Below, one piece after another: positions 1 through 64,000 of a DNA stretch of 64,000 nucleotides; the first letter of the stretch is position 1; each line of letters starts with the position of its first letter. The notes under the pieces were generated by a model. That model made no database searches. It was given only the letters and a program-made list of their open reading frames with translations, and was not told where the DNA came from. The DNA comes from an uncultured Methanosarcinaceae archaeon. Lineage in GTDB: Archaea; Halobacteriota; Methanosarcinia; Methanosarcinales; Methanosarcinaceae. The DNA is taken from assembly GCA_963721455.1 (NCBI GenBank), contig CAVRJG010000053.1, positions 32,001-96,000 of the forward strand, written 5' to 3'. The position numbers were made by a program, and so were the translations under genes.

Positions 1-88
1 TTAATCTGAAACTTTTGAAAACAAGGGAGTTTAGTTCAGGGGTTGTTTTACTTAACTAACAGCCTGAAACAAAGGAGGTAAGCAATAA

Positions 89-595
89 ATGACAAAAGCA
101 AATCAAGATGCTGGGGAGCTGGAGCTTGTCAGTACGCGAATCTTTGACGCGCCGCGGAAGCTTGTTTGGAAGTATTGGATCGATCCCGAGTATTTCATGC
201 GCTGGTGGGGACCAAAAGACTTCACTGCGCCTGTCATCAAGATCGATTTCCGCGTGGGTGGCAAGTATCTTTGGTGCATGCGCTCGCCCGAGGACCAGGA
301 TTACTGGAGCACAGGCATCTATCGCGAAATTGTCGAGCCGGAGCGGATCGTCTACACCGATTCGTTTTCGGATGCGGAAGGTAACGTGGTCCCGGCTTCG
401 CACTACGGAATGAGCGGAGACTGGCCGTCAGAGTTACTGGTGACTGTAACGTTCGAAGAACATGAAGGTAAGACCAAGCTCACCCTGCAGCATGTCGGTA
501 TCCCGGAGGGCGAAAATCGCGAACTGGCTAAGGCTGGCTGGAACGAATCCCTCGACAAGCTTGCCGAAGAGCTGGAAAAGGAGAAATCATTATGA
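89..595 (+). CDS. SRPBCC (Aha1/AHSA1-START-like) domain protein
   Basis: [28 protein letters not shown] pattern; strong SD GGAGGT upstream. Confidence 0.85.
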
Positions 596-1080
596 CAAAC
601 AGCAACAACGCCGCAAAGTTTACGTTTCCGTCGGATCGAGAGATCGTCATGACACGCATCTTTGATGCACCGCGTGAACTCGTGTTCAAGGCGTACACGG
701 ATCCAAATCTTATACCTCAATGGTGGGGGCCGAGAAACCTTACAACCACTGTTGACAAGATGGACGTGAGACCGGGCGGAGCTTGGCGATTTGTACAGCG
801 CGGGCCAGACGACAGTGAGTACGCGTTCAGTGGAATGTATCGCGAGATCGTGCCGCCTGAACGGCTTGTCGACACCTTTGAATTTGAAGGTATGCCGGGC
901 CATGTAATGCTTGAAACGGTAACTTTCGAAGAGCAAGACGGCAAGACGAAGCTGGTGGTCACATCTCTCTTCCAGACGGTTGAGGATCGAGACGGGATGC
1001 TCAAGTCGGGGATGGAGGAAGGGGCGGCCGAAACCATGGACCGCCTTGAGGAGCACATGGAAAAGGAGAAATCATCCTGA
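592..1080 (+). CDS. SRPBCC (Aha1/AHSA1-START-like) domain protein, second paralog
   Basis: [38 protein letters not shown]; ATGA overlap with upstream gene. Confidence 0.85.
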
Positions 1081-1339
1081 GAAAGAGCACGATCAACCGG
1101 AAAGATTCCACCCCGGGCTCCTCACAGGAATGGAGAACTTGAAACCCGAAAACCTGGCTGGGACCCCGTGGCAAGAGGAGTACGCCCGGATAGCGCCGAA
1201 TCCGGAAGATTGGCCGACGCTGATCGCCAAGGTAAAGCAACTGAATCTGCATATCCCGGACTGGCCAGCCGAGACAATTCAGGCGATCAAGGCGCCCACC
1301 CTGGCCATAATCGGAGATTCCGATATCGTCCGCCCTTGA
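1081..1339 (+). pseudogene. internal fragment of an alpha/beta hydrolase
   Basis: YARIAPNPEDWPTLIAKV..IKAPTLAIIGDSDIVRP is typical of the C-terminal half of an alpha/beta hydrolase; no N-terminus, and it stops before the catalytic His. Confidence 0.6.
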
Positions 1340-1589
1340 GAGACTCTTAAGCTTCAATAAGATTAACAGACATGCCAGAATGCACTCCTGCAATTAAATG
1401 TGTCTTCCAATCAAGGCAATACCAGAACCTGTTTTGTCTACCTTCAAAATAAATCATGGTTTCGTCAGCATAGAAATTGTTGCCCAGAGTAGGACCTTGC
1501 TTTTCTATAAATTGGTGAGCTTTCCTTTTTCCCTTCTTCGCATACCGACTTGCTACCTATATATACAGGCTCTGCGGATACAATGCCCC

Positions 1590-2309
1590 ATGAGACTGGA
1601 TGCATACCTTGTAGAGATGGGACATTTCAAGTCCAGGGGGCGAGCCAAGACTGCCATTCTTGCCGGAAATGTTAAGGTCAATGGCACGGCGGTAACAAAA
1701 GCCTCCAAGGACGTGTCTACCGATGATGTAATTGAAGTCGCTGAGGGCCTGGACCAGCCCCAGGGTTATTTCAAACTCCAGCTTGTTCAGAAGGAAAGCG
1801 GCATTCTTAAACCGGGAGACAGGGTTCTTGACCTTGGGTCCAGCGCAGGTGGATTTCTCCTTTTTGCGTCAGAGATTGCAGGCCATGTAAAAGGCATCGA
1901 ATTCAGCCGGGACTTCAGGAGCGAACTTGGAAAAATCGCATATGAGAGGGAAAACGTTGAGGTAATGTTCGGAGACGTCTTCACCGTACCCCTGAATCTG
2001 CTTTCAGAAGAGCCCGTAGATGTTATCCTTTCGGACATGACCCTGGAACCTGATGACTCCATTCAGGCTCTTTCGAGAGTGCTGCCCCTGCTTAAAGAAG
2101 GGGGAAAACTGCTTCAGGTCATAAAAATGCCCAAAAAGAAAATCCCTAAGAACATCCTGAACAAAATCGAGAACATGGGGCTTGAAATTCAGCACGTTAT
2201 CAAATCGGAAAAACAGGAAATGTATGTGGTTGCAAGAAAACCCCTGCCCGAAGAGGAAGAGTCGCCTGAAGAGAAAGAATTCAGAGGTATTGAAGAGGAT
2301 GAAGACTGA
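1590..2309 (+). CDS. TlyA-like S4-domain + FtsJ-type RNA methyltransferase
   Basis: MRLDAYLV..SRGRAK..G.VKVNG S4 domain; VLDLGSSAGGF SAM motif; start moved to ATG 1590. Confidence 0.85.
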   Translation: MRLDAYLVEMGHFKSRGRAKTAILAGNVKVNGTAVTKASKDVSTDDVIEVAEGLDQPQGYFKLQLVQKESGILKPGDRVLDLGSSAGGFLLFASEIAGHVKGIEFSRDFRSELGKIAYERENVEVMFGDVFTVPLNLLSEEPVDVILSDMTLEPDDSIQALSRVLPLLKEGGKLLQVIKMPKKKIPKNILNKIENMGLEIQHVIKSEKQEMYVVARKPLPEEEESPEEKEFRGIEEDED

Positions 2310-2970
2310 CGGGATAAAGGGTTCCGAGGGTTCCCTTCCCGAAAAGCCTGCATACATAGAAACGCTGTCAGATTCTTATCCGGATCCAGGGATGGAGATT
2401 TACGGCAGCGGAAAGCCAGTCCGCCTCTTTGTTGCGGGCCTGCACGGGGAGGAATGGAAAGATACAACTGAAATCCTGAAGAGTATCAAGCCTCCTAAAA
2501 ACGGTACTCTGGCCTTAATCCCGCTTGTAGACAGCGGGAAGTACATCTCAACCCTGAACCCCGATTACTATCCCGGAACAGGAAAAAAGATCCTCAAAGC
2601 AATTGAAGAGTTAAAACCTGAAATTTACATCGAACTTCATTCCTATTCCAGGGAAAACATTGAAAAACTAGCAGGAAAGAACAGGCTTGAACTGATAGGA
2701 GTGCCTGCCTATAGCATTCTAAAAGAAGGAGTACTTCTTGGCTCGGTTTCTCCCTGGATCCGGAGAAAGTATTTTCCTAAAGAAGCCCTCTGCCTCTCTT
2801 TTGAACTCCAGAAAGAAAACATAGAATCAAGAAAATTTACCTCCCGCCTGATTGGGGTTCTCAAGGAAACTCAATCAAGGGATGAATTCATTGAATACCT
2901 GAAAAAAGAATTTCCTGTGCAGGCTAAAAAAGCCATTGAAGATTACCGGCAGTTTTACGGAGGAATCTAA
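2299..2970 (+). CDS. DUF2119-like conserved methanogen protein (Zn-carboxypeptidase-like motifs)
   Basis: LFVAGLHGEEW and YIELHSY motifs; overlaps the upstream stop. Confidence 0.7.
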   Translation: MKTDGIKGSEGSLPEKPAYIETLSDSYPDPGMEIYGSGKPVRLFVAGLHGEEWKDTTEILKSIKPPKNGTLALIPLVDSGKYISTLNPDYYPGTGKKILKAIEELKPEIYIELHSYSRENIEKLAGKNRLELIGVPAYSILKEGVLLGSVSPWIRRKYFPKEALCLSFELQKENIESRKFTSRLIGVLKETQSRDEFIEYLKKEFPVQAKKAIEDYRQFYGGI

Positions 2971-3171
2971 TACAGTCCCGAAACTAATACAGTCTCGAAA
3001 TTTGAAGTAAGCTTTTATCCGTGCTCCGCAAAGCCTTCAGTTCGGAATTCGTTTTCAAGAATGCCTGCTCTTTTTCTCGAAGCCTTCAGCGATTTCCCCC
3101 TTGCTTTCGCGGCATTCCGTCCAGAATAACTTGCGTAATTATATGTCTCATAAGTTTATCATAACATAACC

Positions 3172-3255
3172 GCTGGCTTTCATCCCTCTAAGCAGGATAC
3201 CCCTTCCTCAAAATTATGAGCCGTCAGGCGAAGAATTTAGAGTGGAGTAGTTGAC
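3172..3255 (+). mobile_element. probable IS200/IS605-family end remnant (no tnpA/tnpB)
   Basis: GCTTTCATCCC..AAGCAGGATACCCCTTCCTCAA..hairpin..AGTGGAGTAGTTGAC resembles IS605-group right ends; recognised by pattern only. Confidence 0.45.
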
Positions 3256-3340
3256 AGTCCGTGATAGTGAAAGCCGACAATATCTGCTTTATTTCATTTT
3301 TTCCACGCTGGCGTTGATCCTAACCTGATGCGGCCTCTAT

Positions 3341-3543
3341 AACCACAGAAAACGCAGAAGAACACGGAAAACTTATTCCAGGCCTTTAATCATAGAAAAG
3401 CACGGAGAAAAGAGAAAAAATTCACTCCAGCTTTCATAATCACGGAAAATAAGGAAAAGCTCACTCAAATTTCTACAACCACAGAAAACACGGAAGACAC
3501 GGAAAAGCTGTGCCGTGTCTCCGTTATGCTGTATTTTCTGTGC
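3341..3543. repeat. cluster of degenerate ACCACRGAAAA..CACGGA direct repeats with an inverted copy
   Basis: Copies near 3341, 3388, 3438 and 3477; CCGTGTCTCCGT..TTTTCTGTG (~3513-3542) is their reverse complement; lies downstream of the thermosome gene. Confidence 0.6.
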
Positions 3544-3579
3544 TTTCAATTGAATGCGCTTTATTTTAAAAGCTCAGGT

Positions 3580-5223
3580 TTACCTGCGCATGTTAAGCTG
3601 AGGGGCTGACATGCCATCGTAGGTACTTGCCATGTGCTCGGGTTTGACGTCCGGCATGGAGGAACTCTGTGCACGGAGTATATCGTCCACACGGAGCACC
3701 ATTACCGCAGCTTCGGAACCTGCCTTGACGGAGTTGACCTTAACCCTGAGGGGATCAACTATACCTTTCTCAAACATATCTTCTGCAGCGCCTGTGTTGA
3801 CGTTTAAGCCTGCGTTTTTGTTTTCTGCATGCTTTGCCCTTAGGTTCACTATAGAGTTAATAGTGTCAAGGCCTGCATTTCTGGCAATTGTCCTCGGGAT
3901 TTCGTCAAGGGCGTCTGCAAAAGCCCTGATGGCCATCTGCTCACGCCCGCCTATACTGGAGGCATATGAGCGGAGTTCGAGCGCAACTTCTATCTCCGAA
4001 GCCCCGCCGCCTGCAACGACCTTGCCGTCTTCTACCACACATTTCACTACCCTGAGAGCATCATCAATTGCGCGCCCCACGTTGTCAACCACATGTTCGG
4101 TTCCGCCGCGAATGACAATTGATACGGATTTTGCGCCCTTGCAGTCTCTGAGGTAGGTTTTACCCTGGTCGCCGTCCCGGTCCTGCTCAAGGAGCCCCGC
4201 ATGCCCGAGTTCTTTATCAGTCAGTTCCTTGAGATTCCGGACAGGTCTTCCGCCTGTGGCGTCTGCAAGGTGCTGCATGTCCTCACTCTTAACCCTGCGG
4301 GTGGCATAAATTCCCCTGCTCTGCAGGTAGGCTGCGATCTTATCATCCATGCCCTTGGAACAGAAGACAGCATTTGCACCTGCCCTGATAATATAGTCAG
4401 CCATTTCGAAGAGGGCTGCTTCCTCCTGCTTCACAAAACCTTCAATCTCGCCTACTGTGCTGATCTGAAGTTTTGCTTTGTTTGCAGTCTTGGCAACTTC
4501 CATGGGAGTATCGATCAGAGCGATATTGGGGTTCTGAATCCTGAGAGGGAATTCTTTTTCCAGGGCAACCTTATCGATTACAATTCCCTCGACGAACTCT
4601 GTCTCTTCAATCTTGCCGCCGATATCGTTTGTAATGATGATGTTTTTAAGGTCGGCTATTCCCCTCTCGCGAATAGCAAGAACGGCATCCACGCAGAGTT
4701 CAGCAATCAAACGGTTGTATTTTTCAGAAGCCTTGCCCGTAATAGAGGTTCTGGCAACTTCTACAAGCATCTTCTTTTCGTCCTCGCCAGTTGAAACTGC
4801 AAGGTTCTCGAAAATCTCAACAGCCTTATTGGCTGCAAGCCTGTATCCCTTGACAACAACTGTAGGATGAACCCCGCTCTCAATAAGGTTTTCTGCCTTT
4901 TCCAGCAGAGCGCCTGTGAACACAACAGCGCTTGTAGTACCGTCACCTGCCGAGCTTTCAAGCGACTGTGCAACCTCAACTACCATCTTGGCTGCCGGGT
5001 GCTCGATGGACATGTCATGTAAGATGGTAGCACCATCATTTGTGATTGTGATATCCCCAATAGGATTGACAAGCATCTTGTCCATTCCTCTTGGTCCGAG
5101 CGTACTTTTGACTATGCTAGCCACTGCCTTTGCGGCCGCAATATTCATACTGAGCGCTTCTTTTCCTTTTGTCTCCTCTTTCCGAGGATCTATTATTATG
5201 ATTGGCTGGCCACCTTTTTCCAT
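3580..5223 (-). CDS. ths: thermosome (group II chaperonin) subunit
   Basis: [27 protein letters not shown] and GGGASE motifs; 547 aa; subunit type not assignable. Confidence 0.95.
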
Positions 5224-5581
5224 CTAAACCAAAGCCTCCTTAAAATATAATATATGTATCGAAGAACTTTTACTGGATAATTTGAAGTTTTTTTTGGCTT
5301 ACAGTCACTTTTAGCCCGAGATCAGCCTGAAAATGTGATTTCATTAATCGCCTTATCTAAAGCAGTATTTGATCAGGAAATTACTGATAATACTTCTATA
5401 AAAACATACCGGGTATATGTCGATTCTTGAGGATAAAATTCTGTTTCCGCATCAGATTCTGAAATAAAACCGAAAAGGCAGTTATCTGCTGTACTTTCCC
5501 CTTAAGTGCTTTTCTCCTCAAGGGTTATAGAAAGCCTTACCACCTCATGTTTATATTTAGTTCATCAACAATTTTGAGCTG

Positions 5582-6280
5582 TTATTTCCTGACTATCTTC
5601 ACTGATCCGTCTTTTTTCCCTATATAGAGTTCATCCACATTGGAAAAAATCCCATGTTCAACAACCCCCGGAATTGTAGAGAGTTGGAGGGCGAGACTTG
5701 CAGGGTCATTTATTACACCGAAACTCGAATCAAGTACGAAGTTTCCGTTATCGGTTATCACAGGCCCGTCTTTTCTCAGAGCAAGTCTCAGTTCCGGCTT
5801 TCCTCCAAGGTTCCGTATCTTTTTCATCACAAGTTCTTTTGCGAAAGGAAGAACCTCGACTGGCACGACCTTATCAAGCTGCACGCTCGTTTTTGACTCG
5901 TCAGCTACAACCAGAAAACGTTTTGCTGATACCGATACGATCTTTTCCCGAGTATGGGCAGCTCCCCCGCCTTTGATTGCGTACAGATTTGAGTCTATCT
6001 GGTCAGCCCCATCAATAGCAATATCCAGCTCCGGATGCTGGGCAAGGGTGGTCAGCGGGATGCCGGCTTCTATGGCAAGCATTTCGGACTGATATGAGGT
6101 GACAACACCCAGGATTTCGAGCCCTTCTTCCCTGACCCGCCTGCCGAGTTCTTTTATGGTGTATGCAACTGTTGAGCCTGTTCCAAGCCCGACTACCATT
6201 CCCGGTTCTACAGTCCGGGATGCAGCAATGCCGGCTGCACGTTTTTCCGCGGAATCGGCGGATGTATTTCTTTCTTTCAT
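5582..6280 (-). CDS. rpiA: ribose-5-phosphate isomerase A
   Basis: GLGTGST, DGADQID and [11 protein letters not shown] motifs. Confidence 0.97.
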
Positions 6281-6369
6281 GCTATGTTCCCCTCCGGTTT
6301 GAATCCTGAAAAAAGAATCATAAGGTCTGAAACTGGAAAAAAATGTTCAAAATTTAAAAAATGGGGATT

Positions 6370-7704
6370 TCAGGGAGAAAGTCTTCTCCTGTCCCTGGGG
6401 AAGAGCACAGTATCCCTGATATTGTCAGTCCCGAGCATGGTCATGACAAAACGTTCACAGCCCATACCCCAGCCGGCATGTGGAGGCATCCCGTATTCGA
6501 AAGCCTTCAGGTAGAACTCGAAGCCATCAGGGTCCATGCCCTGTGATTCTATCCGGCTCTTAAGCAACTCAGGAATATGAATACGCTGGGCTCCTGAAGA
6601 AAGTTCCATTGTGCGGTGCATCATGTCGAAAGACTTGCTGAATTCAGGCCTGTCTTCATAAGGCATGGCATAGAAAGGTTTAATCTCAGTTGGCCAGTCA
6701 ATGATGAAGTAGTGGGATTCTCCTGTGGTCTCGTAGACGTAATCGCCCACAGTATGCTCTCCGAGAGTGCCAAGATCGTCCCCCCAGTGCATTTGTTCTT
6801 CCGAGCGGGCGTTTATGATTTCTATTACCTCATTATAGGTGAGCTTAAGGAAAGGAGTTTTCGGGACCTTCAGTTCAACGTTGAGAATCTTAAGAGAAGG
6901 CTTACAGTTTTCGATAACCTGGGTGTAGGCGTAAGCCACAAGGTTTTCGAGAATTTCCATTACATCGAAATGGTCGGCGAAGCTGACCTCAACGTCAATA
7001 GAAGTGGCTTCGTTCAGATGCCTGCGGGTATCATGTTCTTCTGCCCTGAAAATCGGGCCGATTTCAAATACCCTGTCAAAACCGCCGCTCATAAGGATCT
7101 GCTTGAAGAGCTGGGGGCTCTGGTTCAAAAAAGCTTCCCTGTCAAAATAGGTGATCGGGAAAAGTGCGGTCCCGCCTTCGGTTGCAGTTGCCACGACCTT
7201 TGGGGTTGCGGTTTCGAGAAATTTGTGTTTTACAAAGTACTCCCTGATAGCCTGGAGAACCTGGTGCCTTATTTTGAAAACCGCAGTTGTCTCGGCTCGC
7301 CTGAGGTCGATAAAGCGGGAGTCAAGCCTGGTATCCAGTTCGGCGTCCACCTTTCCTGTAGTGTCCATTGGCAGTGGAGAGCCTGCAACATTCAGAATGT
7401 TGATCTCTTCAGGAAGCAGCTCATATCCGTTTGGAGCTTTCTCTTCGAATTTGACAGTGCCTGTTACTGTGATCACGGACTCGCGGACAAGTTTTCTTGC
7501 AACATTGAGCAGGTCTTTATCAATTTTTTTCTTTACAAGTGTGACCTGGGCTTTTCCTTCCCGGTCCCGGAGCACCACGAAACAGATCCCACCGAGGTCC
7601 CTGACCTCATAGACCCAGCCTGCAAGGGTGATTTTCTGACCGTCATCAACTTTTTCAGGCTTGACATCGGCTGTATAATGTGTTCTGAGATTTGCTAAAG
7701 ACAT
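6370..7704 (-). CDS. aspS: archaeal-type aspartyl-tRNA synthetase
   Basis: OB fold (AGWV..RDLGG), [18 protein letters not shown] and [13 protein letters not shown] motifs. Confidence 0.97.
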
Positions 7705-7795
7705 AAATTCACCTTAATTGGGGGTAAATTAAATAAAAATGTAAGGATGAAGCTGAAACGTAGGTGAATAGTCATAACTCATTATTAATGTATTT

Positions 7796-7872
7796 GTTGC
7801 ACCACCCGAATTGCGCCTCGGGAGTCACGCGTGTCCTTCTCGCTATCGCTCGAGAGGACTAATTTATGGCAG
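7796..7872 (+). repeat. dispersed intergenic palindromic repeat, copy 1
   Basis: GTTGCACCACCCGAATTGCGCCTCGGG..GTCCTTCTCGCT..CGCTCGAGAGGACTAATTTATGG matches the reverse complement of 45886-45970. Confidence 0.8.
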
Positions 7873-8334
7873 TTAAAGTGATTTTCTCCTTTCTCAAGCG
7901 GACTAGCTTATGGGTAAGTTACTTTGTTTTACTTCTCCAGGTTCCTAATTTCTTTTGAATTTTTCAAAGAGTAAGAGCTTGAGGGCAAGTAATGTTTTTT
8001 CGATAGAAATAATCGCTCTAATTTCTGTATTTATAGAGACAAAATTTCGCCGCGCATTCGGTGGCTACTCCTGAAAAATGGAACTGAAATATGCTGAATA
8101 AACTATAGTATGTAATTTTTATGGATATTGTCCACGAATAAACATTAGATAAATATTTATAGCGGTTAAAAGGGTTTTGAAATGTAAACCTTCTTTTTTA
8201 ACGAATTATAATTAGATATCTGAAAGTATGTAAATTTAGAAGATACCTATATATAATGGGACAGAACTCCTGTGCCCTGCACATAACTAATAAGATTTAT
8301 ATTAAAAATTAATAGAAAAGAGGAAGTAAAAATT

Positions 8335-9072
8335 ATACAGATTGTACATCTTTCAGATATTCATTATTCAGATGCATATTTTGTTCCCGAAATTGCAGAT
8401 TCCATGGTGGACAGCATAAACCGGCTGGAACCGGATCTTGTGGTGATTACAGGCGACCTGACAGAAAACGGGTTTTTAGCTGAATATGATGGAGTAAAAC
8501 GGTTTATTGACAGTATCGAATGCGAAAACAAAGTCCTTGTCCCCGGAAATCACGATTCGAAAAATGCCGGCTATCTGCACTTTGAAGACCTTTTCGAGAA
8601 CCGGTTTTCTTCTCAGAGCTTTATGGATGTTACAGTTGTCGGGGCTGACTCTTCACAGCCGGACATTGACGAAGGCCACGTGGGCAGGGAAAACTACGGC
8701 TGGATTAAAGAAGCTTTTTCCGGAGAGAATTTCAAGGTCTTTGCCCTGCACCACCACCTTGTACCTATCCCTCTGGCTGGCAGGGAAAATAATGTCCTTG
8801 TCGATGCAGGGGATGTCCTCGAACTTCTGAACCGCTGCAAGGTGAATCTTGTCCTTTGCGGGCACTGCCATATTCCCTGGGTCTGGAACCTCAATAATAT
8901 GCTTGTAGTAAATGCAGGTACCTTCTGTTCGTCCAAAACCAGGGGAAAGACCACGCAGTGTTACAACCTGATCCAGGCCGAAAATGAAGATTCCGACGGG
9001 AACTGGAAAGTCCGGGTATCCAGAGTCTTTTCAAAGGGAGATCTGGAACTGGTCACTGAAGCGGTAATGTAA
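8335..9072 (+). CDS. calcineurin-like metallophosphoesterase (CpdA/Icc-like)
   Basis: In-frame upstream extension IQIVHLSDIH (motif I) precedes ATG 8404; ITGDLT, PGNHD, LHHH and LCGHCH motifs; start uncertain (ATA 8335 after GAGG). Confidence 0.85.
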   Translation: MQIVHLSDIHYSDAYFVPEIADSMVDSINRLEPDLVVITGDLTENGFLAEYDGVKRFIDSIECENKVLVPGNHDSKNAGYLHFEDLFENRFSSQSFMDVTVVGADSSQPDIDEGHVGRENYGWIKEAFSGENFKVFALHHHLVPIPLAGRENNVLVDAGDVLELLNRCKVNLVLCGHCHIPWVWNLNNMLVVNAGTFCSSKTRGKTTQCYNLIQAENEDSDGNWKVRVSRVFSKGDLELVTEAVM

Positions 9073-9816
9073 TTAGAAATCTTGCTCCTTACCCGGTTGT
9101 ACATTATATCTCGAAACCCGCCATGAAGGAATATTCCCCTCTATGCTTTCAATCTCTCCCCTTTCGGCCAGGTCTTCCAGAATCTCGAGAAGCTCTGTCT
9201 CCCTGATATCCAGCTCATACCTGCCCTTAAACTCTGATATAATCTGGGAGATGTCCAGCGCCCTTCCCAGGATTATCTTCTCTGCAAATCCGGCCAGGTC
9301 CTCATACCGGGCCCAGGGATAGATTATCCAGCGCCATTTGATGACTTTTTGCGCGTAAAAGTCGGGCACAAAAATAGAGCAGGTCTTGTGCTGGAGCACT
9401 GCAGTTCTTACGTCTGCGGGTTTTAGGCTCCAGATGTAGTCTACTGCAAGACGGAGTGTTCCCCCGGTATCTGTTACATCATCAATAATCAGCACTTTTT
9501 TCCCAGTTATATCCACAGAAATGGGGAAGCGAATCCTTGCCTCTGCTCGCATGTCTGCAGCTCTTGTGTAATGCTCAATCTTCATTGAGGTAAGGTCATT
9601 GAAGAGCAAAAAATCGGAAACCAGCCTTCCAGGAACATAGCCTCCCCTTCCTATGGCGACAATCAGGTCAGGAGTATAACCAGAAGCTTTGATTTTTCGA
9701 GCAAGAATTCTGGAAAGCCGCAAAATATCATTAAAACCTATAAGTTCACACCTGAAGGAATCCTTTTCTGCCTGAGAACACCGGGATTGCTGAGACTGTA
9801 TGTTCCTTTCTTGCAT
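9073..9816 (-). CDS. type I phosphoribosyltransferase with C-terminal extension
   Basis: IVAIGRGG, VLIIDDVTDTGGT PRPP-binding motif, WIIYPW. Confidence 0.9.
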   Translation of the reverse strand: MQERNIQSQQSRCSQAEKDSFRCELIGFNDILRLSRILARKIKASGYTPDLIVAIGRGGYVPGRLVSDFLLFNDLTSMKIEHYTRAADMRAEARIRFPISVDITGKKVLIIDDVTDTGGTLRLAVDYIWSLKPADVRTAVLQHKTCSIFVPDFYAQKVIKWRWIIYPWARYEDLAGFAEKIILGRALDISQIISEFKGRYELDIRETELLEILEDLAERGEIESIEGNIPSWRVSRYNVQPGKEQDF

Positions 9817-10234
9817 CAGATAAACCGCCTTCTGCCTGCTTGTTTTGTAGCCTGCGGATAATGCGAATTGATAATTTACCTTAATGCCCTGAAGAGCCGC
9901 TTACTGATATTTCTCAAAAATACTAGCCTGGATTTAAGGGCAGGTATTATTTAAGTAAAATTTAATTTGAGGGATACTTAACAGGGGAAAACTAAGATCT
10001 TTTTCTAACAGGTTTATCAATTTAATGGCTTATTAATTCGTCTGAAAGTTCACTTGATTACCTGAAAATATTTGAATCACGGAAACCATAAATCAAGGTA
10101 TCTTAAAAAGTATCTGAAAAATAAGTAGGGGAGGGGATTGACGAGAATAAAAAAATTTTTGAGAAAATATATTTCAAAGATCTTCTCGCGATTCTTTCAG
10201 AAAAAACAGTAGTCCCGAAAAGGAGTCTCATGCC

Positions 10235-11128
10235 ATGTTTTCAAAGGAAGATAAAATGGTAAATTTAGGGTTCAATTCTATTAATGAAGGGTTTGACGAA
10301 GGAGTGAGCCAGGCCCTTAATTTACTGACAGAAATCGGCACAGGATACCTCAACGAAAGAAGAGAGCCAGAAGCTGAAAAAATGGTGGTTTCCATAAAGG
10401 AAATCGGAAAGGCGGCTGCCCTTCGGGGGATGGAGAACGCAGCAGTCAATGCCATCCGGGCTCTTGAGAAGATGCTGCAGTGTTCCATAGAGCGGAATAT
10501 GCAGGGCGCGACTGTCAGAGTGCTACTGTCATTTGGAGCTATAGGAAAAACGGCTGCCGAACAGCAGCTTGAAATGGTAGCCAAACTTGCAGCATCAGTG
10601 CTTGGGAAAAGCGGGAATACTGCAGCCCTCCTTAAGAGGGAAAGAGAAACCATCGCAGTTGTCATCGGGCTTGGAGAAATCGGAAAAGCGGTTGCAAGGA
10701 TGAAATTTCCCGATATATCGGAAAATACTGCAATATGTATCTCGTGTCTTGGGGATGTGGGAAAACTTACGGCTCAGAAGAGTCTCGAAGAGGCTGCAGT
10801 GGGAGTAGAACTGATGCTCGAAGAGATGGCTGTAGCAGCCATGCAGGAAAACCTTCAAAGCTCGGTAAGAAGTATCGCGACCTCTATTGAAGAAATTGGA
10901 AAAAACGCTGAGGAAGAAAACATGGAAAACGCGGTTTTCCAGGCATCATCCGCCCTCCAGACCATCATGAGCAATGCAGGAAACAGATACCTGAACGACG
11001 CCTCAATTGCAGCTAAGGTTGCCCTTGAGTCCTTCAATGAGCTTGATATAATAAATGATGAAGCTAATATAAAAAAAATAGAAGGAATAAGGGAAATGAT
11101 GAGAGCGCTCTGGATAGATTCAAAATAA
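10235..11128 (+). CDS. hypothetical helical-repeat protein
   Basis: 297-aa ORF with host-like codon use; recurring (L/I)GEIGKAA helical pattern; GGAG SD upstream. Confidence 0.7.
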   Translation: MFSKEDKMVNLGFNSINEGFDEGVSQALNLLTEIGTGYLNERREPEAEKMVVSIKEIGKAAALRGMENAAVNAIRALEKMLQCSIERNMQGATVRVLLSFGAIGKTAAEQQLEMVAKLAASVLGKSGNTAALLKRERETIAVVIGLGEIGKAVARMKFPDISENTAICISCLGDVGKLTAQKSLEEAAVGVELMLEEMAVAAMQENLQSSVRSIATSIEEIGKNAEEENMENAVFQASSALQTIMSNAGNRYLNDASIAAKVALESFNELDIINDEANIKKIEGIREMMRALWIDSK

Positions 11129-12080
11129 AAAATTCTAAACGCCATACAGATCCAATAGGATCTCAAATAGCTCTGAAAATCCCTGATCTAATTTGATACT
11201 CGTTTCTTTAAAATTATCTCCCAAATGAATTTTTATTTCCAACTTTCTTTTGAATTTATGAACCAGATTCAGTGAAAAAAATAGGTTTTTAAATCAAAAT
11301 TCTAATTTGAGAGCCTCTGTATTCATACTTTTAAAAACAGCAACGTTTATAAAACGTTGCTATCCAGACAAATGATAAAACAAAATTCTCATTTTTAACA
11401 CTAAATATGTAGACTGTTGAAAATATTTTAAATATTCCTTTAACTTTTGGAACATTTGGGTTTTATAAAGTGTGTGAAACAAGTATATGATAATGGAAAA
11501 GGAATCAAAATATTAAGAATCTGTAGCAAATTTTACAGAAAATTAGGCACACTGCTATTTACTCCATTAATCTGGGCTTTTATAGGATAACGAACTGAGC
11601 TCAGTTTTTCTCAGGTAATATAGAGTAACTGTCAGCAGAACGATAATTCCTATGAGTCCTTCCCCTCCTTCTATCAGGTGGTTATAATCAGAATAAATGA
11701 TAATCCATATCCCGTGATCCTGTGCATTTTGTCACATATAGGAAATGTCACACAATGCAGATTACAGCCAGAAATCCAGGACGTCCGGCAGTTGCCAGGC
11801 TTACTATTTTGACCTAAAAAGGAAAGAAAAGAGGGCTGTTGAATCCCAAAAGAGGGGCAATCAATCCCTGGCTTCGGAATCTTCAAGTTCTATGAAATCT
11901 TTCACTATGTAATCACAAGTAGGTGCTCTCCCCACAAGCAGTTGATATTTTGAGAAAACTGTACTATAGTTAATCGGGTAATTTTATTAAGGGGAAACCT
12001 GAAAGTATCAAGTGGTCAATTATCAAAATATTCATCTGTAATCAAATGGTAGCTGAATTTTTAGTCGTGAGGAGATTAGC

Positions 12081-12665
12081 TTGGACTGGAATGAAGCATA
12101 TAAGGGTACACCGCCATGGGATGTCGGTCACCCCCAGCCAGTTTTCGAAGCCCTTATAAAGGACGGAGAAATTAAGCCTGGACGAGCCCTGGATATTGGA
12201 TGCGGCCGGGGTGATAATGCAATAATGTTAGCCATGAATGGGTGTGACGTCACAGGTATAGACCTTGTTGAAGATGCCATCTCTGACGCAAAGGCAAAGG
12301 TCATAGAGCATCATGTTAAGGTAAACTTCGTCGTCGGGAATGTATTACGGATGGACCGGCTTTTCATGGAGGCTGAATTCGATGTCGTTATCGATTCGGG
12401 TTTGTTTCACGCGATGACGGACGAGGAAAGGCCAGTTTTTGCATGGCAGGTACATAGGGTGCTAAAACCAGGCGGCAAATATTTTATGCTGTGTTTCTCC
12501 GATAAGGGGCCCGAAGGCTGCGGACCAAGGAGGATTTCAAAAGCTGAAATAGAGCGTACTTTCACGCCACTTTTCAACATTATCTATATAAAAGACTCGG
12601 CGTTCTATTCTAGAGTCGAGCCGAGTAGCAGTAAAGCTTACCTTGTATCAGCCGTCCGGAGTTAA
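12081..12665 (+). CDS. class I SAM-dependent methyltransferase (TPMT/TehB-like)
   Basis: PPWDVGHPQP, ALDIGCGRG, DSGLFH; TTG start after GAGGAG. Confidence 0.9.
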   Translation: MDWNEAYKGTPPWDVGHPQPVFEALIKDGEIKPGRALDIGCGRGDNAIMLAMNGCDVTGIDLVEDAISDAKAKVIEHHVKVNFVVGNVLRMDRLFMEAEFDVVIDSGLFHAMTDEERPVFAWQVHRVLKPGGKYFMLCFSDKGPEGCGPRRISKAEIERTFTPLFNIIYIKDSAFYSRVEPSSSKAYLVSAVRS

Positions 12666-12700
12666 TCAGATCAAGATAGATGTTTGGTGCTCCCTGTTTA

Positions 12701-12854
12701 AAGCCTATCCAAAAAGTCAATAATGGCATGTAAGTCAATACTGGCATGTTGTAAAAGTTAGAATAGATGTGTAATATCCGGATATCCGTTCCGATTGTGT
12801 ATAGTGCCAATTTTAAAAAGTTACAGTAGGTCACACCACCTTTCGGATAGGCTC
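12701..12854. mobile_element. MITE-like non-autonomous element (154 bp)
   Basis: Imperfect terminal inverted repeats AAGCCTATCCAAAAAG / CTTTCGGATAGGCTC, flanked by TA on both sides; no coding capacity. Confidence 0.65.
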
Positions 12855-13654
12855 TAAAACAGTCTCAAGAGAAGCTCAATAATAAAAAATTTAATAAAAA
12901 AGTTGTTAAAGATAAAGTAAAAATAGTAAGAAGAAGCCCAGAGGCACTGTATCTACTGTATCCCCCAATACAGTCTCTTCGAATTTATGCTTCCCCAAAC
13001 ATATTAATTCGAAGAAGGATCAGCGACCTCCAGGAGATTCTTTATTTATTGTGGTAGATATCCCAACTCATTTCCCAACTCCAGAATATACTAATAGTAC
13101 AAATTATATTAAATTGATTATACAAAAAATTGTTTTTAATTAAAAAATAGTTTGGCATAAAAAATTTCAAGCCCAACGGGGCAAAATTAGGGGATAAACA
13201 TTTTACACTTAACAGTAGTTCCGATAAGACTTACTTCCGAATGATAAAAACATATTAATTTTACTTTTTACCCACTAATTTTCAAAATATACTATATTAT
13301 TGATCAGAGCTTAAAATTCTTAAGCTATAACTTCCACTAACATTTTACAAAAAATAATATCTTATAGAATAATTTTATAGCATAAGCTATTAAGTTCGTA
13401 AATGTCCTTTTCTCACAAAGTCCATAAGGAAATTTACCTCGTGACCTTCAAGGTTAATCGTTATCATGAAGATGTAAAGGGATTCAGAGCTTATAAGTTA
13501 ACAAATAATTAAATTTTCGCGACACTAGTCTTCTTAAAAGGGCAGATGGGGCTGCCCGGAGAAAGAGTTTGGATGCCTGGGTACAGAAATTTTTAGCAAG
13601 AGAAACTAAAAAGGAAATAAAAAATGAAGTAGAAAGTGTCTGATTTCTCAGGCA

Positions 13655-14878
13655 TCAGGTTCTATTTTTTACTACTTCTTTTGCGGCGTCCTTGAAGAGT
13701 ACGCGGAGGTCCCAGAGAAGTTTTTTATTGGCTTTAAAGAGAGCCTGTAGCAGGTCAAGAAGGCTCATTCTCTCAAATTTTACATCCTTCAGGGAATGGG
13801 CAAGGGAATTAAGGTTTTCATCAGTTAGATTGATAAAACAGTTCTTTACGATAAGGCTCATATCGATATCATGCCCTATAGTTGCCCTCCAGCGCTTTTC
13901 ATAAACTTCCTCGAGTTTTCCGAGAGAGACATCTCCTGCGGATATAGCTGCATAGGCAGCTTCTCCTGCCATTTTTCCTGCATCCATAGCGTTAAGAATC
14001 CCACCGCCTGTGATCGGGTCGGACTGGCGTGCAGCATCTCCCACGATCATCAGTCCGTTAACTGAAGTTTTCTCAATGCTGCCTGAGACCGGAACTCCTC
14101 CGAAGACCACTTCTATTATACTGGCATCCGGAAATTTCTTCTCAATAAAACTGTTAAGGTAATCTACGGGCCTCGGCTTGAATTTTCTCATTTTGCTCCC
14201 GAGAATTCCTATCCCGACATTGGCTTTGCCCTCTCCTTTCGGGAAAATCCAGATATAGCCGCCTGGTGCGGCATCATTTCCTATATAGAATTCACAGTAC
14301 TCCTGGTTTACATCCGCGCCTGCTATAAGGTACTGGGCGCAGGTTTCAATGTCTATTGGCTTTAAGGAAGTATCAATTCCTGCCCACCTGCCTACTTTTG
14401 ATTCGACCCCGTCAGCGCCTATAACTATTCTGGCACGCACGTCATACTCTTTTCCAAGATGCATGAGCCGGGCTCCTTTGACGAAGTCATCTTCAATGAT
14501 CAGGCCAGTTGCTCTGGTTTTTACCCTAACTTCTGCTCCGGCTTTCGCAGCCTGTTCTGCAAGGGCGCGATCAAAAACTTTTCTCTCAAGGACATAGCCT
14601 ACTTCTCCACCGGAGATTTCTTCTGCCATCTCTATCTTTGTACCGTCCGGGGCGTAAATACAGGAGGCTTTCAGGTCAGCGCAAATCCATCTGTTGTCAA
14701 TTTCCACATGTTTTTTGAGATTCTCTTTGTTCACGCCTTCGGCGCAGCGTACAGGATCACCTATTTCCTGGCGTTTTTCGATTAAAAGGACATCTAGCCC
14801 ATTTTCAGCCGCGGTTTTTGCAGCAATGGAACCTGCAGGACCGGCCCCTATTACTAAAACATCATACCTGTCCTTCAT
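13655..14878 (-). CDS. digeranylgeranylglycerophospholipid reductase (geranylgeranyl reductase)
   Basis: [29 protein letters not shown] and [14 protein letters not shown] motifs. Confidence 0.93.
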
Positions 14879-15051
14879 TTCATTACCTCAATTGCTCCCA
14901 CAGGGCAGATGCGATCACATATCCCGCATGCCATGCACGTATTTTCATCTACTTCAACCCAGGTCTCCACAAGTTCGAGTGCTCCCTTAGGGCAGACTCC
15001 CACACAGGCACCACAGTATCCGCATTTATATCTGTTTATGTTGATGCTCAC
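14875..15051 (-). CDS. 2x[4Fe-4S] ferredoxin (58 aa), not in the ORF track
   Basis: Manual translation from GTG 15051: [58 protein letters not shown]; two CxxCxxCxxxCP motifs; ATGA overlap with the GGR start. Confidence 0.92.
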
Positions 15052-15886
15052 CAGCTCACCTGTAATATTTTAAGGCAGATAAGATATTTATGGCATGTTA
15101 AGGCAGTTTGATAAATTATGGCGATTTTAGAACAGATAATAGCAATTCCCTAACATATATCTTTTGTTGATTAAGACTGCCAGGCTTGAAAGAATTCCTT
15201 CTTTTAATCTCTAACTTTCGGAAATCAAGGATTTTCTCCGATCTGCAGGGTCCCATTTTCTGCAAACAAGCCCCTCTTTTTTATAAGGTATCGATCATGC
15301 TTGTCAGATTTCCCTTCTGAAAGTCCGGAAATTTTCCACTATTCGTGGGTATAATTTTCCCTGTTTATTGATAATCACAGTGAAATGCCTTTTATCTAAT
15401 TTCTGATTCGGACGACAGTTTTATGATTTGCCCGCGAGGTGATATGATTGAGTTCAATTTTTTCGAACCCAATTTGTTTCCAATCTAATTGTTCGGACCC
15501 ATATTGTATCGTATCATTAGTTTGTTTACGTATTGTTCAATTTCAAACTAAATGCGAATGAATTCTATTTATATTTTATGATTCTGAATATCGGATCGGA
15601 AAATTCGGCACTTAGCTTCCTTCTTTTAGGCTTACATAAGGTTCCCAAATGCAACTGTGTCCACACAAAAGTGATCCTCTGCCCTAAGCCCCATATCCCA
15701 CTAATTTATAGTCAACTCAACAATTAACTGCACTTTTAGAGTGTAATTTCCGGTTATTACTCTTGTTTATATTTGTAAATATTTCCTGTGTTGACTATAG
15801 TTATTATTTCCCCCATAACACTTTCCTTCGACTTCTATATAACCTTTCTCTGTTTTCGATTATTTAATAATTGCGACCCCACTGGC

Positions 15887-16513
15887 TCAAATTAGAGCCA
15901 GCCCTACCCTTCCTCTTCTAATCTCAAGCCTGAACTTCTGGCTGATATAATCTTTTGCAGCTCCATTTCCGTGTATAAGCAGTTCTACGAGGTCTTCGGG
16001 TTCATCTATATCGGTGCCTGCAAGGAAAGAGTCGTAGATTTCAACATTCTGCCCTGCTTTTGCTGCAATCGAACAGTGTGTCAGAAAACTCGAGCCATAG
16101 TACCTTACCCTGTAGCTTGAAGGGTTTCTTATAAACAGTACATTCGTACCCCCCCCTTTTCCGGGGACGATACACACATCTTCTTTTGTTGAAGTTATTC
16201 CTTTAATATGGTCTGGAGAAAGGAGGGGGAGGTCAGCCATAACAATCAGGACCGGCTCCTCAGCCTCTTCGAGATACCTGTTAATAGCCTCATTCAGGTC
16301 GTTCTTGTCCAGAAGAACCCTGGTTTTCCTCATATTCTCAAGCCCGTACATCGAAGGACTGAGAATATCGATTTTTTCTATTCCGGCTTCTTGGAGGGAG
16401 TCTATTACCTGATTCAGCATGAGTTCCACAAACTCTTCCCTTTCTTCCTGATTCAGGACAGGGGACAATCGGGATTTTGCACTGGCTTTTTTATAAGGGA
16501 TTACGGCTTTCAT
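15887..16513 (-). CDS. cofC: 2-phospho-L-lactate guanylyltransferase
   Basis: MKAVIPYK..AKSRLSPVL, MADLPLL, GGGTN, DIDEPEDL. Confidence 0.95.
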   Translation of the reverse strand: MKAVIPYKKASAKSRLSPVLNQEEREEFVELMLNQVIDSLQEAGIEKIDILSPSMYGLENMRKTRVLLDKNDLNEAINRYLEEAEEPVLIVMADLPLLSPDHIKGITSTKEDVCIVPGKGGGTNVLFIRNPSSYRVRYYGSSFLTHCSIAAKAGQNVEIYDSFLAGTDIDEPEDLVELLIHGNGAAKDYISQKFRLEIRRGRVGLALI

Positions 16514-16576
16514 CTGGACTCCTGCAAATAGTGACCTTTTAACCTTCCGGAAATCAAATCTTCAATTTAATCGTTC

Positions 16577-17734
16577 TTATTCCCTGCTGCCTATTTTGGT
16601 CCTTCCGTAATTCGGAAGTGGCCCTTCTCTATCCGGAAATCTTGGCTCCACTTTCCTGTACAGAGTATCCCTCTGCATGGGAATTCTTCCTGCACCTTTT
16701 ATCATCCATTCGAACTCTGCAGGAGACACATATTCCCCATGGCTTCCTCCGGACGCTGTTGAGATCTGGTCTTCCATAAGCGTGCCTCCGAGGTCGTTTG
16801 CTCCGCATTGAAGGGCTACCTGTGCAAGTTTTTTCCCGAGCTTAACCCAGGTGGCCTGAATGTTGTTTACGTAGGTGTGCAGGATTATGCGGGAAATGGC
16901 AATGAGCTGCAGGTCTTCGAGTCCTGTGCTTGCGAACTTTCCGGATGCCAGCATCTTTTCCCCTATCCTGTTATTGTAAGGCAAAAAGGACATTGGAATA
17001 AGTTCCGAAAACCCGCCGGTCTCTTTCTGGATTTCGCGGATAGTAAATACATGGTCCAGGCGTTCTTCGGCCGTTTCCACATGCCCGTACATGATGGTTG
17101 CATTGGTGGAAATTCCGGTTTTATGTGCAGTCTTTATGGTATCGATCCATTGCTGAGTATTGATTTTTCCGGGACAGATAATTTTTCTAACCCTATCGGA
17201 AAGAATCTCTGCAGAAGTTCCGGTAAGAGAATCAAGCCCGCTGTCTTTAAGTTTGCGCAGGGCCTCTTTTACGGACATGCCTGAAATTCCTGCCGCGTAA
17301 TTTACTTCCATAGGGGACAGGGCATGAATACAGATATCAGGAAACTCGGCTTTTATGGATTCTACGATCTCAAGATAGAATTCCATGTCAATTTCCGGGG
17401 TATACCCTCCCTGGACGCAAACTTCGACAACCCCGGCTTTTCTGGCTTCACCCACCTTTTTCAGGATTTCTTCCACACTCAGTATATAACCTTTCTCTGT
17501 CCTGTAAGCGCAGAATCCGCAGTTTCCTGCGCATTTATTTGTAATGTAGATGTTCCTGTTCATAACATAACTAACAATATCGCCTGCGGTATGGGCCCGC
17601 AGGGTGTCGGCAAGTTCAAATAGCTCAAATGGGCTTCCTTCAAGCAGGATAAGCGCATCTTCTTTAGTGCACTTTCCCTGATGTGCCCTCTCAATGACAT
17701 CATCGGGGATTACTGCCGGTTTTTTCATGTACAT
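16577..17734 (-). CDS. cofH: FO synthase subunit CofH (paralog 1)
   Basis: CAGNCGFCAY radical-SAM motif; TSAEILSD; NIQATWVKLG; GANDLGGTLME. Confidence 0.92.
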   Translation of the reverse strand: MYMKKPAVIPDDVIERAHQGKCTKEDALILLEGSPFELFELADTLRAHTAGDIVSYVMNRNIYITNKCAGNCGFCAYRTEKGYILSVEEILKKVGEARKAGVVEVCVQGGYTPEIDMEFYLEIVESIKAEFPDICIHALSPMEVNYAAGISGMSVKEALRKLKDSGLDSLTGTSAEILSDRVRKIICPGKINTQQWIDTIKTAHKTGISTNATIMYGHVETAEERLDHVFTIREIQKETGGFSELIPMSFLPYNNRIGEKMLASGKFASTGLEDLQLIAISRIILHTYVNNIQATWVKLGKKLAQVALQCGANDLGGTLMEDQISTASGGSHGEYVSPAEFEWMIKGAGRIPMQRDTLYRKVEPRFPDREGPLPNYGRTKIGSRE

Positions 17735-17788
17735 CCGATCATTCCTGTTTAAGCTGAGGTATTTCCTACTTATTCCCGATGGATAGGG

Positions 17789-18916
17789 TCATTCAGAGAC
17801 TCCGCACCCTGGCGTCTTCTGACTTCCCGAAGCCAGCTCGCGCACTCTTCCGTACAGAGTCGTTCTCTCTTCCGGGATTCTTCCGGCTCCATGGATCATC
17901 CACTCCAGTTCTTCGACCGTAATCATTTCCCCGTGACAGGCCCCGGCAGACCTGGAAATGCTTTCTTCCATAAGGGTACCCCCAAGGTCGTTAGCGCCAC
18001 AGTGAAGGGCGAATTGGGCAAGCTTTTTCCCGAGTTTCACCCAGCTTGCCTGAATATTTTCCACATGCCCGTGGAGAAGAATACGGGAAATAGCATAGGT
18101 TTTCAGATCCTCAAGGCCCGGAGTGGCATATCTGCCTTCCCTTATCATTTTTTCCCCTACAGGGTTGTTGTAGGGCATAAAAGGCAGGGGCACAAATTCC
18201 GTAATCCTGCCTGTCTCTTTCTGGATCTCCCTGATGATCAGCATGTGCTCGATCCTTTCCTCCAGGGTTTCAACATGCCCGTACATCATGGTTGCAGTTG
18301 TAGGGATGCCTGCAGCATGTGCCTGCCTGACAACCTCGACCCATTCTCCGGTTTTCAGTTTCAAGGGGCAGATAATCTCCCTCACCCTGTCCGAAAGTAT
18401 TTCTGCCGCAGTTCCGGGCATTGTGTCAAGCCCGCTTCTTTTAAGCCTTAAAAGGGCTTCTTTTACCGGTATTTCGCTGATACGGGAAGCATGGTAGACT
18501 TCCATTGGCGAAAAAGAATGAATATGCATTTCAGGAAACTCAGCTTTTATGGCTTCTACAATCCCAAGGTAGAAGTCCAGGCCCACATCAGGAAGCAGTC
18601 CCCCCTGGATACAAACTTCAGTCGCATTTGCCTGCTTTGCCTCTCTTACCTTTGTCATGATTTCTTCAATGCTGAGAACTTTGCCTGTGTTTGTCCTGAA
18701 TGCGCAAAACCCGCATGTTCCTACACAGCGGCTTGTAAAATTGATATTCCTGTTTACTACGTAAGTAACTGTATCTCCTGCTGCAAGGGAGCGGAGTTCG
18801 TCCGCAAATCTGAAGAGTTCGAAAGGAGGTACCTCCAGGAGTAGAAGCCCATCTTCTTTTGTGCTCTTTCCCTGGTATGCGCGTTCTATGAGGTCTTCGG
18901 GAATTTTGCTGTTCAT
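17789..18916 (-). CDS. cofH: FO synthase subunit CofH (paralog 2)
   Basis: VVNRNINFT..CVGTCGFCAF; PGTAAEILSD; NIQASWVKLG; GGTLMEESISRSAGA. Confidence 0.94.
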   Translation of the reverse strand: MNSKIPEDLIERAYQGKSTKEDGLLLLEVPPFELFRFADELRSLAAGDTVTYVVNRNINFTSRCVGTCGFCAFRTNTGKVLSIEEIMTKVREAKQANATEVCIQGGLLPDVGLDFYLGIVEAIKAEFPEMHIHSFSPMEVYHASRISEIPVKEALLRLKRSGLDTMPGTAAEILSDRVREIICPLKLKTGEWVEVVRQAHAAGIPTTATMMYGHVETLEERIEHMLIIREIQKETGRITEFVPLPFMPYNNPVGEKMIREGRYATPGLEDLKTYAISRILLHGHVENIQASWVKLGKKLAQFALHCGANDLGGTLMEESISRSAGACHGEMITVEELEWMIHGAGRIPEERTTLYGRVRELASGSQKTPGCGVSE

Positions 18917-18942
18917 TTTTCTAATTCCTCCGCGTGCCCTGT

Positions 18943-19944
18943 TCAGGGCTGTTTCCTGTAACCTTCCCTGTCAGAAAGCTGTCTGATCAGCCCGCCTATT
19001 CTGTCAGAGTACCACCCTCTTTTTATGTACTGAGGGTAAATTGGCAGGCGTTCCCTGAGAGGGACAGTCTCCAGTTTCTCTTGCAGGTCTTTTACATCCG
19101 GCCATTCGGCTTCAGGATTAATCCAGTCAATGGTCAGTGGAGATATGCCTCCCAGGTCAGTCACCCCTTTTGCGATAAGGGCTTTTGGGTCTATAAGGTT
19201 TGGGGCAACCTGCACTGCCACGTCAGGAGGAAGGATCTGCCTGGCAAGGAGTATAGTATCAATCATTTCTTCCGCTGTGGGCTCAGGAAAGTTTTCCATG
19301 GGTGTCCCCGGCTTTGGGGCAAAGTTCTGGATAATGACTTCCTGGATATGCCCGTATTCCCTGTGAAGGCCTGCGATAGCCTCAAGGGACTCTATTCTGT
19401 CCTCCCTTTTCTCCCCGATTCCTACAAGGAGGCCTGTAGTATAGGGAATCTGAAGTTTTCCGGCTTCCCGGATCGTATCAAGCCTGCGTTCCGGAAGTTT
19501 TCCAGGGCAGTCTTTATGGGCGTCCAGGGTTGCCGTGCTCTCAAGCATCAGCCCCATGCTCGCGTTCAGAGGCTTTAAAGCCTGCAGCTCCGAGCGCGTC
19601 ATGATTCCTGCATTCGTATGAGGGAGAATTCCGATCTCGATTGCAGTTTCACAGAGAAAGAGAAGGTATTCCAGAGTGGAAGAATAACCAAGTCCTTTGA
19701 GCCACTCCCTGTACTCCGGCACCTCCTCTGCATACTCCCCAAAGGTGAAAAGAGCTTCAGTGCACCCGGCCTTTACTCCGTTTTCAAGAACAGGAATGAT
19801 TTCTCCGGGCTTCATGAGCCTGGCGTCCGGTTGTCCGGGTTCCCGCCTAAAGCCGCAGTAACCGCAGCGGTTCCTGCAGATATTGGTTACGGGAATGAAA
19901 ACGTTTTTCGAGTAGGTAACAAAATTGGAATTTTTCGGTAGAAT
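18943..19944 (-). CDS. cofG: FO synthase subunit CofG
   Basis: In-frame upstream of ATG 19815: VTYSKNVFIPVTNICRNRCGYCGF (radical-SAM motif); EALFTFGE, PHTNAG, SMGLMLES, IQEVIIQNF; start inferred at ATT 19944. Confidence 0.92.
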   Translation of the reverse strand: MLPKNSNFVTYSKNVFIPVTNICRNRCGYCGFRREPGQPDARLMKPGEIIPVLENGVKAGCTEALFTFGEYAEEVPEYREWLKGLGYSSTLEYLLFLCETAIEIGILPHTNAGIMTRSELQALKPLNASMGLMLESTATLDAHKDCPGKLPERRLDTIREAGKLQIPYTTGLLVGIGEKREDRIESLEAIAGLHREYGHIQEVIIQNFAPKPGTPMENFPEPTAEEMIDTILLARQILPPDVAVQVAPNLIDPKALIAKGVTDLGGISPLTIDWINPEAEWPDVKDLQEKLETVPLRERLPIYPQYIKRGWYSDRIGGLIRQLSDREGYRKQP

Positions 19945-19977
19945 GGTAAAACACCTGCCGGGTCTGTTTCTGGAACT

Positions 19978-21255
19978 TCAGCCTAGGACTTTCTTCATGG
20001 TTGCAGCCACACCGAGAGCCACTCCTTCGACTTCGATGCCTCCTCTTCCTTTGGCTCCATCCCCTACGACGTAGAGCTCAGGAATCGGGGTTTCGTTGCC
20101 AGGGTCCGTACCTGAGGCTGCCCTGTTTACTGGCCAGCCGTCATGGTATGACTGGATGAGCAGGACTTCGTATTTCTTACCGGGAAAGATTTCTTTAAGA
20201 TCCTGAAGCCCTAATTCGATCTCAGCCTCGAGATTTTTCACATTCTCAGGGGCTACGTGCTGGTGGGACATCGTAAGGTGCTTGCCAGGCGGAGCCAGTT
20301 TCGGGTCAACCTGCGTAACCTCATCGATCCCATTTATCCTTTTCGCATACGGGGTCAGAAGGACGCCCGAATGCCCTACAAGCGGCTCGTCTGCAGCAAG
20401 GCAAATCTTTATGCCGGCAGAAGGCTTCAGGGTCTCAAGCATCCGGATGTATCCTGAATATCTCTCTCCGGAGAGAACTTCACCGCAGAGGCAGGCAGTT
20501 GCGGCATGCCCCACATTGCTGATGACCAGGTTTGCTTCATATGCATCATCGCCAACAATAACGCCTGTGGCTCTTCCATTTTCCACAAGAATTTTTGAAA
20601 CCTCGGTTTTAGTATGAATCTTTCCGCCGTTTGCAGCAATGACTCTTTCCAGGGCGTCGATGACTCCTTTGCACCCGCCAATGGGAACGCCGGGGCCGCC
20701 GAATCTGTACATGTTTTCAATTATCTCGAAGACTTCTCCAACAGGGACTTCGTCACTTCTCAGGCTCAGGGACCAGCCGCAGAAGGAATCGGCAAACCTC
20801 ACAAGCCATTCATCTTTAAATTGAGTCCTGATCCATGCCTGCAGAGTGCTTCCTGTCGGGTGGCTCCTTCTCGTATTCGCTATAAGAAAGGCAATTTTCA
20901 GGCGGTCTTTATGGGAAAGAAGTGTAGAAAATTCGTTAAAAGAGATATCCTTGAAGCCTTTCCCATAATCCTGGCTACCTTTCTTCAGAGGTACGCGCAT
21001 GGTTGTCTGTTTTGACCTCACTATCTCCACGTTAGCTCCTACTTCCCTGAGAAGCTGAGCCAGAGGTCCTGAAGGTCCATGAGGAAGTATATGAAAAGCT
21101 CCGCTCGAAAGCTGGAACCCTTTGTAGTTGAGGTTTGTAAACCTCCCTCCTGTAATCGGAAGCCTCTCAAAAACTTCGACCTGGTATCCTGCCTGCGAGA
21201 GTCTGGCTGCACTTAAGAGCCCTCCCAGGCCGGCACCAATTATAATCGCCTTCAC
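19978..21255 (-). CDS. phytoene-desaturase-like FAD oxidoreductase, probable isoprenoid-lipid reductase
   Basis: KAIIIGAGLGGL..VFE...GGR Rossmann motif; LYVVGD; GTG start at 21255 overlaps the upstream ferredoxin stop. Confidence 0.85.
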   Translation of the reverse strand: MKAIIIGAGLGGLLSAARLSQAGYQVEVFERLPITGGRFTNLNYKGFQLSSGAFHILPHGPSGPLAQLLREVGANVEIVRSKQTTMRVPLKKGSQDYGKGFKDISFNEFSTLLSHKDRLKIAFLIANTRRSHPTGSTLQAWIRTQFKDEWLVRFADSFCGWSLSLRSDEVPVGEVFEIIENMYRFGGPGVPIGGCKGVIDALERVIAANGGKIHTKTEVSKILVENGRATGVIVGDDAYEANLVISNVGHAATACLCGEVLSGERYSGYIRMLETLKPSAGIKICLAADEPLVGHSGVLLTPYAKRINGIDEVTQVDPKLAPPGKHLTMSHQHVAPENVKNLEAEIELGLQDLKEIFPGKKYEVLLIQSYHDGWPVNRAASGTDPGNETPIPELYVVGDGAKGRGGIEVEGVALGVAATMKKVLG

Positions 21256-21413
21256 GCCGACACCTCTATGGCTTTCATAGGGCAGTAGAGGACACATATT
21301 CCGCATTCTACACAGTCGGCAGTAGCTCGTGCCTTTCCCTTTACCTCTATTGCTCCTTTCTTGCAAAAAGAAGCACACTGGCCACACCCTACACAGTTAT
21401 CATTAATCTTCAT
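21252..21413 (-). CDS. 2x[4Fe-4S] ferredoxin (53 aa), not in the ORF track
   Basis: Manual translation: MKINDNCVGCGQCASFCKKGAIEVKGKARATADCVECGICVLYCPMKAIEVSA*; two CxxCxxCxxxC motifs; GTGA overlap with the downstream oxidoreductase. Confidence 0.9.
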   Translation of the reverse strand: MKINDNCVGCGQCASFCKKGAIEVKGKARATADCVECGICVLYCPMKAIEVSA

Positions 21414-21818
21414 GCGATTCCACCAGCTTTTCTATCATAAAAAGAGTTATTATAATGTATTGGTACAGTGTGTTGCTCCGGCCGTGTGCTCAGGATTGAC
21501 TATGGAAGCGTGATTTTTTTCTGCCATAAATGCGGTAACCATATGTTGTAATCGGTGATATGTCATTTATTTCCTTTGTTGACTTTTCCCTTTTCCCCGT
21601 TGTAATCTCCCACAATCCCACAATAAAACATTGGGTTTATTCTAAGGCCCACTGTTGAACTTTTGGTAAATCACTGGAGAGCAATATAAGGTATGTTTTA
21701 AGTACTGTTTAAAATTCCTCAGTTTTGCAGGATTTAATGATGCTGTTTTTTTATATCCATTGTGTTTACTTTAAATACTATTCGCACAATATGAAAACTA
21801 TAAATTCTATACGTATAA

Positions 21819-21915
21819 ATTATCAGATAGATATTAAAAATTATCAGATAGATATTAAAAATTATCAGATAGATATTAAAAATTATCAGATAGATATTAA
21901 AAATTATCAGATAGA
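21819..21915. repeat. perfect 21-bp tandem repeat (AATTATCAGATAGATATTAAA), 4 full copies plus 1 partial
   Basis: Read directly from the sequence; no spacers between units. Confidence 0.95.
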
Positions 21916-22060
21916 ATTAAGACAAAAGAGAACTCGCAAGAATCAAAGCGAACCAGATAAACTTTATTGTTAGAGATGTGGGAGACCTGTATCTTTTTTT
22001 ATTTATCCGGTTGGGGGTAAGGTACCGGCTATGTGAGGAATACGAGGAGGTATTAAGGAA

Positions 22061-22237
22061 ATGATAGAAGACATATCCTTTTTTGGATACTTTATTTTCG
22101 TTGTTTTTTTCGGGAGGGTAATACTTCAAATTGTGTTAGGTGTTATTCGGCTATGTTTGAAGAAAGACGGAAACCCCATCGAGAGTGAATACCACAGGTT
22201 GTATGAAGAAAGTATGGAATGGATGAGGAAATCATGA
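22061..22237 (+). CDS. small putative membrane protein (58 aa)
   Basis: GAGGAGGT SD; MIEDISFFGYFIFVVFFGRVILQIVLGVIRLCLKKDGNPIESEYHRLYEESMEWMRKS*. Confidence 0.55.
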   Translation: MIEDISFFGYFIFVVFFGRVILQIVLGVIRLCLKKDGNPIESEYHRLYEESMEWMRKS

Positions 22238-22373
22238 GCTCAAAACTTTCAAATAAACCGGGCAAAACGGGAGTACAAAAAAGAATATCTCTCTAAATTT
22301 TCCCTTTGATTCTTTTTTCTAAATTGTGATATGTTGCTCTCCTGTAATCACTGAAAATGTAAGGAGTTAAAAA

Positions 22374-22593
22374 ATGGTAGATAACAAGTTTTGAACATCC
22401 CAGGTATCCGGACCCTTATACCCTCAACTATCAAAGACTGAAAATGTTAGAAGGGATATTGCATGCAGTTGATGAAGGATTTGTAAATACTTCGGATTCT
22501 CATTTAACCGAAGTTATGATTGATCTCAAGACCCTGCTTGAAGACGTAGAAATTGAAATGATTAAGAGATACGTGGAGTTAGATAATGAGTGA
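22374..22593 (+). pseudogene. small hypothetical ORF (~72 aa) with an apparent +1 T insertion
   Basis: AAGGAG SD and ATG 22374; removing one T at ~22389-22392 joins it in frame to MLEGILHAV..RYVELDNE* (22444-22593), which overlaps the next start. Confidence 0.45.
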
Positions 22594-23038
22594 AAAACCG
22601 TCAAACAAACCATCACAATCGATTTTGTGGCCGGTTAATCACTGGCGGATTATCTTCATTCTCGAATCAGTTAACGAGGTGCTCCATCGAACTGTGATGG
22701 CGAGGGGAATACCCACAAATGTAGGCATCACGAATGCAGGAAAAAAGTGTATAGTGATTGTAGGGTATAAAGAGGTACAGGATCACAAAATAGAATTGCT
22801 TGCAGGTGATACGGTTTATACTTGTGTGGCCGATTCGAAGGGGAGATTATCATCTATAGGGCTTCAGAACGTGGGAAAGGATGTTACTGTTCTCTTGCAT
22901 TTGGAATTACACGAAGAGGATAAAAAGGGCACAGAGCAGGAAGAGAACTTGAAGAAGCTTAAGGATGATCTGGCTGAAAAACAAGAACAGCTAAACCGGC
23001 TGGCAAATCAGATTAAAAAATTAGAAGAGAGGGAATAA
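22586..23038 (+). CDS. hypothetical protein with two AbrB/DUF2080-like beta repeats and a C-terminal coiled coil
   Basis: Internal repeats NVGITNAGKKCIVIV and SIGLQNVGKDVTVLL; heptad-like tail LKKLKDDLAEKQEQLNRLANQIKKLEE. Confidence 0.55.
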   Translation: MSEKPSNKPSQSILWPVNHWRIIFILESVNEVLHRTVMARGIPTNVGITNAGKKCIVIVGYKEVQDHKIELLAGDTVYTCVADSKGRLSSIGLQNVGKDVTVLLHLELHEEDKKGTEQEENLKKLKDDLAEKQEQLNRLANQIKKLEERE

Positions 23039-24153
23039 TGATAATACCCAAAAACCATGATCGAAAGTAAGATATACCAATCTATCATTATTATATATGG
23101 TAATCTGGATGTATGGACTGGGGACAGTTCGAACAAGAATTGGCCAGATCATCCTCAACCTCTTGATTCTTTTTTTAATTATAGTGCTCGGGTTGGTTGT
23201 GGTTGAGTTGGTTCTTAAAAGTTTGGTAATTCTGAGCCCTTTTTGAAATTTCTCGGCTTTTCTTTTATTTGCTTATTTTTTCTCTTTGTGAATATTGAAT
23301 TATTTTCGGCAAAATATATTATGTTATATTCTCTGCGGTATTCACTACCAGGTTCGGTTATATATTTGAAGGAGAAGAAATGGAGCACTTCCATCCCGGA
23401 ACCTGCGCCAGAAGAATTTCGACTATTTTCCAGTTCTTTATTATTTTTATTTTAATACCTGCCTGAAGAGCATTTTATCTTCAGGGTCTGTCACTATTAT
23501 TCGTAATATATACGAAGGCTTTTATTTAAATTAAAATAATTATATTAAATATATAATTATTCATCCTCACCGGAGAATGGCTTGTATTTATTACTAATTA
23601 TTTTATTAAGGTTAGAGGCGGCCAAAATACAATAACATATTTATGGTGTATATATAATTTCGTAAGCAGATCAATGCTTTCGCTGTGATTTTTTTTGACA
23701 TATGTATATTTTAATGACAGAGCTTTATTTATTTAGACTTAATATTTATATAATATTAATTATCTAGCAAGTAATTATAAATACCCCCTCATTCATTTGC
23801 AGAATTAACCTAGCGGCTTGCAATCTTAATTATTAATTATACTAATTTCACTGTAATAGGATCTATACTGCTGAAGCAGGAGTTCTCCTGCACTTCTGGC
23901 AATTTATTATATAATGTCGGGCAAAGAAAACTAAATTTTCAGAGCCCGGAAGCAAATGTCTGTATACAGGAATCCTGTTTATTGCAATAAAGGACCTGTG
24001 GATTCAGGCGTTTCTAATAGGACATGTGTCCGGACCGATAGTGGTTTTTATAAAAACCGGGTGTCCGGACACAGTTTTTTGTCCGGGTAAAAACCCACAA
24101 TCCATGTCATGTAACGCTGCAATTCAGGTTGCTGCACTTTGATAGGTGATATA

Positions 24154-24528
24154 ATGTCTGGAATAATTGATAGCTACATACCAGTTGCAATCTTTCTTGT
24201 CATGGCACTTGTTATGCCTCCAATGACGATGTTTATGGTAAAGCAGCTGAGTCCGAGGAGCAAGGCAGCCAGCAAATACACGACATATGAATCGGGCTCA
24301 GTTCCCACAGGCACTGCAAGGATTCAGTTCAATGTTGAGTATTACCTCTATGCGATCGCTTTTGTGCTCTTTGATGTAGAGGTGCTTTTCCTTTACCCCT
24401 GGACTACAGTTTATAAGGGACACGGGATTACTTCAGTCGCAGTAGTTGAGATGTTTGCCTTTATTTTCATACTGCTCTTCGGATACATCTATCTCTGGAA
24501 GAAGGAGGCCCTTACATGGGTGAAGTGA
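24154..24528 (+). CDS. fpoA: F420H2 dehydrogenase subunit A
   Basis: YESGS.P...ARIQF..EYY.YAIAFVLFDVE (NuoA-like). Confidence 0.95.
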   Translation: MSGIIDSYIPVAIFLVMALVMPPMTMFMVKQLSPRSKAASKYTTYESGSVPTGTARIQFNVEYYLYAIAFVLFDVEVLFLYPWTTVYKGHGITSVAVVEMFAFIFILLFGYIYLWKKEALTWVK

Positions 24529-25070
24529 AGGAGAAAAAAACGAGTGAATCAGATGAAACGTCTGAAGAAACAATTCCCGGCGTGATCACGACAACCACCA
24601 GTGCAATCCATAACTTTCTTAAGAAAACTAAGGCTCAGGACCTTATCAACTGGGGAAGGAAAAACTCGCTCTGGTTCATGACCCAGCCTATGGGCTGCTG
24701 CGGAGTCGAGATGATTGCCACAGGCTGTGCCCATTATGATACTGACCGTTTCGGAATTATTCCAAGGAACTCCCCGAGACAGGCTGACGTCATGATCATC
24801 AGTGGTTATGTGACAAAGAAATACCTGCCAGCCTTAAAGAGGCTCTGGGAACAGATGCCTGCCCCGAAGTGGGTCATCGCGATGGGAGACTGCTCGATAA
24901 GCGGTGGGCCTTTTTACGAATCCTACAGCACTGTGCAGAACATCGATGAGATCTTCCCTATTGATGTGTTTATTCCAGGATGCCCGCCGAGACCCGAAGC
25001 CCTGCTCCAGGGATTTGTAGAACTTCAGGAAAAAATCACGGCCAAAAAAGACAGGGGCACGGAATACTGA
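24516..25070 (+). CDS. fpoB: F420H2 dehydrogenase subunit B
   Basis: GCCGVEM, SPRQADV, MGDC.ISGG, PGCPPRPE. Confidence 0.96.
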   Translation: MGEVKEKKTSESDETSEETIPGVITTTTSAIHNFLKKTKAQDLINWGRKNSLWFMTQPMGCCGVEMIATGCAHYDTDRFGIIPRNSPRQADVMIISGYVTKKYLPALKRLWEQMPAPKWVIAMGDCSISGGPFYESYSTVQNIDEIFPIDVFIPGCPPRPEALLQGFVELQEKITAKKDRGTEY

Positions 25071-25108
25071 GGTTTTTCTGCAGTTTCAGATTTATTCGAG
25101 GGAAAATT

Positions 25109-25585
25109 ATGGATGTCACAGAAATTATCAAGTCATTAACAGGTACGTTTCCTGAGGCAATTTCCGAAGCGATGGTAGAATCCGATATCCGCGCCAGGGC
25201 ATACGTGGACAAGGAGAAGGCAAAAGAAGTCTGCCAGTACCTGAAGGATTCCCTTCAATTCGACCACCTCTGCTCAGTCTGCGGGGTGGACTACATAAAA
25301 AGGAATGAGCTTGAAGTAGTCTATCATATCGCTTCTTACGACCATCCTGTGGTCCTGATGCTGAAAGCCGTGCTTCCGAGGGAAAATCCGGAAATCGAAT
25401 CCGTAGTATCCGTATACTGGAATGCCAACTGGTATGAAAGGGAAACTTACGAACTTTTCGGGATCATGTTTAAAAACCATCCGAACCTGAAGCCGCTTGT
25501 ACTTCCAGAAGATATGCTGGGGGAATGGCCTCTCAGGAAAGATTACAAGGGTTTTCCGAATACGACAGCCAGAAACCTGGTGTGA
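25109..25585 (+). CDS. fpoC: F420H2 dehydrogenase subunit C
   Basis: ANWYERETYELFGI.F..HP.L..L.LP...GEWPLRKD. Confidence 0.95.
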   Translation: MDVTEIIKSLTGTFPEAISEAMVESDIRARAYVDKEKAKEVCQYLKDSLQFDHLCSVCGVDYIKRNELEVVYHIASYDHPVVLMLKAVLPRENPEIESVVSVYWNANWYERETYELFGIMFKNHPNLKPLVLPEDMLGEWPLRKDYKGFPNTTARNLV

Positions 25586-25594
25586 GGGTGAAAA

Positions 25595-26719
25595 ATGGAA
25601 GAAAAGCTTGGATCAAATGAAATGATCATACACCTGGGCCCCCAGCATCCCATGCAGCCCGGACCCTTCAGGCTAAACCTGAGGTTAAAAGGGGAAACAG
25701 TAGTGGGTGCTGATATTGAACTGGGTTTCATTCATAAAGGTATTGAAAAGATCCTGGAGAACAAGACCTATCTTCAGGGAATCACAATCGTGGACAGGAT
25801 CTGCTACCTTGTAGCCCTTACAAACGAAGAGTGTTTTGTAGGCTGTGCCGAGAAACTGTTAGGCATCGAACCGCCTGAAAGGGCTCAGCATATCAGGGTT
25901 ATTCTTGAGGAACTCACAAGGATTCAGAGCCATCTGCTGGGTATAGGCGAATTCGGGGAATTCATTGGTTTCGTCTCCATGTTCATGTACACGATCAGGG
26001 AAAGAGAAGAGGTTCTCGGCCTGATCGATATGGTAACAGGGGCCAGAATTACTCACAGCTACCTGAAGTTCGGAGGAGTACGTGACGACCTTCCAGATGG
26101 GTTTAAAGAAAAAACCATCTCTGTCCTGAACAACCTCAAAAAATCAGTTAGCGATTTTGAAGAAATGTTTCATACTGACAGAATATACAGGGAACGCACT
26201 GTCGGAGTTGGCGTCCTGACTGCAGATGTTGCAAAGAGCCTCGGGGTTTCAGGGCCTGCCCTGCGTGCAACCGGTGTTCCTTTCGATATTCGGAAGAATG
26301 AACCTTACCTCGTTTACAAAGACCTGGATTTCAAGGTCTGCACTGAAACCGCAGGAGACTGTTTTGCAAGAGTTCAGGTCAGGCTTGATGAGATCCGGGA
26401 AAGTATCTACATCCTGGAACAGTGCCTTGACAGGATACCAAACGGTCCACTCTTTCCGGAAAATACCCCTTATAGCAGGAGAACGCCTGTAATGAGAGTT
26501 CCTGCCGGTGAGGTTTTCCACAGAGTAGAAGACCCCAGGGGAGAAATGGGGATGTACATGATATCCGACGGTTCGGACAAGCCGTACAGAGTAAAGGTAA
26601 GAGGGCCTTACTACCCCACCCTGCAAGCTCTGCCTCCACTCATCATAGGCACGACTGTTGCGGATGTCGCAGCAATCTCGGGCAGCATGGACGGCTGTAC
26701 CAGTGAAGCAGACAGGTGA
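25595..26719 (+). CDS. fpoD: F420H2 dehydrogenase subunit D
   Basis: GPQHP, GFIHKGIEK, EDPRGEMG, C-terminal SEADR. Confidence 0.96.
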   Translation: MEEKLGSNEMIIHLGPQHPMQPGPFRLNLRLKGETVVGADIELGFIHKGIEKILENKTYLQGITIVDRICYLVALTNEECFVGCAEKLLGIEPPERAQHIRVILEELTRIQSHLLGIGEFGEFIGFVSMFMYTIREREEVLGLIDMVTGARITHSYLKFGGVRDDLPDGFKEKTISVLNNLKKSVSDFEEMFHTDRIYRERTVGVGVLTADVAKSLGVSGPALRATGVPFDIRKNEPYLVYKDLDFKVCTETAGDCFARVQVRLDEIRESIYILEQCLDRIPNGPLFPENTPYSRRTPVMRVPAGEVFHRVEDPRGEMGMYMISDGSDKPYRVKVRGPYYPTLQALPPLIIGTTVADVAAISGSMDGCTSEADR

Positions 26720-26724
26720 TTATA

Positions 26725-27765
26725 ATGGCCATAAATATTCCTGAATTTATAGTTCCTTTCCTTCCCTGGATACGGGGAATAGTCGGCCTTTCGCTGGTGG
26801 GAGTTATTTTCCTCGGAGCAATGGGAGCTGTCTGGCTGGAGCGAAAGCTTTCCGCAGATATCCAGTCCAGGATGGGGCCCTGCCGTGTAGGAAAATACGG
26901 CCTCCTGCAGCTTGTAGCCGATGCAATCAAGCTTTTTACGAAAGAAGACCTGAAACCATCGAATGCTGACAGTTTACTTTTCAATAACGCCCCTATCTTC
27001 ATGATGGGTTCTATTTTCCTTATGCTGGTTGCAATTCCTGTGGGTGCTGTTTTCATTAATGGTGTCGAATACCCGCTCGCGGTCACCGAGATGGATATCA
27101 GTGTACTCTACATTGAAGCGATGTCTGCAATCACTATCTTCGGAATTTTCATGGTGGCTTACGGCTCAAACAATAAGTACTCTCTTCTCGGAGCTTTTCG
27201 TAACTTCGCCCGAATGGTCGGGTATGAAGTACCTCTCGGGATAACCGTTGTAAGTGTAGCTGTTATGACAGGTTCCCTTAACATAGTAGAAATTTCACAG
27301 GCTCAGGGAATGCTGTGGAATATTTTTCTGCAGCCTTTAGGATGTTTCGTATTCTTTGTAGCACTTATGGCTGATATGGGAAGACTTCCCTTTGACCAGA
27401 ACGAGTCGGAAGAAGAACTGATAGCAGGCTGGATTACCGAATACTGTGGAATGCGTTTCGGGTTAGCATTCTTTGCCGAGTATATCCATATGATTCTGGG
27501 CTCCTTCCTTGTGGCACTTCTCTTCCTCGGCGGCTGGAACGTACCAACCTTTGTTGCAAACAATCCTGTTCTTGGCCTTATTGCCCCAACAGGTTTCTTG
27601 ATTGTGAAAGTCGTCTTCGTGCTTATGGTAATTATAGGGCTCAGATGGGCTGTTCCGAGGTTCAGGATTGATCAGGTTGTTGACCTGAGCTGGAAGAAAC
27701 TGTTTCCCCTGTCCCTTTTAAACCTTGTCTGGGCAGTGGGGCTCGGACTTTACCTGGGAGCGTGA
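26725..27765 (+). CDS. fpoH: F420H2 dehydrogenase subunit H
   Basis: ERKLSADIQ.R.GP, ADAIKLFTKE, RLPFD..ESEEEL. Confidence 0.96.
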   Translation: MAINIPEFIVPFLPWIRGIVGLSLVGVIFLGAMGAVWLERKLSADIQSRMGPCRVGKYGLLQLVADAIKLFTKEDLKPSNADSLLFNNAPIFMMGSIFLMLVAIPVGAVFINGVEYPLAVTEMDISVLYIEAMSAITIFGIFMVAYGSNNKYSLLGAFRNFARMVGYEVPLGITVVSVAVMTGSLNIVEISQAQGMLWNIFLQPLGCFVFFVALMADMGRLPFDQNESEEELIAGWITEYCGMRFGLAFFAEYIHMILGSFLVALLFLGGWNVPTFVANNPVLGLIAPTGFLIVKVVFVLMVIIGLRWAVPRFRIDQVVDLSWKKLFPLSLLNLVWAVGLGLYLGA

Positions 27766-27769
27766 GATC

Positions 27770-28180
27770 ATGGTTCTTAAAAACATTAAGTACGCACTTA
27801 AAAAAATCCCCCAGCCTCCCGTAACCAGGATGTACCCGGAAAAAGCCACCGAGCTTTCCGACAGGTTCAGGGGACTTCAGATACTTGATAAAAGTAAATG
27901 CATAGGCTGTGGCATTTGCGCCAACACCTGCCCGAACAATGCAATAAGGATTGTTAAAGCTCCGATTACACCAGGCAGCGATAAAAAACGCTGGTTCCCT
28001 GAGATTGATATCGGGCACTGCCTGTTCTGCGGACTCTGTATCGACCAGTGCCCTAAAGGCGCGCTTAGCAGCGGGAAGGAATACACTACAGGTGTAATAA
28101 AATGGAAGCACAAGGATCTTCTCATGAACCCTGATAAACTCGCCAGAGAAGTCGATCTTGAGGAAGGTGACGAGAAATGA
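27770..28180 (+). CDS. fpoI: F420H2 dehydrogenase subunit I
   Basis: Two ferredoxin motifs, CIGCGICANTCP and CLFCGLCIDQCP. Confidence 0.95.
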   Translation: MVLKNIKYALKKIPQPPVTRMYPEKATELSDRFRGLQILDKSKCIGCGICANTCPNNAIRIVKAPITPGSDKKRWFPEIDIGHCLFCGLCIDQCPKGALSSGKEYTTGVIKWKHKDLLMNPDKLAREVDLEEGDEK

Positions 28181-28467
28181 TAGGACTCGAAACGATTGGA
28201 GCAGCTGTGGAAATGGCTGTATTCGGGTTTCTTGCTGTTATCACAGTATTCTTCGCGATTTTTGTTGTAATCGCAAAGGATGTTGTAAGAGCCGGGCTTG
28301 CCCTGATCATGTGCATGTTCGGAGTTGCAGCTCTCTACGTCCTCTTGAATGCCCAGTTTCTGGGAGTCATTCAGGTGCTGGTTTATATCGGAGCAATCGG
28401 AGTGCTGATTCTGTTTGCGGTTATGCTGACAAAGCGCGAGATCGGAGGTGAAGCCGGTGAGGATTAA
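28177..28467 (+). CDS. fpoJ: F420H2 dehydrogenase subunit J, N-terminal part (J1)
   Basis: NAQFLGVIQVLVYIGAIGVLILFAVML (NuoJ N-half). Confidence 0.92.
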   Translation: MIGLETIGAAVEMAVFGFLAVITVFFAIFVVIAKDVVRAGLALIMCMFGVAALYVLLNAQFLGVIQVLVYIGAIGVLILFAVMLTKREIGGEAGED

Positions 28468-28708
28468 TCGGCCTCTAGCCTTTCTCGTAGCCCTGCTCTT
28501 TACAGCTGTTGTGGTGTTAGGGGTTTTTGGGACTTCCTGGAATACGGTTTCGGAACTTCCCCAGAATCCGGCTGACCAGAGTAATATAGAGGGCATAGGA
28601 ATGCTGATCTTTACCCACTATGTGGCACCTTTCGAGGTCCTGTCAATTGTCCTGCTCGCATCCCTTATAGGGGCAATCTATATGGCAAAAGGGGAGGGCA
28701 ACAGATGA
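28457..28708 (+). CDS. fpoJ: F420H2 dehydrogenase subunit J, C-terminal part (J2)
   Basis: [24 protein letters not shown] (NuoJ C-half). Confidence 0.9.
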
Positions 28709-29007
28709 TTCCTTTAAGCTTTTACCTGGGTCTTGCAGCCCTGCTCTTCTCAATCGGACTTTATGGTGTAATGACACATAAAAACGGTATCAGGATGATT
28801 ATGTGCATCGAGCTTATGCTCAACTCCGCAAACCTGAACCTTGTAGCTTTCTCAAGTTACACGGATACCCTGAACGGACAGGTCTTTGCTATGTTCTCAA
28901 TCGCCCTTGCAGCTGCTGAAGCAGCAGTCGGGTTTGCGATTTTCATGGCAATCTACAGAATGCACGATAAGATCAACCTTGATGAACTTAACATCCTGAG
29001 GTGGTAA
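28705..29007 (+). CDS. fpoK: F420H2 dehydrogenase subunit K
   Basis: [15 protein letters not shown]...[11 protein letters not shown]. Confidence 0.96.
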
Positions 29008-31019
29008 AAACGGCTCTGGAAGACTTTGCATTTTTAATCCCCCTGCTTCCGGCACTGGCTTTTGTGATCACCTTCTTCTTCGGAAGGAAAATGTCATCCG
29101 GCGGGGCAATAGTCCCTATACTGGCAATTGCAGCCTCCTTCGTAATCTCTTTCATGATTACCCTCGGGCTGCTGGCAAATCCCGGAGAAGTCGTAAGCCA
29201 GTCATATTCCTGGTTCGCAGTGCTCAATATCGGAGTGTTAATTGATCCTCTGGCTGCAGTAATGCTGTCAATGGTCTCCTTCGTGAGCCTGCTGATCCAT
29301 ATCTACGCAGTTAGCTATATGTCCCATGACTCCGGGAAGCCCAGGTATTTTGCAGAAACCGCACTCTTTACAGCGGCAATGCTTTCCCTGATCCTCTCGG
29401 ACAACATTCTACAGCTCTTTGTTTCCTGGGAACTTGTAGGGCTGTGTTCCTATCTCCTGATCGGCTTCTGGTTCGAAAAACCCTCAGCCGCAGCTGCTGC
29501 CAAGAAAGCTTTCCTGACAACCAGGATTGGAGACGTGATGTTCCTTACAGGAATAATCGTGCTGACTTCCGATCTCCTGAAGCTTGCAGGCGGATTCCAG
29601 GACGGAACATACCTGCTCCGGTTTGATGAAATCTTCAGCTACATCCCGCAGCTTTCAGCTTTGCAGGCAAATATTTTCGGCTTTGAAATTAGCCACCTTA
29701 CCATTATCACCCTGCTCTTCTTCGGGGGAGCGATAGGAAAGTCCGGGCAGTTCCCGCTGCACGTGTGGCTGCCTGATGCAATGGAAGGCCCGACAACCGT
29801 CTCAGCTCTTATCCACGCAGCAACAATGGTTACTGCTGGTGTTTACCTGGTCGCAAGAACTTTCCCGATGTTTATTGCAGCCCCTCACTCCCTGATGGTC
29901 GTTGCTTACGTCGGAGGCTTTACCGCTCTCTTTGCAGGCACTATGGGCATTGTGATGAATGACCTCAAGCGTGTGCTTGCTTTCTCAACCATCAGCCAGC
30001 TTGGATACATGATGCTCGGCCTGGGTCTCGGTTCGGCAATAGGGATGGAAGCAGTCGGTGTATCCCTTTTCCACCTGATTAACCATGCTTTCTTCAAGGC
30101 TCTTCTTTTCCTCTGTGCAGGCAGTGTAATCCACGCAGTCGGCACTCAGGACATGAGGGAACTCGGAGGCGTAGGAAAGGTAATGCCAATTACTGCTGCC
30201 ACGATGACGATTGCAGCCCTGGCACTGGCAGGTTTCGGCATCCCCGGAACTTCGATAGGGACAAGCGGTTTCTTCTCAAAGGATGCAATTATTGAAGCTG
30301 CATACCTTTTCGGAGAACACAGCAACAACTGGATCCCCTACATGTTCTCAATTGCTGCCGCCTTCCTTACGTCCATTTACATCTTCAGGCTGATCTTCAT
30401 GACCTTTACAGGGAAGCCGAGAAGCAACTATCACGGGCATGAGTCCCCTGCCATTATGACCATTCCCCTCTCAATTCTGGCACTCTTTGCGCTCGTGTTC
30501 GGTGGGCTGACACAGACAGGATTTATGGATTTCCTTAAAGAGACCTTTGCCAACAGTTTCGTGAACCTTGATATAGGAAACCTTGCAGGCATAGGCAGAA
30601 ACGAGCTTGTAGAGGCAGCAGGACACGAGCCCCTTTTTATCCTGTGGCTTCCGTTAATAACCGCCGTTGCAGGTCTTGCAATTGCTTTTGTGATCTATTA
30701 TCTGAGGATAGTGAAACTCGGTCCGCTTGCTTCCATGAAGAACCCTATTTACAGGCTGCTCTACAAGCGTTACTATCAGCACGAAATCTATACCGAATTT
30801 TTCTCCCTCGGAATAGTGTACGGAGTTATTGCTTTCCTCGCGCAGTTCGTTGATGTGATCATTGACAGCATTGTGGAAGCAATCGCAATTATCACAGTTG
30901 GTGCAGGTGAAGAACTCCGGAGGATTCAAACCGGGGTTATCCAGACCTATGCAACTGCAGTAATTGCGGGTGTGAGCCTGCTGATAATACTTGTTAAGTT
31001 GATAATGGAGGTACTCTGA
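29001..31019 (+). CDS. fpoL: F420H2 dehydrogenase subunit L
   Basis: [45 protein letters not shown]. Confidence 0.96.
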
Positions 31020-32506
31020 TGCTGCCGGTCGCATCCTTGTTGATTCTGGTGCCGCTGATTTTCGCAGCAGTGACCTTTTTCACAAAAACGAAAGAACAGG
31101 CTGCAGGCCTGGGCTTTTTAGGGTCCCTCGTGACTCTGGGCCTTACCGTTTATGCCTACCTGAACTTTGACAGCAGTACTGCTGCAATGCAGTTCTTTGA
31201 ATCTGCAAAGTGGATTCCCTCTCTCGGGGCCAACTATACGGTTGGGATTGACGGCATTTCCATGCCCCTTATCCTGCTGAATGCAATAGTTATCCCGTTG
31301 CTGATCCTTTACAGCTGGAAGGAAGACAGGGAAGCTCCGAACAGGTTCTACGGGCTGATCCTTACCATGCAGGCTGCAGTTATAGGAGTCTTTGTAGCCC
31401 TTGATTTCCTGGTCTTCTATATCTTCTGGGAACTTACCCTGGTTCCTCTGTTCTTCATGGTAAATATCTGGGGAGGAGAAAAGCGGGCTCATGCGTCCTA
31501 CAAGTTCTTTATCTACACGCATGTTGCCTCTCTGGTAATGCTTCTGGGGATTTTCGGGCTTTTCTATGCCTCCTGGCAGCAGACAGGCGTTCCCACCTTC
31601 GATATAAGACAGCTTGTCGCACAGTTCCAGTTCATCGGATCCGGCCTGGTAAGGGACGCAATTTTCCTTTCGATTATTTTCGGGTTCCTGGCAAAGCTGC
31701 CGACCTTCCCCTTCCATTCCTGGCTGCCGGATGCTTATACCGAAGCCCCTACAGCAGGCAGTGTACTCTTCATCCTGCTCAAAATCGGAGGGTACGGACT
31801 TTTCAGGATCTCACTTCCCATGCTCCCGAACACTGGCAGCCCTGATCTGATGATCATGATGCTGGGCCTGCTCGGGTCCTTCAGTATAGTTTACGGGGCT
31901 CTTCTGGCTCTGAGACAGAAAGACCTCAAGCGTATGATTGCTTACTCCAGTTTGAGCCACATGGGCTATGTAGTCCTGGGTTCAGCCGGTTTCGTTGCCC
32001 TTTCTGTTTCAGGCGCTATGTTCCAGCAGTTTTCCCACGGGCTTATCATGAGCATTCTGTTCATGTCCGCGGGAGCCATCCAGACAAACACGGGAACAAG
32101 GATAATCAACAACCTCGGTGGGCTTGCAAAGAAGATGCCGAAGCTGGCTGTTGTTATGATGGTCGGGTTTATGGCATCCCTTGGCCTGCCCGGATTGACT
32201 GGCTTTATTGCCGAATTCCTGGTACTGACCTTCAGCTACGCGAACCTGCCAGGCTTTGTCCTGCTTGCCCTGCTGTCAATAGTGATTACCGCAGGTTATC
32301 ACCTCTGGGCAATGCAGAGGGCAATGTTCGGAGTTTATAACGAGAAGCTTGGGGATGTCAGGGACATCAATTCCCTTCAGGTCTTTTCGATGGCAGCGAT
32401 TGCCCTTCTTGTGCTTTATTTCGGCCTGAACCCGAGTCCGGTGCTTAATATGATGATTACGAATTCGGAAGCAATAGTAAGCCTCGCGGCTGTCCTGGGG
32501 GTGTAA
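31019..32506 (+). CDS. fpoM: F420H2 dehydrogenase subunit M
   Basis: FYIFWE, KLPTFPFHSWLPDAYTEAP, DLKRMIAYSS. Confidence 0.96.
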   Translation: MLPVASLLILVPLIFAAVTFFTKTKEQAAGLGFLGSLVTLGLTVYAYLNFDSSTAAMQFFESAKWIPSLGANYTVGIDGISMPLILLNAIVIPLLILYSWKEDREAPNRFYGLILTMQAAVIGVFVALDFLVFYIFWELTLVPLFFMVNIWGGEKRAHASYKFFIYTHVASLVMLLGIFGLFYASWQQTGVPTFDIRQLVAQFQFIGSGLVRDAIFLSIIFGFLAKLPTFPFHSWLPDAYTEAPTAGSVLFILLKIGGYGLFRISLPMLPNTGSPDLMIMMLGLLGSFSIVYGALLALRQKDLKRMIAYSSLSHMGYVVLGSAGFVALSVSGAMFQQFSHGLIMSILFMSAGAIQTNTGTRIINNLGGLAKKMPKLAVVMMVGFMASLGLPGLTGFIAEFLVLTFSYANLPGFVLLALLSIVITAGYHLWAMQRAMFGVYNEKLGDVRDINSLQVFSMAAIALLVLYFGLNPSPVLNMMITNSEAIVSLAAVLGV

Positions 32507-32509
32507 GAA

Positions 32510-33954
32510 ATGGAGAATTTTATGTTCCTTGCACCTGAAATTGCAGTCGTTGCAACTGGCCTGATTATACTGCTTATAGGGGTCTTCATGTCCCCACGAG
32601 CCAAGAATGTGCTGGGTTACCTGGCAACCCTGGGAATCCTTGCAGCTCTGGCTCTGACGATAGGAAGTTTCGGGGCAGAAGCCACCATGTTTTCGGGTAC
32701 TCTCAGCATTGATGCCCTCTCCCAGTTCTTCAAACTGGTCTTCCTGGCAGTTTCCCTGATTGTTTCGGTTGCTGCAATCAAGTATAATGAAAACAGTGAC
32801 CATACGGAAGAGTTCTATACCCTGGTGCTTTTCGCAACCTTCGGGATGATGGTTGTTGCATCTGCAAACGACCTGATCCTGCTCTTCTGTGCCTTTGAGC
32901 TGGCAAGTCTTGCTACTTACGCCCTTGCAGGCTTTGAGAAACAGAATCCAAGGTCCCTCGAAGGAGCTATGAAGTATTTCATAATAGGCTCGGTCTCAGC
33001 AGCCCTTATGCTCTTCGGGATTTCTTTTGTCTACGGGGCAACAGGCACTACCAGCATTCCCACGATTGCTGCAAACTCCGCCCTGCTTACAGAAAACCCG
33101 ATCGGACTTGTCGCAGTCGTGCTGCTGATTGCAGGCTTCGGCTTCAAAATGGCTCTTGTGCCTTTCCATATGTGGGCTCCGGATACCTACCAGGGATCAC
33201 CTTCAGTTGTTTCCGCCCTGCTTGCAGCCGGGTCGAAGAAAATGGGTTTTGTGGCAGCTTTCAGGGTTTTCATTTTAGCCCTTGCAGCCCTCCAGCCTGA
33301 CTGGCAGCTTGCCTTCACGATTCTGGCAGTGGTAACCATGACCTTCGGGAATGTGGTTGCAGTTTCCCAGACCAGCGTAAAACGCATGCTCGCCTACTCT
33401 TCTCTGGCACAGGCAGGGTATATTGCAATGGCTTTTGTGGTCATGACCCCAATGGCTCTTACAGGCGGGATCTTTTACGCCCTTGCCCATGCCTTTATGA
33501 AAGCAGGAGCATTTATTGCAGCCGGAGCAGTAGTCTGGATGGTGACCAAGCAAAGGACAGGAAACCTTGAAGTCCCTGACCACCTTGACAGCTTCAGGGG
33601 CCTTGGGAAGACAATGCCTTTTGCAGCTCTTTCCATGACGATTTTCGTCTTTGCCCTTGCAGGGATTCCCCCGACTGCAGGTTTCATGGCCAAGTTCGTG
33701 CTCTTCTCCTCGACCATTGAGGCAGGCATGACCTGGCTTGCAGTGGTTGCTATCCTGAACAGCGCCCTTTCACTGTTCTATTATGCACGGCTTGTGAAAT
33801 ACATGTACTTCCTCCCCCCGAAGGTAAAAAGATCGGCATGCCCCTCCCATTTGCAGCAGCTCTCCTGTTTGCAGTGGCAGGCGTGCTGGCTATGGGCTTC
33901 TGGCCCGAACCTTTCATGCAGTGGGCAATGGAAGCAGCAAAGGTACTGATCTAA
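32510..33954 (+). CDS. fpoN: F420H2 dehydrogenase subunit N, with an apparent 1-nt deletion near 33815
   Basis: LEGAMKYF, FKMALVPFHMWAPDTYQG; the C-terminal TM helix (EGKKIGMPLPFAAALLFAVAGVLAMGFWP..AKVLI*) is in another frame after a C run, ending at TAA 33952-33954. Confidence 0.93.
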
Positions 33955-33967
33955 GGAGGTATGAGAA

Positions 33968-34348
33968 ATGACAGATTGTGATCTTTGCGGGCGAGGAATC
34001 CCGACCGTTATCCCGGTCCGGGTCAATCCTCCCCTCCTCAAATTCGCCTACCCTGAAGGTGTCTGGAAAGGGCTCTGCGAAGTCTGCCTCGATTCAGCCC
34101 AGAAAACCTACTTAACTGTGGATAATGAAGAAATCTCGTGCAGGAAAGGCAAATGCTCTCTGTGCGGGAGAAAAAATAGGGTTTTCCCTGTCGAATTGCA
34201 AATCCCCAGTTTCTCAAAAGGGGTCGTAAAAAAGGACGTCCCTGTTTGCTCAAAATGCCTGGAAGCAGTCGATGAGGCTTATGTCAGGTTCAAAAGAGAA
34301 GAAATAGGTGGACACGGGAACGAGCACGAGCACGTTCATGAGCATTAA
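33968..34348 (+). CDS. fpoO: F420H2 dehydrogenase subunit O
   Basis: CDLCG..CEVC..CSLCG..CSKC; His-rich tail; last gene of the operon. Confidence 0.93.
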   Translation: MTDCDLCGRGIPTVIPVRVNPPLLKFAYPEGVWKGLCEVCLDSAQKTYLTVDNEEISCRKGKCSLCGRKNRVFPVELQIPSFSKGVVKKDVPVCSKCLEAVDEAYVRFKREEIGGHGNEHEHVHEH

Positions 34349-34546
34349 AAACATTGAGTAAAGCTGCATTTTGCGGCTTTATTTTCTTATTTTTCTTTTT
34401 TGGTGTCAGGTTGCCATCTAAGGCTTCTGTTTTCTAAATTTTTCGATTTTGTCGATTGCTCAGGGCAGAAAGAGTTTATTCCTTCGAGGCTTGAATTAAT
34501 CGTCTATTGATGTACTTCCTTAGAAAGAAAAGCTTTATTCGAGGTC

Positions 34547-34740
34547 TTAGTCGAAATCCATTCCTTCAATAAAACGTTCACAACTTTCAATCGTGTCAAG
34601 AATATCGTGCAGGTAGTTTTTTACAGTGCGCTCTTTCATACCTGTACGACCTCTTCAAGAATCTTCTTCCCTATCCTGGGTTTCAGCGCACTTTTCATGA
34701 CAGGGTCAACCTTCGCTTCCAATATATCTAAAAGATCATG
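34547..34740 (-). pseudogene. relic of a second MNT/HEPN (DUF86) toxin-antitoxin pair
   Basis: C-terminal MNT piece DLLDILEAKVDPVMKSALKPRIGKKILEEVVQV* overlaps (ATGA) an N-terminal HEPN piece MKERTVKNYLHDILDTIESCERFIEGMDFD* (34639-34547). Confidence 0.75.
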
Positions 34741-34859
34741 TTTAAGCCTATGAATTCAAAGAGATCAGGTACTTTGGAAAATTCTACCCGAAAAAAAATC
34801 ATTCAAAACAGAATTCCAACACTTTTTACAATGTCTAAAAAATACTCTAAAATTCCAAC

Positions 34860-35285
34860 TCATTTTTCAAGCTTTTCTACATATTCAGCTACATATGACG
34901 CAAATGAATCGAAATCGTCAAGGTTTTCTACAAGAAATTTTTTTATTATGTCAAGGTCAATATCCTCATATATATGAACCAGGAAATTTCTGAAACCTGC
35001 GGCAGCCGAGAGTTTTTCTGCAAAATCCCCGGGGAGAATTCCATGTCTTCCAAGAATCAAAAAGACACTTCTGTAATCTTCAGGCCTTTCAAACCCTTCT
35101 TCTGAAATGATTATTTCCCCGATATCTATGGCGCATTCTATGGCTAGTTGAAAGTTCCTTTCAATTGCGGAGCGCATTTCGTAGTTTTCTTCAAGGTTAA
35201 TGCTTTCGGTATCAATTGATTTAAGGTAGTTTACCGGACGCTGCATGAAGTTCAGCTTCCGAATTATCTTATCCGCCGCTGTCAC
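34860..35285 (-). CDS. hepT: HEPN/DUF86 RNase toxin (HepT-like, type VII TA)
   Basis: AIERNFQLAIECAIDI; FRNFLVHIY carries the Rx4H motif plus the adjacent Tyr. Confidence 0.88.
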   Translation of the reverse strand: MTAADKIIRKLNFMQRPVNYLKSIDTESINLEENYEMRSAIERNFQLAIECAIDIGEIIISEEGFERPEDYRSVFLILGRHGILPGDFAEKLSAAAGFRNFLVHIYEDIDLDIIKKFLVENLDDFDSFASYVAEYVEKLEK

Positions 35286-35732
35286 TTAAAATCCACCCTT
35301 CTCTCTTATTTTTTTTAGAAAAGCTCTGTTCAGAAAGTCTTCATGATATTTTCTATCCAGATATCTAGACATTATTTTCTGTTCAACGTCAAGCTTGAGA
35401 TCTTCATCTCTCACAAATACAGGAACATTGGGTTTTATTATTTCAAAATTAATAACAGGAAATGTATCGTTCATAATTATAAGGTCGACGCTGTCGGTTT
35501 TAAGGAAACCTGCAAGCTCAGCTGCTAATTCCAGGCGCTTGTCTATCCTTTCCACTTTTGTAAGCCTGCTTGAAAGGTAAACACCCACATCGATGTCACT
35601 TAAAGGCCCTCTATTATCCTCTGCCGTTGATCCAAAGAGGTATGCCAGCTCAACGCCTTCTTGCGATTTGAAAAATTCGGCAAGTTTGGAAATTATAGTC
35701 TCTTTTTCCAGCTTATTGATCTCAGGGATCAT
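35286..35732 (-). CDS. mntA: minimal nucleotidyltransferase antitoxin (MntA-like)
   Basis: AYLFGSTAEDNRGPLSDIDVGV matches GSx10DxD; directly upstream of the HEPN gene. Confidence 0.88.
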   Translation of the reverse strand: MIPEINKLEKETIISKLAEFFKSQEGVELAYLFGSTAEDNRGPLSDIDVGVYLSSRLTKVERIDKRLELAAELAGFLKTDSVDLIIMNDTFPVINFEIIKPNVPVFVRDEDLKLDVEQKIMSRYLDRKYHEDFLNRAFLKKIREKGGF

Positions 35733-36059
35733 TACATTGTTTCCTATGTTTTATTCTTTCAAATAGATTCTCTCGATTTCTTTCAAAATTTTCCAAACCA
35801 ACTCAAAAATCTGTTTAAGTCAGGCTGGATCTCTGAACAATTCTTTTTCTTCTCTTTCGGAAAATCTCACGGTTAAATCTCACGATTAATAAACGTTTTT
35901 TCATCTAAAAACAAAAAAACAGTTGATATATAAAGAATGAATTTAATCTGTATATTAGTAAATTATATTCATTATACACAATAACTGTCGGTTTAAAGTT
36001 TATCCTATCTTGAACCCGACGGGCTGTGCAAAGTATCTGGGGGGTCAGTTCTGAAAATC

Positions 36060-37445
36060 GTGTTTATCGGAGATTGTCATGCCGGGCGGATGTTCAGTGC
36101 CGCACTGGTCACGGTTTTATTTTTGCTTTCAGCAGGCATCGGAAGTGCGGAGATTATTTACGTAGAACCCGGGAATTCAATTCAGGCTGCAGTAAATAAT
36201 TCTACATCCGGGGATTTTGTCATTGTGAAAGCTGGGGAGTATGAGGAGAATATTGTTGTCAATGTTTCAGGGCTGACGATCAGCTCGGAATCCGGGAGCC
36301 CTGATAGCGTGCTTGTAAGGGGCAGGGAGAAAGACTCCAGCATATTTCAGGTTAAAGCAGATAACGTAACTATCAGCGGCTTTAATATAACCGGATTAGG
36401 GGAAGTTTCCAGCGTTCCTGAAACTTCAGGTTCCACAAATTCTTCTGACCCGGCCAGTAATTCAAGTGATGAGAAAATGGGGAAGGCTTCCGGTTCCGGA
36501 CCAGATACGCTTATTTACCAATGGGACGGGGTTGGCTGTCCTTCAGCAGGAATTTGCCTTGAACATGTTAACAACTGCACAATCGAGAAAAATATTTTTT
36601 CCGATAACAGGTACGGGGTCTACCTGCAGGACTCCAGGAACAGCACACTCTTGAAGAATACTTTTTTCCGCAATGGTATCTGGCTTGACGAAGGTTGCGG
36701 CCAGAATCTACTGCTAAATAACCTGGTTGAAGAGAGCTCTATCCTCCTGGGTGCTCACTGCTGGGACAATATAATGTTCCAGAACCGGCTCTCGAACGGC
36801 GAAGGAATAAGTATTGCCTGCTGCGGTGGAAACAATCTCGTTTCAAAGAATGATATCATAAACTGCAGTACCGGCATCTACATTTTTGACGTTCAGGCAA
36901 GGACCGTCCTGCGTGACAACCGGATTACGGGCTGCGGGAACGGAATTTACTTCAATTTCGTCTTCGACTCCAGAGTCTATAATAATACGATCTCAAACGG
37001 CAACACAGGCATCTTTTTGAGAGACGAATGCCACGACAATGAACTGTCCAGCAATAAAATAATTTTGAGTAAAGAATCCGGCATTTATTTGCTGGAATAC
37101 AGTGCTGATAACCGCATCCACAACAATTACTTTAATAACAGCATAAATGTAAAGGTAGAGAATGCTGAAGGAAATATCTGGAATACTACAAAGGCGCCAG
37201 GAACGAATATTGTACAGGGGCCAAATCTGGGGGGGAACTTCTGGGCGAATTTGAAAGGAACCGGTTTTTCCCAGATCTCCAATGATTCGGATTCGGACGG
37301 GATTTGCGACCTTCCATACAATATCAACGGAAGTGATTTTGATTATCTTCCTCTTGCCAGGCCTCCTTCTGTGCCTGGGGTGGATTCAACAACTGCAGGA
37401 GATTCCAAAGAAAATATGGATTACAGGGAAAATCAAAAAAAGTAA
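36060..37445 (+). CDS. secreted NosD/CASH right-handed beta-helix surface protein
   Basis: Signal peptide; SIQAAVN..GEY.ENI.V; repeated N.I.N...GI.L; GGNFW..DSDGICDLPY...DYLPL. Confidence 0.85.
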   Translation: MFIGDCHAGRMFSAALVTVLFLLSAGIGSAEIIYVEPGNSIQAAVNNSTSGDFVIVKAGEYEENIVVNVSGLTISSESGSPDSVLVRGREKDSSIFQVKADNVTISGFNITGLGEVSSVPETSGSTNSSDPASNSSDEKMGKASGSGPDTLIYQWDGVGCPSAGICLEHVNNCTIEKNIFSDNRYGVYLQDSRNSTLLKNTFFRNGIWLDEGCGQNLLLNNLVEESSILLGAHCWDNIMFQNRLSNGEGISIACCGGNNLVSKNDIINCSTGIYIFDVQARTVLRDNRITGCGNGIYFNFVFDSRVYNNTISNGNTGIFLRDECHDNELSSNKIILSKESGIYLLEYSADNRIHNNYFNNSINVKVENAEGNIWNTTKAPGTNIVQGPNLGGNFWANLKGTGFSQISNDSDSDGICDLPYNINGSDFDYLPLARPPSVPGVDSTTAGDSKENMDYRENQKK

Positions 37446-37834
37446 TGAGAGTTATCTCAATTTTTCTATTCTCTCCATTCCCTTTTCATTTTGCATGGTT
37501 GTTTATGGGGTAACAAGCCTGTAAACATTCTTTAGTTATTTAATGTATAACATACTATAGTCTTATAAATTAAATTCTCTGCTTATTTAATTTAGACTTA
37601 TTTAATATTACATTTAGGGGATGATGCGATATATCTACGGAGCCTTTAGATATTTTATTAGTTCTTGCCTTTCTCACGTGTGTTACTTATTTTTTATTTA
37701 AGCCGAAAAAAAGGTCAAAAAACTAAACATCGGTATCTACGTGTACAATCTCTATAATCAAATGAAACCTCAGATTACTACCGATGAATCATAACAGTAC
37801 TTGCTGCACTAAAGAGAATCTAAATTTATAGAAC

Positions 37835-37879
37835 GAAGCATAAAACCCGTTAAATCTTTTGATTTAGCGGGTAGTTCAC
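37835..37879 (+). mobile_element. probable IS200/IS605 right-end remnant
   Basis: Hairpin CCCGTTAAATC-TTTT-GATTTAGCGGG followed directly by TAGTTCAC. Confidence 0.45.
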
Positions 37880-37941
37880 CTATACATTCCTATACTGTGA
37901 CAAAAAATTCATGTGGGATAAACTCCTTAATTATAATTAGT

Positions 37942-39423
37942 ATGACACGTTCAGCGGGAATATGGTTATTTCTGGCACTGGGTCTGTTCTTCTGCCTGTT
38001 TACAGGTTTGGGGGCTGCAGACCCTGTTGCCCTGGATAATGGGGATGTAAACCTTTCGGAACTCAGGGCTTTTGACCTGCTCTGCAAATGTGAAACAGGA
38101 TGCATAGTCAATACAGTTTCCCTCTCTTCCAGCGGGAATTACCTTGCAGTCGGAGGGTTTGATTACAATGTTTATCTTTTTAATTCCGAGGGGAATAAAC
38201 TTTGGAATTATACCACCGGAGATATTATCTATACAGTATCAATTTCTTCTGATGGGACTTGTGTAGCCGCAGGAAGTAACGATAAGAAGGTATACTTTTT
38301 TAACCGGAAAGGAGATTTGCTCTGGAGTTACGAAACAGGGGGCAGCCTGAATAGTGCGGCGGTCTCTTCCGACGGTTCGCATGTGGCAGCAGGCAGTGAG
38401 GACGGCAAGGTTTACTTCTTTAACAGAGAAGGTAAACTCTTATGGAATTTTGATTCCGGGGATGCCGTCCGGAGTGTTGCCATCTCCAGAGATGGGTCTT
38501 ATATTACAGCCGGGGGTTCCAATCGGTATGTTTATCTCTTTGACAGCAAAGGAAACAAGATATGGGGACGGAAGACAGGCAGTGTAATCAATAGTGTGTG
38601 CATGACTCCACATGCCGATTATGTGGCTGCCGGCGGATCTAATTATAACGTCTATCTATTTGACCCGAAAGGGGAATTTTCCTGGATTCACAATCCTTCT
38701 TACTGGGTCAGCAGTGTTTCGCTAACGAGCAATGGTTCATGTCTTGCAGCAGGAAGTTTTGACGACAAAATCTACCTGTTTAACAGTGCAGGGACAAAAC
38801 TCTGGGACTATCAGGTAAAAGATGACGTCTACAGTGTTGCAGTTTCCCCGGATACATCATTCATTGCAGCCGGAAGCTGGGACGATACGCTTTACGTCCT
38901 CAGTATGGAAGGGGATGAGTTTTGGAACTATAGCTGCGGAGGAAATATCAACAGCTTATCCATTTCTCGCGATAGCTCAACCCTTGCTGTGGGAAGCGAT
39001 GCCGGGGCAGCATATCTTTTTGAGCGGAATTCCACGGCTTTTGCATTGCTCTTTGGAGACGAGCGTTTTCTTTCCAGAGAAAGCACTCAAGAATCTGACA
39101 CAATTAAGGCAGGAGAAACCGGACTGCCGTTAAAAAAAGATACGACAACGACAGGAGGCGTTGAAAATATAGTTGAGATTGCTTCGGCCTCCTCAGGTAA
39201 AGTGCCGGGTGATACAAAAACTGCAGAGAACTCAGCCTCTGCAGAAAGCTCTTCAAAGCTTCTGGAATTGCTCAATTTTTTTAAATTTCCTATAGTTCTT
39301 TTACTTGCAGTTTTAATAGTGGCGTTTTTCTTGAAAAAGAGGACCTTTAAAAAACAGACGAGAGATAAGGACTTTGAAGACTTTGAAAATCTTGAAGAGG
39401 AAAATAACAGGCCTGAAAATTAA
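37942..39423 (+). CDS. membrane-anchored WD40/PQQ-type beta-propeller surface protein
   Basis: Signal peptide; about 8 repeats of SV.IS.DG..VAAGS.D..VY.F...G..LW; C-terminal TM helix followed by basic residues; start 37897 or 37942. Confidence 0.88.
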   Translation: MTRSAGIWLFLALGLFFCLFTGLGAADPVALDNGDVNLSELRAFDLLCKCETGCIVNTVSLSSSGNYLAVGGFDYNVYLFNSEGNKLWNYTTGDIIYTVSISSDGTCVAAGSNDKKVYFFNRKGDLLWSYETGGSLNSAAVSSDGSHVAAGSEDGKVYFFNREGKLLWNFDSGDAVRSVAISRDGSYITAGGSNRYVYLFDSKGNKIWGRKTGSVINSVCMTPHADYVAAGGSNYNVYLFDPKGEFSWIHNPSYWVSSVSLTSNGSCLAAGSFDDKIYLFNSAGTKLWDYQVKDDVYSVAVSPDTSFIAAGSWDDTLYVLSMEGDEFWNYSCGGNINSLSISRDSSTLAVGSDAGAAYLFERNSTAFALLFGDERFLSRESTQESDTIKAGETGLPLKKDTTTTGGVENIVEIASASSGKVPGDTKTAENSASAESSSKLLELLNFFKFPIVLLLAVLIVAFFLKKRTFKKQTRDKDFEDFENLEEENNRPEN

Positions 39424-39514
39424 CAAGAAAACCTTGAAACCTGATATTTCAGCTCCGGAGGCTTAGACAGTCAGCTCTGCAATCTATCTATACCTCCCGG
39501 ATTTTAAATGTTTT

Positions 39515-40162
39515 TCAGATTTCTTTACTTGCAGCTTCAGATAAAACCCTTATATGGAATTCCGAATCAAGCTCGTTTGCAAGCGTTTTACATTTTTCCA
39601 GGTCTATTTCGGACACCTTAACTACCGTAACTCTTGTACTGATTCCCGCCTTTCTTGCTCCCCTTATAAAATCAAGTACTGCTCTGTAAGCATTTTTGTG
39701 AATTGGCCTGCAGAGTTTGTTATATTTTTCTTCGGACTCTGCATTCAGGCTTACGGAGATGGAATCGATTCCTGCTTTTTTCAATTCCGAGATCACATCT
39801 TTTCCGGGGTTTATCAGGGCTGCATGTCCGTTGGTATCAAGCCTGACTCTGATATTCCGGCATTTAAGCCAGCGGGTCACTGCAAGCACCACATCGAACC
39901 TGAGGGTCGGCTCTCCAAGGCCCGTGAATACGATTTCTCTATATTTCGAAAGATCCAGGTTTTCAAGGGCTCCGATAATTTCCTCTGTTGAGGGCTCTTT
40001 TGAAAGCCTCAGGTCGTATCCGTAAACCCCGTCTGCAAAGTTGCGGATACAAAAGATACAGTCTGCACTGCAGCGGTTCGTAAGGTTAATATAGAGATTT
40101 TTATGAGCTTCGTAGTAAATTGTGTCCATGCGATCAAAATTTATTGCATTCCTTATAACCAT
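39515..40162 (-). CDS. TatD-associated-type radical SAM protein
   Basis: LYINLTNRCSADCIFCIRN; LSKEPS; EIVFTGLGEPTLR; RLDTNGH. Confidence 0.88.
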   Translation of the reverse strand: MVIRNAINFDRMDTIYYEAHKNLYINLTNRCSADCIFCIRNFADGVYGYDLRLSKEPSTEEIIGALENLDLSKYREIVFTGLGEPTLRFDVVLAVTRWLKCRNIRVRLDTNGHAALINPGKDVISELKKAGIDSISVSLNAESEEKYNKLCRPIHKNAYRAVLDFIRGARKAGISTRVTVVKVSEIDLEKCKTLANELDSEFHIRVLSEAASKEI

Positions 40163-40473
40163 GACGCATTAATTCATTTTTTATCCGGAAACTTGAAATG
40201 ATGCTATATATACGAATTTTTTATTTCTTTACTTCTGTTTTTCGGTTATGACTCGTGTTTTCAAGCAGAAAGTTTATAGGCAATTATGTACTTCTAAGGT
40301 TCGATCTGCAGCATTTAGCTAGCAGTATCTATGTTTCAACTCATTTACTCTCCGCATTGAAGCATCTCAGGTTCTCTTTTAGGAATTTGGATTCTCAATG
40401 TTGACAGATGTGTGTTAAAAACCTATGATTGATGAAAAATTGCGGCATTCGCAATTTCGAAGGAGAATCTTAA

Positions 40474-40836
<363 letters not shown>

Positions 40837-40845
40837 TCCTGATAA

Positions 40846-41082
<237 letters not shown>

Positions 41083-41098
41083 GAAAGCGGTGAAATAG

Positions 41099-41287
<189 letters not shown>

Positions 41288-41332
41288 AGAAATTGAATCC
41301 AGTTTATTTGTTCGGATTATTAAGGTGTGCAT

Positions 41333-41782
41333 ATGGAACAGACATACGTTATGGTAAAGCCTGACGGAGTCCAGCGCGGGCTGGTTGGGGAGATCATTTC
41401 CAGAATCGAAAAGCGGGGTCTGAAAATCGTTTCTCTCAGGATGAACGTTATCAGTGAAGCCACTGCAAAGGAACACTACGGTGAACATGCAGCCAGGCCT
41501 TTCTTCCCTTCCCTTATCGAATTCGTCACCTCCGGCCCCTCGGTCTCGATGGTAGTTGCCGGAAAAGATGCAGTCAGGGTTATGAGGGCTGTAAATGGGG
41601 CTACAAACCCGGTAGATGCGGCTCCAGGAACGATCCGCGGGGATTTTGCTCTGGATGTAGGCAGAAACGTAGTTCATGCATCCGATTCCCCCGACGCTGC
41701 AGCAAGGGAAATTGCAATTCACTTTAAGGACTCCGAAATCGGGAAATATTCCAGGATCGATGAAGTCTGTCTGTACGAATAA
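41333..41782 (+). CDS. ndk: nucleoside diphosphate kinase
   Basis: [32 protein letters not shown]. Confidence 0.97.
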
Positions 41783-41939
41783 AGCAGGTGCATCAAAGCC
41801 TTTTCGTGTTCCTGAGAGTTTCAGGGCGCGATTCCAAGCCTTTGTTTATCCGGTACCTGCAAAATGGGTCCTTCCGGGGAAACCCGGACCCTTCTGGACC
41901 TGCAGCGAATAAGACGCGGGAATGAGAGAGGTTTTGCAT

Positions 41940-43715
41940 ATGACCGACAAGAAAAATTTAAGGACTCCTATAGTCTGCGTGATGGGGCACGTCGACCACG
42001 GAAAAACTACTCTGCTGGACAAGATCAGGGGTACTGCAGTTGTTCGCGGAGAAGCCGGAGCCATCACCCAGCATATCGGAGCAACTGAAGTCCCGATAGG
42101 CGTGATTGTCGACAAGCTCGGAGATCCACGGCTCAGAGACCGTTTCATTGTACCAGGGCTGCTCTTTATTGATACGCCTGGGCACCATGCCTTTACAACC
42201 CTCAGGAGCAGGGGAGGCGCCCTCGCCGACCTTGCAATTGTTGTAGTGGATATAAACGAAGGCTTCAAGCCCCAGACCTATGAAAGCCTGCAGATCTTAA
42301 AGCGGTTCAAAACTCCTTTTGTTGTTGTTGCCAATAAGATCGACAGGATTGGCGGCTGGGTCCCACAAAAAGACCTGCCTTTTGCTGCCACTTTCAAAAA
42401 GCAGTCCTACGAGGTCCAGGCCCGGCTTGAGACAAAGCTCTATGAGGTAATAGGTGAGCTCTACAACCAGGGCTTTGCAGCAGAACGTTACGACAGGGTT
42501 ACAAACTTCCAGAAAATGCTGGGTGTAGTGCCTGTGAGTGCTGTCACAGGGGAAGGAATTCCTGATGTTCTGATGGTACTCCTCGGCCTGACCCAGAAGT
42601 TCCTTGAAGCAAATCTCCAGTACAGCGCCAAAGGCCCAGGAGTCGGGACTGTGCTTGAGGTCAAGGAAGAAAAAGGTCTGGGTGCAACGCTTGATGTTAT
42701 TCTCTATGACGGCACGTTGAAGAAAGGGGATACTGTCGTTATCGGAAGCCTTGGAGAGCCGATCCAGACCAAGGTGCGTGCTCTCTTAAAGCCCAGAGAA
42801 CTTTCTGAGATCCGCTACGAAAGCAAGTTCCAGCAGGTAAATAAGGTCACTGCTGCGGCTGGTGTAAAGATTTCGGCTCCAGGTCTCGAAGGTGCCCTTG
42901 CAGGCTCTCCGATAAGGGTTGCTACGGAAGAAACCCTTGATGAAATCGTAGCGCAGGTAAAGTCCGAGATCGATGAGGTCAGGATTGATACGGGTTCAGT
43001 AGGGATCATAATCAAAGCAGATACCCTGGGTTCCCTTGAAGCCCTTGTCCACGAGTTCCGGAAAGATGAAGTCCCTATCAGGAAAGCCGAAGTAGGAGAC
43101 ATCTCGCACAGGGACGCGATCGAGGCTTCGACAGTTGAAGACCCTCTCTATTCGGTGCTTATAGGTTTCAATGTCAAAGTTCACCTTGACGCCAGAGATT
43201 TCCTGCAGGAAAGCACTGTGAAGGTGCTCACAAGTGATGTGATCTACCGCCTGGTTGAAGACTACCAGAAATACGTAAAAGAACAGAAGGAACTGGCTGA
43301 AAAGAAGATTTTCGAAACCATCATCCGCCCTGGAAAATTCAAAATTCTTCCGGGATGCGTGTTCCGTCAGAGCAAACCCGCAGTTGTCGGGGTAAGGGTG
43401 CTTGGCGGGGTCGTGCGGACAAACGCAGATGTCATGCTTGAAAACGGAACCGTCATAGGCAAGATCAAGGGCCTGCAGTCCGACGGGGAAAACATTCCTT
43501 CTGCAAGGGTAGGCAAGGAAGTTGCAATGGCAATTGACGGTGCAACCGTAGGCAGACAGATCAAAGAAGAAGATGTGCTCTATATCAATGTGCCTGAAAG
43601 GCATGCCAAAGTTCTTGAGCACGAAATCTACGCTTCCCTTTCAACTGATGAAAAGGAAACTCTTGACATTTTCCTTACACTCAAGCGGAAAGACAATCCT
43701 TTCTGGGCAAAATAA
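41940..43715 (+). CDS. infB: translation initiation factor aIF5B (IF-2)
   Basis: GHVDHGKTTLLD, EAGAITQHIGA, DTPGH, NKID; no intein visible. Confidence 0.97.
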   Translation: MTDKKNLRTPIVCVMGHVDHGKTTLLDKIRGTAVVRGEAGAITQHIGATEVPIGVIVDKLGDPRLRDRFIVPGLLFIDTPGHHAFTTLRSRGGALADLAIVVVDINEGFKPQTYESLQILKRFKTPFVVVANKIDRIGGWVPQKDLPFAATFKKQSYEVQARLETKLYEVIGELYNQGFAAERYDRVTNFQKMLGVVPVSAVTGEGIPDVLMVLLGLTQKFLEANLQYSAKGPGVGTVLEVKEEKGLGATLDVILYDGTLKKGDTVVIGSLGEPIQTKVRALLKPRELSEIRYESKFQQVNKVTAAAGVKISAPGLEGALAGSPIRVATEETLDEIVAQVKSEIDEVRIDTGSVGIIIKADTLGSLEALVHEFRKDEVPIRKAEVGDISHRDAIEASTVEDPLYSVLIGFNVKVHLDARDFLQESTVKVLTSDVIYRLVEDYQKYVKEQKELAEKKIFETIIRPGKFKILPGCVFRQSKPAVVGVRVLGGVVRTNADVMLENGTVIGKIKGLQSDGENIPSARVGKEVAMAIDGATVGRQIKEEDVLYINVPERHAKVLEHEIYASLSTDEKETLDIFLTLKRKDNPFWAK

Positions 43716-43826
43716 TGGCTGATGTGCAGGGCAGCAGCATATTAAGGCTCAGTAAGAATGCGGATAAAGAAGGCAAGGTAAGGCAAAGGAATAATTAAAA
43801 GTAAATCTGATATTGGAGGATTTCAT

Positions 43827-44237
43827 ATGGCTAATTTCAAAGTTGTAGTATCTGACCCAAAAGAGGGGCGTGCTTACCAGGTCGATTTAAAGGACGCTGA
43901 AGCAAACGCATTAATCGGAAAATCAATCGGTGAAGTTGTTGACGGTGCCATTTTCGGGCTCGCCGGATATAAAGTCAAGATCACTGGCGGCTGTGACGGC
44001 AGCGGTTTTGTTATGAAACCCGACCTTCCTGGCCCCAGAAGGCAGAGAATTCTGCTGGCAGTAGGTGTAGGTTATACTCCCAAGCTGCCGGGACAGCGCA
44101 GGAGAAAGATGATGCGCGGCAAGGAAATTGCTCATGACATCGTCCAGGTCAACGCCAAGATCGTTGAGTACGGAAGCAAATCCATAAAAGCTCTTCTCGG
44201 CCTCGAAGGCGGAGAAGCTCCAGCCCCAGCAGAGTGA
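43827..44237 (+). CDS. rps6e: 30S ribosomal protein S6e
   Basis: KVVVSDP..ITGG.DGSGF.MKPD..G.RRRK..RG. Confidence 0.96.
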
Positions 44238-44240
44238 TTT

Positions 44241-44290
44241 CAATCTCCCGCCCGCGGGCGGGATTTGAATATTCTCATTTTTGTTTTTCT
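44241..44290 (+). terminator. GC-rich palindrome plus T-rich tract after rps6e
   Basis: TCCCGCCCGCGGGCGGGA inverted repeat followed by long T runs. Confidence 0.55.
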
Positions 44291-44293
44291 TTT

Positions 44294-44362
44294 GTTTATT
44301 ATTGTTTTTTGTTTATTATTGTTTTTTGTTTATTATTGTTTTTTGTTTATTATTGTTTTTTT
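44294..44362. repeat. 17-bp tandem repeat GTTTATTATTGTTTTTT x4
   Basis: Read directly from the sequence. Confidence 0.9.
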
Positions 44363-44481
44363 CAGCATCTTCTCTCGATTTTCTTACTTTTCAAATTCTC
44401 AAAAAGATAAACTTAAAAATTTTTTAGGCTTTTCTGCCAGCATCTGAGCTAAAAAAGCCATGATTCTGTTCTCTAAAAAGG

Positions 44482-44889
44482 TCAGAGTAGCTTCTTTCCG
44501 GCTTCTGCTCCGGATTTGCACTCGTATACTTCAGTTATTTTCATAACTGCAAGGGCTTTTGCAGGGAACCTGTCCCCTATGCTCTTGACCATTTTGTACA
44601 TCTTTTCGTAGTCTTCCCCTTCGGTCTTGATCTCGAAGTCCCCTTTTATCTGGTAGCAGCCTTTGACCTCCGGTCCCCAGACATAGATTGCCCCCCGCGG
44701 GTTTTCTTCAAGGTTCTGGCGGGTCTTATAAAAATAATTGTCTGCAATCCAGATTGTTTCTCCGTCTTCCTGCAGCTTGCAAATGCCGATTGGCACCACG
44801 TTTGGTTCTCCGCCTTTAGATGCGGTTGCAAAGGGAAAAATCCTCATTTTTGCAAAGTCTTCCTTCATCTCGTTGCTCAGTTTCACCAT
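44482..44889 (-). CDS. pyridoxamine 5'-phosphate oxidase-like FMN-binding protein
   Basis: FATASKGGEPNVVP..WIADNY..KT..NL.ENP..QIKG. Confidence 0.88.
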   Translation of the reverse strand: MVKLSNEMKEDFAKMRIFPFATASKGGEPNVVPIGICKLQEDGETIWIADNYFYKTRQNLEENPRGAIYVWGPEVKGCYQIKGDFEIKTEGEDYEKMYKMVKSIGDRFPAKALAVMKITEVYECKSGAEAGKKLL

Positions 44890-45142
44890 TTACTTTACCC
44901 CTTCATCGAATCAGTTTTTACTAATATGGCTGCAATCAATATATAACTTTGAAGGCATCAAAAACAAATAAATGTCAAAGGGCTCTGGTTCTATCTTATT
45001 TCCTTATAGGAAAAAATGCACGGAAAAAGTATAGGGAAAATATACAGAGAGTGCCGGAAAAAATAAAAAACGAATAGAAGGTTTAGAGAAAAAAGGCATA
45101 ATAAAGAAAAAACCGGAAATAAAGCCGGAAACCCATATAATC

Positions 45143-45742
45143 TTAGCAGTTAAATATTTTATTCAGGAAGTACTGGTGAATGCGCAGGTCATCGGTTAAT
45201 TCCGGATGGAAAGCAAGAGCCAGCACATTTCCCTGCTCTGCAGCAATAATCAGGTCTTCAAGCCTGGATAGCACGCGAACATCAGCCCCACAGCTCACGA
45301 TTCCGGGAGCCCTGATAAACACGCCGGTAAAAGGAGAATCGAGTATCTCAATTTCAAGTTCCGCCTCAAAAGAATCCCTCTGCCTTCCAAAAGCGTTCCT
45401 GTTGACTTTCGTATCCATAATCCCGAGCAATTCCTGGCTGGTCTTTTCCACCTGCTCATCCCCTTCCTTTGCAAGCACAATCAGCCCCGCACAGGTCCCG
45501 AGAATCGGAATCCCTCTCGCAGCCGCGTCCTTAATCTCTTCTGCAATTCCCTCACGAGCCAGCAGCCTGCAAAGCGTGGTACTTTCTCCTCCGGGAATCA
45601 CAATCCCGCCACATTTCGGGACAATTCCCTTATGCTTAATCGCAATTACCTCTGCATCTACCCCTCTCTCCGCAAGGGCTCTCCTTAAAGCATCGACATG
45701 CTCAGAAACCGCTCCCTGAATAGCGATTACACCTATCTTCAT
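45143..45742 (-). CDS. pdxT: PLP synthase glutaminase subunit
   Basis: IGVIAIQGAVSEH, PGGESTT, GTCAG, RNAFGRQ.DSF, FHPE. Confidence 0.97.
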   Translation of the reverse strand: MKIGVIAIQGAVSEHVDALRRALAERGVDAEVIAIKHKGIVPKCGGIVIPGGESTTLCRLLAREGIAEEIKDAAARGIPILGTCAGLIVLAKEGDEQVEKTSQELLGIMDTKVNRNAFGRQRDSFEAELEIEILDSPFTGVFIRAPGIVSCGADVRVLSRLEDLIIAAEQGNVLALAFHPELTDDLRIHQYFLNKIFNC

Positions 45743-45885
45743 GAAAAACACCATTTTCCAGAAATTAATCCTTTATTTATTGATCAAAATACAAAAAAAT
45801 TAAATTGTTCTATTCTTACAGGCCTGTAAGAAAGAATCCATTTTTAAAAATTAAATTTTTAGCCCTCTTGAGCGAAAAGCAATGT

Positions 45886-45970
45886 TACTTGCCCATAAAT
45901 TAGTCCTCTCGAGCGCAGCGAGAAGGACCGTACGACGTACTGGCCCGAGGCGCAATTCGGGCGGCGCAAC
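45886..45970 (-). repeat. dispersed intergenic palindromic repeat, copy 2 (between pdxS and pdxT)
   Basis: Reverse complement of the element at 7796-7872. Confidence 0.8.
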
Positions 45971-45991
45971 TAGGGTTTACTTACTGGTTTA

Positions 45992-46888
45992 TTACCATCC
46001 GCGTTCCTGAAGAGCTTCTCCTACAGGGATCATGTCTGCACTGATGCCTTTCATTCCGGCACCTACGCCTTTTGAGATCTCGGCGAGTTTTGCAGGGTTG
46101 TCGTAATTGTTGACGGCTTCAACGATTGCTTTTGCCATCTTCTCGGGGTTTTCGGCTTTGAAAATGCCTGAGCCTACAAAGACCCCGTCCGCTCCAAGAC
46201 GCATCATAAGAGCCGCGTCAGCAGGGGTTGCAATTCCTCCGGCTGCAAAGTTTACCACAGGCAGGCGCTGCATCTTTGAAGTTTCGATCACGAGTTCGAT
46301 AGGAGCTTCTATTTCCCTGGCAACCATTATCAATTCCTCTTTGGTCTTGCCGGAAAGCGCACGGATTTCTCCCTGGATCTGTTTCATGTGTTTTACTGCC
46401 TGGCTGACATCCCCTGTTCCGGCTTCTCCTTTTGTCCGGACCATGGCTGCCCCTTCGTTAATTCTCCGGAGAGCTTCTCCGAGGTTCCTGGCTCCGCAGA
46501 CAAAAGGCACGGTAAATTGTGTCTTGTCTATGTGGAAATAAGGGTCAGCAGGGGTCAGGACTTCGGATTCGTCCACCATGTCAACACCAAGTGCTTCTAA
46601 TATTTCGGCTTCGACGAAATGCCCTATTCTGGCTTTTGCCATTACAGGGATTGTAACCGTATCAATGATCTGCTGGACAATTTCAGGGTCTGCCATCCGA
46701 GCAACTCCCCCTGCTTTCCTGATATCTGCAGGGACAGCCTGAAGGGCCATAACAGCAACTGCTCCGGCTTCTTCTGCGATCCGGGCCTGTTCTGGAGTTG
46801 TCACGTCCATGATCACACCCCCCTTCTGCATCCTCGCAAAGCCCCGCTTGATAAGTTCGGTCCCGTGTCTTAATTTTTCAAAATCCAT
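45992..46888 (-). CDS. pdxS: PLP synthase lyase subunit
   Basis: [39 protein letters not shown]. Confidence 0.97.
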
Positions 46889-47598
46889 GAATGTCATCCT
46901 CTCTGTTTTGATATATTTATAAGATCAATGCCGTGGGAAACCCTTTCCACGGGTGAAATGACGCATGGGTCTTTTCCATTGGTTGCAACCGACAGGTTGC
47001 GGTTTCAGTTAGTTATTTCTCCAGTGAATTGTAAATACGCTCAATAGTCAAAAGCATTATTTAAGTTATTCCTTATGAATAAGTACAGAATGAATTAACT
47101 GTACAATTGTTTAAAAATTATTTTCTTTTTGTCCTTTAATAGCAATATATTTCTTATGTCTGTCTGGTTCGTTCTGCCTCTTTAGCCATCGCATTGCAGA
47201 GCCTTACTGCGACTTTTTAGTCTGCTTCTATATTTTTGCTTGACGGTCTATTAACACTATCTCTGTCTTCATATAATATATATGATCCCTTCTTCAAGCC
47301 TTTGGCATCAATAAACTGCAACGTGTTTGCAGGTAACCAAGTCTTTGTTGAGAATTGAGTCATGGTCAACACGCTATTAAGCTCAATGGTTTGCATGCAC
47401 GCGCTAGAACCGAACTGAGACGATATAAAAATGTACGGTGATCTGCACAAACTTTCCAAATGTCGGGATACAAAGCGTCGAAATATTACCATAGTATGAA
47501 AACAAAAAACACATATATGGATATCATAACACATTTTTATTATAAATAGTCAAATTCATAGTTTTATATTCATTCTTGTTCACTGTTCGAATGTTAAT

Positions 47599-48468
47599 AT
47601 GAAACAATTGAAAAGTTTATGGATCACATCACTCTTTGTTATGTTTTTTGCATTTCTCCTATTGATGGGGATTGGTGTGGAACCAGTATCAGCTAATGTA
47701 TGGCATACCGAGACCGTTGATTCCGTGGGAGACGTCGGGTGGGTTCACTTCACTTGCTCTGGACCCGACCACTGGCTACCCCAGAATGAAGCTACACCAG
47801 GGTTTGCCAGAGGCTACATGAGAATATAATTATAAGACATACTGAGATCATTACATAAAAGATATTTTTTTCCGGGATAGCTTCTGGATTTCCGGTGACC
47901 TGAAGTATGCGGCTTACGATGGGTCGACATGGCATACTGAGACCATTGATTCCGAGGGATAGGTCGGGGGGTACACTTCCCTTGCTCTGGACCCGACCAC
48001 AGGCTACCCCAGGATAAGCTATTCGTGACTGACACAAACGATAGACCTGAAGTATGCGGCTTATGACGGGTCGACATGGCATACTGAGACCGTTGATTCC
48101 GAGGGAGATGTCGGGACTCACAGTTCCCTTGCTCTGGACCCGACCACAGGCTACCCCAGGATAAGCTATTACTGACGCAACAAACATGGACCTGAAGTAT
48201 GCTTCCCTTACTGCCTCAATGACCCCTCTGTCCCCGTAGCAAATTTCACAAGCAATGTTACTCAGGGTGTTGTTCCTCTAACAGTCCAGTTTACAGACTT
48301 TCTGAAAATGCAACTGGATGGAACTGGAACTTTGGAGATGGTCAGACATCTACGGCTACAGAATCCGAGCCATACTTATAATACCCCTGGAACTTACACA
48401 GTTAGTTTGAATGTAAGTAACGCTGACGGTTACAATATCTCGACAAAACCAGATTTAATTACTGTGGA
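47599..48468 (+). pseudogene. frameshifted 5' part of a large surface protein: signal peptide, ~147-bp WHTETVDS..G.VG repeats and a PKD domain
   Basis: MKQLKSLW..VSANVWHTETVDSVGDVG; repeat copies near 47701, 47930 and 48078; PKD pieces PVANFTSNVT, WNFGDG and PGTYTVSL lie in shifting frames. Confidence 0.7.
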
Positions 48469-50271
48469 TTGACACCACCGGTAAGAAATGGTCTGGTTGC
48501 TTATTATGATGGCAATTTATCAGGGAATTCCCTGGTAGATCTCAGCGGAAATAACAATGCTGGTTATGCCACGAGTGTAACTCCAGGGACAAACCAGGAA
48601 ACTGGTGCGAATTATATAAACCTTAACGGTGTCGATAGTAGAATAGACGTTTCTAATAACGCGCAGGCTAGCATTTCCAGTCCTGTAACGGTTGAGTTCA
48701 TAGGGTCAATTAATGATTTCACGAGATATGGGGCACTTGTGAGCAAGCACAATAACTGGGGAAGTGATTGGTATTTGGCCTGTTCTTCTGACTCTCCTCA
48801 CAATCAAGCTCGTTTTGCTGCAACCACGGATAGCGGTTGGAAATTCTACGAATCAGATGCTGGTCTTGTTGCCGGGCAGGTATATCATATCGTAGCAACT
48901 TACGATAACAACACTTCTCATACTTACGTCAACGGTGAAGATTCAGGCTCCAGTACCTGGAATTCTCCAATAACAGGAGGTACTGAGAATATCACCATAG
49001 GCTCTGGCTACGGTTTAAATTACAGCAACTGCAGTATGTACACGTTTAGACTCTACAATAGAGCATTGTCTTCGGATGAAGTCTTACAGAATTACGAGTA
49101 TGATAGCTGGAGATATAATAAAAACAGGAAGACCCCTGCAATTACCTGGAATAACCCTGCTGACATAACCTACGGAACGGCACTAAGCAGCACTCAGTTA
49201 AATGCAAACGCTTCAGTGCCTGGTAGCTTTGTCTATACTCCAGCAGCAGGAACTGTATTAAGTGTAGGCACACATACATTGCACGTTGATTTCACACCTA
49301 CTGATACTGCAAACTATATTACAGCATCAAAAGATGTTACAATCAACGTAAATAGCAGTGTAACCCAAAAGACTCCTACAATTAGCTGGAATAACCCTGC
49401 TGACATGACCTACGGAATTGCATTAAACAGCACTCAGTTAAATGCAGTTGCAACTGATCCTGTCACTGGGAATAGCGTAACTGGAACTTTTGTCTATACT
49501 CCAGCAGAAGGTACCTTACTTGTCACAGGGATCCATACTTTACATGTTGATTTCACACCTACTGATACTACAAACTATATTACAGCATCAAAGGATGTTA
49601 CAATCAACGTTACACTTGCAGTACCTGTAACAGACGGTCTGGTTGTTTATTACGATGGTAATTTATCAGGGAATTCCCTGTTGGATCTCAGCGGAAACAG
49701 TAACACCGGCTATGCCACGAGTGTAACTCAAGGTACAAACCAGACAACAGGTGCAAGTTACATAAACCTTAACGGGGTCAACAGCAAAATAGACGTTTCT
49801 AATAACGCACAGACTAACGTTTCCAGTCCTGTGACTATTGAGTTCATTGGATCAATTAATAATTTCACGGAATATGGAGCAGTTGTGAGCAAGCACAATA
49901 ACTGGGCAACTGATTGGTACTTAGCCTGTTCTTCTGCCTCTCCTTACAATTATGCTCGTTTTGCTGCAGCCACGGATAGCGGTTGGAATAACTACGAATC
50001 AGATGCTAATCTTGTTGCCGGGCAGGTGTGTCATATAGTGGCAACCTATGATAACAACATTTCTCATATCTATATCAACGGTGAAGATTCAGGTTCCAGA
50101 ACATGGAATTCACCGATAATAGGAGGTACTGAGAATATCACCATAGGCTCTGGCTATGGATTACACTACTGTAACTGCAGTATGTACACTTTTAGACTCT
50201 ACAATAGAGCATTGTCTTCGGATGAAGTCTTACAGAATTACGAGTATGATCGCTGGAGGTATGTTCCTTAA
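48469..50271 (+). CDS. LamG (concanavalin-A-like) x2 plus two Ig-like TP.ITW.NPA repeats; probably the 3' part of the gene starting at 47599
   Basis: Duplicated GLV.YYDG..HIVATYD..FRLYNRALS domains; two TP(A/T)I(T/S)WNNPAD(I/M)TYG repeats; no signal peptide of its own, TTG start. Confidence 0.8.
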   Translation: MTPPVRNGLVAYYDGNLSGNSLVDLSGNNNAGYATSVTPGTNQETGANYINLNGVDSRIDVSNNAQASISSPVTVEFIGSINDFTRYGALVSKHNNWGSDWYLACSSDSPHNQARFAATTDSGWKFYESDAGLVAGQVYHIVATYDNNTSHTYVNGEDSGSSTWNSPITGGTENITIGSGYGLNYSNCSMYTFRLYNRALSSDEVLQNYEYDSWRYNKNRKTPAITWNNPADITYGTALSSTQLNANASVPGSFVYTPAAGTVLSVGTHTLHVDFTPTDTANYITASKDVTINVNSSVTQKTPTISWNNPADMTYGIALNSTQLNAVATDPVTGNSVTGTFVYTPAEGTLLVTGIHTLHVDFTPTDTTNYITASKDVTINVTLAVPVTDGLVVYYDGNLSGNSLLDLSGNSNTGYATSVTQGTNQTTGASYINLNGVNSKIDVSNNAQTNVSSPVTIEFIGSINNFTEYGAVVSKHNNWATDWYLACSSASPYNYARFAAATDSGWNNYESDANLVAGQVCHIVATYDNNISHIYINGEDSGSRTWNSPIIGGTENITIGSGYGLHYCNCSMYTFRLYNRALSSDEVLQNYEYDRWRYVP

Positions 50272-50278
50272 AGAAGAG

Positions 50279-50503
50279 ATGAAAGTCCAACTTTTTGGCC
50301 AGGGTACTATCAATGGCAGTCTTGCTCCAAAAAATGAAGAATACAAGTTCATGATCTGGGCCACTGATGGCAACCCCGACACTTTCCGGATAAAGATCTG
50401 GTGGGAGGACAATTCTGTTGAAAACATTGTGTACGACAACGATATGGAACAGCCTTTGGCGGTGGGGCCATCCAGGTTCACGCCAAATAACCCTATTTTT
50501 TAA
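50279..50503 (+). pseudogene. fragment of another surface-protein C-terminal domain
   Basis: GTINGS..YKFMIWATDGNPDTFRIKIW..IVYDN..QPL, a recognisable terminal module lacking the rest of its gene. Confidence 0.55.
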
Positions 50504-50929
50504 TTTTTTAGATTCCTGAAGACTTTAAGGGTTATAGTCGCTGCCTATAGAGAAATACATCGAGTCTCTCGCCTGCAGGCGAGAGAACTCCCTTATTATT
50601 CATATATTAAAAAATAATAAATTTCTTTATAAGAAACAGCAAGATGGTCATATAGGATTATATTAAGACTAACCAACAGACTCTTTGAATTTAAATTTGT
50701 AGGGTTACTAACCATTATTTTAGTTGTTTCTACCAGTGTAATATCGTTTATATTAAGTGAATAGTACGTTAAAAATTTCTTTTAGGTTCGGCTTTCGGTT
50801 AATCTCACTTACAAGTGAGAAAAATGAATAAAAATAGTGGTAATTATCAGGACTATTAAAAATAATTTAATGGTTCCTTCAGGTTCTGAGATATAATATT
50901 TTCCCAGGACATAAGGCAAACAGGACTCG

Positions 50930-51128
50930 AAAAATCCTCTAAATGAGATCGTAATAGACCTGATACCAGAAGGAACGGAAAACCTCTGGAAACCGAAGAA
51001 TACCTGAGGCTGAAGAGCGCGGAACTGAATAAGGAAACACCACCGAACCTGAATCGACTCCGGCTTTTGAGTTTGGGCTTGCAGTTGCAGGTCTGGCCAC
51101 AGCATGTCGTTTCAGGCGCAGGTCATAA
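50930..51128 (+). pseudogene. relic 3' end of a PGF-CTERM-type surface protein
   Basis: PEAEERGTE*GNTTEPESTPAFEFGLAVAGLATACRFRRRS*: PAF motif, hydrophobic stretch and basic tail, with an internal stop. Confidence 0.55.
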
Positions 51129-51326
51129 AACCCTCAACATGGATGGAGATATAATCCATAAACTTCAGCCCGGATAAAGAAACAATCTGTAAATTTCATC
51201 TGGAGGAGGCACATGTTATAAATCTCAGCGTGGACGCTGTGGTTACAACTTTAAAAGGGCCGGTTAATCCGGTCCTTAAAAATTCTTAATGAGCTTTTAC
51301 CGGATTTTTTGTAATGATTTTCGATT

Positions 51327-52367
51327 TCATTCAGTGCCTGTGTTGCTCACAAATTCTTTCTCTCTTCTGTACAGGCCGAGCTTTGTGCAGACAGCTACTG
51401 AAATCCAGATTGTTAATCCGGGAATGAAGGTTTTTAAAAATTCTATTAATGTAAAGTGGAGGTAATTTATCGTTCCAGACGTTTTAAACATGACATCAAG
51501 AATAAGGCTGGATGCTCCGAACAGCAGGAGTGCTATAAATACCCTTGAAGCTCTCTGTGCTGTACTTCCTGCATCATTCGGTGTCTCTTCCCGTATAATC
51601 AGGAAGTATGCAATATTCGTGCCAAGGAACAGGCCTGCTATATCGGAACTTACCAGGGATAAGGCTGTAAATAGAATAGGGATAACAAACATAAAGGAAT
51701 AAAAAAGTAGATTCCTGCGCTTCAAAGTGAGTTCAAAATTCTCTTTTTTGAAAAAATCATCTTTCAGAGGGCTTTTGAGAAACTGAGCAAAGATTATCAG
51801 TAAAATTAACCCTAAAGTGACCCCTCCCAGTACGTCTCCTAAGAAATGTCTTCCCAGATACATCCTTGAAAAAGCCACTATCACTATCATAAAAGGGGTC
51901 AGTCTTTTAATTATCCTGCTGTTGAAAATAATGGCGCTTCCTCCCCAGAGCGCAGTCGTAATTGAGACATGCCCGGAAGGAAAACCGAAAGGCGAACTGG
52001 TAAATGCTTCTTGAAGGCGAAATGCTTTAAGAACCTCTTTGTCGGGAAGCTTGATAATACCTTCCGGTCCGTTCCCATTAAAAGGTGACGTATTTTTCAT
52101 TCCTGATTCCAGGTTATGAACTCTATAATCTACAAAATCCGGCCTTGGAAATGCGATCAGCGCCTTCAGAACCTCAGTAATCATACCTGTCCATAGTAGT
52201 AGCTGGTACAGAAGAAAACCTTTTTTAAAGTCAACGCCGAAAGTGGTGATAATTGTTATGGCAATTAAAAACGAGGAAGATCCCATCGTAGTTATCAGAA
52301 TCATGAGAAACGTAAACCATTCGTTTCCAAGGGACTGCAGATAGATTATAGGTTCGGTCTGGAACAT
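51327..52367 (-). CDS. PAP2-family membrane phosphatase
   Basis: KALIAFPRP, GFPSGH and SRMYLGRHFLGD motifs; multiple TM helices. Confidence 0.92.
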   Translation of the reverse strand: MFQTEPIIYLQSLGNEWFTFLMILITTMGSSSFLIAITIITTFGVDFKKGFLLYQLLLWTGMITEVLKALIAFPRPDFVDYRVHNLESGMKNTSPFNGNGPEGIIKLPDKEVLKAFRLQEAFTSSPFGFPSGHVSITTALWGGSAIIFNSRIIKRLTPFMIVIVAFSRMYLGRHFLGDVLGGVTLGLILLIIFAQFLKSPLKDDFFKKENFELTLKRRNLLFYSFMFVIPILFTALSLVSSDIAGLFLGTNIAYFLIIREETPNDAGSTAQRASRVFIALLLFGASSLILDVMFKTSGTINYLHFTLIEFLKTFIPGLTIWISVAVCTKLGLYRREKEFVSNTGTE

Positions 52368-53087
52368 CTCTATAGCTCCCAGAAAGGTTGTTTTTCTGGA
52401 TTCGAATTGTATAATTTATTTTCTTCCTCAGAGGCTGGCAAAATGTAAAAAGTTTTTCGTCTTTGCCCCGGCGATTTCTCAATCCCAAAAACCTGTTCTC
52501 AGACGATTGAATTGTGTAAAGCTACTTCTGATCATTAACCAAAAAGATGATAATAAATTTCATAATTTTGTTACCTGGCCGGAGAACCGGCATTTCACTC
52601 ACGAGAATCAGGTCACTGCTCGACGTTTAGCCATGATTGATCCCACAAGTCGGAAAAGAACAGACATACTTTCTCAACTTTCCTTTTTATACCATAAAGG
52701 ATTTGTCTCTCCGGTGTCTCACCAGGCTGAATACAGGCAAGTTGACCAGGTTCCGCGTCTGCCGTTCTGAGCTAATCCATACTCAGAAGATTCTCGAAAT
52801 TTAAGTTTCGTCAGCGTAAAAGTTTAAGAATTGAGCCTCTAGCTCACTATTTTTCCGGGCTTTTCCAAAAAAATTAGCCCTTATGGTTTATATCCCTTAA
52901 CATATAATTTGTTATTAATATATATCAGGGATTTATCCGATTAATGTCCGGTTTATGCAGAGGCTCCGGTTTCCTGGGATATCCGGAATTTCTCTTACTG
53001 TGAAAATAGGGCATTAAAGATGTATGATATTTCCTGGCGTGTATTAGTGTGTATGTGTGTATTGGTGATATAATATTGTGGGGGTAA

Positions 53088-53990
53088 ATGGATTTCATGA
53101 ATAAATTAATCTTCTTTTTGCTTATAGTGAGCCTTTTTGGTGCTTTGGGCAGTACGGCTTCATCTCATTCTGATCCGGAAGCTATGCAACCCGTTTCCAA
53201 AGGTTTTGAAACCGCAGGAATCGTTTCCAATGAAACAGGGATCCAGTTCCCAGTTTCTGAGTCGCAGACTGTCGATGTCGAAACCGGAAACTGTTCAGTC
53301 CAGGTTCAGTCCGGAATGGTCAATATTACAGGTGACTTCCAGGCCTATCCTGCCTATACTGCAGCCCCGGCTGAAGAGGGAAATTATCCAGGCATAGTAC
53401 TGATTCATTCTTTTAAAGGGTTCCAGCCGGGTTATAAGACTATGGTGGACAGGATGGCAGCAGACGGGTACGTTGTGGTTGCTCCTTTCTGGCAGACATA
53501 TTCCGTCTCTCCGTCTGATGCAGACGTGGGAGCACTTATAAAGAACAGCACAGCTTACCTTGAGGGAAGGGACGACGTTAATTCCGAAAAATTGGGCCTT
53601 ACTGGCTTTTGTGCAGGCGGCAGGTATACGATGCTTTTCCTGCCCCAGATCAAGGAGTTCAAGTCCGGAGTCGCATGGTATGGTTTTCCCTATACAGGCG
53701 AATCTGAAATCCAGCCAGACAAGCCGGCCAGCCTGATAGACCAGCTTGACGCGCCTATGCTTATGATACACGGCAGCCGGGACCAATTTAGCAACGTTTC
53801 TGACATCTACAGATACGCAGGCGAACTGGATGCAGCTGACAAATACTTCGAACTGAAAGTTTACCAGGGCGAACCGCACGGCTTTATGATCACAGAAAGC
53901 GGAGAACTTTCCGAAAGTTTTGTTGCACAGGATGCATATGGGGAGATGACAGGCTTCTTTGACAGGACATTGAATAATTCGTCCCGGTAA
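53088..53990 (+). CDS. secreted dienelactone hydrolase family protein
   Basis: Signal peptide; LGLTGFCAGG nucleophile motif; HGSRD; YQGEPHGF. Confidence 0.9.
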   Translation: MDFMNKLIFFLLIVSLFGALGSTASSHSDPEAMQPVSKGFETAGIVSNETGIQFPVSESQTVDVETGNCSVQVQSGMVNITGDFQAYPAYTAAPAEEGNYPGIVLIHSFKGFQPGYKTMVDRMAADGYVVVAPFWQTYSVSPSDADVGALIKNSTAYLEGRDDVNSEKLGLTGFCAGGRYTMLFLPQIKEFKSGVAWYGFPYTGESEIQPDKPASLIDQLDAPMLMIHGSRDQFSNVSDIYRYAGELDAADKYFELKVYQGEPHGFMITESGELSESFVAQDAYGEMTGFFDRTLNNSSR

Positions 53991-54248
53991 CTTGAGAGGG
54001 CATATCCTCTCATCAATTCATTCTATTTTTAATAAGACGGGAGCCTTTTCCTTTTTTCATAAAAAAGAGATCTGCGTTTTGCCTGTGGTCCTTAGAATTT
54101 CCTTTTAGCGCTTTGTTTTTACTCTTCATTATTCCCGGAAGTAAATGTAACTTTGTAACTCCCGAACACGATTTTTCAAAAAAGAAATATATCTTTAATG
54201 GTCTATATTATTATTTAATATAAAAGTCTGCGTCAGGAACACAGAATC

Positions 54249-55304
54249 ATGGTAAATATATTTTCTCACATAGGAGTAGGCCTTCTCATTGCCCTGGCTT
54301 TAGGCCTGAAAGGAAACAAACTGAAGGCTGTAGCCTTTCTCTCAATGCTTCCTGACCTGGACTTTATCCTGTACTCGGTATTTCTCTTTGCCAATAATAA
54401 CTTGAGCCTTGAGACCAGAAATCAGCTTTTTTACCTGATCGGGCACAGGGAGTTCATGCACTCGATCCTTTTCATTGTTCTCGTTACACTTCTTATCTGG
54501 TTTAAGACAAAGGATTGGCTTTTTACGGTTGGAGGGTTCCAATCCATTTTTTTCCATTCCTACCTGGATTATGTTACAAGCTGGAAAATGCGTCCCTTCT
54601 ACCCGTTCAGTACAGATGCTTCCGTTATGGGAGCAGTTTATTTCTTCGACCCTCTGTTAAATTTGCTCCCTATATTGCCTCTCTTTATTGTGATTATGGG
54701 AAATTTGAGCCACACGGGAAAACTCAAAGGAAAACTAAACAGCTTTTGCACTTTCATATCGAGGGTTGATGATAAGCTCTATGCCTCGCTGATTCTTGTG
54801 CTCCTTGTATGGCTTATTTTTATGCCCGTCTCAAAAGCTTTCCTGATCAACCGTATCTCCTGGGCAGAAGAAGCCGAAATAAGTTACCAGAATACCTATC
54901 CGGAATCCATGGACAAATTTCTAACGGCGTACTCATTTAATTCTACCCATTATAAAGTCCTGGAAATAAGCTACCTTTCAGGAATCGAGAGAAGTTCATA
55001 CGTCGAAAAAGTTTCTGTAGAGGGTGATGTCCCTGATGCTGCTGCCTATGTCAAAAGAGTAGAAAAGTTGTACCGGGCAGGCGTCCCCCAGGAAATCGAT
55101 TATCCGGTTTACTGTGTTTCCGAAAAAGAGGGTTATGTAACGGTTATCCTTAGCGACGCCAGAAATCCTTCTGTTAAAAAATGGGCTTATTTTAAATCGT
55201 TTTACAGGTTCGTTTTTGATAAGGAAAATGGAGAGGATTATGAGGTCTATGCAGGTATGCACGGAGGACTGGAGGGAAGATTAGGCAGGAACTGGTTTGG
55301 ATGA
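54249..55304 (+). CDS. membrane-bound metal-dependent hydrolase (YdjM/DUF457-like), paralog 1
   Basis: SH..G, LPDLD, HREFMHS and HSYLD motifs. Confidence 0.85.
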   Translation: MVNIFSHIGVGLLIALALGLKGNKLKAVAFLSMLPDLDFILYSVFLFANNNLSLETRNQLFYLIGHREFMHSILFIVLVTLLIWFKTKDWLFTVGGFQSIFFHSYLDYVTSWKMRPFYPFSTDASVMGAVYFFDPLLNLLPILPLFIVIMGNLSHTGKLKGKLNSFCTFISRVDDKLYASLILVLLVWLIFMPVSKAFLINRISWAEEAEISYQNTYPESMDKFLTAYSFNSTHYKVLEISYLSGIERSSYVEKVSVEGDVPDAAAYVKRVEKLYRAGVPQEIDYPVYCVSEKEGYVTVILSDARNPSVKKWAYFKSFYRFVFDKENGEDYEVYAGMHGGLEGRLGRNWFG

Positions 55305-55683
55305 ACCTTCAAATCACCAATTAGGATATTTTTGCATCGGAAATACAATGAAAACCACAGTTAGCCTCTTTCGGCACGGCAGCTAACAATAATAGATTCT
55401 GTTTTTCGCCTCTTTTCCCGTACCCGGACAATATTTATCACTTTTTTATTTCAATAAAATGGAAGTTTACTTCAATAAAACAAAAATCTACTCAATAGAG
55501 CAGAATTTTAGTAAATAAAAATGAATTTTACTTCAATAAAACAGAAATTCTTTTTTATAAAATAAGATTATTCCCGATTACCCTATTTCTAAAAATAAAA
55601 AAACTGTAATCGGAACAAGCATAGACACGCTAAAAAAATAATTGGTTAGTAATAATAGAAGTTTCCTGGCACTATATCTGGAG

Positions 55684-56307
55684 TTATTCCATGTGCATTT
55701 TTTGAACCTTCTTGAAGTACCTGTCGATTTCCTCCCAGTTGACTATATTCCAGAATGCGTCTATGAATTTGCCTCTTTCATTCTTGTAATCAATATAGTA
55801 AGCATGTTCCCACACATCGAGAGCCATGAGGATCGGATAATCCGGGATCACATTTACATTATGCTTTTCTATCTGCATGATCCCGAGCCTTTTGGTATCA
55901 TTACAGTAGGTTAATGCTGCCCATCCGGAGCCTTCCACACTTGATGCGACCTGGGTAAACTCTTTTTTAAACCTGTCAAAGTTTCCGAAGTCTTCTTTGA
56001 TCACGTCGGACAATTCACCTACAGGTTCTTTGCTTGCATTGCTTGCAGGAGTCATCTCCCACCAGAAATAGTCGTGAAGGACATGCCCGCCCAGATTAAA
56101 AGCTACAGCCTTTGCAGTTGCCTTATAATCAAAATCCGTTCCTTCTGCCCTTGCCTTGTCCATCATTTGCAAAAGCGAATTCACATTGGTCACATAAGCC
56201 TGATGGTGTTTGTCATGGTGTATCCGCAGCTGTTCTTCGGAAATATAAGGTGCCAGGTCTGCATAACCATATTTCAAAGCCGGTAATTTGTACATCTCTT
56301 TAGCCAT
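55684..56307 (-). CDS. sod: Fe/Mn superoxide dismutase
   Basis: [21 protein letters not shown]; GSGW; [13 protein letters not shown]. Confidence 0.97.
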
Positions 56308-56981
56308 ATTGTCTTCCCCTGTTTGTAATCAATCGATTTCACAAAATTTGTTCAGGATTTGATCTTTATAGAACTTGATATGTACGTTCCAGTTAAAAAA
56401 ATTCCATTACAAATCCTGCTAACAAATTTTCCCCTTAACTATCTTAGCAGAAATCTGTCTCTCAATATATCTCAGTATATCTCGATATTATTCGATCTCA
56501 ATTATTCAGCTGTTTTATCTCTTCAAATACATATTAAATTGCCATATGGCAATTCCAAATGCAGAATATAATTATACGCCGCATATATTTAAAGGTAAAA
56601 GATACAAACGATGGGATATTTTTTGTAGAATATTTATCTGGAATTTATTTATTGGGAGCAGGGGCATATAACAAACCTGCCGGAAGCGTATTCAATTTGA
56701 CGTTGATTTTCGGTTTTCTCACCAAAAAACAAGGAATTTTGTGAAAAGGCAGAACTCAATTGAATTAATATAAAACAGCAAGAATATATCTAAATTGAAC
56801 GATATAATTAATACCAGTTCAAAAATGTATTGAAATTAATATGTACATTTATTCACCTCATTTTCGCAATTTCCGGGCGAAATATTATCGGATTCTGGAT
56901 TTGATTAACTCTTCTGGATCGAAACTGAAAATTAAATTTAATTGACAGCCGGTTATCAGAATCAAGAGTAAATAGGAGATG

Positions 56982-57422
56982 ATGAAAGTGACAGTGGAGG
57001 AAAACCTGCGGCTGATGATAACACTGGATGATGCATGGAATTCACAGGACTGGGATACGTTCAAGAAACGTCATGCTGAAGAGGTTGCTGTGTACTGGCC
57101 GGGTCAACCGGAGCCGACAAGAGGAAAAAAGGCGCACCATGAAGAAGCTGTACAATTTTTTAAGACTTTTCCGGACAACCATGTCGAGAACAAACCATAT
57201 AAGGTGCTTTTTGGCCAGGGCGACTGGACCTGTTCAGTAGCCACATTCACAGGTACCATGAAAGGGCCTATGATGGGGGCTGATGGAAAAGAAATCCAAC
57301 CAACAAACAAGAAATTTAAAGTGGAATTCTGTACAGTCGCTCACTGGAAAGATGGTGAAATCATCGAAGAGAAACTTTTCTATGACCTTGTGGGACTGAT
57401 GAAGCAGATTGGGCTGATGTGA
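56982..57422 (+). CDS. SnoaL-like ester cyclase (NTF2-like fold)
   Basis: F.TFPD..QGDW...FTGTM.GP...IQPTNK.F..DG.I.EE...YD...MKQIG. Confidence 0.85.
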   Translation: MKVTVEENLRLMITLDDAWNSQDWDTFKKRHAEEVAVYWPGQPEPTRGKKAHHEEAVQFFKTFPDNHVENKPYKVLFGQGDWTCSVATFTGTMKGPMMGADGKEIQPTNKKFKVEFCTVAHWKDGEIIEEKLFYDLVGLMKQIGLM

Positions 57423-57627
57423 GAAAATAAATAATAAATAAATCAATAAATAAATAAATAATAAATAAATACATCAATAAATAATCAATTATTCAAATCT
57501 ACTCCGAGCTTTTGATATCTTCTTCATTTTTGATATCTTCTTCATTTTTGATTTCTCCTGTTTTTGGCAGGTCCTTTCAATTAAAGATATATACATTGTT
57601 CTCTCCCTTAATTAAGGGATAAAGCAA

Positions 57628-58680
57628 ATGGTAAACACACTCTCCCACCTGGGAATCGGCCTTTTGATTGCCCTTGCTCTCGGTTTCAAAGGAAAAAAGC
57701 GAAATATTCTGGCATTCCTAGCAATCCTTCCTGACCTGGACTTCATCCCGTACATCCTGTTTGTCCTCGTCAGCGGCAGCGTGAGCCATGAAACCAGAAA
57801 CCAGCTTTTTTACCTGCTTGGCCACAGGGAGTTCATGCACTCCATCCTTTTCATCCTGCTCGTCACGCTTTTTATCTGGCTTAAAACTAAAGACCGCCTG
57901 TTCGCAGCCGCCGGGTTTGCAGCCATTTTCTCCCACGTCTACCTTGATTATGCGACAAGCTGGAAAATGCGCCCACTCTACCCTTTCAGTACAGATGCAT
58001 CCATTATGGGAGCTGTTTACTTTTTCGACCCGCTGGCAAATATTCTTCCCCTGCTGCCCCTCTTTATCGTACTTGTGGCGTACATGAAAAGCCGGGAAAA
58101 ATGGAACGGAAAATTCAACAACTTCTGCGCTTTTGTCACTCAAAACCGGAGCAGATTCTATCCCGCCCTTTTAATTGTGCTCGTGGTCTGGCTTGCAGTT
58201 CTGCCGGTGGCAAAATTATTTCTGGTGAATTATATTTCCGGCGCGGAAGGAGCAAAAATCAGCTATCAGGACACCTACCCCTCCTCTCCCGGAAAGTTTC
58301 TTGCCGCATATCCGTACAACTCCACCCATTACAAGATTATGGAAGTGAGCTACTGGTCAGGGATCGAAAAAAGCGATTATATCAAAAAAGTTAACGTAAC
58401 CGGCAATGTCCCCGATGCCTCCGCCTATGCCGAAAGAGCCGGAAAACTCTACAGCACGGCTGTTCCTCAGGACATCGATTATCCTGCTTACAACGTTTCG
58501 GAAGAAAACGGCTCGGTAACAGTCGTGCTGAGCGATGCAAGAGATCCTTATGTCGAATTCTGGGCTTATTTCAAAACAGTTTACAGGTTCGTTTTTGATA
58601 CGGAGAGCGGGGAGTATGTAGCATATGCAAGCATGCAGGGGGAAAAGGAGAAAAGATTGGAGGAGAACTGGTTTGGATAA
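57628..58680 (+). CDS. membrane-bound metal-dependent hydrolase (YdjM/DUF457-like), paralog 2
   Basis: Same motifs as, and colinear with, 54249-55304. Confidence 0.85.
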   Translation: MVNTLSHLGIGLLIALALGFKGKKRNILAFLAILPDLDFIPYILFVLVSGSVSHETRNQLFYLLGHREFMHSILFILLVTLFIWLKTKDRLFAAAGFAAIFSHVYLDYATSWKMRPLYPFSTDASIMGAVYFFDPLANILPLLPLFIVLVAYMKSREKWNGKFNNFCAFVTQNRSRFYPALLIVLVVWLAVLPVAKLFLVNYISGAEGAKISYQDTYPSSPGKFLAAYPYNSTHYKIMEVSYWSGIEKSDYIKKVNVTGNVPDASAYAERAGKLYSTAVPQDIDYPAYNVSEENGSVTVVLSDARDPYVEFWAYFKTVYRFVFDTESGEYVAYASMQGEKEKRLEENWFG

Positions 58681-58702
58681 ATTTTCATCTCAAAATCATT
58701 TT

Positions 58703-61394
58703 TTACTTTTTCAAATCTTTCAATGCCTCAAGATTTCTCTCACAAAAATTAATTATCCTCGGATATTCTATTTCCTTTCCAATAGATAACGCCTGCTCAT
58801 AATACTCAATCGCTTTTTTGGATTCGCCAAGATCACCGTATGCTTTCCCTAAATTTTTAAGGCAATTTCCTTCTCCGCGCCTGTCCCCTATTTCTTGAGC
58901 AATTTTCAGTGCCTGTTCAAAATATTCAATTGCTTTCTTGGCTTCGCTCAGATGACTGTATGCGTTCCCCAGATTTCCAAGCCAATTTCCTTCTCCGCGC
59001 CTGTCCCCAATTTCTTGAGCAATTTTCAGTGCCTGTTCATAATATTCAATTGCTTTTCTTGGCTTCGCCCAGATGACTGTATGCTTCTCCAAGATTCCCA
59101 AGCTATGTCCTTCTCCGAGCCTGTCCCCGATTTCTTGAGCAATTTTCAGTGCCTGTTCATAATATTCAATTGCTTTCTTGGCTTCGCCCAGATGACTGTA
59201 TGCGCTCCCAGATTTCCAAGCCTATTTCCTTCTCCGAGCCTGTCCCCTATTTCTTGGGCAATTTTCAGTGCCTGCTCATAATATTCAATTGCTTTTCTCG
59301 GCTCGCTCAGATGAAAGTATGCGTTCCCCAGATTCCCAAGGTGATGTTCCTTCTGTGAGCCTGTCCCCTATTTCTTGAGCAATTTTCAGTGCCTGTTCGA
59401 AATATTCAATTGCTTTTTCGGGTTCGCTCAGATGAAAGTATGCGTTCCCCATATTTCCAAGCCAAGTTCCTTCTCTGTGCCTGTCCCCGATTTCTTCAGC
59501 AATTTTCAGTGCCTGTTCAAAATATTCAATTGCTTTTCTCAGCTTCGCTCAGATGAAAGTATGTGTCCCCTATATTTCCAAGCCAAGTTCCTTCTCTGCG
59601 TCTGTCCCCTATTTCTTGTAGCAATTTCCAGTGCCTGTTCATAATATTCAATTGCTTTTCTGGGTTCGCCCAGATGAATGTATGCGTTCCCCATATTTCC
59701 AAGGCTAGAGTTCTCCTTCTCTGCAGCCGGTCCCCTATTTCTTGAGCAATTTTCAGTGCCTGTTCAAATATTCAATTGCTTTTCTCTGGTTCGCCTCAGA
59801 TTGAACGGTATGATTCCCCTATATTTCCAAGCCAAGTCCCTTCTCTGCATCTGTCCCCTATTTCTTGTACCAATTTTCAGTGCTTGTTCATAATATTCAA
59901 TTGCTTTTCTGGGTTCGCCCAGATTAAAGTATGCGTTCCCCAGGTTTCCAATAATAAAACCATTATTCTCAACATCTTTCAAAATAATTTTAGTCGAAAA
60001 ATGGTCTTTGGGTAATATTTTTACATAGAGGTCAATAAGTGCTGTATAATTGCCCCAAAGATCAAGGCGTTCATCCAGATTGTTGGCAAATATGATATTA
60101 AAAGCCTCGTCATATTCTTTGGCCATGCAGGCATGGTGATGGGCTTCTATTAAAGACTGAACGTCTTCTTTTTTTGTAGGTTTGGCTGGCAGGGGAAAGG
60201 AAAGGTAGTATTTGCAGGCAAGTTTGTGGCGCTCGGATTCTTCAGATAATCGGGTTGCGGCATACTTGCTTATTAACGATTCTTCCCAGTAATTTTCACC
60301 GTTTTTTTGTAAAAGAGATTTACGAATTAATTTCAATGCAATTTTATTTACCCTCGATTCAGTCCATTTTGGATCATTAGCTATTTTTGTGATTGCTCTT
60401 GCAGGCACTGGCTGCCTGAAAACGGATACATATTGAAGAAGCTTACATTCATCATCGGAGAGCCTGTCGTTGTAGACTTTACCAAGAATATTTTCTGCTA
60501 CTTCCCCTTCTTCTCCAATCCAGATTGAATCATCGTTTAGGAGAGCTGAAAGAGTATCTTCTCCAGACCTTACAAGTTGAGCTAGAAGGAGGAGGGCAAG
60601 AGGATGACCACCAGACTTATCTACAGCTCTTTTTAAGCATTCACCCGAGTCATTTAAACCCTCTCTCCTTAATAACAGAATTCCAGATGATGTGTCAAGT
60701 CCCTTAATTTGGTAAAAAAATGGTCTGATTCCTCTCTCACTTGAGATAGATTCCCAGCTGGTAAACAGAATTTTACTTCTGATACTGTTTTCATTTGCTT
60801 TTTCTATTAGTTCAGAAAAGCCGATTTTTGACTCTAAAGGTTTGTTTGTTTTAGGATTAAGGAGAATTTCAAAATTATCGAGAACTAAAAGATATGGAAA
60901 TTTGTTTAATTCGTGAAACATAAGGTTTATTTGATCTGCAATTTTGTAGCTTTCGAGGTCTTTAATCGGTTTGCCAATAACAGTAAAAAAACTATCTATA
61001 ATTTCACTAATATCCGTTGCTTCTTCAACTTTACGCCAGTATATTCCAGTAAATTTTCCAATTTCTTATACTTCTGTCAACGTACATACTTGCCAGAGTA
61101 GATTTGCCTTTTCCGCAAAAACCAGTGATGACAAGAGCGCTCCTGTTTTTTAAATAAGTTTTCTATGTATTCAAGCTCTTCTTCTCTTCCAAATATTCTA
61201 TTAGGATCGGTAGCAGGTTTGGCACCCTGTGTATAAATCCATGAATGTTCATTTTTAGTTGAGCCTTCAGGTGATATCATGACAGTTTTAATCTGTGTTA
61301 TGTTTTCACCGATAGCGCTTTGACCGGAGATATTTCCCTGTGTAAAATTTCCACGCACGGTTATTATTGGAACAGAAGGATCATCTGCTTTCAT
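58703..61394 (-). pseudogene. STAND/NB-ARC ATPase with TPR repeats (NLR-like), interrupted by several frameshifts (real decay or assembly errors)
   Basis: IFGREEEL; after a frameshift at ~61150, Walker A ALVITGFCGKGKSTLA; second shift at ~61065; Walker B LLVLDNFE; GGHPLAL; then ~10 TPRs (KAIEY.EQALKIAQEIGDRRGEG..LGNLG). Confidence 0.85.
58770..59950 (-). repeat. array of ~120-bp (40-aa TPR) repeats, about 10 copies
   Basis: AATA(T/C)TCAAT(T/C)GC anchor recurs near 58801, 58922, 59041, 59161, 59280, 59402, 59522, 59643, 59768 and 59893. Confidence 0.9.
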
Positions 61395-61438
61395 GTGAAA
61401 AAACCTCTAATCAAGCGAATCTTCTAATAAAGCCGTAA

Positions 61439-61849
61439 TCAGAGCGCTATACCGAGTAAACCAGCTACTATCTTGACCGAACCACATATTTCGGATATGT
61501 TTTTCACGGTTTTTCCGGCATCTTTAAGAGTTTCAATAACACTTTCGACTCTTGTCTTGATCTTTTGCAATTTTGGCTCTTCTTTTCCGGTTTCTATGAG
61601 GGCGGCATTTACATCGCCTTTGATGGTCTCTTTATCTTCGGAAGAAAGATCTATTTTGACTAGTTCTTCCTGAAAATCAAGGAGGCTTTTCTTGAGTTTT
61701 TCAATGTCAACAGTGGATGAAGATTGGATTTGGGATATATTTTTTCCAATTGCAAACTGCCCGCTGACATCACCTATGTGTACATCTCCACCGGCATTTA
61801 TTCCGTAGCCTTTATCCTCCATGTTCTTAGAATCATTTTCTTCGGACAT
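61439..61849 (-). CDS. small protein with an N-terminal G/N/Q/I-rich motif and a helical C-terminal domain; putative partner of the NLR-like ATPase
   Basis: 136 aa, GAGG SD; motif INAGGDVHIGDVSGQFAIGKNISQIQ matches the N-terminus of the downstream ATPase; 44-bp gap, same strand. Confidence 0.8.
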   Translation of the reverse strand: MSEENDSKNMEDKGYGINAGGDVHIGDVSGQFAIGKNISQIQSSSTVDIEKLKKSLLDFQEELVKIDLSSEDKETIKGDVNAALIETGKEEPKLQKIKTRVESVIETLKDAGKTVKNISEICGSVKIVAGLLGIAL

Positions 61850-62229
61850 TCAAAACCTCTCTCAAATTTGAATTATGTCTGCCATCACAAGTTGTGATAT
61901 TTTTTATGGACCATTATATTAAATAGTGTAGAAATAAGAACGTCCTTGATATAGAGATTTCGAATTAGTTTCAAAGTAGACGTAATAGTACCTGACCCTC
62001 GATTTTTATCGTAGTTTCATAATTATAATCTCCAAAAAACTCAGAATCATTTCGGAAATTACGGACTCTCCGCCTGCTTCGCAGGCGTATGGTTGCCCTG
62101 TTTTCAAAAAGTATCAAACAATTAAAAACTGGCTCCGTACTCCAAAATTTTAGAAAACTATACCTACCGGTACTCGATCTTTCAAAAATCTATTCAAAAA
62201 AGCGACCCCGAAAAATAAGTTTACCGCCC

Positions 62230-62745
62230 GGCTCCCCTCCGGACTGAAAGCCCGCCGCCGGAAATTAATCTCCAGAAACGCTTATTCAGGCAATTGATAC
62301 GAAAGAAATATCGTCTCATTTGATATAGCCACCTGGTAAATCTTAACAGATTTTTATTTGCTAAAATATATTCTATTTGTTGTATACTATTTAAAATCAT
62401 GTCAAAAGATTATGATTACGGATAATATATTCTATGTGGTTTATATACTCTGGAATGGTATAACTTATATACTCATTGGCTTTTGAGATTTGAAAATATT
62501 CGTCTCAAAATGAAAATGAGGGCACTCAAACAGGAAAACCGGGTCGTAGGGGTAGATTAACTGGAAATCGTGAGCATAAAAATTGCTCTTAAATTTTACA
62601 AAATAAGGTAGACGTGCCAGTTTTGTGAGATTTGATCAATGACTCATCCCCAAAAATCGGCTCTTAAAATGAATTGCTTCCAGGTTCCCCTCCGGACCGG
62701 AAGCCCGCCGCCTGAAGCTGACTCCTAAAAAAATTTATTCCGGCG
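62230..62745. repeat. imperfect ~60-bp direct repeat (62230-62291 and 62683-62745)
   Basis: G(C/T)TCCCCTCCGGAC..(A/G)AAGCCCGCCGCC.GAA..ACTCC/TCTCC..TTATTC.GGC in both copies. Confidence 0.7.
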
Positions 62746-62792
62746 GCGGTGTTTGAGTGAAGGATTCTTTTTTCTTCACCCGTGTCTGTTAT

Positions 62793-64000
62793 TCAGTTTT
62801 CTGCTTCTTCTGCTTCTTCTGTTTCTTCTGCTTCTTCTGTTTCTTCTGCTTCTTCTGCTTCGCCCGTATCTTCAAATTCTTCAAGCTCTTCTACTTCTTT
62901 GGCTTCGTCCTCTGAGATCTCCAGTTCTTCTGATTTTTCTGCTTCTCTGGCTTTAAGGGCGGTCAGTTTCAGCTGCTCTTCGACTGTTCCGCTTTTGATC
63001 CTGGCAACGCCTACAACCTTGTCGCCGGGTTTGATGTTCATCACTCTTACGCCCTGGGTGTTTCTGCCCTGGACTGAGATGTCTTTTGCCGGGAGGCGGA
63101 TGATGATGCCTTCGGAGCTGGTAATCATCAGCTCGTCATCTTCGGCTACGGATTTGACGTTGGAAACAAAGCCGTTCCTGATATTGGTGATAATAGTTAT
63201 CACGCCTCTTCCGCCGCGGCGGTGAGGTGGGTACTGGCCGTATTTGGTACGCTTACCAAAGCCGTTTACCGTCACCGTCAGGAGGGTTGTGGTCTCGTCA
63301 ACAAGATCCACGCTGACAACCTCGTCTTCAGGGCCGTCAAGGGTCATGCCGCGGACTCCTCTTGCAGTTCTGCCCATCGGGCGGACGTTTCCTTCGGAAA
63401 AGCGGATAGCTTTGCCTTTCTTTGAAACCATCAGCACTTCCTTCTTGCCGTCGGTCAGGAGGACTTTTACCAGCTCGTCGCCTTCGTCAAGACTGACTGC
63501 AATTATGCCTGCTTTCCTGGGGTTCCTGAACTCGGAGAGAGGGGTCTTCTTAATCGTGCCTGCCCTTGTTGCCATAAGCAGGTAGCGGTCTTCGGCAAAC
63601 TTCTTTACAGGGATCATTGCATTGACCATTTCGCCTTCCTGAAGCTCCAGGAGGTTTACTATGGCTTTCCCTCTGGACTGGCGGGAGCCTTCAGGGACTT
63701 CATAGACCTTCTGCCAGTAGAGCCTGCCAAGGTTCGTGAAGAAAAGGATATAGTTGTGGGTTGAAGAAATGAACAGGTTCTCCACAAAATCTTCTTCCTT
63801 CATCTCCATGCCGATTATGCCCCTGCCTCCACGCCGCTGCATAGTGTAAGTGTCAAGCGGGAGGCGCTTTATGTAGCCTCCGTTTGTAATCGTGACAATA
63901 ACATCTTCTTCAGGAATCAGGTCTTCGTCCGTAACCTCGGCAGCATCATGCACGATTTTTGTCCTGCGGGCGTCTCCGTACTTTTCCTTGAGCTCCAGAA
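62793..64000 (-). CDS. gyrA: DNA gyrase subunit A, 3' part (runs off the window end)
   Basis: YGDARRT; GyrA-box QRRGGRG; beta-pinwheel repeats; acidic EEAEET tail. Confidence 0.96.
   Translation of the reverse strand, partial: LELKEKYGDARRTKIVHDAAEVTDEDLIPEEDVIVTITNGGYIKRLPLDTYTMQRRGGRGIIGMEMKEEDFVENLFISSTHNYILFFTNLGRLYWQKVYEVPEGSRQSRGKAIVNLLELQEGEMVNAMIPVKKFAEDRYLLMATRAGTIKKTPLSEFRNPRKAGIIAVSLDEGDELVKVLLTDGKKEVLMVSKKGKAIRFSEGNVRPMGRTARGVRGMTLDGPEDEVVSVDLVDETTTLLTVTVNGFGKRTKYGQYPPHRRGGRGVITIITNIRNGFVSNVKSVAEDDELMITSSEGIIIRLPAKDISVQGRNTQGVRVMNIKPGDKVVGVARIKSGTVEEQLKLTALKAREAEKSEELEISEDEAKEVEELEEFEDTGEAEEAEETEEAEETEEAEEAEN

What the first reader, a model, noticed from the sequence alone, without database searches (positions are those of the whole stretch)
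58703..61849. Candidate archaeal amyloid-signalling pair: NLR-like NB-ARC-TPR ATPase and adjacent small protein share a RHIM/BASS-like N-terminal motif
Seen: the 136-aa gene (61439-61849) has INAGGDVHIGDVSGQFAIGKNISQIQ at residues 17-42 (nt ~61801-61724). The STAND-TPR gene 44 bp downstream has ITVRGNFTQGNISGQSAIGENITQIK at residues 11-36 (nt ~61364-61287). They align ungapped with 13/26 identities. In the core GxxSGQxAIGxNIxQI, 10 of the 11 identical residues use different codons (e.g. AGC/TCC, CAG/CAA, GCA/GCT, AAT/AAC). The match therefore reflects selection on the peptide rather than a recent DNA duplication. The ATPase has no other N-terminal effector domain. Established: fungal NLR/HET-S, bacterial BASS/BELL and animal RHIM systems use short shared G/N/Q-rich beta motifs for amyloid templating; in the fungal and bacterial cases receptor and effector are encoded by neighbouring genes, and BASS motifs occur mostly in multicellular bacteria. 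Methanosarcina forms multicellular aggregates. Inference: this is a two-gene immunity or programmed-death module in an archaeon. Its layout is inverted relative to HeLo/BELL effectors: the motif is N-terminal, and a helical domain ending in a hydrophobic helix (ICGSVKIVAGLLGIAL) could target membranes. The K/E difference at one motif position could favour heterotypic stacking.
Basis: partly seen in the sequence, partly recalled or inferred. Interest (0 to 1): 0.88.

Follow-up and report, generated by a model that had tools for sequence, protein, structure and literature searches.

The report
Shared-motif NLR–effector pair, sensor decayed
A small helical protein and the neighbouring immune-receptor-like ATPase gene of a Methanosarcina start with the same short glycine/asparagine/glutamine-rich motif, a layout that recurs in many relatives and resembles known amyloid-signalling cell-death modules, although in this genome copy the receptor gene is broken.

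Summary
In detail: 13 of 26 ungapped identities, 0 of 2000 shuffles reach 13, and 10 of the 13 identical residues use different codons.

It is also not a one-off. In the loci fetched, 23 of 23 genes of this small-protein family have a second gene nearby with the same motif near its N-terminus. In 21 of them that gene lies directly downstream. The partners are mostly NB-ARC/STAND-TPR proteins. More distant relatives, two of them cyanobacterial, carry different motifs that again match their neighbour.

AlphaFold2 leaves the motif disordered. It folds the rest as a confident helical bundle ending in a hydrophobic helix.

The window's STAND gene is a pseudogene with at least 11 frame changes. An intact second pair lies on contig C54 of the same genome.

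The best reading is an NLR-effector cell-death or defence module coupled by a prion-like adaptor motif. The effector is not Bell-like in layout. Amyloid formation is untested.

Archaeal amyloid signalling is already published (Dyrka 2020, 2021). This is therefore a new variant of a known kind, not a first.

The parts
61439..61849 (-). Intact 136-aa effector gene: N-terminal motif, helical bundle and C-terminal hydrophobic helix
   Evidence: ORF. The family has 287 proteins at E<=1e-3. dN/dS against the G116 ortholog is 0.21. No Pfam or NCBIfam family is matched. It matches the C-terminal half of PADLOC PDC-M14B at E 5.7e-9.
61724..61804 (-). Effector-side motif, residues 16-42 (GINAGGDVHIGDVSGQFAIGKNISQIQ)
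   Evidence: In the 56 closest rows of A2 the motif holds G 21%, N 8%, Q 11% and K+R+L+P under 2%. G35 is kept in 100 of 101 rows. AF2 pLDDT is below 50 for residues 1-45. dN/dS is 0.076.
61442..61714 (-). Helical effector domain, residues 46-136
   Evidence: AF2 places helices at 49-63, 70-87, 94-110, 115-121 and 123-132. The pLDDT block means are 76-92 from residue 51. No PDB fold match reaches E<=0.001.
61442..61489 (-). C-terminal hydrophobic segment, residues 121-136
   Evidence: This is the highest Kyte-Doolittle 15-residue window of the protein (1.98, at 121-135). The median hydropathy of the last 18 residues over the 101 family members is +1.04.
61395..61438 (-). 44-bp spacer between the effector stop codon and the STAND start codon
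   Evidence: In eight pairs this gap is 12-44 bp.
58703..61394 (-). NB-ARC-TPR STAND gene, here a pseudogene
   Evidence: It is 73% identical in DNA to the intact 875-aa gene of G116. tblastn with the ortholog runs through frames 3, 1 and 2.
61287..61367 (-). Sensor-side motif, residues 10-36 of the first ORF fragment
   Evidence: The motif HMM hits it at E 4e-12.
61097..61123 (-). Walker A (GFCGKGKST), in a different frame from the N-terminus
   Evidence: Three-frame translation, frame-0 segment 61162-61034. Frame changes lie near 61152-61162 and 61046-61065.
58703..59950 (-). Array of 40-aa TPR units with at least 9 frame changes
   Evidence: tblastn of one intact unit against the array gives the frame order 2,3,3,1,2,3,3,1,1,2,1,3,1,1,1. 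The last ORF matches TPR_12 in Pfam at E 1e-30.

Best explanation
This is a two-gene STAND/NLR-effector module of the kind used for regulated cell death or antiviral defence in multicellular prokaryotes and fungi.

The sensor has the order [motif]-NB-ARC-TPR. The effector has the order [motif]-helical bundle-hydrophobic C-terminal helix.

Proposed mechanism (inferred):
1. Ligand binding by the TPR array drives NB-ARC oligomerisation.
2. Oligomerisation brings the disordered N-terminal motifs of the sensor together. They fold into a beta-rich, amyloid-like nucleus.
3. This nucleus templates the identical-type motif at the N-terminus of the small protein and polymerises it.
4. Polymerisation releases the C-terminal hydrophobic helix from the bundle. 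The effector then attacks the membrane.

Shown here: the motif is shared, it is specific to these pairs, it is under strong purifying selection, and it varies together with its neighbour's motif across lineages.

Inferred: templating, fibril formation and membrane action.

In this window the sensor has decayed to a pseudogene while the effector is intact. The effector is therefore either an orphan or is served in trans by the intact paralogous sensor on contig C54. That sensor's motif is as close to the window effector's motif (15 of 26) as the decayed cognate's is (13 of 26).
For: (1) Recurrence and synteny. 23 of 23 distinct [motif+helical] ORFs in the fetched loci have a second motif-bearing ORF nearby. 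In 21 it lies directly downstream and co-directional, in 1 directly upstream, and in 1 about 2.5 kb away. Fifteen of the 23 were not used to build the motif model.

(2) Partners. NB-ARC, nSTAND or AAA domains plus TPR were found in 3 of 5 partners and 9 of 10 partners. Further architectures include TIR-motif-NB-ARC-TPR and motif-CHAT-STAND-TPR.

(3) Family-level covariation. Remote relatives of the helical domain carry other N-terminal motifs that match the neighbour's N-terminus. The best 16-mer identities are 14/16 (G318), 11/16 (G372), 10/16 (Phormidesmis) and 13/16 (Coleofasciculus, with a NACHT partner). Each gave 0 of 500 shuffles. Two further pairs were weak: 8/16 (4 of 500) and 7/16 (40 of 500).

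(4) Fusions to an NTPase. When the helical domain is fused directly to one (Roc-COR in G046, G184, G186 and G192), the motif HMM no longer hits. This is as expected if the motif is only an adaptor.

(5) Motif properties. It is rich in G, N and Q and depleted in charged residues, L and P. It is disordered in the AF2 monomer next to a confident helical bundle. dN/dS is 0.076 for the motif against 0.21 for the helical part.

(6) Context.
- The intact C54 pair lies between an AbiTii gene (E 2e-41) and IS elements.
- The window copy sits in a slot that the related genome G023 fills with other DNA.
- The domain matches the PADLOC defence candidate PDC-M14B.

(7) Precedent. Bell/BASS-NLR pairs, including two archaeal pairs, are reported in 10.1101/2020.01.06.895854 (passages read). 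The Bab/Agp amyloid Abi system is experimentally shown in 10.1101/2024.11.07.622273 (abstract and sections 4 and 8 read).
Against: - No experiment, and no amyloid predictor, could be run.
- No Pfam amyloid-motif family is matched at E <= 1.
- Pair-specific covariation within the main motif type is weak. Cognate pairs share 14.25 identities on average against 12.75 for non-cognate pairs, and 552 of 20,000 permutations reach the observed sum.
- The motif is retained in fusions to non-NTPase domains such as HEAT and DUF4429-like. It could therefore be a structural part of the effector.
- The hydrophobic tail is only about 13-16 residues long, short for a membrane span.
- At least 3 motif-bearing STAND genes have no helical-domain gene within the flanks fetched (L062, L063, L064).
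- The helical fold has no significant PDB match, so a pore-forming role rests on analogy.
- In this window the sensor is broken, so this copy cannot signal in cis.
Confidence: 0.55

Rival explanations
1. The shared motif is a non-amyloid docking element. The two N-termini pair by beta-strand augmentation into a defined, stoichiometric complex. This would be a very short analogue of the effector-associated (Death-like) adaptor domains of prokaryotic conflict systems. The effector is recruited to the sensor oligomer without templated polymerisation.
For: All of the comparative evidence shows coupling, not its physical form. Adaptor domains shared between NTPases and neighbouring effectors are known (PMC7159879, passages read; PMC8195603, passages read). 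The motif is kept in fusion proteins next to the helical domain.
Against: The motif is about 27 residues long, rich in G, N and Q, low in complexity and disordered in the monomer model. That is typical of known amyloid signalling motifs and unlike folded adaptor domains. The validated systems of this gene layout use amyloid (10.1101/2024.11.07.622273).
Confidence: 0.25
2. The motif is a shared targeting or regulatory tag, for example for localisation, for a protease or for a chaperone. Each protein would need it independently, with no contact between the two proteins.
For: Both proteins carry it at the extreme N-terminus. Pair-specific covariation within the main motif type is weak.
Against: Different lineages use quite different motif sequences, yet the two neighbours always match each other. 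A common cellular receptor would not predict this. The motif is lost when the effector is fused to a Roc-COR NTPase. In the whole genome the motif occurs only in the two pairs.
Confidence: 0.07
3. The frame changes in the window's STAND gene are assembly or sequencing errors. The gene would then be intact in the organism and the window pair would be functional.
For: The genome is a 73-contig draft. The first frame change lies at an A6 run. Near-identical 120-bp TPR units are hard to assemble. Other STAND genes in this assembly are also split.
Against: There are at least 11 frame changes in 2.7 kb, while the flanking genes are open over their full length. Those genes are the SOD-like ORF (named from recall, not scanned), YdjM, the small effector gene and the GyrA-like ORF (also from recall). 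They also match relatives. Two of the changes lie in unique NTPase sequence. No read data covering these sites could be obtained.
Confidence: 0.13

Closest known systems
Bell/BASS-NLR gene pairs of multicellular bacteria and Methanosarcinales (Dyrka et al. 2020, bioRxiv 10.1101/2020.01.06.895854; archaeal peptide tested in PMC8086366)
   Same: Both have adjacent, mostly co-directional genes a few bp apart. Both share a motif of about 25 residues, rich in G, N and Q, between the N-terminus of an NB-ARC/NACHT-TPR protein and a small helical protein of about 130 aa. Both combine several motif families with one effector domain family. Both also have all-in-one fusions that lack the motif, and both occur in multicellular lineages.
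   Different: Here the motif is at the N-terminus of the effector and the hydrophobic helix is at its C-terminus, the reverse of Bell. The published screen compared Bell C-termini with NLR N-termini, so by design it would not find these pairs. Its Table S2 lists the two archaeal pairs but could not be read, because supplements were closed. Homology of the helical domain to Bell could not be tested.
Bab/Agp antiphage Abi system of E. coli (bioRxiv 10.1101/2024.11.07.622273)
   Same: It is a two-gene module in which a sensor with an N-terminal amyloid motif (BASS11) activates a small helical cell-death protein carrying the same motif. According to that paper, BASS11 also occurs with TIR, CHAT, NACHT and NB-ARC proteins. 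The same partner range is seen here. In G028 and G136 the partner is a roughly 905-aa TPR protein without an NTPase, as Agp is.
   Different: Bab has an N-terminal hydrophobic helix and a C-terminal motif. Identity of this motif with BASS11 could not be tested, because no sequence or profile was at hand. GreA/B-C and PIN domains were not demonstrated in the archaeal TPR partners.
Fungal HET-S/NWD2 and related NLR amyloid signalling (as described in the papers above; details recalled)
   Same: The logic is the same: the NLR N-terminal motif templates the motif of a neighbouring helical membrane-targeting effector.
   Different: The motif families and the effector fold and topology differ. No sequence relation was detected.
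PADLOC candidate defence system protein PDC-M14B (PADLOC-DB 2.0.0)
   Same: Profile positions of about 149-265 of 267 match the motif plus helical domain. E is 5.7e-9 for the window protein and 4e-10 for the cyanobacterial homolog.
   Different: The N-terminal 150 positions of PDC-M14B are absent here. PDC-M14 is an untested candidate, and no paper in the library holds the term 'PDC-M14'. None of the four partner proteins scanned (L008, L018, L021, L023) listed any PDC-M14 model.

Membership tests
NLR-associated amyloid signalling gene pair (ASM/BASS type, as defined in Dyrka 2020) | A short motif shared between the N-terminus of an NLR-like NTPase and the product of an adjacent gene | tested here: met
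   13/26 identities in the window with 0 of 2000 shuffles reaching that value. 23 of 23 pairs in relatives. Partners are NB-ARC/STAND-TPR.
NLR-associated amyloid signalling gene pair (ASM/BASS type, as defined in Dyrka 2020) | The effector-side motif lies at the C-terminus of the effector | tested here: not met
   The motif is at residues 16-42 of 136. It is N-terminal in all 22 stand-alone small proteins. In fusion proteins it sits directly before the helical domain.
NLR-associated amyloid signalling gene pair (ASM/BASS type, as defined in Dyrka 2020) | Motif rich in G, N and Q, beta-prone, and unstructured in the soluble monomer | tested here: met
   Composition. AF2 pLDDT is below 50 for residues 1-45. 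Beta propensity was judged only from the alternating hydrophobic pattern, not from a predictor.
NLR-associated amyloid signalling gene pair (ASM/BASS type, as defined in Dyrka 2020) | The peptides form fibrils, behave as prions, and the NLR side seeds the effector side | not testable with these tools
   This needs bench work. No amyloid predictor was installed.
BASS1-11, RHIM, PP, HET-s and sigma motif families | A match to the family's sequence profile | tested here: inconclusive
   The Pfam scan of both N-termini at E <= 1 lists no amyloid-motif family. That Pfam holds RHIM, HET-s, Ses_B and NACHT_sigma models is recalled, not checked. BASS profiles were not available.
Bell / Babybell cell-death domain | An N-terminal hydrophobic helix cupped by about four helices, with an acidic residue at position 2-3 (as described in the two papers) | tested here: not met
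   The hydrophobic helix is the last one (residues 121-136). The N-terminus is the polar, disordered motif. Remote homology could not be tested because no Bell sequence or profile was at hand. Foldseek found nothing at E <= 0.001.
STAND NB-ARC-TPR (prokaryotic NLR-like) | A P-loop NB-ARC module followed by TPR repeats in one open frame | tested here: not met
   Walker A and the TPR units are present, but in different frames, with at least 11 frame changes. The feature is met in the ortholog L018 (NB-ARC E 1.9e-10 plus TPR) and in the paralog L008.
PADLOC PDC-M14B | A full-length match to the 267-position model | tested here: not met
   Only profile positions 149-256 are matched.
TPR-GreA/B-C-PIN (TGP/Agp-like), for the partners in G028 and G136 | GreA/B-C and PIN domains after the TPR region | tested here: inconclusive
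   TPR is present and no NTPase is found. The C-terminal 260 aa give no Pfam hit at E <= 0.01 (best E 0.012; no PIN or GreA family up to E <= 1). A precomputed PF11848 entry appears; that this family is PIN-like is recalled. The AF2 model had pLDDT 41.7 and was unusable.

The most novel reading that the evidence does not exclude
This is a previously undescribed family of NLR-coupled cell-death effectors, found in Methanosarcinia (including ANME-2-labelled records) and in cyanobacteria. It is a mirror image of Bell/HeLo: the prion-like motif sits at the N-terminus and the membrane-attacking helix at the C-terminus. The family pairs with at least four unrelated motif types. Amyloid-templated immune signalling would then have been assembled more than once from different effector folds. 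Effectors and sensors with the same motif type could form a trans-acting network inside one cell. Here, an orphan effector could be served by the paralogous sensor on another contig.
Probability: 0.4. Interest if true: 0.75.

Novelty: new variant of a known kind. Interest (0 to 1): 0.62.

Why it matters
Amyloid-templated signalling from NLR-type receptors to cell-death effectors is known in fungi and in bacteria. In E. coli it has now been shown experimentally in antiphage defence. In archaea only two Bell/NLR pairs and one peptide assay are in print.

The family described here would add three things:
- a second, differently built effector with reversed topology;
- a phyletic range covering 36 of 392 Methanosarcinia genomes searched, plus cyanobacteria;
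- several motif types, each matched between neighbouring genes.

That gives a clean natural experiment for which features of a motif make it a signalling amyloid. It also gives a testable case of regulated cell death or antiviral defence in a genetically tractable archaeal genus. Finally, it shows that screens restricted to effector C-termini miss part of this biology.

Tried and rejected
- Complex prediction of two sensor N-termini with two effector N-termini. Result: no answer (0.26 against a mark of 0.32). It is not used as evidence either way.
- AF2 of the C-terminal 270 aa of the G028 TPR partner, to test for GreA/B-C and PIN. pLDDT was 41.7, so the model is unusable and no fold search was made.
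- tblastn of that partner against phage and plasmid records, to reach an Agp/Bab locus. Only TPR-level matches were found.
- Foldseek of the effector model against the PDB and a profile search of PDB sequences. Nothing was significant.
- Atlas and per-member Pfam scans. DUF5955 (7 of 101 members, best E 4e-5), DUF4404, TCAD2 and Goodbye appeared, all below their cut-offs. They are kept as leads only.
The single cyanobacterial protein P0198 was used instead.
- Public sequencing runs. 12 runs were listed, all holding at most 0.10 of the sampled words. Four were laid. The 151-264-nt contigs did not usefully cover the frame-change sites. One 254-nt contig from a metatranscriptome library spans 61281-61534, which is the effector 3' end, the spacer and the sensor 5' end. 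This is at most a weak hint of co-transcription in a relative.
- Pair-specific covariation within the main motif type. It is weak.
It holds in 2 of 8 pairs, and 3 of 8 pairs are E/E.
- Supplementary tables of Dyrka 2020 (Table S2, listing the archaeal pairs) could not be read.
Full report
**1. The observation**

The small ORF 61439-61849(-) encodes 136 aa. The first ORF fragment of the STAND gene starts at 61394, 44 bp downstream. The best ungapped 26-residue window between the two N-termini has 13 identities. In 2000 shuffles of the two 60-residue N-termini the maximum was 10. Ten of the 13 identical residues use different codons, and nucleotide identity is 43 of 78.

A 29-position HMM of the motif was searched against all 44,564 six-frame ORFs (at least 40 aa) of the genome. 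It finds only four ORFs. These are this pair and a second pair on contig C54. The next hit has E = 0.41. The four hits were part of the model, so the informative result is that nothing else is found.

**2. State of the window's genes**

The STAND gene is a pseudogene. Its ortholog in a congeneric genome (G116, locus L018) is an open 875-aa NB-ARC-TPR gene. The two are 73% identical in DNA.

In the window the reading frame changes twice in the NTPase part, near 61152-61162 and near 61046-61065. It changes at least nine more times in the array of 40-aa TPR units.

The flanking genes are open: the SOD-like ORF (named from recall, not scanned), SnoaL, YdjM, the small gene and the GyrA-like ORF. 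I could not obtain reads to rule out assembly error, so that stays as a minor rival.

The small gene is intact and constrained. Against the G116 ortholog dN/dS is 0.21 overall, 0.076 in the motif and 0.21 in the helical part.

**3. A second, intact pair in the same genome**

On contig C54 (locus L008) a 142-aa paralog (44% identity) lies 20 bp upstream of an open 1157-aa NB-ARC-TPR gene. The same motif is present at both N-termini, with 16 of 26 identities in the common alignment.

This pair is flanked by an AbiTii-domain gene (E 1.8e-41) on one side. On the other side lie an IS240-type transposase and an IstB_IS21 gene.

**4. Recurrence in relatives**

- With the single protein, 8 of 151 genomes of the family and 4 of 16 genera have a match.
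- With a 101-sequence profile, 36 of 392 genomes of the class and 13 of 49 genera have a match.
- In the protein collections there are 287 clusters at E <= 1e-3. Among 1.84 billion representatives there are 184 hits.
- All named members are 'hypothetical'. Source names include Methanosarcina, Methanolobus and an ANME-2 archaeon and the cyanobacterium Phormidesmis.

I fetched the loci and scored every ORF with the motif HMM and with a separate HMM of the helical part. There are 23 distinct ORFs with both features, and all 23 have a second, motif-only ORF in the locus. In 21 it is directly downstream and co-directional. In one it is directly upstream (L057). In one it is 2.5 kb away (L058). Fifteen of the 23 lie outside the eight pairs used to build the motif model.

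The motif sits within the first ~45 residues of the partner in 26 of the 27 partner N-termini listed. The exception is L069, where a longer N-terminal extension precedes it.

Partners are mostly NB-ARC or other STAND modules plus TPR: 3 of 5 and 9 of 10. The exceptions are a 336-aa TPR protein and two roughly 905-aa TPR proteins without an NTPase, in G028 and G136.

Three motif-bearing STAND genes have no helical-domain gene in the flanks fetched. Their architectures are TIR-motif-NB-ARC-TPR, motif-NB-ARC-TPR and motif-CHAT-STAND-TPR.

**5. Evidence that the motif is an adaptor**

(a) More distant members of the helical family carry different N-terminal sequences, and each matches the N-terminus of the neighbouring NTPase. 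The best 16-mer identities are 14/16, 11/16, 10/16 and 13/16, each with 0 of 500 shuffles. Two further pairs were weak: 8/16 with 4 of 500, and 7/16 with 40 of 500. Two of the strong cases are cyanobacterial. One is a divergently transcribed pair in Phormidesmis. The other, in Coleofasciculus, has a NACHT partner.

(b) The helical domain is fused to the C-terminus of Roc-COR NTPases in four genomes. There the motif HMM no longer hits, although the helical HMM hits at E 1e-26 to 1e-35.

(c) Within the main motif type, cognate pairs are only slightly more alike than non-cognate pairs (14.25 against 12.75 identities; 552 of 20,000 permutations reach the observed sum). The motif therefore behaves as a family-wide tag rather than as a private code.

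**6. What the proteins look like**

AlphaFold2 with the 101-row alignment leaves residues 1-45 at pLDDT below 50. It folds residues 46-136 into a helical bundle whose pLDDT block means are 76-92 from residue 51. The last helix is the hydrophobic one.

The motif is 21% G, 8% N, 11% Q and 25% V+I, with almost no K, R, L or P (56 closest rows of A2). One glycine is kept in 100 of 101 rows.

Nothing in the PDB resembles the fold at E <= 0.001, and there is no sequence match either. Pfam and NCBIfam have no family for it. PADLOC's candidate defence protein PDC-M14B matches through its C-terminal half. No paper in the library holds the term 'PDC-M14'.

**7. Comparison with what is known**

Dyrka et al. 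(bioRxiv 10.1101/2020.01.06.895854; abstract and passages read) describe Bell-domain proteins with a C-terminal motif, paired with NLRs carrying the same motif at the N-terminus. They note Bell domains and NLR architectures in Methanosarcinales and report two archaeal pairs. PMC8086366 (passages read) shows amyloid-like aggregation of a Methanothrix NLR-side peptide. The preprint 10.1101/2024.11.07.622273 (abstract and sections 4 and 8 read) demonstrates amyloid signalling in the E. coli Bab/Agp antiphage system.

The present family shares the logic but not the build. Its motif is N-terminal and its hydrophobic helix C-terminal, whereas PMC12261475 (passages read) states the usual positions as NLR N-termini and effector C-termini. 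The published screen compared Bell C-termini with NLR N-termini, so it would not detect these pairs. I could not read its supplementary table.

I searched the paper library for 'amyloid signaling' with archaea, NLR and BASS. I also searched 'amyloid signaling motif' with Methanosarcina, and amyloid, NLR, 'Bell domain' and prokaryot* from 2021 on. No description of an N-terminal effector-side motif of this kind turned up in the listings of these three searches or in the papers read from them.

**8. Context in the window**

The module fills a variable slot. In the related genome G023 the YdjM gene and gyrA flank 2.6 kb of unrelated DNA. Window positions 58692-62388 have no counterpart there.

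**9. Verdict**

The amyloid mechanism is plausible by analogy and by the properties of the motif, but it is untested. The claimed RHIM/BASS relation is not shown. The copy in this window has lost its sensor. This is a new variant of a known kind of system, of good but specialist interest.

Noticed in passing
G000 contig C54, locus L008 4740-8749 (G000:C54:66739-70748): A second, intact pair of the same family lies in the same genome: a 142-aa effector and a 1157-aa NB-ARC-TPR sensor. An AbiTii-domain gene lies upstream (L008 8959-9870). IS240-type DDE transposase and IstB_IS21 genes lie downstream (L008 3119-4666).
   Followed up: yes
G000 contigs C56:23416-25989 and C58:2006-4588: Two other NB-ARC-TPR genes of this genome are also split into successive ORFs in different frames. 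A third, C44:127273-131239 (NB-ARC-WD40), may be split as well. This means either general decay of NLR-type genes in this strain or assembly trouble in such genes.
   Followed up: partly
window 58692-62388 versus locus L077 (G023): The module occupies a slot between the YdjM-family membrane protein gene and gyrA. A related genome fills that slot with 2.6 kb of unrelated DNA. In G028 a pair of the same family lies next to the SOD gene instead.
   Followed up: partly
loci L021 4281-7010 and L023 4474-7191: In two genomes the motif-bearing partner is a roughly 905-aa TPR protein without an NTPase. It has a conserved 260-aa C-terminal region of unknown fold. It may be an archaeal relative of the TPR-GreA/B-C-PIN (Agp-like) proteins, but this is not demonstrated.
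   Followed up: partly
loci L024, L040, L041 and L042: LRR-Roc-COR and Roc-COR (ROCO) proteins of four Methanosarcinia genomes end in the helical effector domain, without a recognisable motif.
   Followed up: partly
locus L055 (G235:C213:1-10231): Five genes of the system lie in a row on one contig: effector, sensor, sensor (with an 'NAP' motif variant), effector, sensor.
   Followed up: no
window 61914-61923: An A/T-rich TATA-like box (tttaatataa on the gene strand) lies about 65 nt upstream of the small gene's ATG. Both genes are preceded by a GAGG-type ribosome-binding sequence. This was seen by eye and was not tested.
   Followed up: no
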